Assembly: GCA_045600485.1 (NCBI GenBank)
Contig: JAZRXX010000084.1
Location: 7,449-71,448, forward strand
Length of the DNA stretch: 64,000 bases
Direction of reading: 5' to 3'
Source: Bacteroidales bacterium
GTDB lineage: Bacteria; Bacteroidota; Bacteroidia; Bacteroidales; UBA3663
Shown: positions 1-64,000 of the stretch, piece by piece
How positions within the stretch are numbered: position 1 is the first letter of the stretch
Layout: every line of letters starts with the position of its first letter
Translations under genes and position numbers: made by a program
Notes under the pieces: generated by a model
The model's database searches: none
Told to the model about the DNA's origin: nothing
The model's input: the letters and a program-made list of their open reading frames with translations, nothing else

Positions 1-234
1 AACACCTTTATTCTGCAAGCCTACCGCATTGATCATACCGCTTGGAGTCTCAGCAAGACGAGGGTAAGCATTACCTTGGCGTGGGGCCAAAGTGGTTCCT
101 TTAACGATAAATCCACCCAGACGATTCAAGTCAATGAAGTCGGCAAATTCAACGCCATAACCAAATGTACCACTGGCTGTCAGGACTGGATTCTTGAACT
201 CAAGTCCTGCTATGCTTGTTTTTAAATCTGCCAT
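1..234 (-). CDS. pyrD: Dihydroorotate dehydrogenase (class 1B) catalytic subunit, N-terminal fragment; the gene runs off the left edge
   Basis: My reverse-strand translation from the ATG at 234 gives [78 protein letters not shown], a typical PyrD N-terminus. It starts 4 nt after the pyrK stop. It is absent from the ORF track because it is truncated. Confidence 0.85.
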
Positions 235-238
235 ATCT

Positions 239-1036
239 TTACCACTTTAAATCTTTAACATCAAATACCGGTCCATCACTACATACACACTTGTGACCTT
301 CCTTTGTGTCTTCTACACAACAAAGACACACACCCAATCCACAAGCCATCTTATTCTCAAGGCTTACTTCGCAGTAATGAGACTGCTCCATTTCCTTCCA
401 ATTGGCAATGGTCTTGGCCAACGCCTTCATCATCGGACCAGGACCACAAACACGAATTGCATCATACGCACCCGACACCAATCGGCTATGGTTAGTTACG
501 AATCCTTTCTGGCAATCCAATCCGTCGATCATTGTACCATCTTCTGTAGTCACGAGCACTTCACCGATCTGTTTGTACAAGTCCAATTCGACGAGATCCT
601 TTGCGCTGCGAGCACCTAACAAATAAGTAACGCGCGCGCCAGAATCCCTGAGTACAGCTCCCGTTTCTAATAACGGTGCAATACCAACTCCTCCACCTAC
701 CAGTAATACATGTTTGCCATTTAATGTAAAACCATTACCAAGAGGATAGACTATATTTAGAAGATCTCCAGTCTTCAGTTTGGCCAAAGCATTTGTTCCA
801 TTACCTGCTTTTTGTACAAGAAGCCATAGCTGATTCTTTGTCTTCAATACTCGATGAATAGAGATAGGGCGACGCAGGAACACTTTCGGTTCACGATCTA
901 TACGTACCTCAACAAACTGGCCAGGCCGAGTCTCCTGAATGGGAGATCCGTCTGCTGGGGTAAGCTTTAGTAAGAACAGTCGATCAGTAAGCGAAAGATT
1001 TTCTTCTACCCGAAAATCTGTCAAGTTCTTTTTCAT
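239..1036 (-). CDS. pyrK: Dihydroorotate dehydrogenase electron-transfer subunit (FAD/2Fe-2S)
   Basis: 265 aa. It has a ferredoxin-reductase-like fold signature ([16 protein letters not shown]) and a C-terminal Cys cluster ([11 protein letters not shown]...CVCSDGP). It lies directly upstream of pyrD. Confidence 0.9.
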
Positions 1037-1656
1037 ATCGTTTGAGTTTGTTTTCTATTATAACGCACAGGCACGCGTTTTATTGTCTGGAGCAGCAAAT
1101 CCCCATCGGGCAGGAGAACGTCGAAAATAGCCCCGTTTCTGAAGGTTTTAACAATTGCAAATAACAGCAAAAACAATGTCATCTACAATATGCATATCCT
1201 AAAAACACGATATGTATACGCAACTTGGCGAAAGGAGGCCCAAAAGCGACTTGACATGCATGTAATTAAAATACCGAATTAAACATACAAACTATTAATA
1301 ATCAATATAGACACGCATTATTGCATTATATCAAATTCGCATTATACAGCGCAATATACAAAACAAAATGGTATTAGACCTCCGATTTATACAGAACACA
1401 TATTGTAACTAAATGATTTTATTATATTTACAACAATATATTCATAATGTATATTTTTTAACAAACACATATGCATTGATTATTCATTTTTGCATAAAGC
1501 AGAATCTCAACCTGATGTATAGTTTGAATATTCTGCGAAATAACAAGTGTTAAAACCATTACACGAACGCATCATTGTTAAAAAAGTGCTTTTTCTCTAT
1601 AAAAACTTATAATAAAATTAAATTTGAAAAAACTTGCTAATCTCGTCAAAAATAGT

Positions 1657-1664
1657 TATCTTTG
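1657..1664 (+). promoter_or_regulatory. Bacteroidetes-type -7 box TAnnTTTG
   Basis: TATCTTTG, 31 nt upstream of ATG 1696. Confidence 0.45.
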
Positions 1665-1695
1665 CCAAGCAATAATCAATACACATACAATCGTT

Positions 1696-2187
1696 ATGAC
1701 CTACCAGGATTTTACCAATATATTCATTCCAAATCTAGCTCGTCTCTATCGCGAAAAAAAAATATCGCTGCATGGACTGGTTGACTTTCATACATGGAGT
1801 CAGGTCCTCCCCGAGCCCGATGAACTGACCAATGACTTCCAATGGAAAAAGATCAGCTTTAACGCATTTTCGCTAGAAGATGAAGAAAATTCCCTATTGC
1901 TTGTTTACAGTATCCCTCTCTTTAATCAGAAGAAAGAGGCCGAGTTTATTGGTATTCGTTTGAACAATAACCGAGACAAGCTTATTCTCTACTCTCTTCG
2001 CCGACCAAGATACAACGATGATCCTTGGGATATTTGTCAGTATGACTTTGATAAGGGTGATGAAGTGTTTCTTGACAAGATAAAAGGAACAGACAGTATG
2101 CGAGAGTTCATGAACGCGATACAGCAAATGGAATTCAAAGAAAAGCCGACCTTATTCGAGCGTTTAGTGAACATCATATACAATTAA
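1696..2187 (+). CDS. Hypothetical protein (about 163 aa)
   Basis: The ORF track starts at TTG 1624, but a TAtcTTTG promoter box lies inside that extension (1657-1664). I therefore prefer ATG 1696 (MTYQDFTNIF...). I recognise no motif. Confidence 0.5.
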   Translation: MTYQDFTNIFIPNLARLYREKKISLHGLVDFHTWSQVLPEPDELTNDFQWKKISFNAFSLEDEENSLLLVYSIPLFNQKKEAEFIGIRLNNNRDKLILYSLRRPRYNDDPWDICQYDFDKGDEVFLDKIKGTDSMREFMNAIQQMEFKEKPTLFERLVNIIYN

Positions 2188-2318
2188 CGAGTCTCATATT
2201 TATATAATGTTCGCGCGCGACTTTTATGTTTGTATTTCAAATCAACGATAATAGGCGTGTTTTTCATTACTTTTTTCAATAATTTTACGAAATATTTTGC
2301 CATATCGGAAGAAAGGTC

Positions 2319-2326
2319 TATCTTTG
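2319..2326 (+). promoter_or_regulatory. Bacteroidetes-type -7 box TAnnTTTG (uvrB)
   Basis: TATCTTTG, 25 nt upstream of ATG 2352. Confidence 0.5.
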
Positions 2327-2351
2327 CGCTTGTTAAGAGACTACAGAATAC

Positions 2352-4433
2352 ATGATATTTGATCTTCAATCTCCATTCAAGCCTATGGGCGACCAGCCCG
2401 AAGCCATCCGTCAACTCACGGAAGGACTAGAACAAGGAACGACCTCAGCACAGACATTGCTGGGCGTTACTGGTTCTGGCAAGACATTCACTATGGCCAA
2501 TGTAATTGCTAATTCTGATCGTCCTACACTTATTCTGAGTCACAACAAAACACTTGCAGCTCAGCTTTATGGAGAGATGAAAGCCTTCTTTCCAAACAAT
2601 GCTGTTGAGTATTTTGTTTCTTACTACGACTACTATCAACCTGAAGCCTATATCCCTAGTACCGACACCTACATCGAAAAGGATTTAGCCATCAATATGG
2701 AGCTCGACCAATTGCGTCTTTCCGCCACAAACGCTCTCCTCTCCGGCCGTCGAGATGTAGTCGTTGTTAGCTCAGTATCCTGTCTCTATGGCATAGGAAA
2801 TCCAGAAGACTTTCATGCCAATATGATTCACATAGAGGTTGGTCAAGAGGTTCTTAGAGACGACCTCTTACGAGCCTTACTAAATGCACAATATACTCGC
2901 AACGATATTGCCCTGCAGCGGGGTAATTTCCAAGTTAAGGGAGAAACTGTAGATGTGTTCCTGGCAGCAACAGATGTCATTGTTCGTATTCATTTTTGCT
3001 TCGATGAGATAGAAGAAATTGAAACTCTTGATGTGATGACTGGACATGTCTTGGCTCGTCACAACGAGTACACCATCTCTCCTGCTCAGATCTTCACCAC
3101 AACCAAGGATCGAATAGACAGTGCAGTCGATGAAATCACACTGGACCTTGGTTCTCAAATTCAATATTTCGAAGAGATTGGAGAACCAGAAAAGGCAGAG
3201 CGAATCAAGGAACGCGTAACCTACGATATTGAGATGATCAAAGAGGTAGGTTATTGTTCTGGAATTGAGAATTACAGTCGTTACTTTGACCGACGAAAAC
3301 CTGGAACTCGACCATTCTGTTTGTTGGACTTTTTTCCAAAAGATTATCTGCTGATCATCGACGAAAGTCACGTCACCATCCCTCAAATTCATGCCATGTC
3401 AGGTGGTGACTTCAAACGAAAATCCACGTTGGTTGACTACGGTTTTCGTCTGCCCGCAGCCATAGATAACCGTCCACTCAAGTTCGAGGAATTCGAAAGT
3501 CTCACGCCAAACACCATCTATGTAAGTGCGACTCCTGCAGATTATGAATTGGAGCGTTGTGAAGGAATCGTGGCTGAGCAGTTGATTCGTCCAACCGGCC
3601 TCCTCGACCCTATAATTGAGGTTCGTCCATCAATGAATCAAATTGATGACTTGATGGAAGAAATTCAAAAAAATATAGAAGCCGACGAACGAACGTTGGT
3701 CACTACGCTAACCAAAAAGATGGCAGAAGAACTCGATGATTATCTTCACAATCATAGCATCCATTCTGCCTATATTCACAGCGATGTTGATACCCTTGAC
3801 CGTGTAAAGTTAATGGATGAACTGCGAGCCGGAAACTTTGATGTACTGGTGGGGGTCAACCTCTTGCGAGAGGGACTTGACTTGCCAGAAGTATCGCTCG
3901 TAGCTATTTTGGATGCAGACAAAGAGGGTTTCCTTCGCAACGAGCGTTCATTGACACAGACGGTAGGTCGTGCCGCTCGCAATGTGCATGGTCGCGCCAT
4001 CATGTATGCTGATAAGATTACAGGATCGATGCAACGAACCATCGAGGAAACCGAACGCCGCCGAATGAAACAGATGCGCTACAATCAGGAGAACGGTATC
4101 GTGCCCAAGCAGATCAAAAAGAAAATCAACACATTGCTCGACAATGAAGAACTCAAGCAGACGCGAGAGCAATTCGCCTATAGGGCACCGGAACTCTCCA
4201 ACAAAACCGCAGCTCCTTCCCTCTCATCTGTCTCATCTGAAAAGCGTGTTGTGGCAGATGCTACAGAGGTTCAGTACCACAGTCTACCATTCCTGGAAGA
4301 AGAAGTTGAACGTACCAAGCAGAAGATGATGGCTGCCGCTAAAGCACTCGACTTCATGGAGGCTGCCCATCTGCGTGACTACATGCTCATGCTGCAAGAA
4401 CGCATCGACAAGATGAAAGAAAACAATTCTTAA
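2352..4433 (+). CDS. uvrB: Excinuclease ABC subunit B
   Basis: 693 aa. It has Walker A GVTGSGKTFT, helicase motifs, and a C-terminal UVR motif (ALDFMEAAHLRDYM). Confidence 0.97.
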   Translation: MIFDLQSPFKPMGDQPEAIRQLTEGLEQGTTSAQTLLGVTGSGKTFTMANVIANSDRPTLILSHNKTLAAQLYGEMKAFFPNNAVEYFVSYYDYYQPEAYIPSTDTYIEKDLAINMELDQLRLSATNALLSGRRDVVVVSSVSCLYGIGNPEDFHANMIHIEVGQEVLRDDLLRALLNAQYTRNDIALQRGNFQVKGETVDVFLAATDVIVRIHFCFDEIEEIETLDVMTGHVLARHNEYTISPAQIFTTTKDRIDSAVDEITLDLGSQIQYFEEIGEPEKAERIKERVTYDIEMIKEVGYCSGIENYSRYFDRRKPGTRPFCLLDFFPKDYLLIIDESHVTIPQIHAMSGGDFKRKSTLVDYGFRLPAAIDNRPLKFEEFESLTPNTIYVSATPADYELERCEGIVAEQLIRPTGLLDPIIEVRPSMNQIDDLMEEIQKNIEADERTLVTTLTKKMAEELDDYLHNHSIHSAYIHSDVDTLDRVKLMDELRAGNFDVLVGVNLLREGLDLPEVSLVAILDADKEGFLRNERSLTQTVGRAARNVHGRAIMYADKITGSMQRTIEETERRRMKQMRYNQENGIVPKQIKKKINTLLDNEELKQTREQFAYRAPELSNKTAAPSLSSVSSEKRVVADATEVQYHSLPFLEEEVERTKQKMMAAAKALDFMEAAHLRDYMLMLQERIDKMKENNS

Positions 4434-4450
4434 AATAACCGCCTAGAGCC

Positions 4451-4525
4451 TCACTAATCGCATTGTGTACGCTCGAAGCACATTATCAACCAGGCCCATA
4501 TCTCGTCACTAACCGCATTGTTGAC
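4451..4525. repeat. 20-bp direct repeat x2 in the uvrB-fhs intergenic region
   Basis: TCACTAATCGCATTGTGTAC (4451-4470) and TCACTAACCGCATTGTTGAC (4506-4525), 17/20 identical with 55-bp spacing. Confidence 0.8.
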
Positions 4526-4557
4526 AGTGGAGAAGGCCATAAAACCTTTTTATCGAT

Positions 4558-6234
4558 ATGAAATCAGATATCGAAATTGCACGCGAGACTAAGCTCGAAC
4601 GTATCGAGAAGATCGCAGAGAAAGTTGGAATCAATCCAGCAGACATTTATCCTTATGGCCATTACATCGCCAAGGTACCATTGAATTACATTAATGAGGA
4701 GAAGGCTAAGAAGAGCAACCTGATCCTGGTAACATCCATCTCTGCCACCAAAGCAGGTATCGGTAAGACCACCGTTTCAATTGGTCTCGATCTCGGCTTG
4801 AACAAGATTGGCAAAAATGCCATCGTTGTGCTTCGTGAGCCTTCGCTCGGCCCATGCTTTGGCGTGAAAGGTGGTGCTGCTGGTGGCGGTTATGCTCAAG
4901 TATTACCTATGGAGAAGATCAACCTCCACTTTACTGGCGATTTCCATGCTGTGACATCAGCTCACAACATGATTACCGCTCTCCTTGACAACTACTTCTA
5001 TCAGCGTCGCAAGGAGCTTCCACCTCTCAAGCAGGTTCTTTGGAAGCGCGTACTCGATGTTAACGATCGCGGTTTGCGTAAGATCATTCAGGGTCTGGGC
5101 GGCTTGAACAACGGTCTGCCTCAGGAATCGGGCTTCGACATCACTCCTGCTTCTGAAATCATGGCAATCCTCTGTTTGTCTACATCTCGCGAGGATTTGC
5201 GTCGTCGAATCGAAAACATTCTCTTGGGTTATCGTTATGACGGAACCCCTTTCACCGTTAAAGACATGGGCTGTGCCGGCGCCATCTGCGTTCTCCTTGA
5301 GGATGCTTTGATGCCAAACCTCGTACAGACCTCAGAGAATACTCCAGCCATCGTGCACGGTGGACCTTTTGCCAATATCGCACACGGTTGTAATACCATT
5401 CTGGCTACCAAATTGGGCATGAGTTTAGCAGAATACACCGTGACAGAAGCTGGTTTCGGAGCAGACCTTGGAGCAGAAAAATTCCTCGATATCAAGTGTC
5501 GTAAGGCTGGTCTTTGTCCTAAACTCACGGTTGTGGTGGCTACCTGCAATGGTCTTAAGTTGCATGGCGGTGCCGATGCTGATCGCATCAAGGAACCAAA
5601 CATGGAGGCACTCCAGAAGGGCTTTGCCAACCTCGATCGCCATGTGCGCAACATGCAAGGCTTCGGCCAGACAGTTTTGGTCGCCTTCAACCGTTTTGCC
5701 AACGATACCGACGATGAAATCCAATGTCTCATTAACCATTGTGAAAAGGAACTCGGCGTGAAGTGTGTCGTGAACGATGGCTTCCTTCATGGTGGCGAAG
5801 GCGCAGCAGAACTTGCTAAGGCTGTCGTTGCTGAGATTGAAAATAACCCATCGCAGCCAACACTCAACTTCACCTATCAGGACGATGAAACACCGAAAGC
5901 CAAGATCGAGGCTGTTGCCAAGAAGATTTATGGAGCAGCATCTGTCTCCTTCAGCGAGAAGGCAAACAAGATGCTCAAGTTGGTGCATGACTCTGGTCTC
6001 GACTCCTTCCCTGTTTGCGTGGCCAAGACCCAGTTCTCGTTCACACCAGATCCAAAGAAGGTCGGCGCTCCTTCGGGATTCAACTTCGATATTCAAGACA
6101 TCGTCATCAATCAGGGCTCAGAATTCATTGTTGCTATTGCAGGTGAGATGATGCGTATGCCAGGACTGCCCAAAACTCCAGCAGCCGAAATCATTGATAT
6201 CGATGAAAACGGAGAAATTACTGGTCTTTCTTAA
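4558..6234 (+). CDS. fhs: Formate--tetrahydrofolate ligase
   Basis: 558 aa. It has the typical N-terminus MKSDIEIA and nucleotide loop [14 protein letters not shown]. Length and overall sequence are typical of FTHFS. Confidence 0.95.
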
Positions 6235-6338
6235 TTGTAAGAAATGATAAAAATGGTAAAACAAAGTTCTCTGCTTGTTTGATTCTTATCCAATTCTATA
6301 CAACGAGTGCAAAAAGAAAATAACTCGTCTATTGATAC

Positions 6339-6376
6339 AAAAAACACACTGCTTTCACGATAGCAGTGTGTTTTTT
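6339..6376. terminator. Bidirectional terminator between the convergent fhs and wHTH genes
   Basis: AAAAAACACACTGCT-ttcacgat-AGCAGTGTGTTTTTT is a perfect 10-bp GC-containing stem flanked by A-run and T-run. Confidence 0.7.
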
Positions 6377-6398
6377 ATCTTGTATAAAAAGAAGGATA

Positions 6399-6599
6399 TC
6401 AGAGAAGAGTAACAACAATATCGTCTTCAGACTTCTCAATGCAAACCTTGCCCTCGCGAGCGAGCCAACCCAAGGCTGCATACAAATCCTTATCACTCTT
6501 CAACTTGGTAGCCTTTTTAAGAGCTTTACCTGTTTGGCCATTTGAAGCATTAAGAGCATTCCAAATAAGACCTGCATTTGTTCCGATAATTTCAATCAT
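6399..6599 (-). CDS. Small winged-helix-like protein (DUF2582-like)
   Basis: MIEIIGTNAGLIWNALN...LGWLAREGKV resembles small wHTH proteins common in Bacteroidales. I prefer the internal ATG at 6599 over the track start at 6644. Confidence 0.5.
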   Translation of the reverse strand: MIEIIGTNAGLIWNALNASNGQTGKALKKATKLKSDKDLYAALGWLAREGKVCIEKSEDDIVVTLL

Positions 6600-6760
6600 A
6601 ACACAACATAGATTAAAAGTTAATAATAGTATTTGGTATTGCAAATGTACAACTCATATAGAAAACATCCAAAAAAAGGAACGAAAAAAGAGCAACTTAT
6701 GGTAATTATACCTTAAAGTCGCTCTTTTTTGCAATTTTTAACTATCAATAAAATAGTTCT

Positions 6761-8092
6761 TTACTTGATCCATCGAATAATCTCTTTGAAGGTAAATTTG
6801 CGACCATACATCAAGATTCCCGTACGATAAATACGTGCAGATATCCATAAAATACCTAAAGCTGTAGCATAAAGCAACATAAGACTACAAATCAATTCGT
6901 ACCATGGCAAATCATAAGGCAGACGAATCATCATTACTACAGGCGAAGTAAATGGAACCATCGAACACCAGAAGGCTAATGGTCCATCAGGATTCTCCAT
7001 CGAGAACATACCTGCATAAAGAGCAAATACCATAATCATCATGATTGGAGCAGTGAATTGAGAGGCATCACTTGCTTGATCTACAGCAGAACCAAAAGCG
7101 GCAAAGAGACTTGCATAGAGCAGGTAACCACCTATAAAGTAAAGTACAAAGCAGACCAGAATTTGAGTGTAGTTCACATTCAATACCATCTGAATGATAC
7201 GAGACATAGTATCATCGCCCATATTTGCCATTGCTTCAACTCCAGGACCATGAGGTTGCATACCCGCAAGTTCCGGCATAGAAGTTGCCATGGTAGAAAT
7301 CCCAAATATGGTACCGATAATGCTTAAAATAGCAGTCCAAAGGGCAATTTGAGTCAAACCAACCAATGCTACACCGATGATTTTTCCCATCATCAACTCA
7401 AATGGTTTGCAAGTAGAGATAATAACCTCGACAATACGGTTTGTTTTCTCCTCGACAACACTATTCATTATCATGGCACCATAGATGATGACAAACATAT
7501 AGGTCAGCAAAGCAAGGATGAGACCTAAAATCATGCTCAATTCGGAAGAAGAGATGCTCTCATCACCTTCTTTGCTCCATTTGATATTGGTAGTCTTGAT
7601 ACCAGGATCACAGTTATCAATAATAGCCTCCAAACTGTCTATTGCATAGGCCTTAATGCGTTCATCTCGTACCGCCTTTCTGAGCGAACGGGAGACGGCA
7701 CGTTCAAGACTGCCATTCACACTCTTTTCGCTATAAATAGAAACCTTTGTACTTTGCACCAGATCGGAGGGAATAACAACCAATGCATAAAGACTATTTT
7801 CATTCTGCTGATAAATCTGATGCATATCAACAGAAGAATCTACTGGGGCAGTAATTGATTGAAATATATAATCTTCATCATCATGAATTGAGGATGCAAA
7901 ACGAGCATTTTCGCTTTGGTCAACGACAGCAACGATTTTGCGCTCATCGCTTTTTGCTTGTGACATCAAAACAGGCAATACACCACACAAGATGATAGAA
8001 AGAATAGGAACCAGGATGGTAGTGAAGATGAAAGACTTCTTGCAAACCATCTGCACATACTCGCGTTTGATAATAATAGGAAGTCTACTCAT
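6761..8092 (-). CDS. ABC-2 type transporter permease (NatB-like)
   Basis: 443 aa. It has an N-terminal TM segment, a large extracytoplasmic loop and a C-terminal multi-TM bundle. It overlaps the upstream ATPase gene by 8 nt. Confidence 0.8.
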   Translation of the reverse strand: MSRLPIIIKREYVQMVCKKSFIFTTILVPILSIILCGVLPVLMSQAKSDERKIVAVVDQSENARFASSIHDDEDYIFQSITAPVDSSVDMHQIYQQNENSLYALVVIPSDLVQSTKVSIYSEKSVNGSLERAVSRSLRKAVRDERIKAYAIDSLEAIIDNCDPGIKTTNIKWSKEGDESISSSELSMILGLILALLTYMFVIIYGAMIMNSVVEEKTNRIVEVIISTCKPFELMMGKIIGVALVGLTQIALWTAILSIIGTIFGISTMATSMPELAGMQPHGPGVEAMANMGDDTMSRIIQMVLNVNYTQILVCFVLYFIGGYLLYASLFAAFGSAVDQASDASQFTAPIMMIMVFALYAGMFSMENPDGPLAFWCSMVPFTSPVVMMIRLPYDLPWYELICSLMLLYATALGILWISARIYRTGILMYGRKFTFKEIIRWIK

Positions 8093-8939
8093 AGTCGGTC
8101 GATTTTACAGTTTCAACAAATACTTCGTGCATGGATGGAAGAATCTCTCTGAATCCAGTTAATGCATATTCATCATTCAGACGTGCAATTGCATCATGCA
8201 TGGTTTCATTTTCCTTCAAGGTATAGTTGAAGGCTTGTCCTTCAGCAGTAGTAACTTCGAGTATGTTCTTCTTGAACTGTTGTCGGATATCACTAACCTT
8301 GCCTTGAAGCACAGCTTTCGCATGATTGATCAAGGTAATCTCTTGACAGACCTCCTCAACCGAAGACATATTATGGGTAGAAAAAAGAATTGCAGCTCCC
8401 TCATTCTTAAGGCGAAGAATTTCCTGCTTAAGCAAATCTGCATTTACAGGATCGAAGCCAGAAAAAGGTTCGTCGAAAATCATCAACGGTGGGCGGTGCA
8501 TTACCGTTGTGATAAATTGTACCTTTTGGGCCATACCCTTCGATAATTGTTCGAGTTTCTTGTCTGCCCATTCCGTCAAATTGAAACGCTGTAACCATTC
8601 GTCCATCGCAGTCCGCGCATCGTGTTTGCTCATGCCACGCAATTGGCCGAGATAAAGAATTTGATCAGAAACTTTCATTTTTTTGTACAATCCACGCTCT
8701 TCTGGCATATAACCTATATGACGAACGTCATCATCTGTCATAGGTTTGCCATGCATCAGTACTTCGCCACTATCGGCATGTGTAATTCTGTTGATGATAC
8801 GGATTAATGATGTTTTGCCTGCACCATTCGGTCCAAGCAATCCATAGATGCTGCCATCTGGAACTTCGAGCGACACATGATCGACCGCTGTATGTCCAGA
8901 ATACTGTTTGCAGACATCCTTAACTTGAATGTAAGCCAT
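8085..8939 (-). CDS. ABC transporter ATP-binding protein (NatA-like)
   Basis: It has Walker A GPNGAGKTS, signature LSKGMAQKV and Walker B MIFDEPFSGFD. Confidence 0.9.
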   Translation of the reverse strand: MAYIQVKDVCKQYSGHTAVDHVSLEVPDGSIYGLLGPNGAGKTSLIRIINRITHADSGEVLMHGKPMTDDDVRHIGYMPEERGLYKKMKVSDQILYLGQLRGMSKHDARTAMDEWLQRFNLTEWADKKLEQLSKGMAQKVQFITTVMHRPPLMIFDEPFSGFDPVNADLLKQEILRLKNEGAAILFSTHNMSSVEEVCQEITLINHAKAVLQGKVSDIRQQFKKNILEVTTAEGQAFNYTLKENETMHDAIARLNDEYALTGFREILPSMHEVFVETVKSTDYE

Positions 8940-9044
8940 TGTTGATTAAATCTGTTCCCAACCTTTCCCTTAAACAGTTCGGAACGTAATGTTTTGATAG
9001 TAAATAATACTCCCCTTCCCATAAGGGAGGGAAAGGGAGTTTGG

Positions 9045-10469
9045 TTATAGATTTTTTCTTAGCTCTTCGACTCGTTCTGCAATCCTTTGCAATTGGTCTG
9101 GAATACGGATCTTTTGTGGACAATGAGGTTGACATTTGCCACAGCCCACACAATGGTCTGCCTGACGAACAGATTCGACTGCACGATCGTAACTGATCAA
9201 ATACTCTTTGCGCAGACGGCGATAATCTGGATCCTCCTGATCTTTAGGCACTGCACCTTCGTTCACAAGTTTGTTGTAATGAACAAAAATAGATGGAATA
9301 TCGATACCATAAGGGCATGGAATACAATACTTGCAGTCATTACATGGAATTGTTGGATATTTCAGAATCATCTGAGCAGTCTCCTCGAGGAAGTCTTGTT
9401 CCTCTTTAGTCAACGTTTCCATTGGGCTATGGGTACGCACATTGTCTTGAAGATGTTCCATATAGGTCATACCACTCAAAGAACACATGACACCAGGATA
9501 TGTTCCCAAGAAGCGGAATGCCCATGAAGCAACGCTGTCCTCAGGACGGCTGGCCTTTAGGTGATTCACAACATGTGTAGGAAGTTTGACAAGACGACCA
9601 CCCAACAACGGTTCCATGATGACAGCAGGGATGCCACGTTTCTCCAATTCATAATATAAATATGAGGCATTGACATTGCGTGCATTTTGGGCTTTGGCAT
9701 TGTTCCAATCGACATAGTTCATTTGAATTTGGACAAAATCCCATTTGTAGCGACCTTCGTCATCCCATTTCAACATTTGGTCAAAGACTTCGACATCACC
9801 ATGAAAAGAGAAACCCAAATTTCGGATTACCCCCTTCTCCTTTTGTTCTACAAGCCAATCCAACAAACCATTGTTCATAAAACGCTGGTTGAAATTATCC
9901 ATGCCACCACCTCCAATGGAATGCAACAGCAAATAATCGATGTAGTCGGTCTGTAAGAATCGCAAAGAATCGCGCAACATCTTTTGCGATGCTTCAAGAG
10001 ATTGTGTCTGTGGTGCAAAATTGGAAAGCTTAGTGGCTATGAAGTAGCTGCTACGAGGATAACCAGAAGCTACCAACGCAGTACCAGTTGCCTCCTCCGA
10101 GAAGCCTTTGCAGTAAACCGGGCTTGTATCGAAATAGTTGACACCATGATCAAGGGCATATTTAACCAATTCATTAATACGTTCCTGATCCAGGTCATTG
10201 CCATCGGCACGAGCCTGCTCCTTATCGACTTGTGGTAAGCGCATCATACCATATCCAAGCAACGAAACCTTATCGTCACCTCGACGGTTCGTGCGATATG
10301 TCATCTCTCCCAGTGGCTTTTCCCCAGTTCCGACATTTCCAGTAATGGCATTAGCTACCTGCTGGCTACCAGCCCCACCGGTACAACTCTCAAGGGTTGC
10401 TACAGCACCCAATACAGCGCCGGCTGCGCCTGCACGCTTCAAAAACTCTCTTCTATCAAGATTCTTCAT
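9045..10469 (-). CDS. Tat-signal aldo/keto reductase with a C-terminal 4Fe-4S ferredoxin-like domain
   Basis: It has a twin-arginine leader (MKNLDRREFLKRAGAAGAV), an AKR core, and C-terminal Cys motifs (CNDCKYCIPCP and CVGCGKCQPHCP). Confidence 0.85.
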   Translation of the reverse strand: MKNLDRREFLKRAGAAGAVLGAVATLESCTGGAGSQQVANAITGNVGTGEKPLGEMTYRTNRRGDDKVSLLGYGMMRLPQVDKEQARADGNDLDQERINELVKYALDHGVNYFDTSPVYCKGFSEEATGTALVASGYPRSSYFIATKLSNFAPQTQSLEASQKMLRDSLRFLQTDYIDYLLLHSIGGGGMDNFNQRFMNNGLLDWLVEQKEKGVIRNLGFSFHGDVEVFDQMLKWDDEGRYKWDFVQIQMNYVDWNNAKAQNARNVNASYLYYELEKRGIPAVIMEPLLGGRLVKLPTHVVNHLKASRPEDSVASWAFRFLGTYPGVMCSLSGMTYMEHLQDNVRTHSPMETLTKEEQDFLEETAQMILKYPTIPCNDCKYCIPCPYGIDIPSIFVHYNKLVNEGAVPKDQEDPDYRRLRKEYLISYDRAVESVRQADHCVGCGKCQPHCPQKIRIPDQLQRIAERVEELRKNL

Positions 10470-10475
10470 GGTTCA

Positions 10476-11996
10476 TCAGATTTCACGTTGAACTTCAATA
10501 CCCTCGACATGAATAGCCGAGAATGGACGAGATGGACACAAGTGCTCGCATGCACCACAACCTATGCAACGTTCTTCGTTGACCGAAGGGATTTTCAATG
10601 ACTTAGAATCGTTCGGATCGGATGGGACCATTGTGATAGCTCCAGCAGGACAGTGACGAGCGCAATTGCCACATTTCACGCCATCGGTAAGAGGAATACA
10701 ATTATCTTTAATCCAAACAGCACGGCCAATTTTGAGACTAGCCTTATGTGCCATCTTCTCTTCGTGTGTCGATCCCAGAGGTTTGATTGCTCCGGCAGGA
10801 CAAACATCACTGCAGGCATGGCATTCTGGGCGACAATGGCCATTTTCGTAGCTCAATGTAGGTTGCAGATAATGCAACAAGCCGGTTGACGGTGATAACA
10901 CCCCATTCGGACAGGCTGTAACACACAACTGGCAGCCTGTACAATGTTGCTGGAGATTTTTCAAGGATAACGATCCAGGAGGACAGATGACGGTCTGTCG
11001 CTCATAGCGCTTCTTATCTTCGATTTCTCCCCAAACACCATCAACAAACTTCTCTTCAGCCTTTAACTTCGCAGCTGCAGTAACAGCAACTGCAGTAGCC
11101 AGAAATGTTCGTCTGCTGGAATCTGTATTATTCTTTTCTCCTGTCTCTACATTCTTTACACGTCCAAAAGAAATGGCATCTTTGTGACAGGCAGAAAGAC
11201 AGTCGAAGCAGTCCACACAACGAGAATTATCGATATAGGTATTCTTGGAGTCAATAGCCATGGCCTTGCATTTACGCTCACACAGACCACACTTTACACA
11301 TTTCTGTTCATCGATGTGGATTCGTAACAAAGAGCGTCGAGAAAGAACACCTAAGACGGTACCCACCGGACAGATATTGTTACAATAAAAACGGCCACCA
11401 AAAGCAGAAGATACCATTATGATGACAATTGAGACGAAGGCTGTGATAACCAGCGAAAGATTGAGGCCACTCCAAGTAACATGGTAGAATGCATAACTAT
11501 CCTGCGAAGCAGCCCAATCGGCCAGCCACTGATTGACCTGCCAAATCAAAGGACGTACCAACGAGGTAACCATGCGACCATAAGAACTGTAAGGTGCCAG
11601 CCACTGCACGATGAATCCTCCTCCCAAACACAAGGCCACAAGGAAGACAACCAAGCAGACAATACGCAGAACCTTACTCCAAGTTGGCACCCAGAAATGG
11701 TAACGTCCCAACTTGCTCTTGGACGTAAAGCGAACAACACGGTCTGCCCAATGAATGAACACATCCTGCAAAACACCCAAAGGACATACTACAGAACAAT
11801 AGATGCGACCAATTAGCAAAGTCGCAACAACCCACAAGACGACAACGCCGACATTGACTGCCATAATAGCTGGCAGAAACTGTAACTTTGCCATCCAACC
11901 CAACCAGACGTGCGTTGCGCCGGTCAAGTCACAGAAAAGAATTGTGATACTCAGCCAAAATAACAAGGCTAAAGCAACACGAAATTTCTTCAACAT
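10476..11996 (-). CDS. Membrane-anchored polyferredoxin (NapH/MauN-like 4Fe-4S binding protein)
   Basis: 506 aa. It has N-terminal TM helices with CxxC-type motifs (CSVVCPLG, CNNICPVG). These are followed by several CxxCxxCxxxCP clusters (CVKCGLCERKC, CTGCQLCVTACP, CGNCARHCP, CIGCGACEHLCP). Confidence 0.8.
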   Translation of the reverse strand: MLKKFRVALALLFWLSITILFCDLTGATHVWLGWMAKLQFLPAIMAVNVGVVVLWVVATLLIGRIYCSVVCPLGVLQDVFIHWADRVVRFTSKSKLGRYHFWVPTWSKVLRIVCLVVFLVALCLGGGFIVQWLAPYSSYGRMVTSLVRPLIWQVNQWLADWAASQDSYAFYHVTWSGLNLSLVITAFVSIVIIMVSSAFGGRFYCNNICPVGTVLGVLSRRSLLRIHIDEQKCVKCGLCERKCKAMAIDSKNTYIDNSRCVDCFDCLSACHKDAISFGRVKNVETGEKNNTDSSRRTFLATAVAVTAAAKLKAEEKFVDGVWGEIEDKKRYERQTVICPPGSLSLKNLQQHCTGCQLCVTACPNGVLSPSTGLLHYLQPTLSYENGHCRPECHACSDVCPAGAIKPLGSTHEEKMAHKASLKIGRAVWIKDNCIPLTDGVKCGNCARHCPAGAITMVPSDPNDSKSLKIPSVNEERCIGCGACEHLCPSRPFSAIHVEGIEVQREI

Positions 11997-12061
11997 GGTT
12001 AGATAGATTTGTTGTTAATAAAAAGGTTACAATTATATATGTTAGATGATAGTTCAAAAAA

Positions 12062-13237
12062 TTACGAGAACATGTTCTTGACTTTCTGGCGGAACTTATC
12101 GAACAAAGAGGGTGAAGTACCAAAATTCTTGCGAGTTTTGAGATCTGTCAGAATCTTCTTCTCTTCTTCATCAAGGTGCTCTGGCACATAAACACCGATA
12201 TTGACAATCATATCGCCCTTTCGTCCACTGCGACCATAAGGGTCAAGTGTTGGCACACCTTTACCTTGAAGACGCATCTGTGTGTTTGGTTGTGTACCTG
12301 GAGCAATCTTGATGGTAGTTGTTCCTTCCACCAATGGAATCTCAACTTCTCCACCCAATGCAGCAGTCGGGAAATCAAGCAAAAGTGAATATATCAAAGT
12401 ATCATCTTGACGAATAAATTGATTCTGATGCTCCTCTTCAATCAATACAAACAAATCGCCTTTAGCGCCACCATGACGACCAGCATTTCCGTAACCGGAC
12501 ATATTGAGCTGCATACCCTCTGCTACACCTGCAGGAATCTTGATGGTTACAGTCTCCTCGCCCATTACGACACCCTCGCCATTACAATGCTGGCAACGAG
12601 TTTTTATCTTTTTGCCAGTTCCCTGACAATCTGGACATACAGCTTCGCTTTGAGCAATACCGAAAATGGTTCGAACTTGTTTCATAACACGTCCAAGACC
12701 ATGGCATTTCGGGCAAGTTTCATACTCTGTCCCATCTTTGGCACCAGTTCCATTACAATGTGAACAAGCAACATATTTCTTCAGTTTTAGATGCTTCTCG
12801 ACTCCATTTTGAACATCAGCCAAGGATACTTTGACACGAACACGTATATTCGATCCTCGATTAACAGTCGTATCATCATCATCTCCACCAAAAGAGAAAC
12901 TAAAACTAGAACCATTTCCTCCAGCACCACCGCCAAAAAAGGAATTGAAAATATCAAAAGGATTGAATCCAGAACCTCCACCTCCGAAGCCGGCACCAGG
13001 GTCGTTGAAACCAAACTGGTCGTAACGAGCACGTTTTTGAGAATCGCTCAACACTTCGTATGCCTCGGCACACTGTTTGAAGTTGTCTTCTGCCTCTTTC
13101 TTCTCGGCATCGGATTTGCCATTCTGTCTATCTGGATGATATTTAACAGCTAATTTTCGATATGCTTTTTTAATTTCTTCATCACTGGCATTTTTGTCAA
13201 CGCCAAGCACTTCATAATAATCTCTTTTCTCTGCCAT
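12062..13237 (-). CDS. dnaJ: Molecular chaperone DnaJ
   Basis: It has a J-domain HPD (KYHPDRQ), a G/F-rich linker, and four CxxCxGxG repeats ([32 protein letters not shown]). Confidence 0.95.
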
Positions 13238-13240
13238 GTT

Positions 13241-13810
13241 TTATTTAACCTTAAAAATCGTACACAATTCTTCGAAACGCATAACGCTTTCTGGACCAAA
13301 TTTCTGCACAGATGCCTTGACCCGCTCTAACGTTTTTTCTTTCTCCGGCGAAGATTTCGAATAGAATTTATCTGCCAGACAAACCAACTTTTCCTCCAAT
13401 GTTTCTGGCACCAAATCACAATCGAGAGGTAACGGAAGATTCTGCTTCTGGATATCATTGCGAGTCAACCCTGTTCCGGTATGACGTTCGCAAATACGAG
13501 CACATGCTTCCATATCCAAGCCGGTTTCTTGTCCATACTGACGCAACATATCAGCCCCCTTGGTTCCATGCAGCAGATAGGGTTCTTTACCTTCACAATG
13601 AATGCCAGGAGCATCACACTGTATGATTCCTATGTCGTGCAAGAGGGCACCGTCGTTGACCGATTGAACATCAATATCCAAACCTCTCAACTCTGGATTG
13701 CCCAAAATCGAGAGCGCTTTGTCCCTGACCTGAGTGCTATGCAGAATCAAAAGACGCCTAAGAGGCGTATCTTCTGGATAAAAATGGCGTATAACGTCTA
13801 AAGCAACCAT
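13241..13810 (-). CDS. HD/HDIG-domain phosphohydrolase
   Basis: 189 aa with the LLHDIGI motif. It lies immediately upstream of dnaJ, separated by 3 nt. Confidence 0.8.
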   Translation of the reverse strand: MVALDVIRHFYPEDTPLRRLLILHSTQVRDKALSILGNPELRGLDIDVQSVNDGALLHDIGIIQCDAPGIHCEGKEPYLLHGTKGADMLRQYGQETGLDMEACARICERHTGTGLTRNDIQKQNLPLPLDCDLVPETLEEKLVCLADKFYSKSSPEKEKTLERVKASVQKFGPESVMRFEELCTIFKVK

Positions 13811-13905
13811 GTATTTTTCTTATTTTTGCAAAATAATTTTGAATATTGATTTTTTTTTATTTACTTTGCGCCGCAAATATAATTAATTATTTTTAAATAG
13901 CGCAC

Positions 13906-15138
13906 ATGAGTGGCAAGTTTTCGTCTTTTTTGATCGTTTTAGCCTATTTTTTAGTACAGATGACATCCTGTACAGCGCAAATTAGCAATCCAGATACCAA
14001 ATCCGAGGTTACACAATCTGCCCAAATGCCCCTTCGGACTGGTGCTGAACAGATGACAAAATATCTTCCTCTATTGCAAGACAAGAAGGTCGCAATGCTT
14101 GTCAACCAAACTTCGATTGTTCCCGATATTTCAAGCAAGAACATTCCGTTGGTTGACTCATTGATTAGCGCCGAAATTGACATTCGTTTTTTAATGGCTC
14201 CAGAACACGGATTGAAAGGCATATTGAGTGCTGGTGCTACCGTTGGCGATGCAAGATATGGGAAATTACAAGACCTCCAGGTATATTCACTTTATGGAAA
14301 AAACAAGAAGCCACAAAGCGAATGGCTCGATTCTGTCGATTGTGTTGTTTTTGATATTCAGGACGTAGGTTGTCGATTCTACACTTATCTTTCGACTCTA
14401 TACTATCTGCTCGAAGCCTGTGGTGAGACAGGTACCGACGTTATCATACTCGATCGTCCCAATCCACAAGATACCATTGATGGTCCTGTTCTTGAACCCA
14501 AATTCCAATCCTTTGTCGGGATGGTTCCAGTTCCGTTACTGCATGGCTGTACTTTAGGAGAATTGGCGATGATGATGAAAGGTGAAGGATGGGTAAAGAC
14601 TGTCAAATCCTACAACCTGACAGTTATTCCTTGCCAAGGGTGGAAACATGGAGATGATTATTCTTTGCCTGTTGCCCCCTCTCCTAATTTACGAACCGAC
14701 CACGCCATTCGAATCTATCCAAGTCTTTGTCTTTTTGAGGCTACAGACATCAGTGTTGGCAGAGGAACAGACTGTCCTTTCGAAGTTCTCGGACACCCAC
14801 AGATGAATGGGGAGTTTACTTTTACCCCCCAGCATTGTGAATCAGCCACACATCCGTTACAGGAAAACAAACTCTGTCACGGATATGATTTGCGTAATAT
14901 AACAGTCGAAAAAGGATTCCATTTGCAATGGTTACTTGATTGCCACCAGCAGTTTGCTACGTCACAGCAACCCACTGGTTGGATTAAACAAAATACCTTC
15001 TTTGACAGACTTGCCGGTACAAATCAATTACGACAGATGATCGCCGAAGGCAAGAGTGAGGAGATCATTCGATCCACTTGGCAAGAGAATTTGACACAAT
15101 ATCGAAACATACGTGCCAAGTATCTGCTTTATCCGTAG
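13906..15138 (+). CDS. DUF1343-family protein (NamZ-like exo-beta-N-acetylmuramidase candidate)
   Basis: It has a signal/lipoprotein-like N-terminus. The motifs VAMLVNQTSIV and FDIQDVGCRFYTYLSTL are characteristic of DUF1343. Confidence 0.8.
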   Translation: MSGKFSSFLIVLAYFLVQMTSCTAQISNPDTKSEVTQSAQMPLRTGAEQMTKYLPLLQDKKVAMLVNQTSIVPDISSKNIPLVDSLISAEIDIRFLMAPEHGLKGILSAGATVGDARYGKLQDLQVYSLYGKNKKPQSEWLDSVDCVVFDIQDVGCRFYTYLSTLYYLLEACGETGTDVIILDRPNPQDTIDGPVLEPKFQSFVGMVPVPLLHGCTLGELAMMMKGEGWVKTVKSYNLTVIPCQGWKHGDDYSLPVAPSPNLRTDHAIRIYPSLCLFEATDISVGRGTDCPFEVLGHPQMNGEFTFTPQHCESATHPLQENKLCHGYDLRNITVEKGFHLQWLLDCHQQFATSQQPTGWIKQNTFFDRLAGTNQLRQMIAEGKSEEIIRSTWQENLTQYRNIRAKYLLYP

Positions 15139-15211
15139 CATGTTGCTTTGATTTTATTGTTAATTTATTTTCGTTCCATTCTGCATTTTTACTTATATTT
15201 TGCATCGCTTA

Positions 15212-18200
15212 ATGACCATATTCAAGAATTTATTGCATGTCGTGGCTATCACGGCAGGTATTCTTGTACTGGTTCTTTATGTTTTTTTACATTACAATCT
15301 TGCTGGACTGATTGTTGAAAATGATATCCAGCAAAAACTGACCGAAAAACTTCAGGCACGTGTAGAAATTGGAGAAATTGAGGTAACTTGGACCAACCAG
15401 ATAGCAATGAACCAGATTGTTATCTATGACCAGAAAGAGGACACTCTTCTCTACGCTCGTCGTGCTATGATAGCCCTCGAAATTGGCCCATTGCTCAACC
15501 AACAGTTAATTGTCAATACCATCCAATTGATCGATTTTGATTTGTTTGTGCGCAAAGAATCTCCCGATGCCAATACAAATTATCTATTCTTGGTCGAAGC
15601 CTTGATGCCAAAGCAGGAAGACCAACAGCGAAAGTTTCTTAACGATATCTCGATTCATGCCTTATTGTTGCGACAAGGAAAGGTTTCATACGATGTTCTT
15701 GACCAGCCATACAATACACATCCAACCATACCAGATCACAATCACATTTCATTCAGCGATTTGAGTGCCCGCCTGGAATTGGAGGTATCACACAAGACCG
15801 GATTGGAACTTAATCTAAAGCGAATGTCATGGAAGGAGAAATGTGGTATCGTTCTCCAGAATCTGAAGGGTAAGGGATATCTTGTAGCTGATAGCATTCG
15901 TCTAGAAAATATCTCTATAGAGATGACTCACGTGGTATCGGATGGCACAATATGTCAACTGGAAACTCACGGACAAGCACAAATCTTCGATGATTCGCTC
16001 TCGCTTCAAATCAACAATTTCGATCTGGAAGCAGATACTTGGGGAGAACTCCATGCCAGACTACAAATCGATACCAGATTAGATTCGATAGCCCAAAACA
16101 GTTATGAAGCAGAATTCATCAACAGCCACATTTCGAATGTAGGCTTTTCGTCAATTGCCAATGCTTTCGAATTTAAGCTTCCGAATGAAATACAAACATG
16201 GATTGGCCAAATTGAAGAACTCCATTGGCAGGGCGTCATTACTGGGAGTGATACCCAAAACTACCAGTACAAGGGTGACATCTCAACTAAGGGGGTATTC
16301 TCAAGTCGATTGACAACAAATATAAATTATCAGGCAGAGAATGTTCAGCCTTTAACCATTACTCTCAATGGTCAAATTCCGTCCATCGCCTATTTGGACC
16401 ATACCTACAGAAATCTATCTATCGAAGGTCTATACAACGGACAAGAACTGATTGCTGACTTCGATAGCCAAGACCCCATGCTTGTTGCTTTTGGCCATGC
16501 AGAAATAGCATTCAACTCAGACGAAACAAACGTACAAGGTTATGCCGACATCCAACGTGTGAATCCGTATCAAATTCATTTGTCTGAATTGTCAAATCTT
16601 GAAGGACTGAATTTTCGTGGTATCGTGCAAATGGACATCTCAATTCCTCAATCATTCAATACCGAGAATCTGTCATTCAATTTGAACAACTATCCTACTG
16701 GAACAATTCGCATTGATTCTTTACAGATATCAAATAGATCAGAAATCGTCAATTTGGGAACAACACGTATGACAATGCAACGAGAACAGGGTTCGAACGT
16801 ATTTGCCGTTGTTTCTCCTATTGCCAATATCGTTGGTACCCAGACCTCGATTATTGGATATCTACCAACCAATCCTCAATTCTCACATATTCTGAAATTT
16901 CCAGGAGAGTTGGCTCAAGACATGACTATACAGGCAGAATGGGATACTCTCAGAAATCATATCTCTATCAATGCGTCGATTCCTGAATGGAAGCAAGACG
17001 AAGCATCGTACAGTGTTCTTCTAAAAGGTGAAGGCCAAACCACAAAAGAAAGCCCGATGCCGACTTTGATGGAAGCAAATGTTCAGTTGGCCTACAAAAA
17101 TGAAACTCATGAACTTTTTTCTAGCCTGACAATGAACTATGAGCCAGATCCGATGATTATCCAACTGGCGCCATCAACACTTACGATCGACGGGAAACAG
17201 TTTAACACCACCAATGCTGTACTTCGACAGCAAGATAAAGAGTCTTACAAACTGGATAATCTGTTAGTTGAAGACCAGGACCAGAAGCTTGAAATCTCGG
17301 GCATATTTGGCTATAGTCAAGGAATGAATATGGAGGTCCGACTCGACAAATGGCAGTTGGATTTCTTTCTGGATATGCTCCAAAAAGATTATCTTGATTT
17401 CGGTGGTTACGCTTCTGGCGATATTAGGCTGTTTCGCGATTCCACATTACAGTTCAAGACCTATTCTCTCGCCATTACAGATTTTACCTACATCGGAAAA
17501 CGTCTTGGAGATGGCGACCTGACATGCTTCTGCGATCTTGACAAGGGAAAACTGAAATTTATTGCAGACATCGAAAGTTATCCAGGTCACCATACCAATG
17601 CAGAATGTGATGTTAGGTTGCACGAAGTGCACGACAGCATCGATTTGAGAGTCCAAATGGATTCGTTACCAATTGAGTTTCTCTCCTATTGGGTTGGCGG
17701 TGTCACCCAAGACCTGCATGGGCACGGTACAGGTGAAGCCCGTTTGTTCGGTGACTGCGATTCGCTTCATTTGGTCGGCAATCCATTGCTTCAGAACGTA
17801 AACTTTACCAACGATCTGCTTGGCGCACGATTCTTTATCACCGATACAATCAACTTGACCAGTAATATGGACACGGGGAAGGGATTTATCGGCTTGAACA
17901 ATGTTACTGTCCGAGACCGCAATGGGCAAAAGGCTATCCTCACGCTTGATCTTGAACACAAGTACCTCCATAACATTGAGTATGGTCTCGATCTTGATAT
18001 TCCTGAGTCCAATCAGGGATTCCTTCTCTATGATCACCCGACACAAAACAATGGAGAACTATATTGGGGACGATTATGGGCTACTGGGCGATGTCAGATG
18101 CATGGGACATATTCGCACCATCGAATCAATGTTCAGATGTCGCCATCGGGACGTTCCATTTTCAATTTGTCTCCAGGTGAAGAGAATTTTACAGACAATG

Positions 18201-19321
18201 CCTATAATTTCCTGACCTTCCGCGACAAGACCAAATTAGAGAAAGAAGAGGAAATCAATCTGCAAGCACTTCTCTCGCGTACATTATATAATAAAGAAGA
18301 AGAAGATAATGAACCGACCTATATTGAGGCCGATTTGCTCATTCATGCCAACGAACATTGTCAAGTCTATGTACAATTGGATCCATTGGCTGAAGATCGT
18401 TTGATTTGTCGTGGTAATGGCGATTTGGCGTTACATTATGATCCTCATCATGACTTGGCTTTGACGGGCAATTACGATATTACGTCCGGCTCCTACACCG
18501 TTACGATGAAGGGAGACGTGATGACCAAGGCATTTCAATTACAACCAGGCAGTCGCGTAACCTTTCCTGGTCTTCCCAGCGATGCAGAGTTGAACCTTAA
18601 AGCAATCTACAATATACCATCAGCCAATCTCAAGGATTTGGACGAAAGCTTTGCTTCATTGGCAAGTTTAAGCCGTACAACTCTGCCCGTTGACTGCAAA
18701 TTGAATGTAACCGGACCGATTACTGCGCCACAGATTGCTTTTGATTTGGAGGTAAAAAATACATCCGATGATGTTCAAGCTTTAGTTCACAACATTATCG
18801 GCACACAAGAAATGCTCAACCGTGAGGTTTTCTACCTATTACTCTTTTCGAAGTTCTATACGCCAGAATATGCTTCGACCTCGCAGCGGCAGACAGGTTC
18901 AGAACTTACTTCATTCGCAAGTTCATCACTCACCTCCCAATTGAACAATTTATTAGGACACATGAGCGACAACTTTACATTAGGTACCAATTTCCGCAGC
19001 GACAAGGGTGATTTTTCTGACATGGAGATGGACTTTTCCGTTTCTACTCGTTTGCTCAATGACCGTTTGCTGATGACAGGAAACCTTGGATATCGTGATC
19101 CAGCCAATTCAATCGGTCTCAACAATACCAACAACACTTTTATTGGAGACTTCGATGTTGAATTTCTAATCAACACCAAAGGAACAATTCGAGCAAAGGC
19201 ATATAGTCACTATAACGAGCGTGATTATTCCATCAACAATGCGCTTACAACCCAAGGTATAGGTATTGTACTCCGAAAAGACTTCAAATCTATATATGAT
19301 TTATTAAAACGCAAACAATAG
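15212..19321 (+). CDS. TamB-like translocation/assembly module protein (giant envelope-spanning protein)
   Basis: About 1,369 aa from ATG 15212 (the track uses TTG 15200). It has a single N-terminal TM anchor, a long beta-rich body and a DUF490-like C-terminus. Confidence 0.75.
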   Translation: MTIFKNLLHVVAITAGILVLVLYVFLHYNLAGLIVENDIQQKLTEKLQARVEIGEIEVTWTNQIAMNQIVIYDQKEDTLLYARRAMIALEIGPLLNQQLIVNTIQLIDFDLFVRKESPDANTNYLFLVEALMPKQEDQQRKFLNDISIHALLLRQGKVSYDVLDQPYNTHPTIPDHNHISFSDLSARLELEVSHKTGLELNLKRMSWKEKCGIVLQNLKGKGYLVADSIRLENISIEMTHVVSDGTICQLETHGQAQIFDDSLSLQINNFDLEADTWGELHARLQIDTRLDSIAQNSYEAEFINSHISNVGFSSIANAFEFKLPNEIQTWIGQIEELHWQGVITGSDTQNYQYKGDISTKGVFSSRLTTNINYQAENVQPLTITLNGQIPSIAYLDHTYRNLSIEGLYNGQELIADFDSQDPMLVAFGHAEIAFNSDETNVQGYADIQRVNPYQIHLSELSNLEGLNFRGIVQMDISIPQSFNTENLSFNLNNYPTGTIRIDSLQISNRSEIVNLGTTRMTMQREQGSNVFAVVSPIANIVGTQTSIIGYLPTNPQFSHILKFPGELAQDMTIQAEWDTLRNHISINASIPEWKQDEASYSVLLKGEGQTTKESPMPTLMEANVQLAYKNETHELFSSLTMNYEPDPMIIQLAPSTLTIDGKQFNTTNAVLRQQDKESYKLDNLLVEDQDQKLEISGIFGYSQGMNMEVRLDKWQLDFFLDMLQKDYLDFGGYASGDIRLFRDSTLQFKTYSLAITDFTYIGKRLGDGDLTCFCDLDKGKLKFIADIESYPGHHTNAECDVRLHEVHDSIDLRVQMDSLPIEFLSYWVGGVTQDLHGHGTGEARLFGDCDSLHLVGNPLLQNVNFTNDLLGARFFITDTINLTSNMDTGKGFIGLNNVTVRDRNGQKAILTLDLEHKYLHNIEYGLDLDIPESNQGFLLYDHPTQNNGELYWGRLWATGRCQMHGTYSHHRINVQMSPSGRSIFNLSPGEENFTDNAYNFLTFRDKTKLEKEEEINLQALLSRTLYNKEEEDNEPTYIEADLLIHANEHCQVYVQLDPLAEDRLICRGNGDLALHYDPHHDLALTGNYDITSGSYTVTMKGDVMTKAFQLQPGSRVTFPGLPSDAELNLKAIYNIPSANLKDLDESFASLASLSRTTLPVDCKLNVTGPITAPQIAFDLEVKNTSDDVQALVHNIIGTQEMLNREVFYLLLFSKFYTPEYASTSQRQTGSELTSFASSSLTSQLNNLLGHMSDNFTLGTNFRSDKGDFSDMEMDFSVSTRLLNDRLLMTGNLGYRDPANSIGLNNTNNTFIGDFDVEFLINTKGTIRAKAYSHYNERDYSINNALTTQGIGIVLRKDFKSIYDLLKRKQ

Positions 19322-19397
19322 ATAGCAGAATAAGCGAAATTCCCGCTACTTGGCCTATTTCTTCTTACCAAAAAGCTGGTATTTGAATTTTTATTTC

Positions 19398-19405
19398 TAT
19401 ATTTG
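19398..19405 (+). promoter_or_regulatory. Bacteroidetes-type -7 box TAnnTTTG (rho, leader of about 77 nt)
   Basis: TATATTTG. The leader contains the small hairpin TACTCA-ttt-GAGTA. Confidence 0.4.
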
Positions 19406-19482
19406 CAGTGCTTTTACGAAGCATTCCCCCTTGATTTTACTTATTTACTACAAAAATACTCATTTGAGTAAGTACGCTTGAT

Positions 19483-21399
19483 ATGTACACTTTCGAACAA
19501 CTTAATTTATTGAATGACATGGAACTGCTCCAAATGGCGCAGGTCCTCAATATCAATGCAGCGAAATTCGAGTCCAGAGAACAAGGCATAGAATATATGC
19601 TGGGAGAACTTCAGGAATGCATTGCAATCACTTCTGAGAAAAAACGAGGTCGCAAATCCATTGCTCAACAAAATGCAGAAAATGCACTTCGGACACTGAA
19701 CGAAATCCTTGACTCCAAAACAGACATTCCAGAAACTGAACCAAATTCGGCAGAACCTATTCAACCAGAAGTCGCACCTTTAGTAGAAGAACTACCTATT
19801 CAAGAAGAGATTCCTTTTGATCAGGACTCTCAGTATCCAGAAGAGGGAGATTATGCTGATGAATATGGAGAGCCATACGACGATCAGCAGATGCCATTCG
19901 ATCCGAACCAATATCCGGAAGATGAATACATAGAAGAGCCATATAATGAGCAAGATCAGTATTCTGACGAAGGATTTGAAGCACAAGGCTACCAAGACAG
20001 TTATCAGCCCTATCAAGATGAAGACACCCTGCAGCTTATGCAGAACAACAAGAATGCCTTCAACGATCTGTTCAGCTATACATCTCGTGCTCATAACGAA
20101 CGTAAGCAGCAAAAACTTGCCAAGCAGCAGAAACAGCAGCAAAAGCAACAAAAAAAGCAACAAAAACAACAACAGCAGCAAAATCAGCAAACAGAAACCA
20201 AGCCACAGCCAACACCTGAGCCAGAAGTTGCACAGATTGAGGAAAATCAGATTCCTGCAATGCCTCGTGAAGAATTTTCTGGTGTTTTGGAAGGAGAAGG
20301 TGTATTGGAGGTTATGCCAGATGGTTTCGGTTTCCTCCGCTCTTCTGACTATAATTATTTCTCGTCTCCTGATGACATCTTTGTCACTCAGCTACAGATC
20401 AAACTCTATAACTTAAAGCAGGGAGATGTTGTTCGTGGTCCAATCCGTCCACCACATGAAGGCGAACACAATTATCCGTTGGTTGACGTATCATCCATCA
20501 ATGGCCGTAGCACAGAATTTGCCCGTGACCGTGTTCCATTCGAACACCTCACCCCTCTTTTCCCAAATGAAAAGTTCAAACTGTGCAAGGGTCATGATGA
20601 TAGTCATGCCTGTCGCGTAATTGATATGTTTGCACCTATCGGTAAAGGACAGCGTGCACTTATTGTAGCTCCACCAAAGGCTGGTAAAACCGTTTTGCTC
20701 AAGGAGGTAGCCAATGCAATTGCATACAACCATCCAGAGGTCTATATGATCATTCTTTTGATTGACGAACGTCCTGAGGAGGTAACAGATATGCAGCGTA
20801 GCGTTAATGCTGAAGTTATTGCCTCTACCTTCGATGAACCAGCAGATCGTCATGTTAAGGTCGCAGACATGGTAATCGAAAAGGCGAAACGTCTCACTGA
20901 ATGTGGCCACGATGTGGTTATACTTCTGGATTCCATCACGCGTCTTGCTCGTGCATATAATACAGTATCACCTTCATCCGGTAAAGTTCTTTCTGGTGGT
21001 GTTGAAGCCAATGCCTTGCAGAAGCCCAAACGATTCTTTGGTGCTGCCCGTAAGATTGAAAATGGCGGTTCTTTGACTATCATTGCAACGGCCTTGATTG
21101 AAACCGGAAGCAAGATGGATGAAGTTATCTTTGAGGAATTCAAGGGTACTGGCAATATGGAACTTGTTCTCGATCGCAAAATTGCCAACAAGCGCATCTG
21201 GCCAGCAGTCGATCTTCTTGCCTCTTCTACCCGTCGCGATGACCTCTTGCTCGAAGATGCCGTACTCCGTCGAATGTGGATTTTACGTCGTCATCTGGCC
21301 GAACACATGCCAGTCGAGGCTATGGAAGAATTGTCGAAACTGCTCATGAATACCCAGAACAACGACGATTTGTTAATGTCTTCAATGTCGAAATTCTAA
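19483..21399 (+). CDS. rho: Transcription termination factor Rho with a long acidic/Gln-rich N-terminal insertion
   Basis: It has a C-terminal RecA-type ATPase (Walker A PPKAGKTV) and a CSD-like RNA-binding segment ([14 protein letters not shown]). About 200 aa of low-complexity sequence, including [28 protein letters not shown], sits between the N-terminal helix bundle and the CSD. Confidence 0.95.
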
Positions 21400-21402
21400 C
21401 GA

Positions 21403-23328
21403 ATGATATCAATAGAAAATCTATCGGTGGAGTTTGGTGTAAAGCCTCTCTTCACCGATGTTAATTATGTAATCAACCGTCACGACCGCATTGCTTTGGT
21501 CGGTAAGAACGGTGCCGGCAAGAGCACCATGCTCAAGATTATTGCTGGAATTCAGAATCCTACCAGTGGTCGTGTTGGCCGTCCGAAGGATTTGACCATC
21601 GGTTATCTGCCTCAGGTAATGGTATTGACAGATACCTTAACCGTGCGACAAGAGACCGAAAAAGCATTTTCAAACACCATACAGCTTGAACAGCACCTGA
21701 GCCATCTGAATCAGGAGTTGGCCGATCGTACCGATTACGAAAGTGAAGCTTATCAAGAGCTCATCGAAGAGATGACTGACTTGAACGAACAGCTAACCGT
21801 CATAAACAGCCAGAATCGTGATGCAGAAATAGAACGGACACTTTTGGGATTAGGCTTCGAACGAACCGATTTTGACCGTCCGACCTCAGAGTTTTCAGGA
21901 GGTTGGCGTATGCGAATTGAATTGGCAAAAATCCTGCTTCAACGTCCTGACGTTTTGCTCCTTGACGAGCCGACCAATCACCTTGACATTGAGTCCATAC
22001 AATGGTTGGAGAAGTTTCTGTCTGGTGGAAAAAGCACATTGCTCCTCATCAGCCACGACCGAGCTTTCCTCGACAACGTCACAACACGTACAATCGAAAT
22101 TACTTGTGGAACCATCCATGACTATAACGTATCTTATACCAAATACGTTACACTCCATGCTGAGCGCATTGAGCAACAACGCCGCGCCTACGAGAACCAG
22201 CAGAAGATGATACAAGAGACCAAAGATTTCATCGAGCGTTTCCGATATCAGGCAACCAAAGCGATTCAAGTGCAGAGCAGAATCAAGCAGTTGGAGAAAG
22301 TCGTTCCAATAGAAATAGACGAGGTGGACAATTCTCATTTGAATTTGAAGTTCCCTCCTGCTCCACGTTCCGGCGATTACCCAGTCATCTGCAACGATGT
22401 ACGCAAAGCCTACGATCGAGTCATATTCGATCATGTTGAATTGACCATCAAGCGAGGAGAAAAGGTCGCTTTTGTCGGACGAAATGGAGATGGCAAATCC
22501 ACACTCGTCAAATGTATTATGGGCCAGATTCCTTTTGATGGAGAACTGAAGATTGGTTATGGCGTTAAGATAGGTTATTTTGCACAGAATCAGGCACAGT
22601 TACTGGACGAAAACCTTTCGGTATTCGATACGATTGATCGCGTCGCTGTAGGCGATATCCGTACCCGAGTCAAAGATATTTTGGGTGCATTCATGTTTGG
22701 TGGAGAGGCATCTGAAAAACCTGTCAAGGTTCTTTCCGGTGGTGAACGTTCTCGTCTGGCCATGATCCGTCTGCTTCTCGAACCGGTAAACCTCTTGATT
22801 CTCGACGAGCCGACCAACCATCTGGATATTGCATCGAAGGATGTACTCAAGAAGGCAATTCAAGCATTTGATGGCACAGTGATTCTTGTTTCTCATGATC
22901 GAGACTTTCTTGATGGTTTGGTTAGCAAAGTCTATGAATTTGGGCATGGGAAAGTCCGCGAACACTTGGGTGGCATCTACGACTACCTTCAATCCAAGAA
23001 TATCGACTCGCTGCAGATGCTGGAGGTTAAAAACAAGCCTGCAGCTACACAGATCAAGAAAGAAGAATCTGCCAACGATGCAAAACTAAGCTTCGAAGAA
23101 CAAAAGGCGCTCAAGCAGCAACGAAACAAATTAGAAAAGCAGGTCAAGCAGGCCGAAGAACAGATTTCTAAAATTGAGGCAGAGATTGTTGCTCTCGAAA
23201 CCAAGATGGCAACACCGAAAGGCAGCCAGGACCAGAGCCTGTACATCAAACATGCTGAACTCAAAAAACAGCTGGATGAAACTACAGAAATGTGGATGAT
23301 TGCCTCGGAAGAGCTTGAGAAGTGCTAA
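21403..23328 (+). CDS. ABC-F family ATPase (translation-factor-type, no TM domain)
   Basis: It has two ABC cassettes (GKNGAGKST and GRNGDGKST) and a C-terminal coiled-coil tail. Confidence 0.9.
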   Translation: MISIENLSVEFGVKPLFTDVNYVINRHDRIALVGKNGAGKSTMLKIIAGIQNPTSGRVGRPKDLTIGYLPQVMVLTDTLTVRQETEKAFSNTIQLEQHLSHLNQELADRTDYESEAYQELIEEMTDLNEQLTVINSQNRDAEIERTLLGLGFERTDFDRPTSEFSGGWRMRIELAKILLQRPDVLLLDEPTNHLDIESIQWLEKFLSGGKSTLLLISHDRAFLDNVTTRTIEITCGTIHDYNVSYTKYVTLHAERIEQQRRAYENQQKMIQETKDFIERFRYQATKAIQVQSRIKQLEKVVPIEIDEVDNSHLNLKFPPAPRSGDYPVICNDVRKAYDRVIFDHVELTIKRGEKVAFVGRNGDGKSTLVKCIMGQIPFDGELKIGYGVKIGYFAQNQAQLLDENLSVFDTIDRVAVGDIRTRVKDILGAFMFGGEASEKPVKVLSGGERSRLAMIRLLLEPVNLLILDEPTNHLDIASKDVLKKAIQAFDGTVILVSHDRDFLDGLVSKVYEFGHGKVREHLGGIYDYLQSKNIDSLQMLEVKNKPAATQIKKEESANDAKLSFEEQKALKQQRNKLEKQVKQAEEQISKIEAEIVALETKMATPKGSQDQSLYIKHAELKKQLDETTEMWMIASEELEKC

Positions 23329-23418
23329 AAAAGAACTAAGATTGGGCCAAATAATCCAAATTTGCCGAAAAAATAAAAAAAAATCGCCCAAACTCTTGCA
23401 TATATCAAAAACTCTACA

Positions 23419-23426
23419 TACTTTTG
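23419..23426 (+). promoter_or_regulatory. Bacteroidetes-type -7 box TAnnTTTG (recQ)
   Basis: TACTTTTG, 19 nt upstream of ATG 23446. Confidence 0.5.
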
Positions 23427-23445
23427 CGTTAAGAAATCAAGATAT

Positions 23446-25638
23446 ATGGATAAAAACTTCTTGTTACAAAGTTTGAAGGAGCACTTCGGCTTCGATACAT
23501 TCAAAGGCAATCAGGAAGCCATCATCGAGAACTTGATGAATGGCAATGATACTTTTGTTTTGATGCCTACTGGTGGTGGTAAATCACTCTGCTACCAGTT
23601 GCCTTCTTTGCTGATGGAGGGCACTGCAGTCGTCATTTCTCCACTTATTGCTTTGATGAAGAATCAAGTGGATGCAATGCGTAACTTCAGTGAAGAGGAT
23701 GCTGTTGCCCATTTCATCAATTCATCGCTTACCAAAGCTGCAACCGATCAGGTTAAAGAGGATATTATCAAAGGGCACTGCAAGTTGCTCTACGTTGCAC
23801 CGGAATCTCTTACAAAACAAGAGAATATCGATTTTTTGCGTAACGTAAAAATCTCCTTCTTTGCGGTCGATGAGGCACATTGTATATCAGAATGGGGACA
23901 TGATTTCCGTCCTGAGTATCGTCGTATCCGTCCTATCATCAATGAAATCGGCGAACGTCCAGTCATTGCATTGACAGCAACGGCTACCGTCAAGGTACAG
24001 AATGACATTATGAAGAATCTTGGCATCAACAAAAAGGAAACCAAGATATTCAAGTCTTCATTCAACCGTCCAAACCTCTATTACGAAGTACGACCGAAGA
24101 CAGACAACATCAATCGAGAGGTCATCAAATACATCAAGCAACGTCCTGGCAAATCTGGTATTATTTATTGTCAGACGCGTAAGCGTGTTGAAGAGTTGGC
24201 TGAAGTTCTCAAAGCCAACCAGATCAAAGCACTTCCCTATCATGCTGGTATGGAACCACAGCAACGAAACGAAAATCAGGATGCGTTCCTGAAAGAAGAC
24301 GTTGATGTGATTGTTGCAACCATTGCCTTCGGCATGGGTATTGACAAACCGGATGTACGTTATGTGATCCACTATGACATGCCTAAGAGTCTCGAAGGAT
24401 ATTATCAGGAAACAGGACGTGCTGGTCGAGATGGTGGAGAAGGAGAATGTATTGCATTCTATAGTTATGCTGACTTGATTTACACCGAAGGTTTGATGAA
24501 AGGCAAACCTCTTGCAGAACAAGAGATTGGCAAACTTTTGCTGAAGGAAATACAAGCTTATGCCGAGACTTCAATGTGTCGTCGCAAAGCCTTGCTCCAT
24601 TACTTCGGCGAAGATTATAAAGAGGATGAATGCGGTAACTGCGATAACTGTCGCAAGCCCAAAAAGCATGTAGATGCCAAGGAACTTCTATGCGCTGTAA
24701 TTGAAACTGTTCTTGCGCTCAAAGAGAAGTTCATGCCTGAGTACGTAATTACAGTACTCATGGGTACCAAGACCGACGAAGTTGCGAGCTATGATCACGA
24801 TCAGTTGGAGTGTTTTGGTATGGGCAATGACGAAAAACCGTCTGTTTGGAATGCTGTTATTCATCAGGCCGTTGTGGCAAAATATCTGGTTCGTGACGTT
24901 GATACTCATGGTCAGTTGAAAGTTACAGCTGCTGGAAAACGATTCTTGAATAATCCAAAGGCATTCTCTATTGTCATGGAAATGGACGAAGAGGATCTCG
25001 ACGATGAAGAAGAAACCGAAATCAAAGGCAATGGAGCTTGCGCTGCTGCCGATGAAGCGCTCTTCAATATGCTCAAGGATTTGCGCAAGAAGACTGCTAA
25101 ACGTTTGGAATTGCCACCATACGTTATCTTCCAGGATCCATCGCTTGAAGCAATGGCTACTACCTATCCTATCACATTGGAAGAGTTGCAAAACATTCCT
25201 GGTGTAGGTGCAGGTAAAGCAAAACGATTCGGCGAAGAATTCTGCCAACTCATCAAGCGTCACGTTGAGGAGAATGAGATTGAACGTCCAGAAGATCTGC
25301 GCATACGTACAATCGCGAACAAATCGAAGATTAAAGTATCGATTATCCAGTCAATAGACCGAAAGATTGCACTCGATGATATTGCTCAGAACTTCAATAT
25401 GGATTTCTCTGATTTGCTCGATGAATTGGAAACCATCATTGCTTCAGGTACCAGCATTGATATCAATTACTTCTTGCAAGAAATCATGGACGAAGAGGCA
25501 ATCAACGACATCTTTGAGTTCTTTAAGGAGGAACAGGACAACACCATCGAGTCTGCTTACAAAGAATTCGGCAAAGAGTTCAAGGAAGAAGAAATTCGTC
25601 TGGTTCGTATTAAATTCCTAAGTGAAGTAGCAAACTAA
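23446..25638 (+). CDS. recQ: ATP-dependent DNA helicase RecQ
   Basis: It has Walker A MPTGGGKSLCYQ, a DEAH box (FFAVDEAHCISEWGHDFRPEY), a Zn-binding Cys cluster and a C-terminal HRDC-like region. Confidence 0.95.
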   Translation: MDKNFLLQSLKEHFGFDTFKGNQEAIIENLMNGNDTFVLMPTGGGKSLCYQLPSLLMEGTAVVISPLIALMKNQVDAMRNFSEEDAVAHFINSSLTKAATDQVKEDIIKGHCKLLYVAPESLTKQENIDFLRNVKISFFAVDEAHCISEWGHDFRPEYRRIRPIINEIGERPVIALTATATVKVQNDIMKNLGINKKETKIFKSSFNRPNLYYEVRPKTDNINREVIKYIKQRPGKSGIIYCQTRKRVEELAEVLKANQIKALPYHAGMEPQQRNENQDAFLKEDVDVIVATIAFGMGIDKPDVRYVIHYDMPKSLEGYYQETGRAGRDGGEGECIAFYSYADLIYTEGLMKGKPLAEQEIGKLLLKEIQAYAETSMCRRKALLHYFGEDYKEDECGNCDNCRKPKKHVDAKELLCAVIETVLALKEKFMPEYVITVLMGTKTDEVASYDHDQLECFGMGNDEKPSVWNAVIHQAVVAKYLVRDVDTHGQLKVTAAGKRFLNNPKAFSIVMEMDEEDLDDEEETEIKGNGACAAADEALFNMLKDLRKKTAKRLELPPYVIFQDPSLEAMATTYPITLEELQNIPGVGAGKAKRFGEEFCQLIKRHVEENEIERPEDLRIRTIANKSKIKVSIIQSIDRKIALDDIAQNFNMDFSDLLDELETIIASGTSIDINYFLQEIMDEEAINDIFEFFKEEQDNTIESAYKEFGKEFKEEEIRLVRIKFLSEVAN

Positions 25639-25648
25639 TATAATGTTC

Positions 25649-25703
25649 TGGATGTAGAATAATATATAGATAATTTGTTTTAAATATATATATTCTACAT
25701 CCA
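25649..25703. repeat. Perfect 12-bp inverted repeat between recQ and topA
   Basis: TGGATGTAGAAT (25649-60) and ATTCTACATCCA (25692-703), separated by a 31-nt AT-rich spacer. Confidence 0.85.
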
Positions 25704-25727
25704 ATGCAATAATACTAAAAATTTGTA

Positions 25728-28079
25728 ATGGCAAATAATCTGGTAATCGTCGAGTCTCCTGCCAAGGCAAAGACCATCGAGAAATTCCTAGGTTCTGACT
25801 ATAAAGTAACCTCAAGCTATGGTCACATTCGTGATCTCAAAAAGCATGATTTCAGTATAGATATCGAGAATAAGTTCCAGCCTATCTACGAGATTCCATC
25901 CGACAAGCAGCAATTAGTTGATGACTTGATGAAAGCTGCAAAAAAAGCAGATATGGTCTGGTTAGCATCCGATGAGGACCGTGAAGGAGAGGCTATCAGC
26001 TGGCATCTGTCGGAGGTCCTCAAGCTGAATCCAGAAAAGACACGTCGTATTGTCTTCCATGAGATTACAAAAGGCGCAATTCTTAATGCAATCAAGAGTC
26101 CACGTTCTATCGACCAAAACCTTGTCAATGCACAGACTGCCCGTCGTGTATTGGACCGTATTGTGGGCTTTGAACTTTCGCCTGTCCTTTGGCGCAAAGT
26201 TAAACCAGCTTTGTCTGCTGGCCGTGTGCAAAGTGTTGCGGTACGCCTTATCGTTGAGCGAGAGCGTGAGATTCAGAATTTCAAGAGCGAAGAGAGCTAT
26301 CGTATCACTGGTACTTTTGCTGCCAATGATGCAAACGGCGATGCAGTTTTGTTCAATGCGGAACTTAACCAGCGTTTCAAGAGCCAGCAAGAGGCTGAAA
26401 AGTTCATAAAGGAATTGACCAAGGCTCAATTTGAAGTAGGAGAAATCAATCAAAAGCCATTACGTCGTCAACCAGCTCCTCCATTCACCACCTCTACCCT
26501 TCAGCAGGAAGCTGCTCGAAAGCTTCATTTTAGCGTTTCTCAGACCATGAGCATTGCTCAACGTTTATATGAAGCTGGACAAATAACCTATATGCGTACC
26601 GATAGTGTCAATCTTTCAACACTATGTCTGGATGCTTCCAAGCAGCAGATTATCTCGACTATGGGTGACAAGTATCTTGAGTCTCGCAATTATACGACAC
26701 ACTCCAAAGGTGCACAGGAGGCTCACGAAGCCATCCGTCCTACCTACATGGATCAGATGATCATCGAAGGTGCAACTGTCGAAAAGCGTCTTTATGAATT
26801 GATTTGGAAGCGTACTATTGCCAGTCAGATGGCCGATGCTCAGATCGAAAAGACTACTGTCGAGATCAATATCAAGGGAGTATCTGAAGAGTATTCCAAT
26901 CTTCGCTTTGTCGCTTCGGGTGAAGTTATCAAGTTCGATGGCTTCCTCAAGGTTTATATGGAATCTAACGAAGAAGAAGAGGATGGTGACAATGAATATA
27001 GCACACGTCTGCCTAATCTCTCATCTGGTATAGAACTTCGTTTAGGTTCGGCAGAAGCAGTTCAGCGTTTCAGTCAGCACCCACGTCGATATACAGAAGC
27101 AAGTTTGGTTGAGAAGATGGAGGAACTTGGTATCGGACGTCCTTCCACCTACGCTCCTACCATCAGCACCATTCAGCAACGCGAATATGTAGAGAAGAGC
27201 GATCGTCCTGCCGAGAAGTGTAACATCGTTCACATGCGTCTTGACAGCAAGGGTAAGTTTTCGAAGTTCGAAGTCGAAGAGACCATCAACAACGATCGAG
27301 GCAAATTGGTTCCTACCGATATTGGTCTGGTTGTAAATGAATATCTTGAGGAGCATTTCCCAAAGATTATGAATTACGACTTTACTGCAACAGTTGAGGA
27401 GGATTTCGATAAGATTGCAGATGGCAAAATGGTTTGGACAGATTGTATGAGCGATTTCTACGATATGTTCCACCCTCTTGTCACAGAATCTATCGAAGAA
27501 CGAAAAGACCGCAAGGCTGGCGAACGAGTATTGGGTACCGATCCTAAAACCGGTTATACCATTTCGGTAAAGATCAGTCGATTTGGCCCAGTCGTGCAGA
27601 TTGGTTCTCAGAGCGAGACGGATCACCCACAGTTTGCTTCTCTCCAAAAAGGCATGAGTATCAATACCATTACACTCGATGAGGCATTGAAACTTTTCCA
27701 ATTACCTAAGACGTTAGGAGAATTCGAAGGAGCAACTGTCGTAGTTGGTGTTGGACGTTATGGTCCGTACATTCAAAACAACGGCAAATACATTTCTATA
27801 CCGAAGGGGACCAACCCATTAGATATGGAATTGGCAGATGCCATCAAATTGATTGAAGAGAAACGCTCTGAAGATGTCAAGAAGCTTCTGCGTACATTCG
27901 AAGAAGATCCAGAACTGCAATTGCTCAATGGTCGTTTTGGTCCTTATTTGTCCAAGAAGGGCAAAAATTATCGAATGCCACACAACCGTGATCTTGAAAC
28001 GATTACCTATGCAGAATGTCTTGCCATAATTGCCACCGCCGAGAAAGTGGCTGAAAAGAAGAAAAATTCAGGTAAATGA
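25728..28079 (+). CDS. topA: DNA topoisomerase I
   Basis: It has a Toprim N-terminus (LVIVESPAKAKTIEKFLG) and an active-site Tyr region (ITYMRTDS). 783 aa. Confidence 0.95.
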   Translation: MANNLVIVESPAKAKTIEKFLGSDYKVTSSYGHIRDLKKHDFSIDIENKFQPIYEIPSDKQQLVDDLMKAAKKADMVWLASDEDREGEAISWHLSEVLKLNPEKTRRIVFHEITKGAILNAIKSPRSIDQNLVNAQTARRVLDRIVGFELSPVLWRKVKPALSAGRVQSVAVRLIVEREREIQNFKSEESYRITGTFAANDANGDAVLFNAELNQRFKSQQEAEKFIKELTKAQFEVGEINQKPLRRQPAPPFTTSTLQQEAARKLHFSVSQTMSIAQRLYEAGQITYMRTDSVNLSTLCLDASKQQIISTMGDKYLESRNYTTHSKGAQEAHEAIRPTYMDQMIIEGATVEKRLYELIWKRTIASQMADAQIEKTTVEINIKGVSEEYSNLRFVASGEVIKFDGFLKVYMESNEEEEDGDNEYSTRLPNLSSGIELRLGSAEAVQRFSQHPRRYTEASLVEKMEELGIGRPSTYAPTISTIQQREYVEKSDRPAEKCNIVHMRLDSKGKFSKFEVEETINNDRGKLVPTDIGLVVNEYLEEHFPKIMNYDFTATVEEDFDKIADGKMVWTDCMSDFYDMFHPLVTESIEERKDRKAGERVLGTDPKTGYTISVKISRFGPVVQIGSQSETDHPQFASLQKGMSINTITLDEALKLFQLPKTLGEFEGATVVVGVGRYGPYIQNNGKYISIPKGTNPLDMELADAIKLIEEKRSEDVKKLLRTFEEDPELQLLNGRFGPYLSKKGKNYRMPHNRDLETITYAECLAIIATAEKVAEKKKNSGK

Positions 28080-29590
28080 AATTAACCCGGTTAGCCTATA
28101 ACCTCGCTTTCAAGCGTAGATATAAGCAAATACTTAAGTATCGCGACCATTCAACAGAGCTGCAAGAAAAGCAGCTCTGTTGGTTGCTGAATAAAGGGGT
28201 ACAAACCAGCTACTTCATTGAGAACGGTTACGGAGCCGATATCAAACAGTTGCCGGTTCGTACCTACGATCAACTTAAGCCTTATATCGAACGCATGCTA
28301 GATGGCGAAAAGAACGTGCTTTGGCCAGGTTTCTGCCGCTGGTTTGCTAAATCTTCGGGAACGACATCCGATAAATCCAAATATATACCAGTTACCAAAG
28401 AGGCTTTGCGCATGACTCACATGCGTGGCGGTACAGATGCAGTTGTCATCTATTTGGCACTCAATCCTGATTCTCAAATGATGAATGGGAAAGGCAAAGG
28501 ACTTATTCTTGGTGGATCTTTCGCTGACGAAAAGCATCCTAAAGGCATTAAAGTCGGCGACCTATCGGCTACATTGATCCAAAATGTCACTCCTTTCGTC
28601 AACCATATCCGTACACCACACAAGGAAATAGCACTGATGGGTGAATGGGAAGCCAAACTGAAAGCCCTCACGCAAGCCACCAAAGATGTCAATGTCACTA
28701 GTATTTCGGGGGTTCCATCGTGGATGATGGGAGTTCTCAAAGAGGTGCTTGCTGCCAAAGGAGCCAAAGATATTACCGAAGTCTGGCCCAATTTGGAGGT
28801 TTTCTTTCATGGTGGCATAGCCTTTACTCCCTATCGTGCCCAATACGAGAAACTGATACCGAGTTCCAAGATGCATTATCTGGAGACATACAATGCTTCT
28901 GAGGGTTTCTTTGGCATTCAGACGAAATGGGATGATTCTGCCCTGCAACTTGTCATCGACAATAAAATCTATTACGAATTTATTCCAATGGATCAGTTTG
29001 ATGAAAACGATCCAGAGTTGGGCAATAAATGTGTTCCGTTGAAGGACACTGAGCCTGGTGTAAATTATGCAATGGTCATCTCGACTCCCGGTCTTTGGCG
29101 ATACATTATTGGCGATACAATCAAGTTCACGCAAAAAGATCCCTACAAGTTCCTGATCACCGGTCGAACCAAAGCCTTTATCAATGCATTTGGTGAAGAG
29201 CTGATGGTTAGTAACGCCGACGATGCATTAGCTATGACCTGTCGTGATATGAATTGCGAAATCTCCGATTACACGGCAGCGCCCACATTCGCCGAAGGAA
29301 ACAAGAAAGGTCATCACACTTGGATCATTGAATTCAGCAAGTCTCCAACCGATATTGAAGCATTTGCAGATCTCTTGGACAACAACTTGCAGAAAGTCAA
29401 TTCCGACTATGAAGCCAAGCGTTACAAAGGTATCTTCCTCGACCGTCTGGAACTTATCTCTGCTCCTACTGGACTCTTCAACCAGTGGTTGCAACAGAAG
29501 AAAGGGAAATTAGGAGGACAAATAAAAATTCCAAGACTAAGTAATTCGCGCTCCTACATTGAGGAGTTGCTACAAATAATTAATCCATAA
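28076..29590 (+). CDS. GH3 (auxin-responsive promoter) family adenylating enzyme homologue
   Basis: The [18 protein letters not shown] motif and the 504-aa length are typical of bacterial GH3-family proteins. Its start overlaps the topA stop (ATGA). Confidence 0.8.
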
Positions 29591-29600
29591 AAATATATCT

Positions 29601-31685
29601 ATGGCAGAAAATCAATTCAAACGCACGCTGGTCACAGCGGCTTTGCCTTACGCCAATGGTCCAGTTCATATCGGACACTTGGCTGGTGTTTATGTACCAG
29701 CAGACATCTATGTCCGCTATCTTCGTCTCAAGAAGCGTCCGGTACTCTTTGTTGGTGGTTCTGATGAACATGGCGTTCCGGTTACCATCCGTGCCCGCAA
29801 GGAGGGAATTACCGTTCAGGACGTTGTCGATCGTTATCACTATTTGATCAAGGATTCGTTCGAGAAGTTCGGCATTTCATTTGATGTATATAGCCGTACT
29901 ACCAGCGATATTCACCATAAATTCGCCTCCGATTTCTTCAAAAAGCTCTACGAAGAAGGAAAATTTGTAGAGCAGACCTCCGAGCAGTTCTATGATGAAG
30001 AGACCAAGGAGTTCCTCACCGACCGAAACATTCGTGGCGAGTGTCCACGTTGTCATGCTTTGGGAGCCTATGGAGATCAGTGCGAAAAGTGTGGTGCCAC
30101 CCTCTCGCCCGATGAGCTCATCAATCCATACAATGCCGTCAATGGAAATCCGTTGACCAAGAAAGCCACCAAGCACTGGTATCTTCCTTTGGACAAAGAC
30201 CAGCAATGGCTCGAGAAATGGATTCTTGACGATCATCAGGAATGGCGTCCTAATGTATATGGACAGTGCAAGAGCTGGTTGGATGGTGGTTTGAAGCCAC
30301 GTGCCGTAACCCGCGATCTCGATTGGGGCATTCCTGTACCTGTCGAAGGTGCAGACGGCAAGGTCCTCTATGTTTGGTTTGATGCTCCAATCGGTTATAT
30401 CTCCAACACCAAAGAATTGTGCGATGCACACCCTGAATTGGGTTCATGGGAGACCTGGTGGCAAGATCCAAGCAGCCGTCTGATTCACTTCATTGGTAAA
30501 GACAATATCGTCTTCCATTGTATCGTCTTCCCTGCTATGCTCAAAGCTCATGGTCAGTACAATCTGCCTGACAATGTGCCAAGCAACGAGTTCCTGAACC
30601 TTGAAGGCGACAAGATCTCCACCTCACGCAATTGGGCTATCTGGTTGAACGAATATCTTGTAGATATGCCTGGCAAACAGGATGTGTTGCGTTATGTTCT
30701 TACTGCCAATGCACCTGAAACCAAAGACAATGATTTCACCTGGAAGGATTATCAGGCACGCAACAACAACGAACTTGTAGCAATCTTTGGCAATTTCATC
30801 AACCGTGCGATGAAACTGACAGAGAAATACTTTGAAGGCAAAGTTCCAGCTTGTGGCGAACTCACAGAATATGACCTTCAGACCTTGGCAGACTTCAAGA
30901 ATGTGAAGCAGAACGTCGAAGAGTTGCTCGAAAACTTCAAGTTCCGCGATGCACAGAAGGAGGCTATGGAGTTGGCACGAATTGGCAATAAGTATCTCGC
31001 TGAGACCGAGCCTTGGAAGATTGCCAAGACCGACATGAACCGTGTTGCTACCATTTTGAACCTTTCGTTGCAGATTTCAGCCAATCTTGCCATTGCTTTC
31101 GAGCCATTCCTGCCATTCTCAGCAGCCAAGCTTCGTGAGATTCTGGGCATGGAAACCTTCGAGTGGGATAATCTTGGCCGTACAGACCTTCTTCAGGAGG
31201 GCCACAAATTGGGCGAAAGTGTTCTCCTCTTCGAAAAGATTGAAGACGATGTCATTCAGGCCCAATTGGACCGTTTGGATCGTATCAAGGCAGAGAACGA
31301 CAAGCTTGCTCTGGCCGAGGCCGAAAAGAACTGGCGTCCAGCACCAATTGCTGAAGAAGTTGCTTTCGAGCAGTTCGAGAAACTGGATCTTCGTACAGCA
31401 ACCGTTCTTGCCGTACAGCCAGTCAAGAAGTCTGACAAGCTCCTTCAGTTCACACTCGATGACGGCACAGGTGAACCTCGTACCATTCTCTCTGGCATTG
31501 CACAGAGTTATCCGGATCCATCTGTTCTTGTGGGCAAACAGGTTGTCTTTGTTGCCAACTTTGCACCTAAGGTTATGCGTGGTATCCCATCATGCGGCAT
31601 GATTCTTTCTGCAGTAAACTTTGATGGTTCATTGCATGTTGCAACTCTCGAAGACAAAGTAAAGAATGGCAGCAAGGTTTGCTGA
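29601..31685 (+). CDS. metG: Methionine--tRNA ligase
   Basis: It has the HIGH motif (PVHIGHLAG), a Zn knuckle (CPRCH...CEKCG), a KMSKS-like KISTSR, and a C-terminal EMAP/tRNA-binding domain. Confidence 0.95.
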
Positions 31686-31725
31686 CAATGACAATAACGA
31701 AAGAATAGTCTTTAACGATACAGTT

Positions 31726-32268
31726 ATGTGTATGAATAGAGAGTTATTCATCACTTTCATGAAGATTGGCGGGTTCACCCTTGGTGGTGGGCCCGCCATG
31801 GTTCCTATGATGGAGAAGGAAGTGGTCGATAAACACAAATGGCTGACGAAGGAAGAATTTCTGGATATATATGCCGTTTCGCAGGCGACTCCCGGTATTT
31901 TTGCAGTCGATATGGCAAGCCACATCGGCTATAAATTAGGTGGAGTTCGCTCTGGAATCTGGGCCTCATTGGGAGTTGTTGCACCAAGCATCGTTATCAT
32001 TCTGGGCATAGCCATGGTGTTCTCACAATTCAAGGACAATATCTGGGTTGAAGCGTTCTTCAAGGGAGTTCGTCCTGCGGTTGTAGCACTATTGGCAGTA
32101 CCTATTTTCACAATGGCAAAATCGGCTAAAATCGGATGGGGCAATGTCTGGATTCCAATTGCATCCGCTCTGTTGATTTGGTTGTGTGGCGTCTCTCCTG
32201 CTTTTATTATTCTGATAGCAGGCGTGAGTGGTTATCTATATGGAAAGTTCAAGAACAAATCAAAATAA
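31726..32268 (+). CDS. Chromate transporter (CHR) family half-protein
   Basis: The LFITFMKIGGFTLGGGPAMVP motif is present. The start at ATG 31726 is chosen to avoid overlap with metG (the track start 31666 overlaps metG). Confidence 0.75.
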   Translation: MCMNRELFITFMKIGGFTLGGGPAMVPMMEKEVVDKHKWLTKEEFLDIYAVSQATPGIFAVDMASHIGYKLGGVRSGIWASLGVVAPSIVIILGIAMVFSQFKDNIWVEAFFKGVRPAVVALLAVPIFTMAKSAKIGWGNVWIPIASALLIWLCGVSPAFIILIAGVSGYLYGKFKNKSK

Positions 32269-32277
32269 GTTTGTATT

Positions 32278-32898
32278 ATGATTTTCATCAAACTGTTTCT
32301 GGTATTCTCACACATCGGACTCTTCAATTTCGGTGGCGGTTACGCTATGCTCTCCTTCATACAGCAAGAAGTAGTCCAGAAGCATGAATGGATGACCGAA
32401 TCGGAATTTACCGACATAGTAGCTATCTCTCAGAGCACCCCTGGACCAATTGGAATCAACTGTGCCACCTATGTCGGCTATACAGCCGTTATGAACGATC
32501 CGGAAATCCAGCAGAGTTTCCTTTATGAGGCAGGTTTCGGCCAAATCCTAGGTATATTGGGCAGTATCTTAGCTTCAGTCAGCGTATTGTGGCTTCCGTT
32601 CATAGTTATGATTCTGGTATCAAAGCTCATTCTCAGATACAAGAACTCGCCCATACTCAAAAGTATATTCATGACACTTCGTCCAGCCATCATTGGATTG
32701 CTTGCAAGTGCCTCCCTTGCTTTGATGAACGCTTCAAACTTCGGAACGCCGACAGAGAACCCCTATCAGTTCACCATCAGCGTTCTTATTTATGCAGCCG
32801 TCTTTGCCGGCATGTATTTCAAAAAACTGAATATCATCTACACCACACTTTCTTGTGGCTTGTTAGGCATCATCCTTTATGGATTCTGTGGTATCTGA
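32278..32898 (+). CDS. Chromate transporter (CHR) family half-protein
   Basis: It has FSHIGLFNFGGGYAML, the second half of the usual split CHR pair. Confidence 0.8.
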   Translation: MIFIKLFLVFSHIGLFNFGGGYAMLSFIQQEVVQKHEWMTESEFTDIVAISQSTPGPIGINCATYVGYTAVMNDPEIQQSFLYEAGFGQILGILGSILASVSVLWLPFIVMILVSKLILRYKNSPILKSIFMTLRPAIIGLLASASLALMNASNFGTPTENPYQFTISVLIYAAVFAGMYFKKLNIIYTTLSCGLLGIILYGFCGI

Positions 32899-34661
32899 GC
32901 CAATGAGTTCTTGTACATCATGCACACATCCTTATAGGCGACCAGTTCTTGAGGGTCTGTAATACCACTTTCTATCTGATCCACGGATTGGCTGTAAGGG
33001 ATATCTGCCACCTCGAACCATTTTTCAGTCATTCTAACAACATCCTTGTAGCGTTGGTTGCTATAATAATAGCCAGCAGTACGCCACAGAAGAATTCTAT
33101 AGAAATCGCCCGCCATTGGGCGATTTTTCTTATATATTTCCTCGACTTCAGGAATCAGCGAGAATACAATTCTCATGCCTTCGTCATACTGATTCTGTCG
33201 CATCAGCATAATTGCATGACCAATACGGAAACGAGCCCACAAAAACCTTTCTCTGATCGAGCCGTTGGCATAGAGTTCCTCTACACGCGAGAAGGTAGAA
33301 TTATAGATTGTCTCTGCCAAGCTCCACTCTTCCATTTCTACCAACTGACGAATACAGCGTATGATTCGAGGATAAGTTACATTGGCATAGAACTTGGTCA
33401 TAGAGTCCACCTGTCGCAACTTCAGATAAATATCATACATTTTGGAATAATGGGCAATGGAAAGATCTCTGTGTCCAGCGAGACTTTCGCAATGACCGAG
33501 CATCTGCTGTGCAAGCACAGGAAGATAGAGCGCCAAAGCTTCGTCCGTTCTTTCCTCCACCATTTTATCCATTGTATCTTCAAACGGCAAGAGTAATTGC
33601 AAGACTTCATCGTACTTGTCCTGTTCGTAAAGGATGGCGGCCAGATTTACAGCCAGACGCATTCTTGTAAAAGGAGAAAGAGAATAGTCATCCAACTGTC
33701 TTCTCATAAAATCGACAGCATAGTCATACTCCTTCAGTTGGATAGCGATTGTCATGTATTCTTTGCCCTGATACTCGCCGAACGGCTCAATTTCCAGAAG
33801 TTGTTCCAACAAATTCTTTGCCTTACGCATGTTTTGCTCCGAACCTTCCAATTCCAACATGGTAATTTGGGTTTTCAGGAAGTATTGGATATCCTTCTGA
33901 CTCTGCATTTGGTCGTCCATTTCTGCATCAACCTTGGCATGAGCAGCCTGTACAGCGTTCAATGAGTTGACTGTCTCTCGATATTGGGTAATCAAGTTTT
34001 CGTTCTCGAAGATCTGCAAAGCCCTATCCAGGTCACCACTATTGAAAGCTTCAAAAGCGGCACTTTCCGATGCCGTTACACGAGTAATATCAACTCGCAC
34101 CAATCGGTCTATGTATTGCTCGACATCATTCAGTTTGGCTTCATATTTCTCAATGATTGCCTTTTTCTTTTTTTCGTAATCGACAGCCAGGATGTCAAGT
34201 TCATTCAACTCACGCAATTTCATCTTGTCAAACTGAGAACCGACTTGACTGGTAATGATACGGCTCAATTTAATGGCATTGTCCTGACTGATCATTACCA
34301 CCTCCAATGGCTTGTCGTCACGACGAATGACCAAATCACGCAGTAATTCCGGATTGAGAAGTTCGTAACCGGGGCGGGCAAACTGGCGGACCACGATTGG
34401 ATCACCTGGCTGCATCACATTGAAACGAAGCGTACAGGTACCCTCCTCGTCTGTCACTGTCGATCCGGCTCCTTTCACACTCACCTCAACTTGAGGCAGA
34501 GGTCTTTTGGTTGCATTAAGTGTCGGATTGTTGACATCAGGGATATACTCCTTGACGACAACTTTTTGATATATTTGCGCTATGACAGCGTTTGGGGACA
34601 TACACACGACAATACAATAAAATAGCAATGTATATAATCGTTCCCCTGTATTCCTAATCAT
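32877..34661 (-). CDS. Hypothetical secreted protein with coiled-coil/TPR-like helical repeats
   Basis: 594 aa. It has an N-terminal hydrophobic signal, a beta-rich domain after the signal and a long helical region. Its 3' end overlaps the convergent CHR gene by 22 nt. Confidence 0.6.
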   Translation of the reverse strand: MIRNTGERLYTLLFYCIVVCMSPNAVIAQIYQKVVVKEYIPDVNNPTLNATKRPLPQVEVSVKGAGSTVTDEEGTCTLRFNVMQPGDPIVVRQFARPGYELLNPELLRDLVIRRDDKPLEVVMISQDNAIKLSRIITSQVGSQFDKMKLRELNELDILAVDYEKKKKAIIEKYEAKLNDVEQYIDRLVRVDITRVTASESAAFEAFNSGDLDRALQIFENENLITQYRETVNSLNAVQAAHAKVDAEMDDQMQSQKDIQYFLKTQITMLELEGSEQNMRKAKNLLEQLLEIEPFGEYQGKEYMTIAIQLKEYDYAVDFMRRQLDDYSLSPFTRMRLAVNLAAILYEQDKYDEVLQLLLPFEDTMDKMVEERTDEALALYLPVLAQQMLGHCESLAGHRDLSIAHYSKMYDIYLKLRQVDSMTKFYANVTYPRIIRCIRQLVEMEEWSLAETIYNSTFSRVEELYANGSIRERFLWARFRIGHAIMLMRQNQYDEGMRIVFSLIPEVEEIYKKNRPMAGDFYRILLWRTAGYYYSNQRYKDVVRMTEKWFEVADIPYSQSVDQIESGITDPQELVAYKDVCMMYKNSLAQIPQNP

Positions 34662-34840
34662 GATAATAAAAATTTATGGTACCATTTGTAATTTACACAA
34701 TGGCTTTTTAGGGACATATAGTAGTTCTTAACGAGGACAAAGATATACAATAATATTGACATATAGCAAAAAACAGTTCAAAAAAATCACTTATTTTCAA
34801 AAAAAAAACTTCAAAATTTGCATTTTTGTCAAATATGGAG

Positions 34841-34848
34841 TAATTTTG
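34841..34848 (+). promoter_or_regulatory. Bacteroidetes-type -7 box TAnnTTTG (fbp)
   Basis: TAATTTTG, 33 nt upstream of ATG 34882. TTTG at 34817-34820 is a candidate -33 element. Confidence 0.5.
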
Positions 34849-34881
34849 CACACATAAAAACAAAAATTAGCATAAAAATCA

Positions 34882-36861
34882 ATGATAAATCCATCATTGG
34901 AGGAAACCCAATCAGACCTACGCTATCTGAAGTTATTGGCCGAAAAGTTCCCTACCATACCATCTGCGGCCACCGAGGTCATCAACCTTGAGGCCATCTT
35001 AAGTCTTCCTAAAGGAACCGAGCATTTCCTTTCCGATTTGCATGGCGAAGCAACTGCTTTCTCGCACGTACTGAAGAATGCCTCTGGCGTAATCCGTCGC
35101 AAAGTTGACGATGCTTTCGGCAATTCTTTGACCGAAGCCGAAAAGAGCGAACTCTGCGCACTCATCTATTATCCAGCAGAGGTTATTGACAAAGTCCGCA
35201 ACGAGAATCGTGACGATGAACAATGGCACACCAACATGATTCACCGGACCATAGAGATAGCCCGTCAGGTTTCGTCGAAATACACCCGTTCAAAAGTCCG
35301 CAAGCAATTACCCCAGGAATTTGCCTATGTCATCGAAGAGTTGATGCATCAGGATCGAATCGAAGATGACAAGGACCAGTATTACAACGCCATTGTCCGT
35401 ACGATTGTCGAGACCAAACGTTCCGATGAATTTATTATTGCCATCTGCAAACTGATTCACCGTCTGGCCATCGATACACTCCACATTGTTGGCGACATCT
35501 TCGACCGAGGACCAGGCGCCAGCCGTATTCTCGAGTCACTCAACAAGCACCATGACTACGATATTCAGTGGGGAAATCATGATATCGAATGGATGGGGGC
35601 TGCTGCAGGCAATCTGGCATTGATTGCCTCTGTGTTGCGCATTTCCATCCGTTATGCCAACGTCGAAACTTTAGAGGAAGGCTATTCCATCAATCTTCTT
35701 CCATTGGCGACATTGGCGATCGAAGTGTACGGAGATGATCCTTGCACCATCTGGCAAACCAAAGATTTCGAAAATAATCCACGACTCAAACGCTCTGCCC
35801 AACTCATGGCCAAGATGCATAAATGTATCTCGATCATGGAGTTCAAATTGACCGGCCAGCTCATCAAGAGGCATCCGGAATGGGGTATGGACGATCGTCT
35901 TTTCCTTCACCTCATCGACAAAAAGAAAGGTACTATTACCATCGATGGCAAAGAGCATGAACTGCTCGACAAGAACCTCCCCACCATCGATCCGACCGAT
36001 CCCTACAAGCTTTGTCCGGGAGAAGAACAGCTCATGCAGCAACTTGAACATTCGTTCCGCAGTTCCGAGAAACTCCAGCAGCACTTACGTCAGCTCTATC
36101 AGCACGGTTCACTTTTCTTGGTCCGCAACAACTGCTTGCTCTATCATGCAGCCATTCCACTCAACGACGATGGCTCCTTTATGGAACTTGAGGTCGATGG
36201 CAAGCGTGTCAAGGGCCGTGCCCTTATGGAACGTGTTGACAGCGTAATACGTCGTGCCTATTTCGGCAACAATGTTGTGCGCAAACAGAATGCACTTGAT
36301 TATATGCTTTATTTGTGGTGCGGACCTGGTTCTCCGCTCTACAACAAAGATAAAATGACCACATTCGAACGTTATTTCCTGGCCGACGAGTCGTTGTACA
36401 AAGAGAAGAAGGGCGCTTATTTCACCTTGGGCGACAATCGCGATACCTGTTGTCAGATTTTGCGAGAATTCGGACTTGATCCGAGCAAGAGCTACATCAT
36501 CAACGGGCATGTTCCTGTCCGAACACTCAAGGGAGAATCTCCTGTTCGTGCCGGAGGTATGCGTCTGGTTATCGATGGTGGCTTCTCTAAGCCCTATCAT
36601 GCCACTACAGGCATTGCAGGCTATACGCTCATCTACAACAGCCATGGACTTCAACTGGTTCAACACGATTCATTTGCGAGCAAGGAGGATGCCATCTCTA
36701 CCGGTGCAGACATCCACTCTCGTCTGCAGTTGGCCGAGTTCAAGGAACATCGCATGCTGGTTCGAGACACCGACCGTGGACAGGAACTCATCGAACAAGT
36801 CAACAATCTTCAAAAACTGCTTCTCGCCTACCGAAGTGGTATGATCAAAGAAAAAGGTTAA
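34882..36861 (+). CDS. fbp: Fructose-1,6-bisphosphatase class 3
   Basis: 659 aa. It has metallophosphoesterase motifs (VGDIFDRGP, WGNHDIEW) and the typical class 3 length. Confidence 0.9.
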   Translation: MINPSLEETQSDLRYLKLLAEKFPTIPSAATEVINLEAILSLPKGTEHFLSDLHGEATAFSHVLKNASGVIRRKVDDAFGNSLTEAEKSELCALIYYPAEVIDKVRNENRDDEQWHTNMIHRTIEIARQVSSKYTRSKVRKQLPQEFAYVIEELMHQDRIEDDKDQYYNAIVRTIVETKRSDEFIIAICKLIHRLAIDTLHIVGDIFDRGPGASRILESLNKHHDYDIQWGNHDIEWMGAAAGNLALIASVLRISIRYANVETLEEGYSINLLPLATLAIEVYGDDPCTIWQTKDFENNPRLKRSAQLMAKMHKCISIMEFKLTGQLIKRHPEWGMDDRLFLHLIDKKKGTITIDGKEHELLDKNLPTIDPTDPYKLCPGEEQLMQQLEHSFRSSEKLQQHLRQLYQHGSLFLVRNNCLLYHAAIPLNDDGSFMELEVDGKRVKGRALMERVDSVIRRAYFGNNVVRKQNALDYMLYLWCGPGSPLYNKDKMTTFERYFLADESLYKEKKGAYFTLGDNRDTCCQILREFGLDPSKSYIINGHVPVRTLKGESPVRAGGMRLVIDGGFSKPYHATTGIAGYTLIYNSHGLQLVQHDSFASKEDAISTGADIHSRLQLAEFKEHRMLVRDTDRGQELIEQVNNLQKLLLAYRSGMIKEKG

Positions 36862-37932
36862 ATGAAATTCAGCGACATCATCGGACAAGAGACCGCAGTC
36901 CAGAAACTGCGTGATGCCATCGACAAAGACAAACTGCCTCATGCTTTGTTGATCACAGGCCCGGAAGGATCTGGAGGCTTGCCATTGGCTCATGCTGCGG
37001 CACAATACATCATCTGCCAGCACAAGCACGACGGCGAAGCTTGTGGTACCTGTCCGGAGTGCATCCAGGCACAGAAATTGGGACATCCCGATCTGCATTG
37101 GGTTTACCCGATCATCAACAAGGGAGGTAGTGGCAAAGAGGCATCCGTAAGCGAAGACATGCTGGCAGATTGGCGTAAAGTCTATCTAAGCAATCCCTAC
37201 TTGACTCTGCCACAATGGATCCGCGAGATATCGGGCGACGAGAATAAACACGCACATATCTTTGTCAGTGAAGCTGCCGGCATTATCCGTACCCTTTCGA
37301 CCAAACCATTCGAGTCAGACTATCGAATCATGATTATCTGGTTGCCCGAAAAGATCAACGAAGATGCAGCCAACAAACTCTTGAAGATCATCGAGGAGCC
37401 CTACGACAAGACTTACTTCTTCTTGGTCAGCAACGATCCGGACCATATTATCGGTACAATCCAAAGTCGCGTCCAGCGACTACAATTGGCGCCTATCGAT
37501 GGACAAGGGAATTTCGTTCAGCCAGGCATACAACAGCCCGATGAAGAGGACAGACAGTTCTTCTTCGAAAAGTTTTGTGCCATGATGCGTCTCAGTTATG
37601 CACGCAAGCTGTTTGAGATGAAGGCTTGGAGCGATGAAATGGGAGCCCTCAAGCGCGAACGTGCCAAGAACTTCCTGCAATATGCACAGGTATTGATTCG
37701 CGAAAACTACATTCTGAACCTTCGTCAACCAGAGCTGAACTATATGAAACCCGACGAAGAGGAATTCAGCCAGAAGTTCTCCAGATTTGTGAATGCCAGG
37801 AACGTCGAAGGAATCATGAAAGAATTGGAAATAGCCGAAAATGACATAACACTCAATGTATCATCTAAAATGGTGTTTTTTGACCTCAGTTTGAAGTTAA
37901 TAATGCTACTTAAAGCTGGCACTCAAGGCTGA
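36862..37932 (+). CDS. holB: DNA polymerase III delta-prime subunit
   Basis: It has an AAA+-like N-terminus (HALLITGPEGSGG) and a Zn motif (CGTCPEC). It starts directly after the fbp stop. Confidence 0.8.
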   Translation: MKFSDIIGQETAVQKLRDAIDKDKLPHALLITGPEGSGGLPLAHAAAQYIICQHKHDGEACGTCPECIQAQKLGHPDLHWVYPIINKGGSGKEASVSEDMLADWRKVYLSNPYLTLPQWIREISGDENKHAHIFVSEAAGIIRTLSTKPFESDYRIMIIWLPEKINEDAANKLLKIIEEPYDKTYFFLVSNDPDHIIGTIQSRVQRLQLAPIDGQGNFVQPGIQQPDEEDRQFFFEKFCAMMRLSYARKLFEMKAWSDEMGALKRERAKNFLQYAQVLIRENYILNLRQPELNYMKPDEEEFSQKFSRFVNARNVEGIMKELEIAENDITLNVSSKMVFFDLSLKLIMLLKAGTQG

Positions 37933-37991
37933 TAACTGTATCAAAAGGGTTGTTTTACAACGAAATCTTTGGCTAAGTATATAATAATTAC

Positions 37992-37999
37992 TAATTTTG
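37992..37999 (+). promoter_or_regulatory. Bacteroidetes-type -7 box TAnnTTTG (rpoD)
   Basis: TAATTTTG, 25 nt upstream of ATG 38025. Confidence 0.5.
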
Positions 38000-38024
38000 C
38001 GCGTTAATTCCCCAAAAAAGAATT

Positions 38025-38885
38025 ATGAGACAGATAAAAATTACACAAAACATCACTCGACGCACCGAGGAATCCATCGAGAGCTACCTCACCGCGATCT
38101 CAAAGGAGCACATGGTCACACCAGACGAAGAAGTGGACCTTGCTCAAAGAATTCATAAAGGAGATCAGGTTGCATTGGATAAGCTGGTGAGAGCCAACTT
38201 GCGTTTCGTGGTATCAGTTGCAAAGCTTTATCAGAATCAAGGCTTAAGTCTTTCGGATCTTATTTCCGAAGGCAATGTTGGTCTTGTCAAGGCAGCCGAG
38301 AAATTCGATGAAACCCGTGGTTTCAAATTTATCTCCTATGCTGTATGGTGGATTCGTCAGAGTATCATGCAAGCCCTTTCCGAACAGGCTCGTATGGTTC
38401 GTCTGCCAGGCAACCAGAATAACCTGATTCGTCAGATCCGTGTCATACAGAATCGCTACGAACAGGAACTGAATCGTCCCGCCACAATCGAAGAGATTGC
38501 CGACGAACTCGATGTAGAACCAAGCAAGGTTCGTGAAACCATGGCTGCCAATAGCCGTGGCGTCAGCCTCGATTCTCCTTTGCAGGACGACGAAGATGGT
38601 ACCTTGCTCGATGTCACTCCCGACACCAAGCTCGATGCTACCGATTCTTCTTTGAGCAATGAATCTTTGCACATCGAACTTGACAATCTTCTCAAAAGCA
38701 TGCTCAAAGAGCGCGAAGCTTTGATTATCAAAGAAACCTTCGGTATCGATTGCCCTGAGAAGAGCCAGGAAGAGGTAAGCCAGGAGTTAGGATTAACTCG
38801 TGAGCGTGTTCGTCAGATTCGTGAACGTGCCCTATTGAAGATTCGCAAGAGCCCTAACGCAAAGTTGCTCCTTGCCTATCTTTAA
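38025..38885 (+). CDS. rpoD: Primary RNA polymerase sigma-70 factor
   Basis: 286 aa, the Bacteroidetes SigA size. It has regions 2 to 4 (RFVVSVAKLYQNQGLSLSDLISEGNVGLVKAAEKFD; LTRERVRQIRERAL). Confidence 0.9.
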   Translation: MRQIKITQNITRRTEESIESYLTAISKEHMVTPDEEVDLAQRIHKGDQVALDKLVRANLRFVVSVAKLYQNQGLSLSDLISEGNVGLVKAAEKFDETRGFKFISYAVWWIRQSIMQALSEQARMVRLPGNQNNLIRQIRVIQNRYEQELNRPATIEEIADELDVEPSKVRETMAANSRGVSLDSPLQDDEDGTLLDVTPDTKLDATDSSLSNESLHIELDNLLKSMLKEREALIIKETFGIDCPEKSQEEVSQELGLTRERVRQIRERALLKIRKSPNAKLLLAYL

Positions 38886-38890
38886 TCATT

Positions 38891-40024
38891 ATGGCTGGAC
38901 TCTACATACATGTCCCCTTTTGCGCTTCAAGGTGCATATATTGCGATTTCTACTCCACTACGGGTAGGAATCGCTCTCTTTTTGTAGAGCGTATTCTCGA
39001 TGAACTGAAAACCTACACTTCCACCCCATCCAACATCTTCTCATCTTCATTTCTTCACACCCTCTATCTCGGTGGTGGCACGCCCTCGCAATTATCATCC
39101 GATGAATTGAACAGATTGGTCGAAGGATTAAAATCACACTTGGACCTGAGTCAGTTGATTGAGTTTACTATGGAGATGAATCCTGAAGATGTAACGCAAG
39201 ACTATGTTCAGGCTCTTCCGCCCGAAATCAACCGCGTAAGCATGGGTGTTCAGAGTTTCGTTGACAGCGAATTGCTTATGCTTCGTCGTCGCCACAATGC
39301 CCAACGACCAGCCGATGCCATCCGTTTGCTTCACGACCACGGCATCAGCAACATAAGCATAGACTTGATGTACGGTCTTCCCAACCAGACACTCGAAAGC
39401 TTTGACTTCAGCATCACGCAGGCACTCTCGCTCCATACTCAACACATATCTGCCTACTGCCTTTCGGTCGAAGAGGGAACCGAGCTCCATCGCAAAGTTG
39501 AGAACGGACAGCTACAACCTGCCGACGATGAACTCTGCAACAAGATGAATGCCCTGCTCCGCTCCCGATTACAGCAAGCCGGGTTCGTCCAGTACGAAAT
39601 CAGCAACTATGCCCTCCCCGGCTTCGAATCTCGGCACAATTCTTCCTATTGGCACGGAACGCCCTATCTCGGTCTGGGTCCAGGAGCTCATTCTTACGAT
39701 GGCCTGCGCACCCGTTGGTTCAACGATCCCGATCTCCAGTCCTACATCAATGGTTGTTCCGAACAGCAGTATGAAACGCTTACAGACGATGAACTCTACA
39801 ACGAGGCTGTTATGCTTCAGCTCCGTACTCGCGAGGGTGTGAACACTACAGCATTGCAGCTGCAATATCCTTCGCAGTACAAAACAGCCTTTCTACCATC
39901 ACTCGACCAGCTGCGCCAAAAGGGATGGATCACTACGCACACACTTGCAAACGACACACATATAGCACTCACTTCATCAGGGCTTGATATGGCCGATGAA
40001 GTCATGCGACAGTTGATGATATGA
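38891..40024 (+). CDS. hemW: Radical SAM heme chaperone HemW (HemN-like)
   Basis: It has the CxxxCxxC motif (CASRCIYCDF), is 377 aa long and has a HemN_C-like tail. Confidence 0.85.
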   Translation: MAGLYIHVPFCASRCIYCDFYSTTGRNRSLFVERILDELKTYTSTPSNIFSSSFLHTLYLGGGTPSQLSSDELNRLVEGLKSHLDLSQLIEFTMEMNPEDVTQDYVQALPPEINRVSMGVQSFVDSELLMLRRRHNAQRPADAIRLLHDHGISNISIDLMYGLPNQTLESFDFSITQALSLHTQHISAYCLSVEEGTELHRKVENGQLQPADDELCNKMNALLRSRLQQAGFVQYEISNYALPGFESRHNSSYWHGTPYLGLGPGAHSYDGLRTRWFNDPDLQSYINGCSEQQYETLTDDELYNEAVMLQLRTREGVNTTALQLQYPSQYKTAFLPSLDQLRQKGWITTHTLANDTHIALTSSGLDMADEVMRQLMI

Positions 40025-41085
40025 AACAGTTTCTCGAACTCATACAGGTTGCCATTGGCACACGCAACGAACTCTCCTCCACCCCGACGCAGAAGGAGTG
40101 GGAAGCCATGTACCGGATGAGCCAGAAACAGGCCATGGTTGGCATCGCTTTCAGTGGCATCGAACGTCTGCCTATCAATCAGCGCCCGGTTATCGACCTC
40201 ACTTATCCATGGAGCGAAGAGGTCAAAGCCATCGAAGCCAGCAATCAGCAAGTACAGAAGCGTGCCAGCCAGTTGCTTCGGCATCTCGATCACGACGGAT
40301 TTCATACCCTCATATTGAAAGGAATTTCCTATTCACAATACTACCCCGAATCACTTCGTAATCGACGCACACCCGGTGACATCGACGTCCTCATGTGGCC
40401 GAAAGAGGGAGAAAGAATAAAGGATAAAGGTAAAAAGGAAGGTGATCAGGAAAAGGTCATCCAATACTGCCTGAACTTGCTGCCCAATCAGCATGTGTGC
40501 TATATCCATGTCGATTTCCCTGTATTCAGCGACATTCCCGTCGAAGCTCATTTCCGTCCCTCTTTTCTTTGCAATCCATTCCAGAACAGGAAACTCCAGC
40601 AATGGTTCGAAGCACAAAAGGCAACTCTCCTAACCTCCGATCCAACGCAGTTTCACCTCATCTGCTGCGAGCTTCATCTCTTCAAGCACCTATTTGAGAC
40701 CGGGTTCGGCATGCGACAGTTGCTTGACTATTATTTCCTGCTCAATCAGGCGAACGCTGTTCCTGAGTTGCCCTTCCTGCCTTCGACATTCCACAAGGCA
40801 CTCATCGAACTGGTCAATTACCTTTTCTCACCCACCAATAGGAAATCCTCACAGCAGACAGAAAGAGATTTTCTACTCAATGAAGTCATGATGGGAGGAA
40901 ACTTCGGACAGCATGATCCTCGCATCCAATCCACACATAGTTCTGCAGCCTACGCCTGGGAGAAGCTTAAGCACAACTTCCGCCTCATCAAGCATTACCC
41001 CTCCGAAGTGTTGTGGGAACCATTGTTCCGTATCTATCATTACTTTTGGCGTCAAACAGTCATCCATCATCTGACTAAAAAATAA
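40021..41085 (+). CDS. Uncharacterised nucleotidyltransferase-family protein
   Basis: The PGDIDVLMWP motif is typical of the NTP_transf_5-like family. Its start overlaps the hemW stop (ATGA). Confidence 0.55.
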   Translation: MKQFLELIQVAIGTRNELSSTPTQKEWEAMYRMSQKQAMVGIAFSGIERLPINQRPVIDLTYPWSEEVKAIEASNQQVQKRASQLLRHLDHDGFHTLILKGISYSQYYPESLRNRRTPGDIDVLMWPKEGERIKDKGKKEGDQEKVIQYCLNLLPNQHVCYIHVDFPVFSDIPVEAHFRPSFLCNPFQNRKLQQWFEAQKATLLTSDPTQFHLICCELHLFKHLFETGFGMRQLLDYYFLLNQANAVPELPFLPSTFHKALIELVNYLFSPTNRKSSQQTERDFLLNEVMMGGNFGQHDPRIQSTHSSAAYAWEKLKHNFRLIKHYPSEVLWEPLFRIYHYFWRQTVIHHLTKK

Positions 41086-41086
41086 T

Positions 41087-41114
41087 CCCCAGTTACACAA
41101 ATGTGAAACTGGGG
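41087..41114. terminator. Hairpin between the convergent nucleotidyltransferase and HIT genes
   Basis: CCCCAGTT-acacaaatgtga-AACTGGGG (8 bp) followed by TTATTCATT. Confidence 0.5.
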
Positions 41115-41136
41115 TTATTCATTCTGGATGGAAAAA

Positions 41137-41562
41137 TCAAAGTTCCTTCTTGATCTTCTCGATCATCTCCTGATATTCAGCATCTGTCAAATAGACCTTA
41201 CCTGGATTCATCTGGAAGATACCACCATAATCAGGACCATCAACATACTTTGGAGCCAAATGGAAATGCAGGTGGCTCAGTTTGTCACTATATGCACCAT
41301 AATTGATCTTCTCTGGATTGAAGGCACGCTGCATAGCACGTGTGGCCTGAGCTACATCTGCCATGAAGTCATTACGCTGTTGGTCGTTCAACTCATTGAG
41401 ATCATTGACATGTTCATCGTAGCTGACAAGGCAACGACCACGATAGGTCTGCTCCTTGAAGAGGAAAAGACGAGAAACACGCAAGTGGCAAATCTCGATC
41501 ATGAGATTGTGTAAAGTCTCATTGTTAGTGCAATAAAGGCACTCTTTTGGATCACTGTACAT
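41137..41562 (-). CDS. HIT-family nucleotide hydrolase/transferase
   Basis: It has the histidine triad HLHFHLAP. I prefer the start at MYSDPKECLYC (41562), because the track start 41691 overlaps the upstream gene. Confidence 0.8.
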   Translation of the reverse strand: MYSDPKECLYCTNNETLHNLMIEICHLRVSRLFLFKEQTYRGRCLVSYDEHVNDLNELNDQQRNDFMADVAQATRAMQRAFNPEKINYGAYSDKLSHLHFHLAPKYVDGPDYGGIFQMNPGKVYLTDAEYQEMIEKIKKEL

Positions 41563-41596
41563 AAGATTTAATATTTTGGGGTTATTTGAATGAGAG

Positions 41597-42439
41597 TCAG
41601 AATAGCGTCGGTTCCAAAGGATTCTTGTCATTGAAATAATAGATTCTTGATGGTTCTGTTCGTGCCAATGGCAAAAGTGTAATTCCACCAAATCCCACCG
41701 TTGCCCCCATCGTCGTCAAAGCCTTCGATGCAGACTGATATGCCTTATCGGGGGTATTATTGTCGGCCGAAAGATGACAAAGGAAGACATGTTTGATTTC
41801 CGGATGATAGACGCTTGCCAGCAACTGGGCACATTCTTCGTTGCTCAGATGTCCACCCTCTCCACGCACGCGAACCTTTAAATAATATGGATAGGATCCA
41901 TTCATCAGCATATCGACATCGTGGTTCGATTCGATGACCAGATGATTGCCCATGCTCACATATTTTCGGATGTCAGGAGTAACGTATCCACAATCAGTCA
42001 CCAGGCAGAAACATTCGTGCTCCTCACCTTCTGTCCATTCGATAAAGTAACCTACGTTGTCATGGCTGTCGTGTGGTACCGTGAATGGCGTGAGTTTGAA
42101 TCCGGTCAATGGCACATCAATAGCCTCATCGCGTTGCAAGTAACGTCGGCTGATGGTAGGAATCTTCTTTTGCAATCCATAGTTTCGATCCATGCCATCG
42201 TGCACCTCCTTGGTCGTATAGACAGGACATTCCATAAGGCTCGACACCATCGATGCACCACGAATGTGATCGGTGTGGTCGTGAGTAATGAACAATGCAC
42301 GGATTGGAACTTCAAGCAGACCGTTGTTTTTCAGTATCTGTCGGATTGTACGACCAGCAATGCCGGCATCGATCAGTATAGCATACCGATCGGTTCCCAA
42401 ATAGTAGCAATTACCGCTACTACCACTGCCCAGACACAT
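41597..42439 (-). CDS. MBL-fold metallo-hydrolase
   Basis: It has the THDHTDHI motif. I prefer ATG 42439 (MCLGSGSSGN); the track uses GTG 42451. Confidence 0.8.
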   Translation of the reverse strand: MCLGSGSSGNCYYLGTDRYAILIDAGIAGRTIRQILKNNGLLEVPIRALFITHDHTDHIRGASMVSSLMECPVYTTKEVHDGMDRNYGLQKKIPTISRRYLQRDEAIDVPLTGFKLTPFTVPHDSHDNVGYFIEWTEGEEHECFCLVTDCGYVTPDIRKYVSMGNHLVIESNHDVDMLMNGSYPYYLKVRVRGEGGHLSNEECAQLLASVYHPEIKHVFLCHLSADNNTPDKAYQSASKALTTMGATVGFGGITLLPLARTEPSRIYYFNDKNPLEPTLF

Positions 42440-42456
42440 GAAACGAAGCACGATTT

Positions 42457-42514
42457 TTAAAATTAAAAGTTAAAAGTTAAAAATTAAAAATTGAAAGTTA
42501 AAAATTAAAAATTT
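42457..42514. repeat. Heptanucleotide tandem tract (TTAAAAR)n
   Basis: TTAAAAG TTAAAAG TTAAAAA TTAAAAA TTGAAAG TTAAAAA TTAAAAA (42463-42511). It lies 18 nt upstream of the MBL-hydrolase ATG on the minus strand. Confidence 0.9.
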
Positions 42515-42518
42515 AACA

Positions 42519-43256
42519 TCATTTGCCAATCAAGAAGATGCTTGGAACTCTTGGGATGTGAGTCTGCATCTGCTCCTCACTGAGACCTTTCAGCAACTGC
42601 TTCCAATCTGCCATCGTACGGGTTTTGATCAACTCGTCAGGACACGTGATGTTGCTGGCCAGACAAATGCGAGTCTGCGGACGAAGCGTCTGCAACAGAG
42701 TCTGCATCATCTTCACATTGCGATAAGGGGTTTCGATGAAGAGCTGTGTCTGATCCTCGCCATAGGCACGAGCCTCGAGTTGCTTGATCTTGTTGGTACG
42801 TTGACCATCGTCAATCGGCAGATATCCGTTGAAAGCGAAGCTCTGACCATTCAATCCCGATCCCATCACACTCATAATCATGCTCGATGGACCCACCAGA
42901 GGAACCACTTTCAGTCCTTTGCGTTGTGCAATGGCAACAACATCGGCACCAGGATCCGCTACAGCCGGACAACCAGCCTCACTGATGATACCTACAGGCT
43001 TCTTCTGCTTGATGAGTGGTTCAAGGTATTGGTCAATATGCTGACGGTCTGTATGCTGGTTGAGTTCGTAGAACGTCAACGAATCGATATCTATGCTCTG
43101 CTCAACCTTCTTCAAGAAACGACGGGCACTGCGGATATTCTCCACAATGAAATGTCGTATCTCCACAATCACATCATGATTGTAGGCTGGAATCACTTGG
43201 TTGATAGGAGTGTCGCCCAGAGTGACTGGAATGAGGTAAAGCGCAGGTTCTAACAT
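42519..43256 (-). CDS. Tetrapyrrole-methylase-fold SAM-dependent methyltransferase (RsmI-like)
   Basis: LYLIPVTLGD is near the N-terminus and ISEAGCPAVADPG is also present. I chose the start at ATG 43256. Confidence 0.65.
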   Translation of the reverse strand: MLEPALYLIPVTLGDTPINQVIPAYNHDVIVEIRHFIVENIRSARRFLKKVEQSIDIDSLTFYELNQHTDRQHIDQYLEPLIKQKKPVGIISEAGCPAVADPGADVVAIAQRKGLKVVPLVGPSSMIMSVMGSGLNGQSFAFNGYLPIDDGQRTNKIKQLEARAYGEDQTQLFIETPYRNVKMMQTLLQTLRPQTRICLASNITCPDELIKTRTMADWKQLLKGLSEEQMQTHIPRVPSIFLIGK

Positions 43257-43277
43257 TAAAATAGATATTTTACTGCG

Positions 43278-43285
43278 CAAATTTA
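43278..43285 (-). promoter_or_regulatory. Bacteroidetes-type -7 box TAnnTTTG (RsmI-like gene)
   Basis: The minus strand reads TAAATTTG, 21 nt upstream of ATG 43256. It is divergent from the next box. Confidence 0.45.
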
Positions 43286-43318
43286 GCTAAAAAATTTGGA
43301 AATGCGAAATATAATCCC

Positions 43319-43326
43319 TATTTTTG
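43319..43326 (+). promoter_or_regulatory. Bacteroidetes-type -7 box TAnnTTTG (RsmB/F-like gene)
   Basis: TATTTTTG, 48 nt upstream of ATG 43375. Confidence 0.45.
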
Positions 43327-43374
43327 CGCAAAAATTCACTTTTTTTATTCATCCAAGTACAAATTGACCTGAAT

Positions 43375-44778
43375 ATGGCGCTTCCAATAGCATTTATCGA
43401 TGATATGCGTCAGGTTCTTCCTGCCGACGAACTCGAGGCTTTTCTCCACGCACTTACCGATGGAGAACAACCGACCAGCATTCGTATCAATTCCTGCAAG
43501 GGGGATTTATCAGATTCCACTCTCCCATTTTCCATATCTTCACATGTTGGTTGGTGCTCTACTGGACGATATCTGTCCCAACGTCCACAGTTCACACTCG
43601 ATCCGTTGCTCCATGCCGGAGCATACTATGTTCAGGAGGCTTCGAGTCAGTTTATCACCCATGTAATCCGCCATATTCAGTCACTCCCTGATTCTGGTCT
43701 TGCGTCCGACAAACCTTGTACAGCGCTCGATCTTTGCGCCTCTCCAGGAGGCAAATCTACCGCCATACTCTCTGTTCTATCGACCGATTCCGTTTTGGTC
43801 AGCAACGAAATTGACCGCAAGCGTTCACGCATTCTGGCCGAAAACATACAGAAATGGGGCAACCCGAATGTATGTGTAACGGGCAATGCCCCAGCCGATT
43901 TCCGTCGCATCAAGGAGGCATTCGATCTGATAGTCACAGATGTGCCATGTTCTGGCGAAGGTATGTTCCGAAAGGATGCTGGCGCAATCGCAGAGTGGAA
44001 TCCCGCCAAGGTTCGTGAATGTGCAGCCCTGCAAAAACAGATTGTGAACGATATTTGGACCTGTCTCAAGCCTGGTGGCTATTTGATTTACAGCACTTGC
44101 ACATTCAATGTTCATGAAGACGAAGAGAATCTGCAATTCATCCACGACGAACTTGGTGGAGAGATCCTTCCAATCCCTACCCTTCCGGAGTGGCACGTTC
44201 ATCCCGCATTGACTGGCAGCTTCGCCCCTGATATCCGTCCGGAATCTGCTTGCCGTTTCATGCCGCATTACACACAGGGCGAAGGTCTCTTCATGGCATT
44301 GCTCCGCAAGCCGGCGACCGATAGCTGCAATTCGAGCAAAAAGAAACCGATCAATCTGCCAAAGAGCAAGCTTACCACCGATTGGGTAAACATCGACGGA
44401 ACAGTTCTGCAGAGCGCCGACGGAACATTAAATTTCATTCCAAATGCCTTGGTCGAGGTTTATCAGACCTTGGTCGAAAACAGACTCTATCTACTCTCTG
44501 CCGGTATCGAACTGGGCATACAAAAAGGCAAGGACCTTCAACCGGCCCATGCCTTAGCGCTATCTACGGCTTTGTGCCGCGATAAATTCGAGGTTGCGGA
44601 ACTGGATTTGGAGACAGCCCTGAACTATCTGCGTCGCGAAGCTATCGTCCTTCCTCCCGATGTAGCCCGAGGCTATGTCCTCCTTACCTACCAGAACCTC
44701 CCTCTCGGATTCGTCAAGAACATCGGCAACCGTAGCAATTCCCTCTATCCTACCGAGTGGAGAATCCGAAATCTGTGA
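43375..44778 (+). CDS. rRNA cytosine-C5 methyltransferase (RsmB/RsmF, NOL1/NOP2/Sun family)
   Basis: It has the motifs DLCASPGGKST, DVPCSGEGMFRK and YSTCTFN. ATG 43375 lies downstream of a promoter box. Confidence 0.8.
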   Translation: MALPIAFIDDMRQVLPADELEAFLHALTDGEQPTSIRINSCKGDLSDSTLPFSISSHVGWCSTGRYLSQRPQFTLDPLLHAGAYYVQEASSQFITHVIRHIQSLPDSGLASDKPCTALDLCASPGGKSTAILSVLSTDSVLVSNEIDRKRSRILAENIQKWGNPNVCVTGNAPADFRRIKEAFDLIVTDVPCSGEGMFRKDAGAIAEWNPAKVRECAALQKQIVNDIWTCLKPGGYLIYSTCTFNVHEDEENLQFIHDELGGEILPIPTLPEWHVHPALTGSFAPDIRPESACRFMPHYTQGEGLFMALLRKPATDSCNSSKKKPINLPKSKLTTDWVNIDGTVLQSADGTLNFIPNALVEVYQTLVENRLYLLSAGIELGIQKGKDLQPAHALALSTALCRDKFEVAELDLETALNYLRREAIVLPPDVARGYVLLTYQNLPLGFVKNIGNRSNSLYPTEWRIRNL

Positions 44779-44860
44779 CCTGATTATTCATATTATTGTC
44801 TTGGCCAAAGGCCTAATCTGGATAACACATCCTGATCCAGAAATTATTAGCTAACACCAC

Positions 44861-46051
44861 ATGCCGATCCCTTCCTCCTATCGTCCACATAACCCAGGTC
44901 ACGACTACTATGCCCCTGGCGTGTATCTTGTCACGCTGGTGGTAGGTAACCGTGATAGGCTACTTAGTTCCCTCAATATGGATATGAAGTCTCCCAATGT
45001 TCAAATGACCGAACTTGGAGAATTTCTTCATAACCAATGGGAGAAATCCGTTATCCTGCAAGAAAAGCACAGTAACAAGATCAAGATATTGTCACAGGTC
45101 TGCATGCCCGACCATTGGCATGGTGTGATTGAGGTCGAAGATAATATGAGTTGGAGCCTTGGTGACATAGTTCAAGCAGTGAAAGCTGCCTGTACCAGTC
45201 ATTGGCGCAAGTGTATCGGCTTCGTAGAACCGCCGATATCAGCCCAAATGATTAGGCACATGTCTCACGAAGAAAGACGGCTCTATTATGCCTCCATCCC
45301 ACGAAACCAGCGTCCACTCTTCGACGATGACTACGACGATACCATTTGCTTCCCGAAACTCAAGGACCAAGTCGAACATGAGCGACACAAAGCAGCCATG
45401 ATTAATTATGTGAACGACAATCCACGCAGGGCCATAGTGATGAAAACGTACCCCCAGTTCTTCGAACGGAGACTACATATCGCACTCAAGGTAAAAGATC
45501 TGGAAGGTAATATAATCACAAGAGATTATGCCGCCTTTGGCAACATTTACCTGTTGAGATGGGCCCGCAAAGTACAGGTCATGTGTCACCGAAAAGCTCG
45601 TTTCAGCATGCTGACTGAAGAGGAAAAGACAGCCAACGGCATTCATTTTCAAGCGCTCCCCAATGCCGTAACTGGCATCCCATACATAGAGACACAAGCT
45701 TACCGAACCCAACACGATGAACTGATCGCACAGGTCATGGCCGGCGCTACCGTAGTGGTTACTCCTGGCATTTCAGCTGGCGAGAAGGCAGTTAAGGAAG
45801 AATGCTTAGCGAAAGGTATTCCACTCATTCATCTGCAGAAGGAACCCATCGGAACGCTCTGGAAACCAGAACAGAAACGCTTTACTGCATGCCAAAACGG
45901 TATGCTCCTCATCCTTGCCCCATGGCATCCCGACAAACTTGAGTGTGTGAATGGTGTGCCACAAGACACCGAATACTCCATCTTCCATAACCTCAATGCC
46001 CTCGCCCACGAGATTTGTGAATGGAATGGCGAATCGGTTGTGAAGAGGTAA
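44861..46051 (+). CDS. HUH/Y1 (IS200-like, RAYT-like) transposase-domain protein with a C-terminal extension of about 190 aa
   Basis: The HUH motif is in MPDHWHGVIEV and a Tyr motif is in AMINYVNDNPRRA. I recognise no motif in the C-terminal half. Confidence 0.6.
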   Translation: MPIPSSYRPHNPGHDYYAPGVYLVTLVVGNRDRLLSSLNMDMKSPNVQMTELGEFLHNQWEKSVILQEKHSNKIKILSQVCMPDHWHGVIEVEDNMSWSLGDIVQAVKAACTSHWRKCIGFVEPPISAQMIRHMSHEERRLYYASIPRNQRPLFDDDYDDTICFPKLKDQVEHERHKAAMINYVNDNPRRAIVMKTYPQFFERRLHIALKVKDLEGNIITRDYAAFGNIYLLRWARKVQVMCHRKARFSMLTEEEKTANGIHFQALPNAVTGIPYIETQAYRTQHDELIAQVMAGATVVVTPGISAGEKAVKEECLAKGIPLIHLQKEPIGTLWKPEQKRFTACQNGMLLILAPWHPDKLECVNGVPQDTEYSIFHNLNALAHEICEWNGESVVKR

Positions 46052-46061
46052 AAATCAGACT

Positions 46062-46162
46062 ACAAAGCTTCGGAAAGCAACTTCACTATAGTAAAACTCA
46101 AAAACAAAGCTTTGGAAACCTACTTTACTATGGTGAAAGCCGAAAATAAGGCTTTGGAATAG
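46062..46162 (+). repeat. 2.4 copies of a 42-nt repeat, in frame with and directly after the HUH-protein stop codon
   Basis: The units start at 46062, 46104 and 46146 (ACAAAGCTTCGGAAAGCAACTTCACTATAG... / ACAAAGCTTTGGAAACCTACTTTACTATGG... / ATAAGGCTTTGGAATAG). The frame stays open from the TAA (46049-51) to a TAG at 46160-62. Confidence 0.85.
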
Positions 46163-46388
46163 AATTTACAAGAAAACAAAGAAATCCTTATTTATTATAT
46201 CGAACGCTAAATGAGCGAAAACAACGAATCCAGAGGTCAATAACCGGTGCATGGCAGAACGCGGATTGAACAAAAAAAGACCAAAATCAGGAAGACAAAT
46301 AGAATTCATCCAACTGAAAACTCAAAAACTATAAACTCAAAACCATTTCTGTGCTTTCCGTGGTCAATTATTTAGCGTCGCAGACATT

Positions 46389-46461
46389 CTACAGGGAATT
46401 TAGGAGAATTCCAGGGAATTCCTAACTATTGCTTCTTGTAATTCCTCTAAATTTCTTGTAG
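46389..46461. repeat. Imperfect 24-bp inverted repeat
   Basis: CTACAGGGAATTTAGGAGAATTCC (46389-46412) pairs with GTAATTCCTCTAAATTTCTTGTAG (46438-46461). 19 of 24 positions are complementary, plus 3 G-T pairs. Confidence 0.75.
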
Positions 46462-46520
46462 GTTTATTAAACAAAGCAATTTCGTGTTCATTTAGCCACA
46501 ATAGATATCTAACCGTACAG

Positions 46521-46578
46521 CTCAAAAAACTTTTGAGTTGAAATCTAATCATTCGATTCGAGTTCAAAAGTTTTTGAG
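46521..46578 (-). terminator. Long AT-rich imperfect inverted repeat just downstream of the rhomboid stop
   Basis: The arms are CTCAAAAAACTTTTGAGTTGAAATC (46521-45) and GATTCGAGTTCAAAAGTTTTTGAG (46555-78). They are about 80 percent complementary. Confidence 0.4.
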
Positions 46579-46584
46579 TAGGGA

Positions 46585-48057
46585 TCAGCAGCACTCTTCA
46601 CGATATCTGGCATACCACTCCAACCCGACTTCAAGAAGGAAACCTGCAACCAGTCCCGAAACGTGACCAGCCAGACTGACACCAGGAGAAAGGCTAAAGA
46701 GGATGTTCAAGATCATGATGATGAAAAGGAAGGTATATTCTCCGTTCAGCGCCTTACGGGCACTCTTATCAAGAAAAAGATAACGAGCAAGCAAAGATCC
46801 ATGCAAAGCGAAAACACCACCAGAAGCCCCCACCAATACAACTAAGTCAGACATAGCGCACCACAAACCGGCAACCATCATACCGACGAAATAGACCAAA
46901 AGAACACGCTTCAACCGAGATTTCTCCTCCATGCCATCGATCGACGGACGATACAAGCACAAAAAATAGAAGAACAATGTATTCGAAGCCAAATGTTCAA
47001 AGCCATCATGCAGGAAGCCATAGGTCAAAATGCGCCAATACTGGAAATGATCTAGGCCAAAAGGGTTAAAGACTGCGCCACAGTCAATCAACAACTGAAG
47101 GTTCGAACTCGAGGGATTATACCCTTGAAACAGCTCATACAAAAAACCTATCACCCAAGTAGCAGGAAGCGCCCAAGTAATAAAGTTGTTCTTATTGCAC
47201 ACAAAATCATAACACCGGACAAGTGGATGAGGTCCTCCGTCGACAAAGTCTGCAAACAGACACACAATCCAGACTATCGCAAACAAGAAGAACATCAGCA
47301 GGGGGATAAGCCACCACGCAGCTTCGCCTCGTTCCAAATCCTCTGGAGCCGCCAATTCCAACACCGTAAGACGGGAATCCTGAGTACGTTGCACAAATAC
47401 CGCATTCCGGCAGGTCTTTCCGACAAGCAAGTACTCTTGCAGGCCACTGGATGGTTTGACATTTTTCAGACAAAGGTTCCTCATCGGCAATTCATTCAGC
47501 ATTTTGTAATCATCGCCATCGGTGCGACTACCGATGCAGACATTCAAGACATTGTCCAAGGCGCAGATCTGATACAAAACGGTTTTCTCCGCGCGATTAC
47601 GTCCTCCCGAGATAAAGGAATCCCAAGCAGCACCGACATCATCCCGACGCAACAAGACACTATCCACAAAGATATAATCTGCACTCTGAATCTCTGCGAT
47701 ATTGCTCGTCTCAACCGAAGGCAGGTGGACCACCCTCAACATGGCATGCCTTAGACCGAAGGTCACATTCATCAGAACCATCGCAGCAATAACAAACACC
47801 AGAAAACGCAGGAACTGGCCCGCATGGTTACCTACTCTCCCCAGATCTCGCCACAACAGCAGCAAGATAAAGCCACCAAGCAATAGCGGAACTCCACATT
47901 GCAGATAGAGTTCATTGACCATGGAGAACAGATCGTATCTAAGATACAGATAATGAAACCCTGCCTGCAACAAGGCAAGTAGAGCAAGAACACAAATACA
48001 ATTCAAGGCAATACGCCACGCAACGGGCTTCGTAAGGGCTGTATCTTCTGTTGACAT
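46585..48057 (-). CDS. Rhomboid-family intramembrane serine protease with a long N-terminal membrane extension
   Basis: The C-terminal core has GASGGVFALHG (GxSG) and LAGHVSGLVAG (catalytic His helix). It is preceded by about 270 aa of additional TM/loop sequence. Confidence 0.75.
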   Translation of the reverse strand: MSTEDTALTKPVAWRIALNCICVLALLALLQAGFHYLYLRYDLFSMVNELYLQCGVPLLLGGFILLLLWRDLGRVGNHAGQFLRFLVFVIAAMVLMNVTFGLRHAMLRVVHLPSVETSNIAEIQSADYIFVDSVLLRRDDVGAAWDSFISGGRNRAEKTVLYQICALDNVLNVCIGSRTDGDDYKMLNELPMRNLCLKNVKPSSGLQEYLLVGKTCRNAVFVQRTQDSRLTVLELAAPEDLERGEAAWWLIPLLMFFLFAIVWIVCLFADFVDGGPHPLVRCYDFVCNKNNFITWALPATWVIGFLYELFQGYNPSSSNLQLLIDCGAVFNPFGLDHFQYWRILTYGFLHDGFEHLASNTLFFYFLCLYRPSIDGMEEKSRLKRVLLVYFVGMMVAGLWCAMSDLVVLVGASGGVFALHGSLLARYLFLDKSARKALNGEYTFLFIIMILNILFSLSPGVSLAGHVSGLVAGFLLEVGLEWYARYREECC

Positions 48058-48066
48058 ACTACTGTT

Positions 48067-48915
48067 TTAGCGTGAAAACTTAATCACTACCCAATTGTTA
48101 CGATTACGATGTTTTACATACGTGAGGCCGAGTGATTCGGCCTTTTCGCGTATCATAGGGACATCTTCTTCATAGAAGCCGCTCATGAGGAGGGTGGCAC
48201 CCTGATTCATATCGGCCACATAGGCAGGCATATCATTGAGCAGGACATTGCGATTAATGTTGGCCAATACAAGATCATAGGTCTGACCATTGCCCAACAA
48301 CGAGGCATCGCCGCACTCTACATGCACACGACCTGCCATATCGTTCATCAAGACATTATCGACGGCATTGGCAGCAACCCAGTCATCAATCTCGATAGCA
48401 CGGCACTGAGCACCCTTCATAGCACATGCAATGGCTAAGACACCAGTACCGGTTCCCATATCAAGCACGTTGACCGTCGTAGAGGCAGATTTTTCCTTTT
48501 TCCCTTCTCCTTTTTCTTTCTTCTCAATTTCTTGGAAGAAGTTCAGAATCTCTTCCAAGAGTTGCGAAGTAGTCTCATGATGTCCACTGCCGAACGACAT
48601 GTGTGGATGAATAGTGATTGTATCATCGCCAAAAGGAACCGGTGTCAATGCATTCTCCTCCTCCCATTGCTGATTCCAGTTCTGTGTCTCTACCTCCTGA
48701 GCGACCCATTGTACCGAAACATCGGGCAAAGGAAGCTCATTGATCAAGGTTTGCAACGCCTCGGTATCAAAAAGATTTTGTGGACAATAAGCCTTCAAGC
48801 AGTCCTCTTCGGTCGTGAAGCTGTCGAACCCAAGTTCGCCCAACAGTGACGCAAGGATATCTGCCACATCTTCGCTCATAGGGGTAGGCACTAACTTTAC
48901 TTCAATATAGTTCAT
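48067..48915 (-). CDS. prmA: Ribosomal protein L11 methyltransferase
   Basis: It has the SAM motif VLDMGTGTGVLAI and a PrmA-type N-terminal domain. I prefer the start at MNYIEVKL (48915). Confidence 0.85.
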   Translation of the reverse strand: MNYIEVKLVPTPMSEDVADILASLLGELGFDSFTTEEDCLKAYCPQNLFDTEALQTLINELPLPDVSVQWVAQEVETQNWNQQWEEENALTPVPFGDDTITIHPHMSFGSGHHETTSQLLEEILNFFQEIEKKEKGEGKKEKSASTTVNVLDMGTGTGVLAIACAMKGAQCRAIEIDDWVAANAVDNVLMNDMAGRVHVECGDASLLGNGQTYDLVLANINRNVLLNDMPAYVADMNQGATLLMSGFYEEDVPMIREKAESLGLTYVKHRNRNNWVVIKFSR

Positions 48916-49029
48916 ATTATTTGCTATTATTAGATAATTTTGTTGGACGAAAAGCGCTTTTTGTTGAAAAATAACTGACAAAAAAGGTTAATTTTCGTTT
49001 CCAATGCACAAAGATACAAATTATTGACT

Positions 49030-49037
49030 ATCTTTGT
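49030..49037 (+). promoter_or_regulatory. Bacteroidetes-type -7 box TAnnTTTG (low-complexity protein gene, leader of about 116 nt)
   Basis: TATCTTTG. Confidence 0.4.
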
Positions 49038-49153
49038 ACCGAAAATAGTCCGAAAAAGGCCTTGAACGGTAAAAATAATCCTGTTGGACCGCATTATTTA
49101 AACCCATCTTGGCAGATTCGGTCTTATAAGAAAAAAATTAAAAACATACAACT

Positions 49154-50494
49154 ATGAAAAAGATGATTACTGCAGGGTTGATTTTCGCACTCAGCCTCAT
49201 CTTCGTCCAAACCGGAATGGCACAGGACGACATTTACTACAAAAAGTCGGACGTTAAAAAGACGGTCTATAAAGAAACGGAACAGGAAACCTGGTCCACA
49301 TCAGCCAACGATGACTGGGATCTCGACACCTACAATCGCCGAGGCCCGAAAGCCGACAACCAGTACAGTTCTTCCGCTACTTTATCCTATCAGGATGAGT
49401 CCGCTTTGACTTCGGTTACTACAGCCGATGCCGACAATAGTGAGATCATGTATCTGCACGATACGGTTTACGTTGTTGATGCTTATTATTTCAGCAATCG
49501 CATCCGTCGATTCTACAACCCACACTTCAGCTATTGGGCAGTTTCTCCATGGTATGACGTAGCCTATTACGATCCTTTCTTCTGGGATTACAGCTACTAT
49601 GATCCATACTGGTACATGACTCCAAGTTTCGGATTCCACTACGGAAGCTGGTGGGGCAGCTGGAACTATGGCTACTACGATGGTTGGTATGGAGGTTGGT
49701 ATTCTCCTTATTATCATCCTCACCCACATTATTATCACAATGTCTGGGCTCATCATCACCATTATGGGCATCATCATCATGGACATCACTACGATTTCCA
49801 CAACAATCACCATTACCATGGTTCGCGCAACAATATGGGTGGCACTTACCGTAGCCGCACAAGCAGCAGCCGTGGCACAATGGCCAGTGCCAGCACCAAT
49901 CGCAGCTACTCTCGCAGCGGAGCAACAAGTACACGTTCCGGACAAGCAACGCGCAGTTCAAATCTGAGCACTCGCAACTCGAACATGAATTCACGTTCCG
50001 CTTCAACAACCGGTAGCCGTAGTGCATCGACAAGTCGCAGCACAGCAACGGCCAGCCGTGGGTCAAACCAGTCTTCATCTGCCAATCGAAGCTCAAGTGT
50101 TGCAACAAATTCTCGTGGTTCCTCTGCTTCGAGCAGTAGCCATAGTGCAAGCGCGACCAACCGCACAAGTGCTGTAACCAATAATCGCCAGGCAACTGCC
50201 AGCCGCAGTTCTCAGAACAGTTCTGCATCAAGCCGCAGCAGCGTCAATGGTTCACGTAGTTCAAGCAGCAGCTACAGTGGTTCCCGTAGCTCAAGCAACA
50301 GCTCGTCGAGCAGTTACAACAGTTCACGCAGCTCAAGCAGCAGTTCTTCGAGCAGCTACAGCAGTTCACGCAGCAGTTCTTCGAGCAGCTACAGCGGTGG
50401 CAGTTCACGCAGTTCCAGCAGCTATAGTGGAGGCGGTGCTTCTCGCAGTTCAAGCGGTGGTGGCGCTTCTCGTGGAGGTGGAGGACGCAGATAA
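49154..50494 (+). CDS. Secreted low-complexity protein: Tyr/Trp/His-rich core plus a Ser/Arg/Thr-rich tail
   Basis: It has a signal peptide (MKKMITAGLIFALSLIFVQTGMAQ), an aromatic YxWGxW-like region (HYGSWWGSWNYGYYDGWYGGWY) and a His block (HHHHYGHHHHGHHYDFHNNHHYH). The tail is about 220 aa of S/R/T/N-rich sequence ending in GGGASRGGGGRR. Confidence 0.6.
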   Translation: MKKMITAGLIFALSLIFVQTGMAQDDIYYKKSDVKKTVYKETEQETWSTSANDDWDLDTYNRRGPKADNQYSSSATLSYQDESALTSVTTADADNSEIMYLHDTVYVVDAYYFSNRIRRFYNPHFSYWAVSPWYDVAYYDPFFWDYSYYDPYWYMTPSFGFHYGSWWGSWNYGYYDGWYGGWYSPYYHPHPHYYHNVWAHHHHYGHHHHGHHYDFHNNHHYHGSRNNMGGTYRSRTSSSRGTMASASTNRSYSRSGATSTRSGQATRSSNLSTRNSNMNSRSASTTGSRSASTSRSTATASRGSNQSSSANRSSSVATNSRGSSASSSSHSASATNRTSAVTNNRQATASRSSQNSSASSRSSVNGSRSSSSSYSGSRSSSNSSSSSYNSSRSSSSSSSSSYSSSRSSSSSSYSGGSSRSSSSYSGGGASRSSSGGGASRGGGGRR

Positions 50495-50500
50495 TGCCTC

Positions 50501-50528
50501 ATAACTTATAACTTTTAACTAATAACTT
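50501..50528. repeat. Heptanucleotide tandem tract (ATAACTT)n
   Basis: ATAACTT ATAACTT TTAACTA ATAACTT, 18 nt upstream of the OMP gene ATG at 50547. Confidence 0.85.
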
Positions 50529-50546
50529 TTTCGAATAACATTCTCT

Positions 50547-52259
50547 ATGAGAAAATATATATTGCCTTTGGCTGGACTGGTTGTCCTGCCATTGAGCGCA
50601 CAGAATGTGGTAGATGCAAACCGTTTTGGTAGCCAGAACATTACAGGTACGGCTCGATACCGCGCTATGGGTGGTGCTTTCGGCGCTCTGGGTGGAGATC
50701 CATCTTGTATGACCGACAATCCTGCCGGCATGGGCATTTACCGTGGTACCAGTTCCATCTCGTTCACACCAAACCTATCGTTTGCCCATACGAATACTGA
50801 TGGTTCCGAAAAATCAAAGCAGAAGAAGGTGGATTGTTCTGTCAGCAACTTGGCTTATGTACTTTCGATCAAGACTCCCGGCGCAGACAATCTCGTTAAC
50901 TTCAACATCGGTGTTGGATTCAATCACAGCGAAGGATTGAGCCGCAAGTATAAAATGATTTTGGACTTACCTGTCAGCTCTTTTGGCGATTACTTGGCAA
51001 ACCGTGCCAACAATGCGCTTTGCAGCATGGGTAACTATAATAGTCCTGAAAAGATTTACGAGCTTGATTCCGAAGGTTACGCAACTACAGATACTTGGAA
51101 TGATTCCAGACTGCCACTTTCGACCGTCGCTGCCTTCGATTGCGATATCATCGACCATAATATCGTCAACGACAATGGAAAAGATATCTACGAGGGTGTA
51201 TTGAACCGCGACCGACGTTTTGACTTGCCGATCTACCAGCGTCTGCATGTAACCGAATTGAACCGCAACGATGAGTATAACCTCAACTTCTCGGCAAACT
51301 GGAACGATTTTATCTTCGCTGGTCTGACACTCTCGGTCAACGATTTCAACTCGACTATCGAAACCGAGTTTGACGAGGACTATGACTACAATTACAACGG
51401 AGAATTCTCTCAAATGCTCAACGAGTTGGAGACCAAAGGAACCGGATTCGGTGTTAAAGCCGGTATATTGCTGAAACCGACCGACACATGGCGCGTTGGT
51501 TTTGCTGCCCACACTCCTACCTGGTATCGTATGGAAGATATATTCTCGGTCTATGCCAATATCGGTCACGATGGAAATGTCGTAGATAGAGAGTCCTTAC
51601 GTCCAACTTACAACTACCGATACAAGTACTACTCGCCTTGGCAAATGCAGCTGAGTTCTGCTTGGGTGCTCGGTGGAAGAGCCTTGGTCAGCGCAGAAGT
51701 TGACATGAAAGATTTTTCTACACAGAAATATCGCTCTGTTGATAAGGATCAATGGGACAACGTCGATCCCAAAGAGTGGATGGACGATGTATTCAAGGAT
51801 TACCAGAAGTTGCAGTTTACCTACAAGGTCGGCGGCGAGTACAGAATGACAGATCACTTCAGCATCCGTGCAGGCTATGCCTTCAAGGGATCTCCCTACA
51901 AGAAGGATCTCTATGATAACCCCGAGGTTTCTCGTGGATGGTATGCTAACGACGGTTCCGCTTGGGGCGATGACAACACAGTCATCTTCGATAGTTCGAC
52001 CAAACCGAACTACAGTCTTTTGGGCAATCAGCAGTTCTTCTCTGCCGGTTGTGGCTGGAGTGGAGACTGGTGGCACATCGATCTTTCGTGCATGAACCGA
52101 CATATCCAGGAGAAGATTGCAGCGCACCCAACAACAGATGCTCTCTTCAGCGATGGAAAAATGTACAATGATTTGGCTTCTGGCGCTGTCAAAGCAACTC
52201 ATTGCGACATGAAGACAAACGTTCTTTCGTGGGATCTTACTATTGGCATGAGATTTTAA
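50547..52259 (+). CDS. Outer-membrane beta-barrel protein (FadL/OMPP1-like family candidate)
   Basis: It has a signal peptide and then ARYRAMGGAFGALGGDPSCMTDNPAGMGIY, which is typical of this OMP class. The C-terminus ends in an aromatic residue (MRF). Confidence 0.6.
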   Translation: MRKYILPLAGLVVLPLSAQNVVDANRFGSQNITGTARYRAMGGAFGALGGDPSCMTDNPAGMGIYRGTSSISFTPNLSFAHTNTDGSEKSKQKKVDCSVSNLAYVLSIKTPGADNLVNFNIGVGFNHSEGLSRKYKMILDLPVSSFGDYLANRANNALCSMGNYNSPEKIYELDSEGYATTDTWNDSRLPLSTVAAFDCDIIDHNIVNDNGKDIYEGVLNRDRRFDLPIYQRLHVTELNRNDEYNLNFSANWNDFIFAGLTLSVNDFNSTIETEFDEDYDYNYNGEFSQMLNELETKGTGFGVKAGILLKPTDTWRVGFAAHTPTWYRMEDIFSVYANIGHDGNVVDRESLRPTYNYRYKYYSPWQMQLSSAWVLGGRALVSAEVDMKDFSTQKYRSVDKDQWDNVDPKEWMDDVFKDYQKLQFTYKVGGEYRMTDHFSIRAGYAFKGSPYKKDLYDNPEVSRGWYANDGSAWGDDNTVIFDSSTKPNYSLLGNQQFFSAGCGWSGDWWHIDLSCMNRHIQEKIAAHPTTDALFSDGKMYNDLASGAVKATHCDMKTNVLSWDLTIGMRF

Positions 52260-52294
52260 AGACCCCCTCATTCCCCTGCTTAGGGGAGATTAGA

Positions 52295-52336
52295 TTAAAA
52301 GTTATTAGTTATTAGTTAATAGTTATTAGTTAAAAT
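52295..52336. repeat. Heptanucleotide tandem tract (TTATTAG)n
   Basis: TTAAAAG TTATTAG TTATTAG TTAATAG TTATTAG TTAAAAT, 5 nt upstream of the helicase GTG at 52342. Confidence 0.9.
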
Positions 52337-52341
52337 TCCCT

Positions 52342-54732
52342 GTGCAAGAAATTTTAGCAAGTCTAAATAACTCCCAAAGGGCCGCCGTAGAATTCTGCGA
52401 CGGCCCGCAATTGGTTATTGCAGGTGCTGGTTCAGGCAAGACTCGAGTATTGACTGTCAAGATTGCCTATCTGCTCAAGGTCAAAGGTTACCGTCCGGAC
52501 GAAATCATCGCTTTGACTTTTACCAAAAAGGCAGCTACCGAGATGCAGGAACGTATCCAACAATTGGTAGGTGGAAACTCTGCCAAACGAATCTGGATGG
52601 GCACGTTTCACTCTCTCTTCACCCGAATTTTGCGACGTGAAGCCGAACGTATCGGGTTCAAGCACGATTTTACCATCTATGACCAACAGGATTCCCGTAA
52701 CCTGGTCAAGGCCATCATCAAGGAGATGGGACTCGACGACAAACAATACAAGCCGAACGCGATTCACAGCCAGATCAGCAATGCCAAGAACAGTCTGATT
52801 ACTCCGGGCATGTATGCTGCCAATCGCGAACTGATCCAAATGGACACAATGGCAAAACGTCCCAAGGTTGCCGAAATATATCAGCGATACTGGAACAGAT
52901 GCTATCAGGCTGGAGCAATGGACTTCGACGACCTGTTGCTCTACACCAACATTCTCTTCCGCGATCATCCAGAGGTTCTGCAATACTATCAGGATGCTTT
53001 CAAATACGTTCTTGTCGATGAGTATCAAGACACCAACCGCGCCCAGCACCTTATCGTCGAGCAATTGGCACGCAATCATCGACACCTCACTGTGGTTGGC
53101 GACGATGCACAGTCTATCTATTCGTTCCGAGGAGCCAATATCCATAACATTCTCGGATTGAGACAGACCATCCCTGGCACAGAACTCTTCAAACTTGAAC
53201 AGAACTATCGAAGCACCCAAAACATCGTTGATGCGGCCAACAGCCTCATCGCGAAAAACAAGGAACAGATACGCAAGACTGTTTTCAGTCAAAAGGAACG
53301 TGGCTCTCTGATCCGTCTGTCTGGTTGCTATAGCGATCTCGAGGAGTCATACCAGACAGCACTTCGCATCGAAGAACTACACACAGAATCCGGCTATGCC
53401 TATCGCGACATTGCCATCTTGTATCGAACCAATGCACAAAGCCGTACATTGGAAGAAGCGCTACGCAAACGAGGCATCGAATACAAGATCTACGGAGGGT
53501 TGTCTTTCTACCAGCGCAAAGAGATCAAAGATGTGATTTCTATGCTGCGACTCATCACCAATCCTGCCGATGAAGAAGCTTTCAAGCGTGTCCTCAAAGA
53601 GACTCCGACGGGCATTGGCGATACAACTCGCGACAAGATAAGCCAGGCAATCTCTCTGGCTGCCTCACAGCAGCGACATCTCACCTTCTTCGAAGTGGCT
53701 GGCAATCCAGATGCCTACATCTCAGTCAACACCGGCACCAAAAGCAAACTGGCCCTTTTTGTTCAACAGATTCACGATGCGCAAGCCTTCGCAGCGGTCA
53801 ACAATGTGCATGACACCGTCTTGGAACTGATACGCAGATTCCGTTACAACGAGGTCTTGGCCAACGATACCACGATCGAAGGTATCTCGAAGAAAGAGAA
53901 TGTTCAGGAGTTGGTCGATTCAATTCATCAGGCAGTGCTCGACTATCGCGAAGAGGGTAACGGAGAACTGACCATCACCGACTATCTCTCGACGATCTCG
54001 CTCGATGAACCAGATCCGAACAAAGAGGAACCGGAACACGATTTCGTTGCCTTGATGACAATCCATCAAGCCAAAGGTCTGGAGTTCAAGAATGTCTTTA
54101 TTGTGGGTGTCGAAGAGAATCTCCTGCCATCTGATATGTCTATTGACATGCCAAGTGGCGTCGAAGAGGAACGACGTCTCTTCTATGTGGCCATCACGCG
54201 TGCCGAAGAGAATTGCTGGCTTTCGTACACAACCTCACGCTTCCGCAATGGCAAGTCCGACAAGTGCCGGCCATCGCGCTTCTTAAAGGACATCGATCCT
54301 CGTTTTATCGAAAAAATCGGGAACACTCCCCAATCCGTCGATTATAGTCAAAATGGCGGTGGCATGTTTTCTAACGGATCGTATCGCAATCCATTCGAGC
54401 CACCTCGCCGAGAGATTGAAACGCAACGCAGAGAATTTGTGCCAAGTGCCCGTACCATTGTGCCGTCTTCTCCATCGCCCAAACCTTCTCCAATGGATTT
54501 GAATCATCCTCGCAAAGTCGCTGTTCGTACTGGAGAGCTATCATCGGCCACAACCTTGACTTATGGAGGCAAGCTACTGACCGTTGGCACACGTATTGTT
54601 CACGAACGATTTGGTAAAGGTACCATACAAGAACTTTCAGGCGAAGGAGACAGCGCTCGCATTTCGGTTCATTTCGATGCGATGGGCAACAAGACCATTC
54701 TCCTAAAGTTTGCAAAATTTAGTCTTGAATAA
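52342..54732 (+). CDS. UvrD/PcrA/Rep-family ATP-dependent DNA helicase
   Basis: It has Walker A AGAGSGKT, DEYQDTN, and a C-terminal Tudor-like tail (HERFGKGTI). It has a GTG start. Confidence 0.9.
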   Translation: MQEILASLNNSQRAAVEFCDGPQLVIAGAGSGKTRVLTVKIAYLLKVKGYRPDEIIALTFTKKAATEMQERIQQLVGGNSAKRIWMGTFHSLFTRILRREAERIGFKHDFTIYDQQDSRNLVKAIIKEMGLDDKQYKPNAIHSQISNAKNSLITPGMYAANRELIQMDTMAKRPKVAEIYQRYWNRCYQAGAMDFDDLLLYTNILFRDHPEVLQYYQDAFKYVLVDEYQDTNRAQHLIVEQLARNHRHLTVVGDDAQSIYSFRGANIHNILGLRQTIPGTELFKLEQNYRSTQNIVDAANSLIAKNKEQIRKTVFSQKERGSLIRLSGCYSDLEESYQTALRIEELHTESGYAYRDIAILYRTNAQSRTLEEALRKRGIEYKIYGGLSFYQRKEIKDVISMLRLITNPADEEAFKRVLKETPTGIGDTTRDKISQAISLAASQQRHLTFFEVAGNPDAYISVNTGTKSKLALFVQQIHDAQAFAAVNNVHDTVLELIRRFRYNEVLANDTTIEGISKKENVQELVDSIHQAVLDYREEGNGELTITDYLSTISLDEPDPNKEEPEHDFVALMTIHQAKGLEFKNVFIVGVEENLLPSDMSIDMPSGVEEERRLFYVAITRAEENCWLSYTTSRFRNGKSDKCRPSRFLKDIDPRFIEKIGNTPQSVDYSQNGGGMFSNGSYRNPFEPPRREIETQRREFVPSARTIVPSSPSPKPSPMDLNHPRKVAVRTGELSSATTLTYGGKLLTVGTRIVHERFGKGTIQELSGEGDSARISVHFDAMGNKTILLKFAKFSLE

Positions 54733-54774
54733 AGATTTTTCTAACAAAGATTTGTTTGTTTCAAAAAAACTCTG

Positions 54775-54782
54775 TATCTTTG
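54775..54782 (+). promoter_or_regulatory. Bacteroidetes-type -7 box TAnnTTTG (tRNA-Arg)
   Basis: TATCTTTG, 11 nt upstream of tRNA position 1. TTTG at 54751-54754 sits at -33-like spacing. Confidence 0.55.
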
Positions 54783-54793
54783 CGCTCCGAAAT

Positions 54794-54867
54794 GGTTCCG
54801 TAGCTTAGCTGAATAGAGCGTCAGATTCCGGTTCTGAAGGTCGTGGGTTTGAATCCCACCGGAATCA
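54794..54867 (+). tRNA. tRNA-Arg (anticodon CCG)
   Basis: I folded the cloverleaf by hand. The acceptor stem is GGTTCCG/CGGAATC, the D stem GCTT/GAGC, and the anticodon stem TCAGA/TCTGA with loop TTCCGGT (anticodon CCG). The T arm is GTGGG-TTTGAAT-CCCAC and the discriminator is A. No CCA is encoded. Confidence 0.9.
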
Positions 54868-54873
54868 CTACCA

Positions 54874-54907
54874 AAACTGTCGTTTTTCGGAACGGCAGTT
54901 TGTTTTT
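54874..54907 (+). terminator. Intrinsic terminator after tRNA-Arg
   Basis: AAACTGTCG-tttttcggaa-CGGCAGTTT forms 9 bp including one G-T pair. It is followed by GTTTTT. Confidence 0.6.
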
Positions 54908-55075
54908 CAAGGCAGTCCGATGCCTCACGCATCATTATAAGATGCTCATTTTTACTAATTTACACTTTTGTCAATTCTATAAGCTTGGTTACAATTAATA
55001 TTTAACCTGCTTGCAGAATTGATTTTTCTGTTATAATGGTTTGGACATGCCTGGACAATCCCCAAAAACAGGGTT

Positions 55076-55120
55076 TGCTCTACATGCTCTACAAATCTCA
55101 TTAATTTTGCTCTACAAATC
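55076..55120. repeat. Direct repeats TGCTCTACA(AATC) x3 between tRNA-Arg and the integrase
   Basis: The copies start at 55076 (9 nt), 55085 (13 nt) and 55108 (13 nt). Confidence 0.85.
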
Positions 55121-55211
55121 AAAGTAGGCAAAAATGAGGGAATTCGTCCAAATCCATTAATGAGGACTGACAGAGGAAACAAGATGCTGGCGCAAACGTA
55201 ATTCAAAAAAA

Positions 55212-56420
55212 ATGAAAAAGAATTTCGTTACCCCTGTGTTCAACCGTAGAAAGGATCTTGAGAAGAAAGGTTTTAGCAAGGTCGAGTTATTAATCTGTCT
55301 GACACGTAAAGACAAAAAGTACATCTCTATCAAAGAGTGCAATCAGAAGGAATGGGATTTATATCAGCATAGCTCAGAACTGAGAGCACAAGTAGCACTC
55401 TACAATGACATCGTCAACAAGATGTATGACCGCAATGAAGAGATGACCGTTGCCAACTTCAACGAGCGCATTGGTATCAAGGATCGGAAGTCAGAGAAGA
55501 AGGAAATGGAGAAACGCATATTCTCCCCTACCAGTTTCATCGACTTCATGCGCGAGGAACTTGCCAAAGAGAAGATTGTTGAAGGCACACGCAAGCATAC
55601 GAAAGGCGCCATCGATGCCATTGAGGAGTTTGGCAGACTGAACAGGTTTGCCGATCTCACCCCGAAGAATGTAAAGGCATTCGATGAAGCCATGAGATCA
55701 GTGGTAACTTCGAAGGGCAAGGTCAGAACTGATACCACCGTTGACAACTATCACAAGGTGCTGAAGAAGTATGCCCGACTTGCCTACGAATATGACTACA
55801 TCGAGAAGAATCCTTACGAGCATCCAATGTGTCACTTCAAGAAAGGCGAGTGCGCAGAACGTCAGCCTCTCAATGAAGCAGAACTGAAGAAACTCATCTC
55901 GATGCAGTTTATCTGCAATAAGAAGGAAACAGCCCGAGACCTCTTCATCTTCAGTGCCTACACAGGACTTGCCTACATTGATGCACAAAGCTTCGACTTC
56001 GAGAACATGACCGAGAAGATCGGAGATACATATTATATAGATGGCGCGCGCGTAAAGACAGGACAGGCATTCTTCACTCCGATATTGCCTCCTGCCATGG
56101 AGATTCTGAAGAAGTACGACTACAATCTTCCGAAGATCTCCAATCAGAAGCTTAACGATTATCTGCATCTGGTGCAGTCCGAGGCAAATATAACCAAAAA
56201 CATGACGAGCCACGTTGCGAGACATTCCTTCGCTACCCTTCTCATCTCATATGGTGTACCTATCGAGAATGTTGCGAAGATGATGGGACACGCAGAGATC
56301 AAGACCACGCAGATGTATGCCAAGGTCATGAAAGAGACCGTCGATAAGTTCACTCAGAACCTCCTTCGCGAGATGACTCCTCAGAAGAAAAAAGTAGGAA
56401 GACCCAAGAAGACTGCCTAA
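55212..56420 (+). CDS. Tyrosine-type site-specific integrase (Bacteroidetes IntDOT-like family)
   Basis: 402 aa. It has HxxR (HVARHSFATLL) and a catalytic Tyr (TTQMYAKV). Box I reads AYTGLAY, with Ala where the canonical Arg I sits and an Arg 12 residues upstream, as I recall for IntDOT. It lies 345 nt downstream of the tRNA-Arg. Confidence 0.9.
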   Translation: MKKNFVTPVFNRRKDLEKKGFSKVELLICLTRKDKKYISIKECNQKEWDLYQHSSELRAQVALYNDIVNKMYDRNEEMTVANFNERIGIKDRKSEKKEMEKRIFSPTSFIDFMREELAKEKIVEGTRKHTKGAIDAIEEFGRLNRFADLTPKNVKAFDEAMRSVVTSKGKVRTDTTVDNYHKVLKKYARLAYEYDYIEKNPYEHPMCHFKKGECAERQPLNEAELKKLISMQFICNKKETARDLFIFSAYTGLAYIDAQSFDFENMTEKIGDTYYIDGARVKTGQAFFTPILPPAMEILKKYDYNLPKISNQKLNDYLHLVQSEANITKNMTSHVARHSFATLLISYGVPIENVAKMMGHAEIKTTQMYAKVMKETVDKFTQNLLREMTPQKKKVGRPKKTA

Positions 56421-58204
56421 TCAATACGAATATCTGACATGCGATAAGCTGTCATCTTCAATAACTGCTGCATTCCAGATTCGGTGAATGTGGCGGTTAT
56501 TTTTTCTGCCAGGTACTTCTTTCCATGGATGTAGAAGATACTGTGAACGTCGGGAATAGTATCAGACAGGAAGGAGAAAGTATATTTGACAGAAGCGTCC
56601 ACCTCATGCTGCGTCTGGCGGTAATTAAAAGCCTCTTTGCTCGTCAGACGGAGATTATAAGGGTTATACTTACTGGTATTATCTGGCAGCACCTCAACAC
56701 TATCCACAAAGGGATGCGGAGCAGATGGATAGTAGTAGAAAATGTTATCTGGCCAGAATGCGACATAGAGCTTATCAAAGAACTCCTCTCGCTTAGAATC
56801 TCCATTGTTGATGATATTCACAGAAATGGTCTGGTTCTCGTCAGAATCAGCACCTGTATCGTCGCCCAGGTCGCCACAATCCACGAAAATCATATCACCC
56901 AAAGCAAGGGTTGTCTCATCAATACAAGCTGGCACAATCTTCATTTCACGCACCTCTGCATCCTTATAGTCAGGATGAATACGCGGACCGAAATTATTGA
57001 TCACCTGAAGGCGTTGCACATGGACAGTCTGCTTCTTGCTATTCTGATAGGTACGCATAGCCCGGATTACAAAGTAGGTATCATCAGGAGTGCAATAATG
57101 AATGCACTTATAGTAACTGCTATCAAAGGTACCGACTTTTTCAAGATATGGTTGGAGGGTGGTTCTCATCGTATAGAGGTTGTTCCATCTTACGATATTC
57201 ATCTTCGAGAACACCCATGGACAGGAATAGAACTTTGCCAACTGGTGACCACCGTCGGCATAGGCCAGGTTCTGCTGTTCAAAGAAAGTGTTTTGAGCCT
57301 CCTCCTTGTCCGTAATCTCCACCTTATGCGAGTCAATCACCTTGTCAATGGACACGACAGGCGAAGTAGCCAGACGCGACGCATTGAAAGAGAACTTGAT
57401 GGATCGAGCCTGGTCGTCCACCACGAACTCACCGCCGAGGAAGCACTCCACCTCGTCGAGGAACTCCGTAATAGTCCAATGAGGAAGGACGGCGTTACGG
57501 GCAGGGATATTCCAAGCGGCAGGAAGAGCGTTGCAGATGATCAAATACTTCCAATAGGAGTTTTCAATAGCCGAAATGTCATAGCGATAGTCCGTGGCAT
57601 CAAGGATACGTTTGAGTATGTCGAGGAAGAAAGGTTGACCGACGAGCGTTGACTGATATCTATCCCAGATGTAGTCTCTGCCAGGATCCATCGCATGAAG
57701 GGGGTTCTGAATGTTGCCTGACGTGTTATTCACCCAAGGAAGGCAGACAAAACCGAAGTAGTCAAAATCGCGTTTGGCACGATCCAACTGACTCTCATAG
57801 GAAGCCAGATAGTAACGCGGCTCCTCCGTCGCCTTTACCTGCACCGACGGCATAGGTATCTCATTGATGTATGTCTTATCGAGAGGCGTGGCGAAGTTGC
57901 GGACAGAACGCCCCTGCAGAAACTGCGTCTTCACCTCCAGCTCATTGATCTCGACGATATTCACTGAGCCCACAGCGTGAAAGTTGCGGTCATGAATCTC
58001 GCAATCGAGCAGCAAGGTATTGAGGTCAGCATCCTTTCGGTCAATATATCCGAAGATGTCACGGTTCTGGGGACATCCCTTCAGAGGAAAGGTGATGCTG
58101 AGCGTATAGGCATCAGCACCCGTAAAGAAAGAGTTCTCAGAGATGAAATCGAAAGAGACGCCCTTCTTCAGGGCAGCCTCCTTTCCGTTGATTAGAATGG
58201 TCAT
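56417..58204 (-). CDS. Phage-associated hypothetical protein (position suggests a distal tail/baseplate role)
   Basis: 595 aa, immediately downstream of the tape-measure gene on the same strand. It contains no motif I recognise. The 375-aa antisense ORF has an antisense-like composition. Confidence 0.6.
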   Translation of the reverse strand: MTILINGKEAALKKGVSFDFISENSFFTGADAYTLSITFPLKGCPQNRDIFGYIDRKDADLNTLLLDCEIHDRNFHAVGSVNIVEINELEVKTQFLQGRSVRNFATPLDKTYINEIPMPSVQVKATEEPRYYLASYESQLDRAKRDFDYFGFVCLPWVNNTSGNIQNPLHAMDPGRDYIWDRYQSTLVGQPFFLDILKRILDATDYRYDISAIENSYWKYLIICNALPAAWNIPARNAVLPHWTITEFLDEVECFLGGEFVVDDQARSIKFSFNASRLATSPVVSIDKVIDSHKVEITDKEEAQNTFFEQQNLAYADGGHQLAKFYSCPWVFSKMNIVRWNNLYTMRTTLQPYLEKVGTFDSSYYKCIHYCTPDDTYFVIRAMRTYQNSKKQTVHVQRLQVINNFGPRIHPDYKDAEVREMKIVPACIDETTLALGDMIFVDCGDLGDDTGADSDENQTISVNIINNGDSKREEFFDKLYVAFWPDNIFYYYPSAPHPFVDSVEVLPDNTSKYNPYNLRLTSKEAFNYRQTQHEVDASVKYTFSFLSDTIPDVHSIFYIHGKKYLAEKITATFTESGMQQLLKMTAYRMSDIRID

Positions 58205-58207
58205 GGT

Positions 58208-58242
58208 TAATTGATAATGGACAATGGATAATTGATAATTTA
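58208..58242. repeat. Heptanucleotide tandem tract (TAATKGA)n inside the phage-like element
   Basis: TAATTGA TAATGGA CAATGGA TAATTGA TAATTTA. It fills the gap between the TMP stop (58240-42) and the ATG of the 595-aa gene (58204). Confidence 0.85.
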
Positions 58243-61200
58243 CCTTCTGTACTTAGGTGTTTTGTTACGGATCAATCTGTCATACTCGTCCTGCGCCTGC
58301 TTCATACCTGTGTCGCCAGTGACAGAGTTCACTGTGATGAAAGGTTCATCAAGACGCTGCTTGAGAGAGGTCAGAACTTCAGCAAGCTCCTTGCCCGATG
58401 GAGATGCTTCGGGAACAGTGGCATTGTTTTCGATGATGACTCGCTGGGGTGCCTGAGACTGGGCAGACTGAGCGAGGACTGCAGGAGCCGTGATAGAGCG
58501 AGACACATCTTCGGAACTGATATTTCCGATGGTGTTCGTGCGTTGGGCGTAATCCAGTGCCTCAATCAATGGGCGTGTGCGAGGGTTCTTGGTAAGACTC
58601 TGAGAAGCGACCCATTCCCCGGCATGGACTACACCAGCAATCTCATCCACGGCTCCGTCCTTCGTAAAACCACCTTTCGAATAGCCCTGTGCCTCTGATG
58701 CCTGTTGCTGCTTCTTGATAGCTGCCACCTGCATCGCACCGGCTGCTATTGCCATGCCAGCTGCTATTGGTGCCAGGATATAACCGACCATAGGCACGGC
58801 AGCGGCAGAAGAATAGGCATTGATGGCGGCAGAAGCGGTCTGAGCGACGGCCTGAATCACCTGCATGGCGAACATCTTACGGTTCGACTCCTTCTTCGCC
58901 TTGGCAATCTCAGCCTCCTTCTGCTTTTCGAGACGCTTAACCTTGAAATTGTTACCCTCGGCCAGAGAGATCTCGCGGTCGTAGCGACGTTCGATATTGG
59001 AGGTCTGGATTTGTAACTCAGCCTGCAAGATGGTAGTCATCTGCTGGAAGATAGAAGCCATGCCGGACACGAGGGTATCAATGGAACCTGAAATAGCACT
59101 GCCCAGATCAGAGTCCAGGAACTCGATAACAGAATCGTTCCACTTTTCGAAGAAGTTCATATTCTCGTCGGCACCCTCGATGTTGTACTTACGCATCAGA
59201 GCCAGACGAGCCTTCTGAAAAGCCTCCTCAATGCGGAGTTTCTCCTTTGCATTGTCGCCAGCAGCTGCAAGTTCAGCATTATAGACCTCCTTCAGAAGTG
59301 CCATATCTGCGTCGAACTTAGCCTGCCGTTCCTGCGGATTATCCCCGAAATACGAGGCTTTCATCTTGGCGAGTTGATCCTGGTGCTTCTTCTCAGCCGC
59401 CTCATACTCCTTCTGATGCTTGCGCTGGTTGGCAAGCAACTTGTCCTGCAGTTGCTTCTCAGTGTTCAGCCGTTCCTTTGAGCCCTCTTCCTGTAGGTTC
59501 TTGAGGTTGTTCAGATGGGTAATATCCAGTTGCTCGATAGCCTCCTCATAGACCTCATACGTCATTTCAGAGTCGATGAACTTCTGCTTCAGTACCGCCA
59601 TCTGCTCGTTGTAGGATGCGTTCTCTTCCTCAACCGTCTGCTTGTGGGCAGCGTCGGACTGTTTCTTCAGGGCCTCGTAGTAACTTGCCTCGATAGTCAG
59701 GCGTTCCGTAGCGGTCAGATCAGTATGCTTCAGCTTCTTCTGGTTGAACTCGATTTCAATCTCATTCATCCGTTGCGTATAGGCCAGGTATGACTTCTCG
59801 CCCTTAGCGTAAGCGATTCGGTTCAGAGCATCCTCGCGCTCCTTCCATTCCTTTTCGGCAGCGAACTTATTCTTCGGATCTTCTGCGTTTGGATCAAAAT
59901 CCGGGTCAGAGTTATCTTCAACGACAGCCGCTTGTTTGATAGCAGCCTTTTGCAGGTCCTTACCATAGACCTCCATAATCTGCTTTTCAAGCGCCTCCTG
60001 TTCCCGCAGCTGCTTGTCGATGGCATCAATCTCTGCTTGCTTCTTCTCGATGGCAGCGTCCCATGAAGCATTGGCCGTATCATAGATGTAGCCCAAATCC
60101 GTGTCCACAGCAGAGCGACCATGACCTGTAGCCTGTTGCGGCTTTTTCTTATTCGCATCTATCTCCTTTGCTGCCTTTTCCTCCAGTTCAGATTTCTCCT
60201 TCTGCTTGGTGTTCATCTCCAGATTGAGGTCGGTTTTAGCCTTGCCGATAGCCTTCAGTTTGTCCTCGGCGCCCTCAATCTCATACTTTCGGACCAGTGA
60301 ATTGATGTACTCGTCCAGAGCAACCTTATTCTCCACATACTTACCCGAGGTTTCATCGAGGTAAGCATTGTAATCCGGAATGATGCCGTTGAGACGTTCG
60401 ATGGCAGCTTTCCTCTCGTCGAGAGTCAGATTCTCATTCATGGCAGCGTCGCGGAGAAGATTGAGCTGAAGACGCTCTTCCTCCATCTGCTTCGTTGCCT
60501 CTGCCTTGATGCCTTTCATCTCCTTTTCGATCTTCTGTTCCTGTGTGAGTTCCTTCTCATACTGGATCAGATAGACGATGACGGCAGCAATAGCCGCAGC
60601 GATCAAGCCCCAGAGATTCGCTTTCTGAGCAGAGTTCAGGGCGCGTTGAGCAGCAGCTGCACGTTCGAGATTGCCAGTCAGCTTATTGTAGGCGACAGAG
60701 CAATAGAGAACAGCCGTTCGATAGGTAGCCATCACGGCAGCACCCGCTTTGTGAGCAGCCTGGGTGAGCGTCACCCAAGCGTAGTGAGCCTTAAAAGCGA
60801 GGTTGCTGGCATTGATAGCCACCTTATAAGCAACGAGAGCAGCAGTACCCGAAATGATCTCCTTGTGGTACTTGATGACAAAATCAACTACCAAAGAGAG
60901 GAAACGGAGGGTCAGCGAAGTGGAAGAATAGACATGGCGCATGATTGGGAGCAGTTTTTCACCCAATTCAACAGAGAGCTCGGCAATGCGTTTCTTCGCC
61001 TTGTCGAGACCAGCCTGCACCGTATTGTTGAAAATCTCATACTCATGGGAAGCAGACGAAGCCTCCTTGAAGGCCTTGTTAGCCTCCTCCTGTTCCCACT
61101 TCACCATGTCAAGATGCTCGGCAAGCGTAGCGAGGACCTGGGACATGCGGACACCGTCCATTCCCAAGTCCTTGAACAGCGGAGCGAGGACAGCCAGACC

Positions 61201-62364
61201 GTCCTTGCTGCCGAGTTGCTGAATACGCTCCAAGAACATGATCAGACCATCATTCGTGCTGGTCTTCAGCACCTCCGTAAACTTCTCCACATCGAGGCCA
61301 ACCTGGGCGGCAACCTCACCTGGCTTCTGGAAGAGCATCATGGTCAGTTTGCCGAGGGCAGACGCGGACATCTCCGTCTTCTGGCCGTTAGCGTCGAGAG
61401 TAGCGCCGAAAGCCAGCAGCTGCGGAATCGTCAGATCGGCCTGAGCGCCTACACCAGCCATGCGTTGCGTAAACTCCACCAAGTATTGCTTGGATGCAGT
61501 ACAGTTCTGCGAGAGGACGTTGACAGCAGAACCAACGCTGAGCATGGCGTCGCGCGTACCCATATCCTTCTCCACGCCGAAGATGTTCGAGAGTTTAGCG
61601 ATGGTCTGAGTGGCACCGTTACCGAGGTCGACAAGCGCCACATTGATGATGTCAGCAGCTTCAACGTAGCCCTTGACGTCCTCAATCGTGTTCTTACCGA
61701 GACGACCTGCTTCCTGAGCAAGTTCGTTGAGTTGAGCACGGGAAGAACGGGTGCTCATGTTCTTGAAAGCAGTATTCAGTTCTTCCACTTCGTCCACCGT
61801 CAGACCTGTGTATTTGCGTGTGTTGGCCAGTTCCTCATCCATCTCAGCATAGGCATTGACGGCAGAACGACCAGCCATGACAAGACCGGTCACGGCAGCA
61901 GCAGCCCCCATGATGGTAGTCTGCCAGTCATTCATCACGCGATTGAAGCGAGTCCAGAAGGATTCAGTATCTCTCAGGTGCATATTCACCGCCTGGATCT
62001 CAGCCTTCACCATCTTGATCTTGGCACAATGGGCATCCCAGGCAGGAGTCCCACGTTCAATAAGATCGAGTTGCTTATTGAGCGTTGCGAGGGTCTTCTG
62101 CAATTCCTTAGGGGTTGCCTTATCAAGATGGCGCATCACATTCTCCACCTGTTGGGTAGCAGATTCAATTTCACGGATTTGGCGTTTCGTGTCGGTCAGT
62201 TCCCGACGGAGGCGCTTCAAATCCGTCTTATTACCAGCGGCAGCAGCCTTAGCGATGGCGCTTTCCAGGTTCAGAGCATTTGCACGAAGTTTCTGCAAAG
62301 TCTCTTCCGCTTGCTGACCGTTCACATTCAGGGTGACGGTCGCTTTAGTATTGAGTTCACTCAT
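58240..62364 (-). CDS. Phage tail tape-measure protein
   Basis: About 1,374 aa from ATG 62364 (MSELNTKATVTL). It has long coiled coils, internal TM-like hydrophobic segments and a TMP-core-like region (ELANTRKYTGLTVDEVEEL...MAGVGAQADLTIPQLLAFGATLDANGQ). A conserved C-terminal GYSKGGFTKDG...AGVVHAGEWVAS motif is also present. The track start 62469 would include the promoter box. Confidence 0.85.
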   Translation of the reverse strand: MSELNTKATVTLNVNGQQAEETLQKLRANALNLESAIAKAAAAGNKTDLKRLRRELTDTKRQIREIESATQQVENVMRHLDKATPKELQKTLATLNKQLDLIERGTPAWDAHCAKIKMVKAEIQAVNMHLRDTESFWTRFNRVMNDWQTTIMGAAAAVTGLVMAGRSAVNAYAEMDEELANTRKYTGLTVDEVEELNTAFKNMSTRSSRAQLNELAQEAGRLGKNTIEDVKGYVEAADIINVALVDLGNGATQTIAKLSNIFGVEKDMGTRDAMLSVGSAVNVLSQNCTASKQYLVEFTQRMAGVGAQADLTIPQLLAFGATLDANGQKTEMSASALGKLTMMLFQKPGEVAAQVGLDVEKFTEVLKTSTNDGLIMFLERIQQLGSKDGLAVLAPLFKDLGMDGVRMSQVLATLAEHLDMVKWEQEEANKAFKEASSASHEYEIFNNTVQAGLDKAKKRIAELSVELGEKLLPIMRHVYSSTSLTLRFLSLVVDFVIKYHKEIISGTAALVAYKVAINASNLAFKAHYAWVTLTQAAHKAGAAVMATYRTAVLYCSVAYNKLTGNLERAAAAQRALNSAQKANLWGLIAAAIAAVIVYLIQYEKELTQEQKIEKEMKGIKAEATKQMEEERLQLNLLRDAAMNENLTLDERKAAIERLNGIIPDYNAYLDETSGKYVENKVALDEYINSLVRKYEIEGAEDKLKAIGKAKTDLNLEMNTKQKEKSELEEKAAKEIDANKKKPQQATGHGRSAVDTDLGYIYDTANASWDAAIEKKQAEIDAIDKQLREQEALEKQIMEVYGKDLQKAAIKQAAVVEDNSDPDFDPNAEDPKNKFAAEKEWKEREDALNRIAYAKGEKSYLAYTQRMNEIEIEFNQKKLKHTDLTATERLTIEASYYEALKKQSDAAHKQTVEEENASYNEQMAVLKQKFIDSEMTYEVYEEAIEQLDITHLNNLKNLQEEGSKERLNTEKQLQDKLLANQRKHQKEYEAAEKKHQDQLAKMKASYFGDNPQERQAKFDADMALLKEVYNAELAAAGDNAKEKLRIEEAFQKARLALMRKYNIEGADENMNFFEKWNDSVIEFLDSDLGSAISGSIDTLVSGMASIFQQMTTILQAELQIQTSNIERRYDREISLAEGNNFKVKRLEKQKEAEIAKAKKESNRKMFAMQVIQAVAQTASAAINAYSSAAAVPMVGYILAPIAAGMAIAAGAMQVAAIKKQQQASEAQGYSKGGFTKDGAVDEIAGVVHAGEWVASQSLTKNPRTRPLIEALDYAQRTNTIGNISSEDVSRSITAPAVLAQSAQSQAPQRVIIENNATVPEASPSGKELAEVLTSLKQRLDEPFITVNSVTGDTGMKQAQDEYDRLIRNKTPKYRR

Positions 62365-62384
62365 AGACAAATCATTTTTGTGCG

Positions 62385-62392
62385 CAAAAATA
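62385..62392 (-). promoter_or_regulatory. Bacteroidetes-type -7 box TAnnTTTG directly upstream of the tape-measure gene
   Basis: The minus strand reads TATTTTTG, 20 nt upstream of ATG 62364 and downstream of the 62475-62502 terminator. Confidence 0.5.
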
Positions 62393-62474
62393 CCGCTAAA
62401 AAACAGAGTCCGAAAAGACGTGCAGACAGCACTTTCATATCGACTTTTAGAAAGATTTGAAATTTTCAAGGACT

Positions 62475-62502
62475 CAAAAAGAAAACACGCTGAATATCAG
62501 CG
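62475..62502 (-). terminator. Intrinsic terminator candidate (minus strand)
   Basis: The minus strand reads CGCTGA-TAT-TCAGCG followed by TGTTTTCTTTTTG. It is preceded by an 11-12 bp hairpin (TCGAGGGGAAAA-GTA-TTTTCCCTTCG, about 62510-62536). It lies about 85 nt upstream of the TMP promoter box. Confidence 0.55.
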
Positions 62503-62682
62503 CAAAGGGGTCGAGGGGAAAAGTATTTTCCCTTCGTTTCCGCGAGAGCAGCCCCCGACCGCCCTGCGTAATAGGCACTTTGAAAATTTGAAAATCGTTG
62601 CGGAATATGTAAGGGAGTTTCGCAAAAATCGTTGTTCTACGCGCTTGCCGCTGAAATTTTGCCGCAAAGGTCGCGCTTCGCT

Positions 62683-62878
62683 GATGATGGAGAGAGTTTC
62701 GGGATTTCGACCGATGGAGAGGGTTTCGCTTCTGCTGACGATGGGGAGAGTTTCTGCATTTTGACCGATGGCAAAGGGTTTCGCTTTTGCTGACGATGGG
62801 GAGGGTTTCGGGATTTTGACCGATGGCAAAGGGTTTCGCTTCTACTGATGATGGAGAGGGTTTCGCTTTGCGATGACC
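62683..62878. repeat. Seven tandem degenerate 27/28-bp repeats
   Basis: The GATGG unit starts at 62686, 62713, 62740, 62767, 62795, 62822 and 62850. The consensus is GATGG-RGAG-GGTTTCG-(5-6 variable)-TTGAC(C). Two subtypes alternate (..GGGATTTTGACC and ..CTTCTGCTGAC), giving a super-period of about 55 bp. Confidence 0.9.
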
Positions 62879-62914
62879 GCCAACCGCTAACGCGCGGTGG
62901 AAGGCTTGCCTACG

Positions 62915-63008
62915 AAAAAGAAAAAAGGGCGGTAAAAGCAAGTATGAAGATGTTTTGCGTGCAATACCTATGGATTTGCATCCGAAATTTCTTCATTCTT
63001 GCTCGCCC
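62915..63008 (-). terminator. Long interrupted hairpin plus T-run (minus strand)
   Basis: Three helices stack: GGGCG(62927-31)/CGCCC(63004-08), GCAAG(62938-42)/CTTGC(62998-63002) and ATGAAGA(62944-50)/TCTTCAT(62990-96). On the minus strand the hairpin is followed by TTTTTTCTTTTT (62915-62926). Confidence 0.55.
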
Positions 63009-63147
63009 TGCGGATAAAGAATACTATTCGACGGATCTGCTTGTTGTGCGGCACGAAAGGGCAAGTGACGTAGGAACCTGCTTTTCATGCCAGCACATAA
63101 AAGGAAGATACGACGATTTGTATTCTATCCTGATGCCTTGGCATTAT

Positions 63148-63205
63148 GAGGTGGAACCTTGACTGAGGATTAGTGAAACCAAGACGAAGTGAAGAGGTGG
63201 AACCT
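63148..63205. repeat. 12-bp perfect direct repeat GAGGTGGAACCT x2 (46-bp spacing)
   Basis: The copies are at 63148-63159 and 63194-63205. A third GGAACCT is at 63073-63079. Confidence 0.85.
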
Positions 63206-63688
63206 GAGTAGGCAATGCCTGACATAGCCGAAGGCTTTAGGGAGAGAAAGGAGGACAATGCAGATGCGCGGTAGAGAACGGAATGGAGAGAACAGAAGCA
63301 TAGGGAGGGCAACAGCATAAGTGGACTCGTGTGGCGGACGCCCGCCACACATAAAGGAAGCCGTAGGAATGTGGAGGACACCTATGCTATTGCCAGACCG
63401 GTGAGCCGTATGTCGGTGTGGCAGAACAGAGTGCCATGCTCTTGCGAAGGAAAAAGGCATCATCTATTCGCTGCTATAGGAACGGAATATAGAGCCTGGT
63501 GTTCAGGCGTAGATGGAAGGTACTGGAATGAATGGAGAGCCGATGCAGTGATTTGTTGATGCCCCGTAGCAACAGCATAGCACTCCTGCCACACGGACAT
63601 CGGGCAATGCGCTATTCTCATAATGGAGGGCGTAACTGTGTGCAGATGCGTGTCCTCCTTTCTGGGTGGGTGGGGCTAGCGTAAGCTT

Positions 63689-63853
63689 ATGGCGTAAGCA
63701 AAAGGGCGCTGAAGGCGCGAGTGTGCAAAGCAAATGGGCTAAGACGAAGAGCAAAAAAGAAAGAGAGGATCCTGTCAAGGGTCCTCTCTGGAGTGATGAT
63801 TATGGCGAAGCGATAAGGCGCAGAAGGCGCGAATGGTGCGAAGCAGATGGACT
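63689..63853. repeat. Direct repeat pair of about 52 nt flanking the 63753-63789 hairpin
   Basis: The copies are ATGGCGTAAGCAAAAGGGCGCTGAAGGCGCGAGTGTGCAAAGCAAATGGGCT (63689-63740) and ATGGCGAAGCGATAAGGCGCAGAAGGCGCGAATGGTGCGAAGCAGATGGACT (63802-63853). Confidence 0.8.
63753..63789 (-). terminator. Intrinsic terminator candidate (minus strand)
   Basis: The minus strand reads AGAGAGGACCC-TTGACA-GGATCCTCTCT (8 bp, one mismatch, then 2 bp) followed by TTCTTTTTTGC. Confidence 0.6.
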
Positions 63854-64000
63854 TTAGTGATGTGCGAATGCAGAAAAGAGCGAATGCTGAAGGGTGCCGC
63901 TGCCGGCACTTGACAATGGCAATGGCTGCTATGTTTTTCGTAGAAATCATAGTAGCGATTGCTGAAAAGAGATAGGCAGAAAGATTACTTCCTACTATGT

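Follow-up and report, generated by a model that had tools for sequence, protein, structure and literature searches.

Introduction

The tI/sib retroregulator of phage lambda, for which PMC5371410 lists Plunkett and Echols (1989) as a reference, lies downstream of int. In that system, as in the spacer described here, a terminator hairpin and its U-tract stand directly after a gene and are nested in a longer stem. The hairpin of the spacer is, however, unrelated to that of lambda in sequence and follows a lysin gene rather than int, and in our window (the whole 64-kb stretch of DNA that was analysed) it is one of several much longer stems. RNase III cleavage and two promoter classes are features of lambda, to which the spacer is likened in its layout.

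The RNase III hairpins of phage T7 and the REP, BIME and ERIC palindromes occur, as imperfect hairpins, in the transcribed spacers that separate genes of the same direction. There they punctuate operons and provide 3′ ends with protective stems, as we propose for the spacer, but they are 40–130 nt long, whereas the stems of the spacer reach 140–400 nt, are bound to one synteny rather than dispersed, and are accompanied by conserved blocks and tandem repeats. Large RNAs such as ROOL, GOLLD, HEARO and OLE share with the spacer a length of hundreds of nucleotides, strong structure and a location on a prophage-like element near a tRNA integration site. The spacer differs from them in having no covariance-model match at E-values up to 10, almost no GNRA loops, no wobble strand bias and a mostly rod-like architecture. 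Iteron origins, centromeres and packaging sites, finally, combine lineage-specific tandem direct repeats with conserved blocks in a gene-free stretch, as the spacer does. They lack long covarying hairpins, however, and beside the spacer no initiator, ParB or TerS gene was recognised, nor does it contain an AT-rich unwinding stretch or DnaA boxes.

A long non-coding stretch upstream of the tape-measure gene

The stretch 62365–64000 lies upstream of the tape-measure (TMP) gene, whose start codon is at 62364 on the minus strand, and holds no credible ORF. The sequence-only reading of this DNA had reported that no protein-like ORF lies between that start codon and the window edge, and we agree: the longest ORF in any frame between 62364 and 64000 is 155 amino acids, the ORFs overlap one another, and a Pfam search with ten ORF translations of the stretch identified no family (the sole match, to PTR2 with an E-value of 0.0096, was below the cut-off). 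A recoded genetic code is ruled out because TAA, TAG and TGA all occur in each of the six frames, the least interrupted of which has 11 stops; as had been argued, reassignment of a single stop codon would not rescue a gene. The same reading would have given way to a decayed gene if homologous loci carried intact protein genes here. A tblastn search of the stretch with all ORFs of related loci revealed no gene remnant: nucleotide-level echoes were confined to the first ~260 nt, with scattered, weak and short matches (16–58 amino acids, E ≥ 1e-4) further in. These data support the view that the stretch is non-coding rather than a decayed gene. Gene callers do put spurious ORFs into the spacer region.

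The observation that the stretch far exceeds the other gaps of an otherwise dense window is also correct. At 1636 nt, a lower bound given that it reaches the window edge and the upstream gene lies beyond 64000, it is at least 2.8 times longer than the next gaps by size (587, 533 and 526 nt). Its strands are asymmetric, with 952 purines of 1636 (58%) and 489 G against 312 C on the plus strand, a GC skew of +0.17 to +0.33 and an AT skew of up to +0.31, at a GC content of 0.44–0.53 in 300-nt windows; the purine counts made earlier by hand, 49 of 60 at 63241–63300 and 41 of 60 at 63481–63540, are exact. The direct-repeat families, nested long-range complementarity and three minus-strand terminators described from the letters are all present (Table 1), the first as a 55-nt unit repeated 3.5 times and several smaller families, the second as a helix paired at 13 of 13 positions (63245–57/63651–63) that encloses a 20-nt helix (63405–24/63586–605). 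Stable hairpins followed by U-tracts, the mark of an intrinsic terminator on the transcribed strand, are found in the sense of the genes with U-tracts starting at 63762, 62926 and 62485, and a weaker fourth at 63455.

Table 1. Features of the stretch between the TMP start codon and the window edge
Feature	Position	Strand	Basis
−7 box TATTTTTG of the predicted tape-measure operon promoter (P_TMP)	62385..62392	-	exact TAnnTTTG match; 21 nt upstream of ATG 62364
Conserved block M1 (ATTTGAAATTTTCAAGGACTCAAAAAG)	62455..62481		alignment A2 and short-unit alignment
Near-palindrome TTGAAATTTTCAA inside M1, recurring	62580-62593		inverted repeats I2/I3
Terminator-like site: hairpin 62486-62503, then UUUUCUUUUU on the gene-sense strand	62476..62503	-	terminator scan
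Conserved block M2: GGGGTCGAGGGGAAAAGTATTTTCCC hairpin, then CCCCCGACCGCCCTGC	62507..62568		invariant core used as search pattern
Conserved block M3, GCGGAATATGT	62600..62610		invariant in alignments; part of search pattern
Tandem repeats: 55-nt unit x3.5 (unit span 62674-62865), made of eight ~27.5-nt subunits of form GATGGnGAGnGTTTCG	62666..62884		repeat search
Long hairpin 62927-63008 (dG −30.9 kcal/mol), then UUUUUUCUUU on the gene-sense strand	62917..63008	-	strongest terminator-like site
Degenerate copy TTGTGCGGCAC of block M4 (GATGTGCGGTG)	63043..63054		read from sequence
420-nt branched domain with perfect 13-bp closing helix AGAAAGGAGGACA / TGTCCTCCTTTCT	63245..63663		fold and helix search
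Diverged copy of the ~140-nt family hairpin, ~80-nt insertion in tip	63405..63605		model R1 and helix I1
G-rich tail GGGTGGGTGGGG immediately after the closing helix of the 420-nt domain	63664..63675	+	motif search
Hairpin 63763-63788 (I7), then UUUCUUUUUU on the gene-sense strand	63753..63788	-	terminator scan
Two ~28-nt direct repeats (D3), each with a GCGC-loop-GCGC hairpin	63696..63835		repeat search

The stretch is a copy of a conserved spacer

A conserved non-coding spacer with heavy base pairing occurs in a group of prophage-like elements, and the stretch is an enlarged copy of it. The same unit is found in more than 40 related loci, from Prevotella and Bacteroidaceae MAGs, rumen and gut metagenomes and IMG/VR, on integrase-bearing, prophage-like elements of Prevotellaceae and Bacteroidaceae, which bears out the mobile-element location proposed earlier. 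In the loci with both neighbours of the unit visible, these are the lysin gene on one side and the TMP gene on the other. Its parts are conserved blocks of sequence, one spot of tandem repeats peculiar to each lineage, and a hairpin of ~140 nt; among relatives the spacer ranges from 0.38 to ~2.4 kb, and a short form suffices in many elements. The tandem repeats share their position and are otherwise unrelated between lineages, with units of 7 nt in L007, ~100 nt with a GGTCTCA core in L026, L029, L034 and L036, and ~91 nt in L039. Modules have been duplicated in tandem, with their pairing kept, in L004, L027 and L039. An SSB gene lies within the stretch of L002, ArdC is carried by relatives, and L037 has retained the unit while losing both the TMP and the lysin genes.

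Block M2 is ~75–77% identical between the window and relatives whose TMP proteins are ~60% identical to that of the window, and its invariant core, used as a search pattern, matched 17 genome loci and 10 viral loci. The hairpin of the first terminator-like site (62486–62503) is common to L001 and L002 and absent from some relatives. In relatives the long hairpins have block M4 at their base; the block appears in the alignment of short units as well as in L002, L027, L029 and L036. Copies B and C in L004 have a layout like that of the 420-nt domain, with an AGAAAG.../...CTTTC closing helix of differing inner pairs and, after it, a G-rich tail. Such a tail follows long hairpins, always on the same strand, in L004, L002, L027, L029, L036 and L039, and that of the window is the sole match to GGGTGGGTGG in the 64 kb with one mismatch allowed. 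AGCGTAAG motifs near the D3 repeats recur in L004, as judged by sequence comparison.

Just downstream of the unit, 165–331 nt from block M3, nearly all of ~45 loci have, in the sense of the genes, a perfect match to TAnnTTTG, the Bacteroides −7 consensus as quoted in PMC4747536. The best explanation of this arrangement is that the spacer separates the last late gene, lysin, from a tape-measure operon with its own predicted promoter.

Base pairing in the spacer

The claim that the stretch is exceptionally structured is confirmed by folding against shuffled sequences: the region 63040–64000 gave z scores of −8.45 (plus strand) and −9.45 (minus strand), as against −0.26 and +0.07 for two coding controls of the same length. 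The ~140-nt hairpin provides comparative evidence. Compensatory changes were found in 12 of its 40 pairs across 20 distinct sequences, and 87.7% of the cells in the alignment are paired, compared with 32–49% in slid controls. In L027, two paralogous hairpins of 430 nt differ by 15 double compensatory changes. Base pairing is thus under selection in both orthologous hairpins and paralogues, and the conservation and covariation of helices on which the earlier reading depended are there. The diverged copy in the window was matched by covariance model R1 at 63416–63594 on the plus strand (25.5 bits, E-value 3.5e-6 in a 1.7-kb search).

Decayed pseudogenes or functionless filler would account for the wide variation of the spacer in length and content and for the many elements that manage with a short form. 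Such an origin predicts neither the depth of the fold relative to coding sequence nor compensatory double changes, though, and the hairpin is as conserved as neighbouring TMP coding sequence (mean nucleotide identity 0.755 vs 0.727); together with the lack of any protein remnant in the tblastn and Pfam searches, this makes decay extremely improbable.

The hairpin has the same orientation in all 24 placed loci, on the strand opposite to the TMP and lysin genes, and begins 0–50 nt past the upstream stop codon in L005, L030 and L004. Read in the sense of the genes, every one of the 20 distinct sequences retains a tract of four to six U after the apical stem, which separates helix 4 from the 3′ arm of helix 3, and the lower helices covary; this is the tI/sib layout. 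In the window copy the apical stem is followed by UUUUUCC, the U-tract running from 63455 downwards. The gene-sense strand folds more stably in 19 of the 20 hairpins (mean −60.2 vs −53.4 kcal/mol), and the consensus fold is likewise lower on that strand.

Fixed orientation also disposes of two other candidates. A Bacteroidales inverton is not supported, as the orientation is the same in all loci (the model scores 70–140 bits on one strand and 20–39 on the other) and no conserved −7 box lies inside the spacer. Dispersed palindromic repeats of the MITE, REP or ERIC kind were rejected given a single copy in the window and 24 of 24 placed copies in one orientation, between lysin and TMP wherever these are visible.

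The strand that is read

The sequence-only reading favoured one or more large structured non-coding RNAs. Taken as transcripts of the purine-rich plus strand, these would be antisense to the TMP gene and have a trans-acting role. Much of that reading stands: the stretch is non-coding, structured, carried by a mobile element and outside any described family. The purine-rich plus-strand RNA that it implied has fared less well, and we now consider it unlikely. The purine loading of the plus strand speaks for it, as do the unpaired bases of the plus-strand fold (A 0.46, G 0.31, U 0.16, C 0.06), A/G-rich unpaired bases being typical of natural structured RNAs. The branched domain closed by long-range helices, the G·U pairs formed on the plus strand by the closing helices in copies B and C of L004, and an excess of G·U over A·C cells on that strand among the pairs of the covariance model (65 vs 28) also fit an RNA of this kind. 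At helix positions flanked by shared pairs, however, there are 40 G·U and 68 A·C cells and hence no plus-strand wobble bias, and only one of 23 plus-strand tetraloops is a GNRA loop. The lower minimum free energy of the plus strand (−361.6 vs −306 kcal/mol for 63040–64000) might seem to favour it, but reflects base composition, since shuffled sequences show the same difference of ~60 kcal/mol and the plus-strand z score is no better. Strand choice by free energy or by strand-specific alifold is therefore uninformative, as the differences track composition and the wobble pairs chosen depend on the strand that is folded.

Signals for transcription point in the other direction. No Bacteroides-type box was found at a conserved position on the plus strand from −420 to +1300 around the unit in ~45 loci. 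Over seven gap regions, hairpin-plus-U-tract sites number 30 on the gene-sense strand, compared with 14.8 ± 3.4 in dinucleotide shuffles (maximum 23), whereas the plus strand has 6 against 8.7 ± 3.0 expected, and is thus not enriched for terminator-like sites.

A model for the spacer

The stretch is most likely a block of predicted transcription stops and RNA hairpins, and not one giant RNA gene. In the reading that we prefer, to which we give a probability of about 0.4, it is a gene-sense array of predicted terminators and processing hairpins, together with control DNA for the TMP promoter. We infer that the spacer is transcribed, in the same direction as the lysin and TMP genes. RNA polymerase leaving the late operon would meet a series of long hairpins, several with U-tracts, and we propose that late transcripts therefore stop in the spacer, with stems at their ends that are either stable or open to cleavage. 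The tape-measure operon would then be transcribed anew from the P_TMP −7 box. In the ~140-nt hairpin, read in the sense of the genes, a terminator stem and U-tract would form the inner part of a longer stem, with the 3′ arm of the latter past the U-tract, so that the full duplex, as in a tI/sib-like layout, could form only in read-through RNA. This suggests, by analogy with lambda, that terminated and read-through transcripts fare differently, with a double-strand-specific RNase perhaps cutting only the read-through form. Blocks M1–M3 and the lineage-specific repeats beside the promoter are most simply taken, from their sequence and position, as protein-binding DNA that would control P_TMP.

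Support for the terminator array comes from the synteny, the gene-sense promoter box, the strand-specific excess of terminator-like sites and the U-tract kept in the hairpin, as well as from the gene-sense folding energy and the selection on pairing. Several points count against it. Terminators normally need no 1.6 kb, no 400-nt rods and no conserved primary sequence. The unpaired bases of the gene-sense strand are rich in C and U (C 0.35, U 0.39, G 0.05), which is unusual for a functional RNA and can only loosely be explained, for example as Rho-loading sequence. The G·U excess among model pairs falls on the plus strand, one U·G pair of the stem 63763–63788 becomes a C·A mismatch on the sense strand, and L037 keeps the unit with neither of the genes that it would serve.

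The last of these would sit better with a cis-acting site in DNA (a replication origin, a cos/pac or partition site, or single-stranded DNA hairpins) whose repeats would bind a lineage-specific protein, a proposal that we find doubtful; a DNA-level organiser was the alternative offered by the sequence-only reading. Unrelated repeats (7, 27/55, ~91 and ~100 nt) at the same position in different lineages are reminiscent of iterons or centromere repeats; the GC-rich blocks are invariant; compensatory changes that are nearly all Watson–Crick, with no strand bias, are what a DNA function would leave; and the SSB and ArdC genes would be in keeping with it. The unit also lies just past the lysis gene, as does cos in the lambda prophage. 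Yet the relatives examined showed no recognisable initiator, terminase, replication or partition gene next to the unit, where most of the genes match no family, and U-tracts placed on one strand after stems are not predicted by a function in double-stranded DNA. For an iteron-type origin specifically, the repeats are present, but there is no AT-rich unwinding stretch, since GC content stays at 0.44–0.53, and no cluster of DnaA boxes, only a single one-mismatch site at chance level. For cos or pac, no terminase was recognised in L005 or L065, and contigs end in tandem repeats or genes and not at a conserved GC-rich block.

The spacing of the three strong gene-sense terminators, ~830 and ~440 nt apart, raises the further idea that the long hairpin modules are RNA morons, separate gene-sense non-coding RNA genes with their own terminators, whose C/U-rich loops would have targets in trans, such as the purine-rich start regions of translation or a host factor. 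At 63733, just past the first terminator, stands a promoter-like site with one mismatch, TTGCTTTG, and TTTG upstream of it; the tandem duplication of modules with pairing kept would fit, and the position is a zone of plasticity, with cargo genes in L002 and L037. A gene-sense promoter box inside the spacer was not found to be conserved across the ~45 loci, however, and the C/U richness of the loops is an observation of composition; we consider the idea quite improbable. More generally, rods of 140–430 nt with their flanking GGGTGGG and GTGCGGTG motifs might, though this seems unlikely, represent a new class of large modular phage-encoded RNA, made from either strand and abundant in lysogeny or induction. 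Their action would be in trans, one possible role being that of decoy or sponge for a host factor that binds RNA or senses double strands, and the tandem duplication of modules would then be a case of dosage evolution.

Should the terminator-in-stem reading hold, it would offer a testable instance of post-transcriptional operon punctuation in Bacteroidales phages; to our knowledge, little is known of gene regulation in these phages. The rival readings would instead yield a new large RNA, or a cis site that lets small elements replicate or be packaged.

Comparison with known families and sequence collections

The sequence-only reading recognised no RNA family in the stretch. A scan with Rfam 15, which includes ROOL, GOLLD, HEARO, OLE, group II introns, RNase P, 6S and tmRNA, likewise found none there or within the gaps of 11 related loci, and in the window only tRNA-Arg reached threshold. 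With E-values up to 10 allowed, the stretch gave five matches, all far below the gathering cut-offs; the best, to SNORD123 (23.5 bits vs 45; E-value 0.11), is spurious and coincides with the long hairpin 62927–63008. Other candidates were set aside as well. A type III toxin–antitoxin system was rejected because no ORF on either strand after the repeats matches a family, a CRISPR array because the repeats run head to tail without spacers, and a second attachment site because the stretch shares no repeat of at least 10 nt with the tRNA-Arg/int region. GTGGGTGG is not a host Chi-like site, as it has no other copies in the 64-kb window.

Blastn of the stretch against phage and plasmid records gave no match, no cultured-phage relative of the TMP protein exceeded ~32% identity, and exact look-ups of the TMP, a 595-aa protein and the integrase of the window retrieved no record. 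Scanning genome and viral collections for close relatives of the TMP N-terminus gave no confirmed match, exact scans of IMG/VR for two window hairpins found none, and a text search of the literature for the conserved motifs returned no paper. The spacer family, absent from Rfam, the phage and plasmid records searched and the searchable literature, is thus an undescribed conserved element. A scan of IMG/VR for CTTTC-N(1-2)-GGGTGGGTGGG gave 17 matches, mostly on GC-rich contigs; beyond the motif none is related to the window, and they resemble ribosome-binding-site contexts, because many adjoin CAT, the reverse complement of ATG.

The elements that carry the spacer form an almost uncharacterised prophage-like group of Prevotella and Bacteroidaceae, most of whose proteins have no PHROG or Pfam family. 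The group is common in rumen and gut metagenomes, where one TMP variant alone occurs on 66 contigs. In practical terms, the tandem-repeat spot breaks metagenome assemblies, as short reads break in the repeats: contigs tend to end there, and the contig of L001, which is the closest relative at 94% TMP identity, stops within its tandem repeats.

Results

Chromosomal DNA in the window extends up to a tRNA-Arg gene and is followed by the integrase, a 595-aa gene and the tape-measure protein (TMP) gene (table below); the gene-free stretch is all the sequence upstream of the TMP start, to the window edge. The integrase and 595-aa genes converge without an intervening terminator, and int transcripts would continue antisense into the tail genes.

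Features of the window discussed in the text
Feature	Position	Strand	Remarks
tRNA-Arg gene	54794-54868		Chromosomal part ends here
Tyrosine integrase gene	55212-56420	+	Next after tRNA-Arg
595-aa gene	After integrase	-	Without family match
Convergent overlap	56417-56420		4 nt
TMP gene, 1374 aa	58243-62364	-	PHROG tape-measure families, Pfam PF10145
Gene-free stretch	62365-64000		
-7 box of TMP promoter	62385-62392	-	
Near-palindrome TTGAAATTTTCAA	62456-62469, 62580-62593		Either side of block M2
Tandem-repeat spot	62666-62884		
Closing helix, 5′ arm	63245-63257		AGAAAGGAGGACA
Closing helix, 3′ arm	63651-63663		UGUCCUCCUUUCU
Copy of conserved hairpin	63416-63594		
Predicted terminator U-tracts	From 63762, 63455, 62926, 62485	-	

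The sequence-only reading had described the stretch as devoid of protein-like ORFs, beyond rescue by single-stop recoding, strand-asymmetric, rich in direct repeats and nested complementarity, and far longer than any other gap, and each descriptive claim was confirmed. The longest ORF is 155 aa and the ORFs overlap one another; TAA, TAG and TGA are all present in six of six frames. No Pfam family matched ten ORF translations. All ORFs of the related loci, used as tblastn queries, revealed no gene remnant: the first ~260 nt gave nucleotide-level echoes only, and the sequence beyond gave a scatter of weak, short matches (16-58 aa, E >= 1e-4). Recounting the purines in the plus-strand blocks gave identical values, and plus-strand GC skew (489 G, 312 C) and AT skew are both strongly positive. 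There is a tandem array (55 nt x 3.5), nested long-range helices were found, and the next largest gaps are 587, 533 and 526 nt. For 961 nt from 63040 the folding z-score is -8.45 (plus) and -9.45 (minus), against -0.26 and +0.07 for two coding controls. An Rfam search of the stretch (E up to 10) identified no family; neither did the corresponding gaps in 11 related loci contain a match, and no similar DNA was found for the stretch in phage and plasmid records.

The TMP has 4921 homologues at E <= 1e-20, the closest 94% identical and all others at most 63% over the full length; no close relative was found in cultured phages. The recurring order on contigs is integrase, ~595-aa gene, TMP, gene-free gap, lysin (Amidase_2 or peptidase M15) and, at some distance, an ArdC-like gene, the gap ranging from ~0.4 kb (loci L005, L007) to ~2 kb (L004, L002, L029, L036, L039). 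Only ~160 nt adjoining the TMP promoter can be aligned by blastn between the window and its relatives. A search pattern built from this promoter-proximal part matched 17 loci in MAGs of Prevotella, Alloprevotella and Bacteroidaceae as well as 10 IMG/VR contigs, and a second, built from the conserved hairpin, 19 further loci.

Read in window plus orientation, the aligned unit consists of the TMP promoter box (minus strand); block M1; block M2, a hairpin then CCCCCGACCGCCCTGC; a small variable hairpin; block M3, GCGGAATATGT; a tandem-repeat spot with unrelated repeats in each lineage (units of 7 nt, 27/55 nt, ~91 nt and ~100 nt); one to three copies of GATGTGCGGTG; a hairpin of ~140 nt; and the lysin stop codon. 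Among 20 distinct sequences the ~140-nt hairpin has standard pairs in 87.7% of cells and two-sided changes in 12 of 40 pairs; no shuffle control attains these values, and sliding the partners lowers pairing to 32-49%. Its nucleotide conservation (0.755) is about the same as that of the TMP gene over its first 1.2 kb (0.727). The element is real, conserved, structured, non-coding and not described before; that it is junk sequence is most improbable.

The window's copy of the hairpin is diverged (covariance model 25.5 bits, E 3.5e-6), and its tip carries an insertion of ~80 nt. It lies within a branched domain of 420 nt; a perfect helix of 13 bp closes this domain and is followed by GGGTGGGTGGGG. 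L004 has two such domains, each with an AGAAAG/CTTTC closing helix and inner pairs unlike the window's; both share its G-rich tail. Tandem rods of 400-430 nt, flanked by GGGTGGG, occur in L027, L039 and L002. Between the two rods of L027, identity is 71%, 100 pairs are shared and 15 double compensatory changes occur; pairing is therefore under selection throughout the family. The window's 1.6 kb is the short unit, enlarged by repeats and additional hairpin modules. In the closing helix the 5′ arm forms a perfect Shine-Dalgarno-like sequence and the 3′ arm resembles the 16S rRNA 3′ end, a resemblance that is probably coincidence because L004 does not keep it.

Discussion

The choice of strand decides between readings of this element, on mixed evidence. 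In favour of the gene-sense strand, that of the TMP and lysin genes, are two independent strand-specific signals. In almost every one of about 45 loci this strand carries a perfect Bacteroides -7 box (consensus TAnnTTTG; PMC4747536) immediately downstream of the unit, and no plus-strand box occurs at a conserved position among them. Hairpin-plus-U-tract sites are enriched on the gene-sense strand, with 30 observed where dinucleotide shuffles give 14.8±3.4 and never more than 23; the plus strand has 6, its shuffles 8.7±3.0. The minus-strand terminators noticed earlier are recovered as predicted gene-sense sites, the predicted stem at U-tract 62926 having a dG of -30.9 kcal/mol.

The purine loading of the plus strand, the A/G-rich unpaired bases and lower MFE of its fold, and the 65 G·U against 28 A·C cells in model pairs would suit a large RNA transcribed from that strand. 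We nevertheless consider this unlikely. The MFE gap is compositional, since shuffles have the same gap and the z-score is no better than for the minus strand; at helix positions flanked by pairs predicted on both strands there are 40 G·U cells (16 columns) against 68 A·C cells (25 columns); GNRA occurs in only 1 of 23 plus-strand tetraloops; and for 19 of 20 hairpin sequences the more stable fold is that of the gene-sense strand. The description given by the sequence-only reading stands, whilst its large RNA is possible but is not the best-supported reading.

That the unit serves at the DNA level, as an origin or as a packaging or partition site, is equally doubtful. Although the variable repeats are iteron-like, compensation is almost purely Watson-Crick without strand bias, and the position after a lysis gene is cos-like, the genes next to the unit include none recognised as a replication, terminase or partition gene (most of them are without family match), AT-rich sequence and DnaA boxes were not found in the stretch, contig ends miss the conserved block, and the U-tracts are strand-specific.

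In lambda tI/sib, a terminator stem and U-tract are followed by the 3′ arm of a longer enclosing stem. The conserved hairpin, read in gene sense, shares this layout: an apical stem is followed by U4-6, after which comes the 3′ arm belonging to a longer stem. A transcript stopping at the U-tract would retain a short protective stem, whilst a read-through transcript would complete a long duplex cleavable by a double-strand-specific RNase. We therefore propose, tentatively (probability about 0.4), that the spacer may terminate and process late-operon transcripts and insulate the TMP operon, which would restart from its own promoter. For blocks M1-M3 and the lineage-specific repeats, situated immediately upstream of this promoter, the simplest reading would be regulator-binding DNA. 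Transcription, termination, cleavage and protein binding are all processes that we infer from the observed sequence features. Termination and processing explain poorly the length and conserved primary sequence of the rods, the G-rich tails, the C/U-rich loops expected in sense RNA, and the retention of the unit in L037 despite loss of TMP and lysin. Trans-acting RNA genes on the sense strand are less likely again than a plus-strand RNA.

The related elements are poorly understood as a group. The L005 element (~14.5 kb, about L005 2200-17300; L043, L050 and L063 are similar) carries ArdC-like, DUF6712, amidase, TMP, ~594-aa and integrase genes and a few unknown ones. Capsid, portal and terminase genes were not recognisable in these small elements, which might be satellites of phages or highly divergent phages themselves; L065 looks fuller as a phage, with portal-like and tail-fibre-like genes. 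A second ORF-free stretch of ~1 kb (L005 2127-3100), with no copy of the conserved hairpin, lies at the far element end upstream of the ArdC-like gene. At the integrase end, a FopS-family small RNA (Rfam RF04319) lies by tRNA genes in L002 (17761-17832, minus) and L037 (2951-3017, plus); Rfam found none next to the window's tRNA-Arg.

The paired near-palindromes near the TMP promoter, present in the window only, resemble paired operators. Short-read metagenome contigs often end at or near the variable tandem repeats (L001, L003, L008, L044, L052, L056, L060, L061), with the result that assemblies often split these elements. In L002 an SSB gene and a HigB(Gp49)/HTH toxin-antitoxin-like pair (7018-8146) are inserted inside the non-coding stretch, dividing it into gene-free parts of 1.0 kb and 1.4 kb, and this position acts as a hot spot for cargo.

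Follow-up and report, generated by a model that had tools for sequence, protein, structure and literature searches.

A putative structured RNA element in ORF-free DNA before the tape-measure gene of a Bacteroidales prophage

In the ORF-free stretch preceding the tape-measure protein (TMP) gene of a Bacteroidales prophage, we identified the local copy of an undescribed structured RNA element of Bacteroidales prophages. The stretch lies at one end of the window, by which we mean the whole 64,000 nucleotides that were analysed (contig JAZRXX010000084.1, positions 7,449 to 71,448), and we tentatively assign positions 62365-64000 of its minus strand to an interval between Prevotellaceae prophage operons that is transcribed but untranslated. 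The element is noncoding, its conserved structure is strand-specific, and it is widespread and consistently placed in the genomes that carry it. It is common to prophages of Prevotella, Bacteroides, Phocaeicola, Muribaculaceae and Paludibacteraceae, and an invariant, covarying RNA element across these five host groups suggests that one host or phage factor, common to them, acts on it. In gut and rumen microbiomes, few mobile elements are more abundant than Bacteroidales prophages. The element offers a handle on transcription elongation control in Bacteroidales phages, a marker for annotating this prophage group and a candidate for a new Rfam RNA family. The features of the locus run as follows along the minus strand:

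63762..63789 (minus), T1 hairpin, 10 pairs and 1 mismatch, loop UUGACA, -15 kcal/mol, z -3.0
63751..63761 (minus), T1 T-run TTCTTTTTTGC, directly after the T1 hairpin
63245..63663 (minus), nested-helix domain, closed by a 13/13 helix (63245-63257 with 63651-63663)
63018..63126 (minus), long imperfect hairpin with 31-nt arms, -40.3 kcal/mol, z -6.6
62927..63013 (minus), T2 composite hairpin, -31.1 kcal/mol, z -5.2, with the family-conserved TTTACCGCCC (62927-62936) on its 3' side
62915..62926 (minus), T2 T-run TTTTTTCTTTTT
62674..62868 (minus), tandem repeat array found by TRF, period 55 (27 + 28), about 3.5 copies, core GAAAC(C/T)CT..CCATC
62600..62609 (minus), invariant box CATATTCCGC, unchanged in 49 of 49 aligned loci
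62579..62594 (minus), palindrome-like, operator-like TTTTCAAATTTTCAAA, upstream copy, paired with 62457-62469 by inverted repeats I6 and I7
62486..62566 (minus), structured RNA motif, -36.8 kcal/mol, made up of the G-run CAGGGCGGTCGGGGG (62552-62566), helix P2 (62540-62551), helix P3 (62516-62532), the C-run that is the 3' strand of P1 (62507-62518) and helix P4
62488..62502 (minus), P4, the T3 stem CGCTGA-TAT-TCAGCG, -9.3 kcal/mol, z -4.1, followed by TGTTTTCTTTTT
62470..62487 (minus), T3 T-run, overlapping the conserved block TTTTTGAGTCC
62457..62469 (minus), palindrome TTGAAAATTTCAA, conserved in the closest subgroup
62385..62419 (minus), promoter-like element: GTCTTTT, 19 nt, then TATTTTTG (Bacteroidetes -7 box)
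58240..62364 (minus), TMP gene, 1374 aa, Pfam PhageMin_Tail (E 8e-17)

A preliminary description of this DNA had presented the stretch upstream of the TMP gene as ORF-less, and this was borne out. We compared it with about 230 related loci overall; the blastn and tblastx homologue searches covered 108 related loci. None of its ORFs matched Pfam, and tblastx against the 108 loci gave no match. In addition, near-identical metagenomic copies differ from it by indels of 1, 2, 26, 32, 40 and 76 nt, which break every ORF of at least 90 aa and leave none intact in 62365-64000. Since neither Pfam nor tblastx gave a match and the relatives' indels are not multiples of three, we regard the region as noncoding. 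It is hardly credible that it holds unrecognised coding sequence in the form of small proteins, recoded stops or a gene tail entering from beyond 64000. One frame is indeed open from the window edge at 64000 to about 63692, and several ORFs of 90-155 aa are present. However, that frame would run through T1 and is broken by the 76- and 32-nt indels of relatives, the translations are of low complexity and rich in pyrimidine codons, and none of the tandem periods (55, 76, 91 and 100 nt) is divisible by three. Positions 62640-64000 had no homologue by blastn or tblastx in the 108 related loci and no match in the deposited-phage collection. An exact 19-mer of the nested-helix domain had no viral match and only chance-level matches in genomes, and an exact-protein look-up returned no identical copy of the TMP or of a 595-aa protein. 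A MITE or other multicopy repeat was rejected, a second copy being absent from the 64-kb window.

The core of the motif consists of CATATTCCGC, about 33-36 nt, and AGGGCGGnnGGGG, together with covarying helices; the boxes did not vary in 49 loci. A genome-wide pattern scan anchored on CATATTCCGC found the pair of boxes in at least 119 Bacteroidales genomes. We defined the motif by both invariant boxes lying 28-42 nt apart, sense-strand helices that covary and occurrence once per element; the window carries it at 62552-62609 with a score of 106 bits under covariance model R1. In 41 sources, R1 matched each locus once and never on the antisense strand. Of the cells, 87.6% were paired, compared with 74.5 +/- 0.9 in shuffles. 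Both sides change in 18 of the 25 pairs, among them every pair of P3 (11) and of P4 (6), and the covariation score of 0.40 was reached by none of 500 shuffles, slid controls staying at or below 0.13. There were 83 G-U cells against 20 A-C cells. Like GOLLD, ROOL and Flavo-1, this is a prophage-borne ORF-free region with extreme predicted structure. Unlike them, it has no match among the Rfam families: Rfam 15, which includes GOLLD, ROOL, JUMPstart, Flavo-1 and riboswitches, gave nothing at the gathering threshold except tRNA in the window and 12 relatives, and a scan of 62300-64000 at E up to 10 gave nothing meaningful. Flavo-1 produced one match near the motif in the related locus L206, on the opposite strand and below threshold (30.7 bits against 42). 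A literature text search with the box sequences returned unrelated primers only.

The three hairpins with T-runs (T1, T2 and T3) reported in the preliminary description were found where it had placed them; they fold well and look like terminators on the minus strand only. As in intrinsic terminators, each is a stable, G+C-containing hairpin with a U-tract 3' of the stem on the gene-sense strand. A consensus terminator scan of 58000-64000 returned 7 sites, compared with 5.0 +/- 2.6 in shuffles, so their clustering is not statistically exceptional; among the three signals it recovered only T3. The T1 hairpin is retained in the near-identical metagenomic copies and has no counterpart in the 108 related loci. 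A T-rich run is kept at the position of its T-run in relatives, and the 76 nt beyond that run (63676-63751) are absent in X1, X2, X3, X8 and X19.

By sequence comparison, T2 represents a single copy of a family-wide module in which a long hairpin is followed by (T)TTACCGCnCAT. Within 1.2 kb upstream of the motif, the TTACCGC module occurred 64 times in sense and 5 times in antisense orientation across loci, and a stable hairpin (-12 kcal/mol or better) ended within 4 nt of TTACCGC in 55 of 67 distinct instances. In some relatives the module lies directly 3' of the lysin gene and carries a TTTTT run, and it therefore looks like the terminator of the lysin operon. In the window, an outer GGGCG/CGCCC stem closes the composite hairpin directly before the T-run; this run is confined to its own lineage, and at this point other family members have nCAT(T/C)G together with a small hairpin that covaries. 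Similarly, only 14 of 30 distinct versions of P4 have at least six T in the next 10 nt. That about half of the P4 versions are without a T-run immediately 3' of the stem weighs against a terminating leader. The T-runs that give T2 and T3 their classic terminator look are partly lineage-specific. The arrangement departs from ordinary intrinsic terminators: T2 and T3 form part of conserved structures that covary and have invariant boxes beside them, the family as a whole does not keep the T-runs of either, and the three signals follow one another without intervening coding sequence. The proposal that T1, T2 and T3 delimit two self-contained transcription units, in the manner of ncRNA genes, found no support: no promoter is recognisable between one terminator and the next, and T2 and T3 are instead parts of one conserved composite locus of module, array and motif.

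The 27/28-bp array is the form taken here by a tandem array common to most relatives. Most related loci carry an array at the equivalent position, with periods from 39 to 160 nt, and the repeats have a common short core, GAGACC or GAAACC. Copy number differs among relatives through a 26-nt deletion and a 108-nt skip. A CRISPR array was rejected because both the 27- and the 28-nt half-units are repeated, leaving no unique spacers, and a coding-repeat reading was rejected on structure. Like ToxI and the pseudo-ToxI of PhiTE in type III toxin-antitoxin systems, this is a noncoding phage array of short tandem repeats whose copy number shifts between close relatives, and it is accompanied by a terminator-like hairpin. 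That candidate was also rejected, as the next gene encodes the TMP and no ToxN/AbiQ-like gene follows; in addition, the periods are heterogeneous (27 to 160 nt) and the array here has the same conserved boxes next to it in every case.

Further upstream, T1, the nested-helix domain and the 109-nt hairpin are predicted to form a fast-evolving, very stable, lineage-specific RNA fold. For 62900-63800, the z of the fold was -12.5 (minus strand) and -12.0 (plus strand), and the nested-helix domain includes the inverted repeats I3, I4, I5 and I8. Its close relatives show very few substitutions: 29 sites vary, 12 of them within predicted pairs, with no compensatory double change. Substitutions this few and uncompensated count against the leader reading. 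In relatives, unusually stable folds (z -8 to -14) recur upstream of the arrays in unrelated sequences.

The motif is placed either before the TMP gene or just 3' of a terminase-like gene. In about 28 loci it lies 50-250 nt downstream of the terminase-like gene and ahead of cargo genes, and for this reason it is not specifically a TMP leader. This position, the single copy per element, the short core common to the tandem repeats and the G-rich box could also suit a site acting as DNA, either a packaging site (cos or pac) whose repeats bind terminase or an origin of replication that has iterons and hairpins; many cohesive ends are G-rich. We consider such a site very unlikely. Covarying helices on one strand with many G-U pairs point to RNA, no replication gene is adjacent, the repeat periods are out of helical phase, and the terminase-like identity of the 535-aa protein was unconfirmed by Pfam, PHROGs and PDB sequence searches.

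Homologues of the TMP were found in 108 loci at 42-70% identity. The lack of tail-chaperone genes before the TMP, remarked on in the preliminary description, proved true family-wide, relatives having a holin, an amidase lysin and variable cargo upstream. A site usually expected to hold tail-chaperone genes is RNA structure throughout one phage lineage. The slot between lysin and TMP is hypervariable in length and content, and palindromes that resemble operators flank the motif, other phage groups having GGCAATTGCC palindromes in the same spacer. Together with the absence of homologues of 62640-64000 and a terminator count not above chance, these observations are compatible with a passive insulator or spacer, in which terminators would end the lysis and cargo transcripts, the remainder would be filler in a moron slot and the boxes would be operators of the TMP promoter. 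This is distinctly unlikely, however, as RNA-type covariation with a G-U bias is unexpected for DNA operators, the invariant boxes persist in phages with a gene other than the TMP downstream, and the extremely stable folds ahead of the arrays recur even though their sequences are unrelated.

RNA from the equivalent regions of related prophages was present in metatranscriptomes. The contigs are assembled and directionless, and the runs were picked for holding the sequence, which biases the selection. In locus L155, the noncoding region 2365-3300 was covered by contigs in 4 such selected runs, with the flanking genes mostly absent. In locus L018, directionless contigs covered the array, and RNA coverage of the phage genes was patchy and at similar depth. 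For the window itself, a directionless, low-depth contig of 374 nt covers 62934-63306, includes the hairpin at 63018..63126 and ends 3 nt past the inner stem of T2.

These data bear on the main rival explanation, which we regard as doubtful, namely that the locus yields one or more stable trans-acting ncRNAs, made from a non-canonical promoter of their own or processed from a longer transcript. The product would be the motif with its terminator-like P4, plus larger versions closed by the G-run and C-run, and possible roles are a repeat-built protein sponge or decoy, an anti-defence RNA or an assembly cofactor. In L155, 0.9 kb of noncoding sequence was covered in the 4 metatranscriptomes without its neighbouring genes, and the pairing partner of the G-run is a C-run lying about 300 nt downstream; many hairpins lie between the two and a U-run comes after them, which is the shape of a discrete structured RNA. 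The identity of the motif is also constant across differing gene neighbourhoods, and the fast change of array copy number and period is as expected of sponge or decoy repeats. Nevertheless, a recognisable promoter is absent, no partner protein was identified, the contigs are directionless and come from runs chosen for holding the sequence, and the orientation is always that of the flanking late genes, which fits a cis element as well. We think it unlikely that the element represents a new, size-variable class of structured ncRNA, with an invariant 5' G-run that pairs with a 3' C-run around 2 to >10 hairpins and with hairpin-TTACCGC modules and expandable arrays ahead, acting in trans, for instance as a decoy or sponge directed at a host defence or regulator, or else as an RNA cofactor of tail assembly. 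With regard to the last option, these phages are without recognisable tape-measure chaperone genes.

The -7 box TATTTTTG reported at 62385-62392, 20 nt before the TMP ATG (62364), was confirmed, and with GTCTTTT it is conserved before the TMP family-wide. The promoter-like element had a single match in the window, compared with 0.03 expected, and it also precedes other operons in relatives. Because it lies between T3 and the TMP ATG, the TMP need not depend on read-through, and a conserved promoter-like element downstream of T3 speaks against a leader that controls this gene. There was no TAnnTTTG box on either strand of 62420-64000. In 12 loci, no sense-strand -7 box was found within 2 kb upstream of the motif, and transcription must therefore enter from upstream.

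The explanation that we favour, with some reserve, is an untranslated leader with several terminators that would act as a gate or insulator for transcription entering the TMP operon. Its proximal part, 62470-63013, would be a composite element consisting in order of a long hairpin followed by TTTACCGCnCAT (T2), the expanding and contracting array, the invariant boxes CATATTCCGC and AGGGCGGnnGGGG, and a small multi-helix fold ending in the T3 hairpin. RNA polymerase arriving from the upstream lysis and cargo genes would meet successive hairpins of the pause or terminator type. By default, most transcripts would stop at these hairpins; the results would be short, stable leader RNAs and protection of the TMP operon, an operon with a conserved promoter of its own. 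The invariant boxes may be the recognition sites of a conserved host or phage elongation factor that chooses between termination and read-through, as in processive antitermination of the ops/UpxY or Q/put type. The start and end sites of the transcripts and any antitermination factor are parts of this scheme that we infer. The earlier interpretation of the locus as ncRNA or leader is retained as regards the noncoding nature of the region, the conserved RNA-type structures of T2 and T3 and the presence of related prophages' RNA in metatranscriptomes, but not as regards its two bracketed units; an attenuation or antitermination leader, with its putative termination sites and factor, fits the data better than independent ncRNA genes.

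Two known systems bear comparison with the proposed leader. In common with lambda PR'-qut-tR' (6S RNA) and HK022 put, a short, stable, terminated leader would stand ahead of late genes, and a structured RNA that potentially acts on polymerase adjoins lysis and structural genes. The differences are that we found neither a Q-like gene nor a promoter-proximal pause element, that the downstream operon has its own promoter-like element, and that there is no sequence or Rfam similarity. As in opsX/UpxY and RfaH/ops (JUMPstart), we find an untranslated leader, probably transcribed, with terminators downstream, and a stable hairpin immediately before a short conserved box starting CCGC or YGCG. The G-rich box GGCGGT resembles ops GGCGGTAG. 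In the present locus, several modules and a tandem array take part, and they do not directly follow a recognisable promoter. No cognate NusG paralogue was found nearby: phmmer with two E. coli queries returned no NusG/RfaH-like ORF in the fetched loci, which cover about 10-20 kb, a part of each prophage, and a host factor is possible. In Bacteroides fragilis, the pause hairpin of opsX is directly followed by YGCGNAGCR in an untranslated leader, and opsA reads ...ccaaaCCGCGTAGCGCA (PMC11685472). The elements TTACCGCnCAT, CATATTCCGC and AGGGCGGnnGGGG resemble the ops consensus (GGCGGTAGnnTG or the Bacteroides YGCGNAGCR) in part only. This partial likeness, with the T read by RfaH among the variable positions, counts against the leader reading. 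The pause hairpin of ops has its counterpart in the hairpins that end within 4 nt of TTACCGC (55 of the 67 instances).

The window lies in a Bacteroidales (Prevotellaceae-like) chromosome in which an integrated prophage adjoins tRNA-Arg(CCG) (54794-54868). Its features, read leftwards from the prophage end, are:

62365-64000, minus strand: ORF-free region
58240-62364, minus strand: tape-measure gene (TMP; Pfam PhageMin_Tail, E 8e-17)
56417-58204, minus strand: 595-aa gene following TMP
55212-56420, plus strand: tyrosine integrase gene, after the 595-aa gene

The tRNA and integrase genes (54794-56420) mark the attachment end; relatives with the same layout adjoin tRNA-Lys, tRNA-Arg(TCT), tRNA-Asp, tRNA-Ser or tRNA-Thr genes instead. 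With TMP as the query, genomes, viral contigs and metagenomes yielded 108 related loci (42-70% protein identity), mostly from rumen and gut Prevotellaceae/Bacteroidales, which share the order TMP, a gene of ~599 aa, an opposite-strand integrase and a tRNA gene. Upstream of TMP these relatives carry genes for a holin and an amidase lysin, and after them comes a segment that varies in length and content; the absence of tail-chaperone genes before TMP, implied for the window by the preliminary description, is true of all the relatives compared (L001-L108). Cargo between lysin and TMP includes ArdC-like, MutS_I-domain, AAA_14/DUF4143 and opposite-strand polymerase-like genes.

The region 62365-64000, of which 62475-63789 was previously described as ORF-less, is noncoding by Pfam, tblastx and indels in close relatives. 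None of its ORFs matched Pfam, its three-frame translations are low-complexity, and tblastx found no match in the 108 loci. Near-identical copies of the prophage from gut metagenomes (X1-X20, 90-97% identical) carry indels of 1, 2, 26, 32, 40 and 76 nt, so that every ORF of at least 90 aa is disrupted; substitutions in the TMP gene of these copies show three-base spacing, in contrast to the noncoding region. A hidden coding sequence is one of the less likely explanations. A single frame that starts at the window edge has no stop until ~63692; it would cross the hairpin T1, but is disrupted by the indels of 76 and 32 nt. On the minus strand, most of 62640-64000 has 31-35% C and 16-21% G, compared with 25% C and 27% G in the TMP gene. 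A four-codon upstream ORF (62361-62375, ATG ATT TGT CTA TGA) ends in a stop that overlaps the TMP start codon (TATGA), which could be chance or translational coupling.

Three hairpin-plus-T-run signals were found at the positions reported earlier, with terminator orientation on the minus strand only:

63762-63789, minus strand: T1 hairpin, -15 kcal/mol, z -3.0, followed by TTCTTTTTTGC
62927-63013, minus strand: T2 composite hairpin of 87 nt, -31.1 kcal/mol, z -5.2
62488-62502, minus strand: T3 stem, -9.3 kcal/mol, z -4.1, followed by TGTTTTCTTTTT

The outer stem of T2 (GGGCG/CGCCC) abuts TTTTTTCTTTTT. A simple terminator consensus scan picked up T3 alone among the three and found seven terminator-like sites across 6 kb, where shuffled sequence gave 5.0 +/- 2.6; the single hairpins are good, yet their number is within chance. 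The -7 box TATTTTTG does lie 20 nt ahead of the TMP ATG and is conserved in relatives. GTCTTTT stands 19 nt before it, and the combined element is single in the window (0.03 expected). GTCTTTT-N17-21-TAnnTTTG resembles a promoter class of these phages in which the -33 region is unusual. This pattern occurs 2-3 times per prophage, preceding other gene blocks (L028 ~3525 and ~5977; L001 ~2877 and ~5830; others).

We identified a noncoding RNA element that is structured on the sense strand and widely conserved, positioned where late-gene blocks meet variable cargo. DNA-level alignment with the 108 loci is confined to window positions 62445-62568, and 62640-64000 has no DNA counterpart in them. 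The conserved part holds the RNA motif (62486-62566, minus strand), whose helix P4 is the T3 stem. Alignments contain two invariant boxes, CATATTCCGC and CAGGGCG(G/C)..GGGGG, ~44-46 nt apart from start to start; 3' of them, small helices vary in sequence by subgroup and keep their complementarity. A covariance model trained on 13 sequences matched 41 of the 80 sources searched, once per locus and every time on the TMP-sense strand. Paired cells make up 87.6% of the motif alignment (74.5 +/- 0.9 in shuffles), both sides have changed in 18 of 25 pairs (11/11 in P3, 6/6 in P4) and the covariation score is 0.40, against at most 0.13 with slid partners, counts that are biased towards structure because the sequences had been aligned to the model itself. 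G-U cells (83) exceed A-C cells (20), so the fold is that of the sense strand, in keeping with an RNA, and such G-U-rich covariation disfavours a replication origin or a cos site, both of which we consider less likely. At least six T within 10 nt follow P4 in 14 of its 30 distinct versions; P4 is a conserved helix that forms a classic terminator in some lineages, the window's included.

Operator-like palindromes are frequent in the spacer between the boxes and recur nearby (TTGAAAATTTCAA in the window, GGCAATTGCC in other groups). Two copies of the TTGAAAATTTCAA type flank the motif (62457-62469, 62579-62594), and GGCAATTGCC palindromes occupy equivalent positions in other phage groups; these flanking copies look like group-specific operator sites. 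A passive spacer bearing DNA operators is also less likely as an account of the whole, since G-U-biased RNA covariation is at odds with DNA operators.

Upstream of the motif we found a second conserved component, TTACCGC, usually as (T/C)TTACCGCnCAT. Within 1.2 kb upstream of CATATTCCGC it occurs 64 times in sense and 5 times in antisense, a frequency ~19-fold that of background. Of 67 distinct instances, 55 have the end of a stable hairpin no more than 4 nt away, and the 75 nt upstream have a mean energy of -26.9 kcal/mol, compared with -16.7 kcal/mol when shuffled. The module's variable base shows covariation with a small hairpin located downstream (CGCCC..GGGCG, CGCAC..GTGCG, GCTCAAT..ATTGAGC). 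The window's T2 hairpin together with TTTACCGCCC (62927-62936) represents one of these modules, and its long T-run is confined to the window's lineage. Some relatives have their first module, bearing a TTTTT run, directly behind the lysin gene, where it resembles the lysin operon's terminator.

The tandem array (62674-62868 in the window) is likewise a family feature. In most non-redundant loci an array detected by Tandem Repeats Finder ends 50-190 nt upstream of CATATTCCGC, with 2-11 copies and periods of 27/55 (window), 39, 57, 76-78, 91, 100, 110-114 or 160 nt. The units are not alignable overall and share a short core, GAGACC or GAAACC followed by ...GCC(T)TTTCGG, the last copy of which precedes TACATATTCCGC by ~7 nt. 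Copy number varies among near-identical copies of the window's prophage. Loci that have no array place TTACCGC and CATATTCCGC just 1-25 nt apart, so the array represents an expansion within one composite element.

Between T1 and T2 the sequence is lineage-specific and present in one copy in the window. The 62900-63800 fold reaches z -12.5 (minus strand) and z -12.0 (plus strand), and its main predicted parts are:

63245-63663, minus strand: domain closed by a 13/13 helix (predicted fold)
63018-63126, minus strand: 109-nt hairpin, z -6.6

In 9 of 11 other loci, 300-nt windows upstream of arrays have z no higher than -6.6 (in most cases between -8 and -14), a stability that comes from unrelated long hairpins. 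Among close relatives, 12 of 29 variable sites fall in predicted pairs, somewhat depleted against the 55% of positions that are paired, and none of the 29 shows a compensatory double change in the predicted nested fold, a pattern insufficient to establish selection on it. The nested domain also contains two strong complementary segment pairs (63373-63428 and 63566-63612) in the order X Y ... X' Y'; since these cross rather than nest, the predicted pairings are mutually exclusive or form a pseudoknot. Some X relatives lack the 76-nt segment directly after the T1 T-run (63676-63751) or its 32-nt part (63696-63727), and one has a 40-nt insertion at the nested-domain tip (63520). Direct repeats on either side of T1 (63696-63723 and 63808-63835) suggest a local duplication.

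The pattern CATATTCCGC-N28-42-AGGGCGNNNGGGG has matches in at least 119 species-level genomes. Hosts among the matches listed are nearly all Bacteroidales (Prevotella, Xylanibacter, Phocaeicola, Bacteroides, Muribaculaceae, Paludibacteraceae, Alloprevotella), and a handful in other phyla are likely to be chance or mis-binning. Among the matches listed, ~45 loci have a lysin gene upstream of the motif and TMP 270-730 nt downstream, and in ~28 the motif lies 50-250 nt (occasionally up to 3 kb) 3' of a conserved 535-aa gene, with cargo genes such as RadC 3' of the motif. The 535-aa gene (L155 847-2454, L206 and ~28 others, including many Bacteroides and Phocaeicola elements) is preceded by a 207-aa protein. 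Its product had no match in Pfam, PHROGs or PDB sequence searches and carries two motifs resembling those of large terminases, a P-loop-like GRGxGKG and a C-terminal D-x-x-D-A; from the P-loop-like motif and its position we take the gene to be terminase-like. In L236 a terminase-like gene, the motif and TMP are consecutive. For L155, folding predicts a helix between the G-run and a C-run ~300 nt downstream, which encloses several hairpins and is followed by a U-run, so that the motif would be the 5' part of folds differing greatly in size.

The preliminary description proposed two separate transcription units between the terminators, and promoters were not recognisable for either. In 12 loci, no TAnnTTTG box was found on the sense strand within 2 kb upstream of the motif except the TMP-proximal one; transcription therefore most likely enters from upstream. 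The RNA evidence is all indirect, comprising assembled contigs that carry no direction, from runs picked for containing the sequence. A 374-nt contig from one metatranscriptome covers 62934-63306 of the window at a depth similar to that of the prophage elsewhere. Six metatranscriptomes contain the L018 array, with depths comparable to those of phage genes whose own coverage is patchy. Within the L018 TMP gene, low-complexity sequence of the GAAGAAGA type (12365-12412) draws many unrelated metatranscriptome contigs and was discounted in coverage. The best hint comes from L155, where 0.9 kb of noncoding sequence is almost continuously covered in four metatranscriptomes and flanking genes are mostly absent, as if these RNAs exceeded the mRNAs around them in abundance or stability.

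Of the two readings offered earlier, independent ncRNA genes or a stacked attenuation/antitermination leader, we tentatively prefer the second, as a cis-acting elongation-control or insulating leader, because serial hairpin-plus-box modules and terminators occur with promoters absent in between, and because the architecture parallels Bacteroides opsX sites and the terminated lambda late leader. In opsX sites a pause hairpin is directly followed by a short conserved box within an untranslated leader (PMC11685472), a hairpin-then-box order that our element shares, although its boxes do not fit known ops consensus sequences. A third reason is that the boxes are invariant across phages of many host genera, which argues for a conserved factor of either host or phage origin. 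Against a leader, TMP has its own promoter-like element, and phmmer searches of ORFs in the fetched loci (~10-20 kb per prophage) found no NusG-like gene. The ncRNA reading survives, without its two-unit picture, as the main rival, a stable trans-acting ncRNA, which we regard as rather unlikely.

Text searches with the box sequences returned unrelated primers only, and nothing similar was present in deposited phage genomes. While a phage noncoding leader or ncRNA is a known kind of element, this RNA family, like its modular build, appears not to have been described before. No Rfam 15 family matched the element in the window or in 12 relatives. In L206, Flavo-1 (RF01705) scored 30.7 bits, below its gathering score of 42, at 2336-2423 (minus strand), between the 535-aa gene and the motif and on the opposite strand.

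Follow-up and report, generated by a model that had tools for sequence, protein, structure and literature searches.

A variable tandem array is an insert within a conserved non-coding module at operon junctions of Bacteroidales phages

The analysis of a 64,000-nt stretch of DNA (hereafter the window) revealed that the tandem array found at 62674-62878 is an insert at a fixed point of a conserved, non-coding module of ~250-300 nt, and not the core of that module. The module is common to >200 related loci from Prevotellaceae, Muribaculaceae and other Bacteroidales of the rumen and the human gut, whose tape-measure proteins are just 45-60% identical, and it appears to be previously undescribed, having no match in Rfam, in the literature searched or among deposited phages. 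The sequence-only reading from which this work started had described the array and missed the larger conserved structured module that surrounds it, which is more novel and more informative than the array, itself an ordinary object. We tentatively propose, as something possible rather than probable, that the module acts in cis as a transcription boundary/control element bearing a row of putative protein-binding boxes, the array being a lineage-specific, copy-number-variable expansion of an oriented Y-G-A-R-A-C-Y box inserted at the fixed point of the module.

The array sits within a siphovirus prophage integrated at tRNA-Arg, as follows from the tRNA-Arg/integrase end, the tail genes and the chromosomal appearance of the left 54 kb of the window, whose genes look like ordinary Bacteroidales ones (a UvrD-type helicase and a FadL-type porin among them). 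The mobile-element location suspected earlier is thus borne out. The prophage end, or attachment region, comprises tRNA-Arg(CCG) (54794-54868, plus strand; Rfam scan) and a tyrosine integrase gene (55212-56420, plus strand; protein domain search). Converging on the integrase from the minus strand are the gene of the tail tape-measure protein (58240-62364; 1374 aa; PF10145 and PF06791), which is the first gene downstream of the module, and an ORF for a 595-aa protein of family F1 (56417-58204), which always follows the tape-measure gene and presumably encodes a tail-tip or receptor-binding protein. The array is located ~310 nt ahead of the tape-measure ATG, on the far side from the integrase, in an ORF-free interval upstream of that gene, and the window ends before any terminase gene. 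By tape-measure similarity, the closest sequenced phages are temperate Flavobacterium siphoviruses (Duneviridae: 6H, 1H and laban6-1), whose end architecture is that of the window, with an integrase, opposite-strand tail genes and the tape-measure gene.

Direct reading of the array recovered, exactly as first claimed, seven head-to-tail 27/28-bp units with GATGG starts at 62686, 62713, 62740, 62767, 62795, 62822 and 62850 (spacings of 27, 27, 27, 28, 27 and 28), along with a partial unit at the 5' edge. The 55-bp super-period was likewise found by TRF (62674-62865, period 55 x3.5, 88% matches, score 286; also period 27 x5.7), and a second repeat search of the window returned four 55-nt copies in the array. 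The extent first given for the array was too short, as the array begins somewhat earlier, 62670-62685 corresponding to the 3' half of a B-type unit. The repeat consensus GATGGNRAGRGTTTC is exact in five units, and those at 62767 and 62822 depart from it by a 1-nt insertion (GGCAAAGGG). As many GATGGNRAGRGTTTC matches (at most two mismatches) as in the window itself were seen in none of its 100 dinucleotide-preserving shuffles, which confirms that the array is real. Read on the minus strand (the tape-measure strand), every unit exhibits one copy of the box (G/C)CGAAAC(C/T)CT(C/T)T(C/G)CCATC, whose core GAAACCCTC occurs seven times in the array; the copies are located at 62692-62700, 62719-62727, 62746-62754, 62774-62782, 62801-62809, 62829-62837 and 62856-62864. 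A solitary proximal copy, GCGAAACTCCC (62613-62623, minus strand), adjoins the invariant box described below. It corresponds to the half-site GGGAGTTTCGC recorded in the sequence-only reading, which is real and represents a copy of the motif, with an equivalent GAGAC, GAAAC or TTAAC beside the invariant box in all relatives.

The view of the array as non-coding also stands: no ORF was found in 62365-64000 under the standard code or any single stop-codon reassignment, and the 27/28-nt period disrupts the reading frame. The same applies to its distinction from CRISPR, given that every unit is a version of one consensus and that unique spacers are absent; no cas-like ORF was detected among the genes examined near the array. 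Rfam 15 at the gathering threshold returned only the tRNA-Arg in the window, and a scan of 62300-64000 at E<=10 yielded nothing credible. Diversity-generating retroelements (DGR), retrons, integrons and dif/Xer sites were dropped from the sequence alone, as their defining parts are missing (no RT gene and no inverted core arms).

On the tape-measure strand, the module consists of a long hairpin (HP0), TTACCGC, the array or nothing, ACATATTCCGC, 32 nt, CAGGGCGGTCGGGGG, a hairpin HP1, and a hairpin HP2 with its T-run. The upstream conserved part spans 62927-63003 of the window (minus strand), in which HP0 (62937-63003), marked by a spurious snoRNA match, is followed by TTTACCGCCC (62927-62937). 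The invariant box TACATATTCCGC (62600-62611, minus strand) is identical in >100 loci and single-copy per phage, and the alignment places the invariant G-rich block CAGGGCGGTCGGGGG (62552-62566, minus strand) 32 nt downstream of it. In the aligned relatives, a box copy (GAGAC, GAAAC, GTAAC or TTAAC) precedes the invariant ACATATTCCGC, a 32-nt variable purine-rich spacer and CAGGGCG-NNN-GGNGG; after this G-block come HP1, a C-run, HP2 usually with a T-run, an AT-rich stretch, a promoter-like element and the tape-measure ATG. The array falls exactly between TTACCGC and ACATATTCCGC in the window as well as in the related loci L028 and L004. Loci devoid of an array read HP0...GCATCTTACCGCAC followed immediately by ATATTCCGC, with TTACCGC(AC) and ACATATTCCGC directly abutting. 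The invariant box and the G-block occur once per locus, for which reason a general late promoter was rejected, and the window contains no complementary site for the G-block.

Downstream of the G-block, HP1 (CGAAGGGAAAA-TAC-TTTTCCCCTCG; 62512-62536, minus strand) is followed by a C-run (62507-62511) and by HP2 (TGCGCTGATATTCAGCGTG) with the T-run TTTTCTTTTT (62476-62504, minus strand), terminator-like on the tape-measure strand. A covariance model of the region from the G-block to HP2, built from one sub-family, detected 49 of the 54 sources examined, among them the window (62474-62567, minus strand; 32.9 bits; E 3e-6). In HP1, 97% of the cells are paired and seven of the eight pairs exhibit compensatory double changes (47 sequences), one position alternating between CG (18), AU (13), UA (10) and GC (4); in HP2, 77% of the cells are paired and all six pairs covary. 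The covariation score of 0.44, obtained on an alignment fitted to the model, was reached by none of 500 shuffles, and slid pairing partners gave 0.05-0.15. Among the HP1 cells, 327 are Watson-Crick, three G.U and six A.C, and HP2 has 21 G.U against 18 A.C. Since G.U and A.C are rare and symmetric, these pairs fit an RNA or a DNA hairpin, and folding of either strand, equally well, so that HP1 and HP2 could also act in DNA. The strand-specific evidence for the module comes from the T-run after HP2 (at least six of ten nt in 28 of 47 relatives, with a preceding A-run in none of the 47), from the orientation of the boxes and from the co-orientation with the flanking genes. The array had been placed between two terminators. 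On the downstream side this was supported, as HP2 qualifies as an intrinsic terminator in the window (62504-62486 plus TTTTCTTTTT, minus strand); on the upstream side, HP0 (62937-63003) is followed by a T-rich run in the window but is kept in the relatives without a T-run.

The relatives were retrieved with the tape-measure protein, which matched 29 genome loci, 15 viral loci and 64 metagenome loci, nearly all from Prevotellaceae, Muribaculaceae and other Bacteroidales of the rumen and gut. No relative in any collection searched exceeded ~61% full-length tape-measure identity, and no exact copy of the protein encoded in the window is on record; at the DNA level, only 62445-62567 of the window, between the array and the gene, is alignable with the relatives. 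A pattern search for the invariant box and the G-block separated by 28-38 nt matched 64 viral and 60 genome contigs, amounting to 114 unique loci, of which four were chance hits from other phyla. By means of a sequence profile, diverged module copies were found in nearly all tape-measure loci missed by the pattern, always one per locus, and the Flavobacterium phages yielded no module within their first 25 kb. DNA-similarity searches of the INPHARED phages with the window or with an abundant human-gut variant as query returned no match, a two-unit array pattern matched nothing in the metagenome collection, and the literature searched for the invariant sequences and related concepts held nothing relevant. 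Cultured lysogens that carry the module include Leyella stercorea DSM 18206, Xylanibacter ruminicola D31d and Ga6B6, and Prevotella sp. MA2016.

Comparison across these relatives agrees with what had been anticipated for a functional array, as the syntenic position and the core motif are conserved and the copy number varies. Many relatives harbor a tandem array at the same position, made of unrelated unit sequences with periods of 36-182 nt. In the 400 nt preceding ACATATTCCGC, the core GA[AG]AC[CT] shows a 10-13-fold enrichment that is confined to the tape-measure strand, where its density is 10-13 per kb versus 0-0.4 per kb on the opposite strand. Extended across the array families, the motif reads Y-G-A-R-A-C-Y-n-T, and the version present in the window is GCGAAACCCTCTCCATC, found every 27/28 bp on the tape-measure strand. 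Boxes are preferentially spaced by 26-29 nt (28 of 92, counting independent interval families only), with further clusters at 55-57 and 83-84. Because this preference holds across independent families, the 27/28-nt unit of the window is the basic unit of the whole family, and the longer periods of the relatives look like higher-order repeats comparable to the 55-nt super-period of the window. A 10-bp helical periodicity of the spacing was not demonstrable, the statistic being driven by the single 27-28 peak.

The number of boxes per locus ranges from 0 to ~17. Within the 700 nt upstream, 16 of the 99 loci have no box, 36 have fewer than two and 45 have four or more. The array is therefore dispensable, as would not be expected of an essential origin or centromere. 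In one well-sampled human-gut phage species, whose leaders are near-identical, the number of boxes goes from 5 to 13 through gain or loss of a 74/75-nt unit; this copy-number variation is thus seen in the unit types of relatives, the nearest of which has ~61% tape-measure identity to the window. Contigs often break at the arrays. On both strands, the arrays of 13 independent families fold no better than shuffled sequences (mean z of +1.1 and +0.7), and base skew differs by family, the array of the window being C-rich on the tape-measure strand and the L006 family G-rich. The lack of RNA structure together with the varying composition is the pattern expected of protein-binding sites. Selection seems to preserve a short, oriented sequence and its preferred spacing, a hallmark of protein-recognition sites set in a row; neither a structured RNA module nor a compositional tract fits the arrays.

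These observations also bear on the functions suggested for the array in the sequence-only reading. Its description as an iteron-like protein-binding array remains the best one for the array itself, as the oriented motif, the preferred spacing and the lack of RNA structure agree with it; the implied partnership with a Rep, ParB or repressor gene does not hold, no such gene being a neighbor or co-occurring with the array, and the array is dispensable. A plus-strand RNA sponge displaying GGA motifs finds no support: the minus strand is indicated by the T-run, by the direction of the motif and by the genes on either side, and GGA is unconserved in other families. More specifically, a CsrB/RsmZ-type sponge, with GGA in the loops of repeated hairpins, was rejected on the grounds that the arrays fold no better than shuffles, that GGA lies outside the cross-family motif and that the plus strand is not indicated. 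The alternative of a pyrimidine-rich RNA module on the minus strand proved specific to the window, other families being G-rich on that strand, and a C-rich Rho-loading tract was rejected for the same G-richness.

Among ~110 true loci, ~82 have the module directly upstream of the tape-measure gene, and in 48 of these ~82 the nearest recognised upstream gene encodes a lysis amidase. In 11 loci, a 210-aa ORF and a 533-aa terminase-like ATPase instead come directly before the module; the ATPase (Walker A GGRGIGKS; phrog_2, E 9e-5) has homologues in the phages 6H (gp19) and laban6-1, and accessory genes (PRTase and RadC) or the portal block come after the module there. In four further loci, it follows a holin-amidase lysis cassette and precedes an operator-like region and head genes, including a ClpP-type prohead protease. 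The order of late-gene blocks varies within this lineage, and in the main family the terminase-like gene is 6 to >12 kb away. At all three kinds of block junction the module is co-oriented with the late genes, and in every context it marks the junction between transcription units, often past a terminator-like hairpin that closes the upstream gene. The module is thus a portable unit at operon junctions, independent of the tape-measure gene. Its recognised neighbors are the lysis amidase and holin, accessory genes, the tape-measure gene and the terminase-like gene; the flanking proteins are mostly unannotated, most of them matching no annotated family, and no Rep, ParB, repressor or candidate binding-protein gene was recognised among them.

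Between the module and the tape-measure gene, the alignment revealed a nearly invariant promoter-like element of the tape-measure operon, CGTCTTTTC-N19-TATTTTTG(C) (62385-62420, minus strand). The sigma-A promoter of Bacteroidota has a -7 box TAnnTTTG and, about 19-21 nt upstream, a -33 TTTG. The consensus in the relatives, YGYGTCTTTTC-N17-19-TAnnTTTGC, fits this -33/-7 type: the -7 box TATTTTTG is present and conserved, and the -33 position is occupied by TTTC within the invariant GTCTTTTC, or by TTTG in locus L035. In a variant phage that lacks the module, GTCTTTTG...TACATTTG is retained. In two contexts, including loci L139 and L150, a -7 promoter box is located ~250 nt downstream of the module, and no recognisable Bacteroidota sigma-A promoter was found upstream of the module in any family. 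Promoters of the sigma-54 or ECF type had been dropped from the sequence alone, there being no GG/GC -24/-12 elements and the distance from box to motif being variable.

Taken as a transcription boundary, the module would mark the end of one late unit (lysis, accessory or terminase-like) and the start of the next, here the tape-measure operon. HP2 and its T-run would halt transcription arriving from upstream, and the two invariant blocks along with the covarying HP1 could comprise the recognition site of a conserved factor. The boxes of the array may then be bound, in DNA or in the nascent RNA, by a sequence-specific protein, probably one that the phage encodes, which would adjust read-through (antitermination) or re-initiation into the late genes that follow. 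The number of boxes would not be critical, and for that reason would drift like a VNTR. The terminator-like HP2, the promoter-like element downstream, the terminator-like hairpins upstream and the co-orientation with late genes speak for such a role, as do the fixed place of arrays with diverged units, their oriented boxes, variable copy number and lack of a fold, and the covarying HP1 and HP2. Against it, these two hairpins bear no RNA- or strand-specific signature, 15 invariant G-rich bases are not obviously needed for a boundary, no recognisable promoter precedes the module, the flanking genes include no candidate for the binding protein, and a single copy with lysis or terminase-like neighbors would fit a packaging site equally well.

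A packaging site (cos/pac) is accordingly the main rival, and one we regard as rather unlikely; the G-block would be the sequence cleaved or recognised by the terminase and the boxes the binding repeats of the small terminase, comparable to the R sites of cosB or the pacL/pacR boxes. The module occurs once in each genome, in a strict orientation, its invariant block is GC-rich in a genome of ~45% GC, and it stands directly after the 210-aa ORF and the 533-aa terminase-like ATPase in 11 loci and directly after the lysis cassette in the other two contexts, as lambda cos does. Two contigs even end beside the G-block (L002 begins 7 nt ahead of it and L504 just past it), but contig ends show no recurrent cut point, a weak test given that they are mostly from prophage or MAG contigs, and most of the nearby ends lie inside arrays, as expected from repeat-induced assembly breaks. 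The distance of 6 to >12 kb to the terminase-like gene in the main family tells against packaging as well. So do the absence of the array, or its reduction to one copy, in about a third of the relatives, which would be odd for essential TerS sites, and the covarying stems of free sequence with a T-run, which are foreign to known cos/pac sites. Rather more doubtful is a lytic replication origin, which we consider very improbable. In that case a phage initiator would use the boxes as iterons, and the blocks, hairpins and AT-rich stretch would be origin elements recognised by the host. Oriented direct repeats beside conserved blocks, hairpins and an AT-rich region, all in a single-copy module, do resemble an origin, and lineage-specific repeat sequences would be expected of co-evolution with an initiator. 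No replication gene is near the module in any of the three contexts, however, the module lies inside the late structural region, the repeats are absent in 16% of the relatives, and their spacing is 27-28 bp and not ~22 bp. Iterons are direct repeats of ~17-22 bp, typically spaced by ~22 bp (two helical turns), and an iteron-type origin in particular was rejected on spacing, on the missing Rep gene and on the lack of universal presence.

The module might also be a stand-alone phage ncRNA gene (a 'moron'), with the G-block as seed or protein site, HP1, HP2 as terminator and the array as a motif-displaying 5' extension whose repeats titrate an RNA-binding protein or a defence factor; taken as a whole, we hold this to be unlikely. 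Its layout of single-stranded block, hairpin and terminator is that of a trans-acting sRNA, it is portable between gene contexts and found among accessory genes, the arrays are unstructured, and rapid repeat turnover is typical of arms-race elements. An ncRNA gene is harder to reconcile with the lack of an upstream promoter in every family, of a G.U excess in the stems, of a complementary G-block target in the window and of an Rfam family match, and with the dispensability of the array. A bolder version, decidedly unlikely in our estimate, would be a portable Bacteroidales phage transcript in which an invariant single-stranded G-block and two hairpins accompany up to ~17 boxes that sequester a nucleic-acid-binding protein of the host or of a rival phage. 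If so, the bound protein could be, for example, a defence or a transcription/termination factor, and box copy number would act as an arms-race dial. Finally, the array may be a functionless VNTR, a spacer amplified by slippage or unequal recombination near hairpin-forming sequence, whose shared motif reflects common ancestry alone. Polymorphic copy number within one species, the many relatives devoid of an array and the frequent contig breaks are what one would see. We nevertheless judge it improbable, as array families that otherwise cannot be aligned retain the 7-9-nt box in the same orientation and at ~28-nt spacing, the smallest arrays in the well-sampled species keep at least five boxes, and a solitary box is kept beside the invariant ACATATTCCGC.

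Prevotellaceae and their relatives dominate the rumen and many human gut microbiomes, and to our knowledge their temperate phages are almost uncharacterised. The module ranks among the most conserved features of these phage genomes, and because >200 loci share it despite the low tape-measure identity noted above, it likely marks a key lytic step, be it a late transcription switch, DNA packaging or replication. Its sequence offers a means of spotting members of this phage lineage in metagenomes, and the array, a hypervariable VNTR that breaks assemblies, could be used for typing closely related phages. A family-wide, highly conserved and portable module with an expandable box array was unexpected.

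Among known systems, iteron and operator arrays (the iterons of P1, F and R6K, the 43-bp sopC repeats of F, the Cox boxes of P2 and the R sites of lambda cosB) share with the present array an oriented head-to-tail motif, a non-coding nature, residence in a mobile element, variable copy number, and a sequence that changes by lineage as position and motif are kept. Unlike them, the array described here has a period of 27-28 bp and no adjacent initiator, partition or repressor gene, is dispensable, and is embedded in a conserved structured module and not placed beside a rep or par gene. The ToxI RNA of type III toxin-antitoxin systems and the pseudo-ToxI of phages likewise comprise a non-coding tandem array that precedes a terminator, expands and contracts between close relatives and is found in a phage context. 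Here, in contrast, there is no toxin gene, the units are 27-28 nt and unfolded versus the 34-40-nt pseudoknotted units of ToxI, and a conserved non-repeat module is present; a ToxI-like type III antitoxin was rejected, the downstream gene being the 1374-aa tape measure (PF10145) behind its own promoter-like element. GOLLD, ROOL and the Bacteroidales motifs of Rfam are also conserved structured non-coding elements of gut or rumen prophages near the tRNA-integrated end, and differ from our module, which has no Rfam match at E<=10, two short covarying hairpins and no RNA-specific signature. The PR'-qut-6S RNA-tR' region and the nut/boxA sites of lambda present, in turn, a single-copy leader with blocks, a hairpin and a terminator before late genes and near lysis genes. 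No tandem array is known in these lambda systems, and in our loci neither a promoter nor a Q- or N-like gene was identified; at the proximal position the window has GAAAC, and some relatives have the boxA-like TTCTTTAAC. With the defining protein and promoter of such systems not found here, the analogy is one of layout, and in layout it is the late-control/antitermination leader that the module appears to resemble most.

Beyond the array, the remainder of the ORF-free stretch (62900-64000) runs to the end of the window, which stops within it, and its plus strand is strongly purine-rich, with a GC skew of +0.26 and an AT skew of +0.17. Within this stretch we observed a direct repeat pair (63696-63723 and 63808-63835), a hairpin (63762-63789) and two long-range inverted pairs (63405-63424 with 63586-63605, and 63245-63257 with 63651-63663); when the same 62900-64000 interval was compared with the equivalent region in relatives, no blastn similarity was detected. 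The chromosomal portion of the window likewise contains tandem repeats, at 42459-42513, as (AAAATTA)x7.9, and at 46062-46159, as an intergenic 42-nt unit repeated 2.3 times. A further set at 50235-50395, with units of 21, 30, 33 and 42 nt, lies within a 446-aa ORF (49154-50494); since these repeats are in-frame, the ORF probably encodes a repetitive protein.

The sequence downstream of the module, the conserved non-coding element of Bacteroidales prophages, was also inspected at related loci. At L139 and L150, an operator-like region located approximately 450-800 nt 3' of the module precedes the head genes and harbors repeated palindromes, variants of GTACATTAGTAC and GTGCGCAC, together with several -7 promoter boxes, and may constitute a regulatory switch region for that phage group. 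L095 and L078, from two phages dissimilar elsewhere, conserve approximately 600 nt more of ORF-poor sequence, some 100-700 nt 3' of the module, which separates it from a phosphoribosyltransferase/RadC gene pair and could represent either a further non-coding element or, on the opposite strand, a small gene.

Three tiny contigs of a single isolate assembly, Prevotella sp. 885 (L146, L171 and L186; 519, 1644 and 1441 nt), differ in coverage and are each broken inside the conserved leader, which suggests that this genome carries several related prophages with the module in common. Across the phage lineage, the late genes form conserved blocks, namely 363-201-226-191-210-terminase-like, p353-portal-DUF6712-F4 and tape-measure-F1 (F1 being the family of a 595-aa protein), the order of which differs among genomes (L014, L207, L237, L243, L261 and others). 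The block junctions hold lysis and accessory genes, including those for anti-restriction, a UmuC-type polymerase, a HigB-like toxin and GH43.

A variant phage without the module is represented by contigs L035 and L042 (positions 1-245), which derive from two samples, are of unequal length and share the same first base, located 244 nt 5' of the tape-measure gene. Both retain the promoter-like element of the tape-measure gene (GTCTTTTG...TACATTTG) and carry a long perfect palindrome (ATGCGGAAAATCGCACA...TGTGCGATTTTCCGCAT), the 3' arm of which is similar to the invariant box of the module. Nor was the conserved module found across the first 25 kb of the cultured Flavobacterium phage 6H (NC_021867). 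Immediately 5' of its tape-measure gene (approximately 7800-7905, minus strand), phage 6H bears an inverted pair, GCGAAACCCTCG...CGAGGGTTTCG, enclosing approximately 60 nt, and the 11-mer core of this pair is identical to the core tandemly repeated in the window array.

Follow-up and report, generated by a model that had tools for sequence, protein, structure and literature searches.

What occupies the long gap upstream of the tape-measure (TMP) gene in a Bacteroidales prophage? The question arises from a stretch of 64,000 nucleotides, referred to here as the window, in which the TMP gene of a tRNA-integrated prophage is preceded by a spacer that lacks genes over at least 1.5 kb. Positions 63245–63663 of this spacer form a nested fold closed by a 13-bp helix. 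We hold, with moderate confidence, that these 419 nt are the folded core of a noncoding prophage module, probably a structured RNA of the minus strand, from a family absent from Rfam. The spacer and the TMP gene are organized as follows.

58240–62364, minus strand: TMP coding sequence, with a match to PF10145
62385–62419, minus strand: TMP promoter of the −33/−7 type, with GTCTTTTC at 62412–62419 and the −7 box TATTTTTG at 62385–62392
62445–62610, minus strand: conserved element upstream of the TMP gene, ending in a terminator (62486–62504) and a U run
62470–64000 (window end): spacer, upstream of the TMP coding sequence on the strand shared with the module
62666–62884, no strand assigned: tandem repeats, four of 55 nt (eight of about 27 nt), the minus-strand unit of which contains GAAACCCTCYCCATCG
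62902–63220, minus strand: domain II, a second helix-closed fold, z −9.7
62927–63008, minus strand: terminator-like hairpin in domain II, recognized from its sequence and followed by U6CU5 at 62915–62926
63753–63789, minus strand: terminator-like hairpin with a UUUCUUUUUU run, upstream of the module (arms 63762–63773 and 63778–63789)

None of the coding frames in the spacer is open, and no single stop type accounts for the interruptions. The six-frame translation of 63150–63780 has no match among 5.8 billion called proteins. A protein-coding or stop-codon-recoded segment is rejected on these grounds.

The preliminary description of the locus had proposed a foldable domain of about 420 nt, assembled from four nested long-range helices and a local hairpin. 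Direct inspection of the sequence reproduces each of them: the pairing of 63245–63257 with 63651–63663 is complementary at 13/13 positions, that of 63416–63424 with 63586–63594 at 9/9, that of 63456–63462 with 63557–63563 at 7/7, and the arms of the hairpin 63329–63350 at 9/9. The remaining helix, 63430–63440 with 63574–63584, is complementary at 10/11 positions, and its sole mismatch, C-A on the plus strand, is a G.U pair on the minus strand. A repeat search of the window retrieved the same helix arms, and the fold also contains two helices absent from the preliminary description, of 16 bp (63308–63323 with 63379–63394) and 8 bp (63288–63295 with 63612–63619). The second and third helices had been described as separated by an internal loop of 5 nt versus 1 nt; on the minus strand, the third helix extends to 12 bp (63429–63440 with 63574–63585), and the separation is therefore a 4-nt bulge. 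The second copy of GGAGGACAC (63373–63381), suggested as an alternative partner of 63650–63658, is complementary to it at 9/9 positions, but this pairing has a probability of 0 and is not supported.

The stability of the fold exceeds that of dinucleotide-shuffled controls by 5–10 standard deviations, which rejects the possibility, named beforehand as one half of the refuting outcome, that the energies are no different. The segment 63200–63700 folded as RNA has an energy of −200.4 kcal/mol on the plus strand (z −5.5) and −181.3 kcal/mol on the minus strand (z −8.0), and 0 of 100 shuffles were as good in either case. For 63220–63680 on the minus strand, the z-score is −9.7 with RNA and −7.9 with DNA parameters. 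Pair probabilities reach 0.999–1.0 for the local hairpin and all four nested helices, on the plus and minus strands alike. The proposal of a properly nested domain beyond chance thus withstands both the shuffles and the pair probabilities. On the minus strand, the module can be divided into a leader, the fold, and a trailer.

63664–63675, minus strand: C-rich leader CCCCACCCACCC, immediately preceding the closing helix and predicted to be single-stranded (no pairs in the MFE fold)
63245–63663, minus strand: domain I, the 419-nt helix-closed fold, z −8 to −9.7, pair probabilities of about 1
63245–63257 with 63651–63663, minus strand: P1, the base of domain I, 13 bp
above P1, minus strand: short stacked pairs, then an internal loop of 15 × 15 nt
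63288–63295 with 63612–63619, minus strand: 8-bp helix, formed on the minus strand only (probability 0.999 versus 0.098)
63298–63301 with 63607–63610, minus strand: 4-bp helix beyond the 8-bp helix, followed by arms A and B
63303–63399, minus strand: arm A, in which a 16-bp helix carries the perfect 9-bp hairpin 63329–63350 as its cap
63308–63323 with 63379–63394, minus strand: 16-bp helix of arm A, with two G.U pairs on this strand
63405–63605, minus strand: arm B, a 201-nt interrupted hairpin
63405–63407 with 63603–63605, inward to 63471–63474 with 63545–63548, minus strand: helix span of arm B, with the apical hairpin 63494–63508
63451–63455, minus strand: U5 bulge of arm B, inside GAUGCCUUUUUCC
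63226–63238, minus strand: trailer mini-hairpin AAAGCC-UUC-GGCU (AAAGCCUUCGGCU), 7 nt after P1

The modules of the family share a signature on the TMP-sense strand, which consists of a C-rich leader, a helix-closed fold, and a mini-hairpin trailer. The leader CCCRCCC..CCC abuts the closing helix, the fold spans 170–430 nt, and the trailer has the form AAGCC-loop-GGCU. For searches, the leader was written as CCC[AG]CCC-N0-6-CCC and the trailer as AAGCC-N3-4-GGCT, lying no more than about 12 nt beyond the closing helix. The leader pattern has a single match in the 64-kb window when both strands are scanned (63675–63664, minus strand), and the trailer AAAGCCTTCGGCT at 63238–63226, positioned 437 nt from the leader, is the sole minus-strand match to its pattern. 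The window contains exactly one leader-trailer pair, which brackets the fold, and 300 shuffles contained 0 pairs. In the relatives, the leader motif is found at the same place and on the TMP-sense strand only, and several families have this trailer after the fold. The window module has the position, strand, leader, and trailer of the family, all four, and at 419 nt and z −8.0 to −9.7 its fold has the family's size and stability.

The perfect 13-bp inverted repeat at the ends of a compact, highly foldable segment of 419 nt is also what a miniature inverted-repeat transposable element (MITE) would look like. The segment is flanked by TAGGGAG and GGGTGGG, which differ and form no target-site duplication, and no second copy is present in the window, in 98 related loci, in IMG/VR, or in INPHARED. 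Its ends fall exactly between the family leader and trailer, and we regard a mobile element as the least probable of the explanations considered here.

Most of the relatives found come from metagenome-assembled genomes of rumen and gut Bacteroidales; one family member is located in Prevotellaceae bacterium HUN156 (L026, 8770–9135), the record of which carries no metagenome-assembly label. Relatives of the TMP gene are accompanied by an ORF-poor spacer of 1–2.5 kb that contains segments with z-scores of −7 to −13. A TMP homologue is located 1.1–2.4 kb downstream on the same strand in 10/10 metagenome contigs long enough to check, and loci from GTDB and IMG/VR have the layout of the window, with the module spacer upstream of TMP on the same strand. 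Each genome contains 1–3 copies of the module. In some relatives, the spacer is bordered by DNA-metabolism genes (SSB and UmuD/UmuC-like) and likewise by toxin-antitoxin genes. These loci constitute a previously undescribed family of folded noncoding modules upstream of the TMP gene in related rumen Bacteroidales prophages, and our search of the literature found no description of such elements.

Blastn against INPHARED yielded no alignable homologue of the domain, and its exact hairpin is absent from IMG/VR, where the pattern of leader plus GAAAG gave 21 chance matches in high-GC phages with no fold downstream. Blastn and nhmmer against the 98 related loci matched only the TMP-proximal element and not the domain. 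In the relative with a 94% TMP match (L016), the sequence stops in the tandem repeat. A covariance model of the apical region of subfamily B (R1) gave hits at 63432–63582 and 63034–63110 on the minus strand with E of about 0.2, which is not significant. The resemblance of the core to that of locus L018 is limited to the GCCUUUUUC bulge and the AGAAAG/CUUUCU base of P1; GCCUUUUUC, located 3′ of the apical helix of arm B, is common to the window and subfamily B of the relatives. Rfam 15 at gathering score identified only tRNA in the whole window, and at E ≤ 10 the segment 62300–64000 gave only noise, with no GOLLD, ROOL, 6S, 6S-Flavo, or Bacteroidales-1. In the relatives, Rfam found only tRNAs and FopS, outside the modules. 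A search of the window for targets of the arms gave only chance matches of 11–12 nt.

Two classes of retroelement were considered and rejected. A closing inverted repeat like that of a retron msr-msd RNA is present, but 54.9–64 kb of the window and the spacers of the relatives contain no reverse transcriptase gene. A diversity-generating retroelement would have copies that differ mainly at the adenines of one of them, whereas the paralogues of the module in L043, L018, and L011 show differences at all four bases.

Loss of the pairings in homologues had been the other half of the refuting outcome; in the relatives, to which this comparison applies, compensatory changes keep the fold. In alignment A2, 35/94 pairs are changed on both sides, versus 15.4 ± 2.7 in shuffled and 2–8 in slid controls, and in alignment A3, which comprises 26 sequences, 32/67 pairs are compensated, versus 18.0 ± 2.1 in shuffled and 2–9 in slid controls. 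Pairs changed on both sides number 8/57 in A1 and 15/45 in A4. The internal loops of the relatives measure approximately 11 × 10 and 20 × 20 nt, compared with 15 × 15 nt in the window, and the U5 bulge and an apical 25-mer are conserved among the relatives as bulge or internal-loop sequence. The sequence otherwise turns over rapidly, and the leader and trailer tags are kept across families that have no other sequence in common.

Template switching during replication can yield changes that appear compensatory. The fold could thus lack a function of its own, the spacer serving as a dumping ground for inverted repeats created and maintained by template switching, with the paired changes as by-products. 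Perfect helices of 13, 16, and 9 bp are present, and those of 13 and 16 bp look like young inverted duplications, as does the reuse of the motifs GTGTGGCRG and GCAACAGCATA, each found in direct and inverted form and arranged as X Y Y′ X′ Y X′ ... X Y′. The rapid turnover between relatives would also be expected. Against this reading stand tags conserved across families otherwise unalike in sequence, a position and strand fixed in every relative checked, wobble pairs biased to one strand, and the conserved sequences of the U5 bulge and the apical 25-mer. We consider a functionless fold improbable, although less so than a mobile element.

The inverted repeats do not by themselves assign a strand, as the preliminary description stated; it had proposed the minus strand on the basis of the flanking terminators. 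Hairpin-plus-U-run sites indeed flank the domain on the minus strand only, at 63789–63762, 63008–62927, and 62504–62486, and the same strand is favoured by isolated wobble positions inside helices. Counting G.U pairs on a structure predicted for one strand is circular, because the antisense prediction gives as many, and strand-neutral tests were used instead. Among isolated mismatches in the Watson-Crick stems of 19 modules, TMP-sense G.U outnumber A.C by 54 to 16, and the window alone has 4 G.U versus 0 A.C on the minus, TMP-sense, strand. Isolated pairs within strand-symmetric helices are sense-only in 13 cases and antisense-only in 3. The consensus fold energies of the sense and antisense strands are −80.8 and −63.8 for A1, and −48.4 and −31.3 for A4. 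In the relative L011, 10 hairpin-plus-U sites are located on the sense strand and 0 on the other. Some G.U pairs are fixed at high frequency in A3, for example in 25/26 and 18/26 sequences.

The main rival to a structured RNA, and a minor but substantial possibility, is that the module acts as single-stranded DNA. It would then mark a point of strand-specific initiation or assembly, in the manner of the single-strand origins (sso) of rolling-circle plasmids or of primosome and primase sites. The possibility extends, with the same reserve, to its use when the TMP-sense strand is displaced in phage replication, the tandem repeats serving as iterons. The ssoA/ssoU and ssi/primosome sites are orientation-specific long imperfect hairpins in which the structure and a short base motif are conserved, and a replicon may contain more than one of them. 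The module is likewise an orientation-specific imperfect hairpin with a short conserved motif at its base, divergent sequence, conserved pairing, and 1–3 copies per genome. Its fold is equally exceptional with DNA parameters (z −7.9), single-stranded DNA likewise accommodates G.T wobbles, eight 27-nt direct repeats adjoin the module, and SSB and UmuD/UmuC-like genes border the spacer in some relatives. Moreover, the module lacks a visible promoter, and the upstream terminators would shield it from transcription. On the other hand, the element is a prophage that encodes a tape-measure protein, and no rolling-circle Rep or double-strand origin was seen in the parts of the elements and the flanks that were covered, the window itself ending at 64000. 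The module differs from sso sites in residing in a tailed prophage, reaching up to 430 nt, and being surrounded by transcript-type hairpin-plus-U sites; the CS-6 loop motif of ssoA, TAGCGT, is absent from its apical loops, which are GCGU and AACAC in the window fold. Sense-oriented hairpin-plus-U sites, which are numerous here, characterize transcripts, and the fixed, high-frequency G.U pairs fit RNA somewhat better. We infer that the folded strand is RNA and not single-stranded DNA.

The flanks of the module bear on how such an RNA could be made and on whether it regulates the TMP gene. The strong minus-strand terminator 63789–63762, about 90 nt upstream of the leader, complicates transcription of the module, and 62470–64000 contains no canonical Bacteroidetes −7 box on either strand. 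The TMP promoter is conserved in 14 loci, and its −7 box is the only TAnnTTTG in 62300–64000. The conserved element 62445–62610 offers two mutually exclusive pairings for CCCUCGACC. Tandem repeats are found at the same place in relatives. Contig ends fall within the tandem repeats or inside the conserved element and are thus assembly breaks, which excludes them as phage genome termini.

In every locus, the module precedes the TMP gene and shares its strand, which is what would be seen if it acted in cis as a TMP leader, that is, as a 5′ UTR, an attenuator or antiterminator, or a Frpo-type promoter active as single-stranded DNA. Frpo elements, which belong to conjugative leading regions, are hairpins that reach about 350 nt and have ssb, umuDC, and toxin-antitoxin genes as neighbours (PMC11541004). 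The module resembles them as a noncoding hairpin of a few hundred nucleotides, and these Frpo-typical neighbours border the spacer in some relatives. However, a Frpo requires a fold of the template strand, whereas the wobble bias here favours the coding strand; the stems contain no −33/−7 or −35/−10 boxes, the domain contains no sigma-70-like site, and the downstream gene has a double-stranded promoter of its own. Approximately 850 nt separate the module from the TMP gene, including the tandem-repeat array, the conserved element, and an intrinsic terminator. Since the TMP gene has its own conserved −33/−7 promoter behind a terminator, the module is very unlikely to be its leader.

The structured-RNA reading accommodates the retention of the fold shape and the two tags while the remaining sequence drifts, which argues for a stable RNA recognized by its shape and tagged ends and not for a cis-regulator of TMP. 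In prophages of this lineage, such a module is located in the gene-free spacer between the lysis genes and the separately promoted TMP gene; that of the window runs on the minus strand from the single-stranded leader (63675–63664) through the fold (63663–63245) to the mini-hairpin trailer (63238–63226). We further propose that it belongs to an untranslated transcript, about 0.75 kb in length, that continues through domain II and probably terminates at the hairpin plus U6CU5 (62915–62926). The product may be a stable RNA bound, through its shape and tagged ends, by a phage or host protein. Both the transcript ends and the function are put forward here as proposals.

Among known RNAs, GOLLD and ROOL are large, ornate prophage RNAs of unknown function, and ROOL was first seen in rumen data (PMC12286853, PMC5737381). 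The module shares with them a length of several hundred nucleotides, strong structure, noncoding character, and residence in prophages. Whereas GOLLD and ROOL are ornate, with pseudoknots and many conserved nucleotides, the module has a rod or Y fold, very low sequence conservation, and two end tags; its occurrence is bound to a single phage lineage and a single position, and it has no covariance-model match at the gathering score or at E ≤ 10. The 6S RNA is rod-like, conserves secondary structure rather than sequence, and contains a large internal loop. The module resembles it in all three respects but is two to three times longer, branched in the window, phage-borne, and equipped with leader and trailer tags.

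A bolder and only tentative extension is that the family represents a class of phage RNA not seen before: rod- or Y-shaped molecules of unit length, 0.2–0.45 kb, with a conserved C-rich 5′ tag and a 3′ mini-hairpin, whose duplex-like shape would act on a protein. Such RNAs would be encoded in one to three tandem copies and made late in infection, and their quickly evolving core would track the protein target. They might serve as a 6S-like decoy for RNA polymerase, as a decoy for host nucleic-acid-sensing defence, or as a structural or packaging RNA like the phi29 pRNA.

Few large structured phage RNAs are known, and most of them, GOLLD and ROOL included, are still without a function. The present family is tractable owing to its strong covariation, fixed genomic place, two tags around a fast-evolving fold, and tandem paralogues in single genomes, to which the member in HUN156 adds; the choice between RNA and single-stranded DNA and the identity of the binding partner are directly experimental questions. 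For the annotation of rumen and gut Bacteroidales prophages, the gap of 1–2.5 kb that precedes the TMP gene is neither a mis-assembly nor a recoded gene, but an organized noncoding unit composed of modules, repeats, a conserved element, a terminator, and a promoter.

All pairings that the preliminary description lists for the 63245–63663 domain were found at its coordinates, and the sole mismatch among them, in helix 3, is C-A on the plus strand and reads as a G.U wobble on the minus strand. On either strand, the four nested helices and the local hairpin form with pair probabilities of 0.999–1.0; the alternative pairing proposed for the second copy of GGAGGACAC has a computed probability of 0. 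The energies of both strands of 63200–63700 lie beyond every dinucleotide shuffle, and no shuffle was as stable as the real sequence in any of four folding runs.

Folding runs (z against dinucleotide shuffles)
63200–63700, plus strand, as RNA: -200.4 kcal/mol, z -5.5
63200–63700, minus strand, as RNA: -181.3 kcal/mol, z -8.0
63220–63680, minus strand, as RNA: -172.0 kcal/mol, z -9.7
63220–63680, minus strand, as DNA: -80.6 kcal/mol, z -7.9

The minus-strand fold is closed at its base by the 13-bp helix. Inward of it come short stacked pairs, an internal loop of 15x15 nt, and 8-bp and 4-bp helices, beyond which the fold splits into two arms. The shorter arm is a 97-nt hairpin with a 16-bp helix, capped by a perfect 9-bp hairpin. 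The longer arm is a 201-nt interrupted hairpin that holds helices 2–4. The arms of the closing helix are AGAAAGGAGG (63245–63257) and CCUCCUUUCU (63651–63663); the former is presumably an extended Shine-Dalgarno sequence, the latter a copy of the 3' tail of Bacteroides 16S rRNA. The window itself contains no 16S gene. On the plus strand, an ATG at 63259, after the 63245–63257 arm, starts a 20-codon ORF.

The window chromosome is of the Bacteroidales type, with 63 Bacteroidetes -7 boxes (TAnnTTTG) against 39 expected, and carries a prophage integrated beside a tRNA gene.

Prophage features and the region between the domain and the tape-measure protein (TMP) gene
54794–54867, plus: tRNA, neighbour of the integrated prophage
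55212–56420, plus: tyrosine integrase
56417–58204, minus: 595-aa ORF
58240–62364, minus: TMP, 1374 aa, PF10145
62385–62419, minus: TMP promoter of the Bacteroidetes type, GTCTTTTC-N19-TAnnTTTG, with -7 box TATTTTTG at 62392–62385
62445–62610, minus: conserved element of about 120–165 nt, directly upstream of the TMP promoter
62666–62884: tandem repeats, 4 x 55 nt (8 x about 27 nt)
62902–63220, minus: second helix-closed folded domain, z -9.7, without the leader motif

No credible ORF is present from 62470 to the window end, and no frame of 63150–63780 matches a protein among 5.8 billion clusters. Stop codons of all three kinds occur in the spacer, which therefore excludes stop-codon recoding. 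The plus strand of the spacer is purine-rich and the TMP-sense (minus) strand is thus C-rich.

Relatives of the TMP (46–74% identity) were compared from IMG/VR and from GTDB genomes assembled from gut samples of goat, sheep, buffalo, yak, and other ruminants; one record, Prevotellaceae bacterium HUN156, lacks a metagenome-assembly label. In each of them, the lysis genes (endolysin at 7811–8248 in locus L026) and the TMP gene are separated by 1–2.5 kb of ORF-poor, C-rich sequence containing stretches with folding z of -7 to -13. These spacers hold between one and three modules in tandem, which share their anatomy on the TMP-sense strand. A C-rich leader, CCCRCCC-N-CCC(C), absent from the opposite strand in loci carrying it, is followed directly by a rod-like or branched core of 170–430 nt, and in several families a trailer mini-hairpin, AAGCC-N3-4-GGCU, lies a few nucleotides past the closing helix. 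Modules sharing one genome are paralogues (94% identity in locus L043, 86% in L018, 76% in L011), and their differences are not adenine-specific, which rejects a diversity-generating retroelement. All 10 metagenome contigs of sufficient length have a TMP homologue 1.1–2.4 kb downstream on the same strand. No Rfam family matches the relatives' modules.

The family is under selection for structure, as measured by pairs that are altered on both sides yet still paired. Alignment A3 derives from a metagenome scan for a conserved 22-mer of the apical region, by which 28 contigs were gained; 95.9% of its cells are paired. None of 500 shuffled controls reached the real count, either for A2 or for A3.

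Pairs changed on both sides in alignments of relatives' modules
A2, 6 modules, 68–76% identity: 35 of 94; shuffled 15.4 ± 2.7; slid 2–8
A3, 26 distinct modules: 32 of 67; shuffled 18.0 ± 2.1; slid 2–9
A1, second family: 8 of 57, a figure without shuffled or slid controls
A4, third family: 15 of 45, a figure without shuffled or slid controls

The pairing and two short tags at the module ends are kept by selection, whereas the sequence of the core drifts. That the modules are non-functional palindromes kept by template switching is improbable.

The window domain carries the same signature. Its leader, CCCCACCCACCC (63675–63664, minus), abuts the closing helix, and its trailer, AAAGCCTTCGGCT (63238–63226, minus), begins 7 nt past it. 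Neither strand of the 64-kb window has another leader match, nor is there a second leader-trailer pair; 300 block shuffles gave no such pair. Two further features resemble the L018/L046 subfamily: directly after CCCACCCACCC, the closing helix has the base AGAAAG.../...CUUUCU, and a GCCUUUUUC bulge lies on the 3' side of the apical helix. The covariance model of this subfamily is below significance in the window (E about 0.2), and core homology is therefore unproven. No sequence similar to the domain was found in INPHARED phages, in IMG/VR by exact pattern, or in the loci retrieved via TMP relatives by blastn and nhmmer; the contig of the single close relative (TMP 94% identical) stops inside the tandem repeat. 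The domain is not an orphan in kind, its membership being given by position, strand, leader, trailer, and architecture, not by core homology. A MITE was rejected for want of a target duplication or a further copy, and a retron for want of a reverse transcriptase gene in 54.9–64 kb of the window.

Counting G.U pairs on the sense-predicted structure is circular because the antisense prediction collects as many. In strand-neutral tests, the TMP-sense strand is favoured. Of the pairs whose neighbours on each side are predicted on both strands, 13 are sense-only and 3 antisense-only (in cells, 84 G.U versus 24 A.C). Isolated mismatches in purely Watson-Crick stems of 19 modules comprise 54 sense-strand G.U and 16 A.C, with 4 and 0 in the window module, the 8-bp helix of which forms on the minus strand only. 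Consensus fold energies, sense versus antisense, are -80.8 and -63.8 for A1 and -48.4 and -31.3 for A4, and about equal for A2 and A3. The flanking terminators had been read as pointing to the minus strand, and hairpin-plus-U-run sites on that strand bear this out (63789–63762, 63008–62927 with U6CU5, and 62504–62486). Locus L011 has 10 such sense-strand sites and 0 antisense ones, with 3.4 expected. Between its two modules (7700–8400, TMP-sense), at least eight small ATGCCC-loop-GGGCAT hairpins followed by CTTTT all lie on one strand. Upstream of the window module, a 28-nt unit occurs in two copies, 82% identical (63696–63723 and 63808–63835), each forming on the minus strand a small GCGCC-loop-GCGC hairpin and a short U run; with 63789–63762 they make three terminator-like sites within 300 nt.

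A leader of the TMP transcript was rejected because the second domain, the tandem repeats, the conserved element with its terminator, and the conserved promoter intervene between module and TMP. The second domain contains a long hairpin followed by U6CU5, two copies of the direct repeat GGTTCCACCTC, and the motif CACTTGCC, which the A3 family conserves 3' of its fold. A weak match to the covariance model of the L018/L046 apical region lies in this domain at 63034–63110 (E 0.21). On the minus strand, the unit of the tandem repeats contains a sequence similar to the module leader, GAAACCCTCYCCATCG; at the corresponding place, relatives carry arrays of ~100-nt repeats, where assemblies often break. 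The conserved element begins with ACATATTCCGC, ends with the terminator 62504–62486, and has 74–84% DNA identity across more than 20 relatives, exceeding the conservation of the TMP protein itself. Its segment CCCUCGACC (62517–62509) has two mutually exclusive partners, GGUCGGGGG (62560–62552) or the GAGGGGAAAA/UUUUCCCCUC hairpin. The element, which has no Rfam match, looks like an attenuator or small RNA. Across 14 loci the TMP promoter is conserved, with GTCTTTT and TTTG invariant, and in the window it holds the only TAnnTTTG copy in 62300–64000.

Genes near the relatives' spacers include those for UmuD-like and UmuC-like (Y-family polymerase) proteins, SSB, and a Gp49/HTH toxin-antitoxin pair (L026 3866–5644; L017 7018–8146; L018 20139–20729), and L018 has an ArdA gene beyond the integrase; the set is reminiscent of conjugative leading regions. 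A FopS-family Bacteroidetes sRNA (L017 17761–17832; 73.7 bits, gathering score 56) sits among tRNA genes and adjoins the prophage integration site. A single-stranded DNA promoter of the Frpo type, as in conjugative leading regions, was rejected because the wobble bias favours the wrong strand, promoter boxes are missing from the stems, and the gene downstream is served by a promoter of its own.

The module belongs to a conserved family and is a single-stranded, strand-specific fold; we infer, with a confidence a little above even, that it is an RNA. Its transcription would run in the TMP direction, within an untranslated unit of ~0.75 kb that comprises leader, first domain, trailer, and second domain and ends at the U-run 62926–62915. 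No canonical promoter for the module is visible, and a strong terminator ~90 nt upstream of the leader is a weak point for the RNA reading. A role as single-stranded DNA, an sso- or primosome-like site beside iteron-like repeats, is unlikely, with the G.T wobbles and the DNA-parameter fold leaving room for it; the remaining probability falls to other readings. As an RNA, the module may act as a stable molecule recognised by its shape and not as a cis-regulator. Large structured non-coding elements carried by prophages are known in kind from GOLLD and ROOL; the present family, marked by its leader-fold-trailer design, its tandem paralogues, and its fixed site before the tape-measure promoter, is absent from Rfam 15 and was not found in the literature searched. 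Within its limits the preliminary description is correct; it is valuable for having led to this module family.
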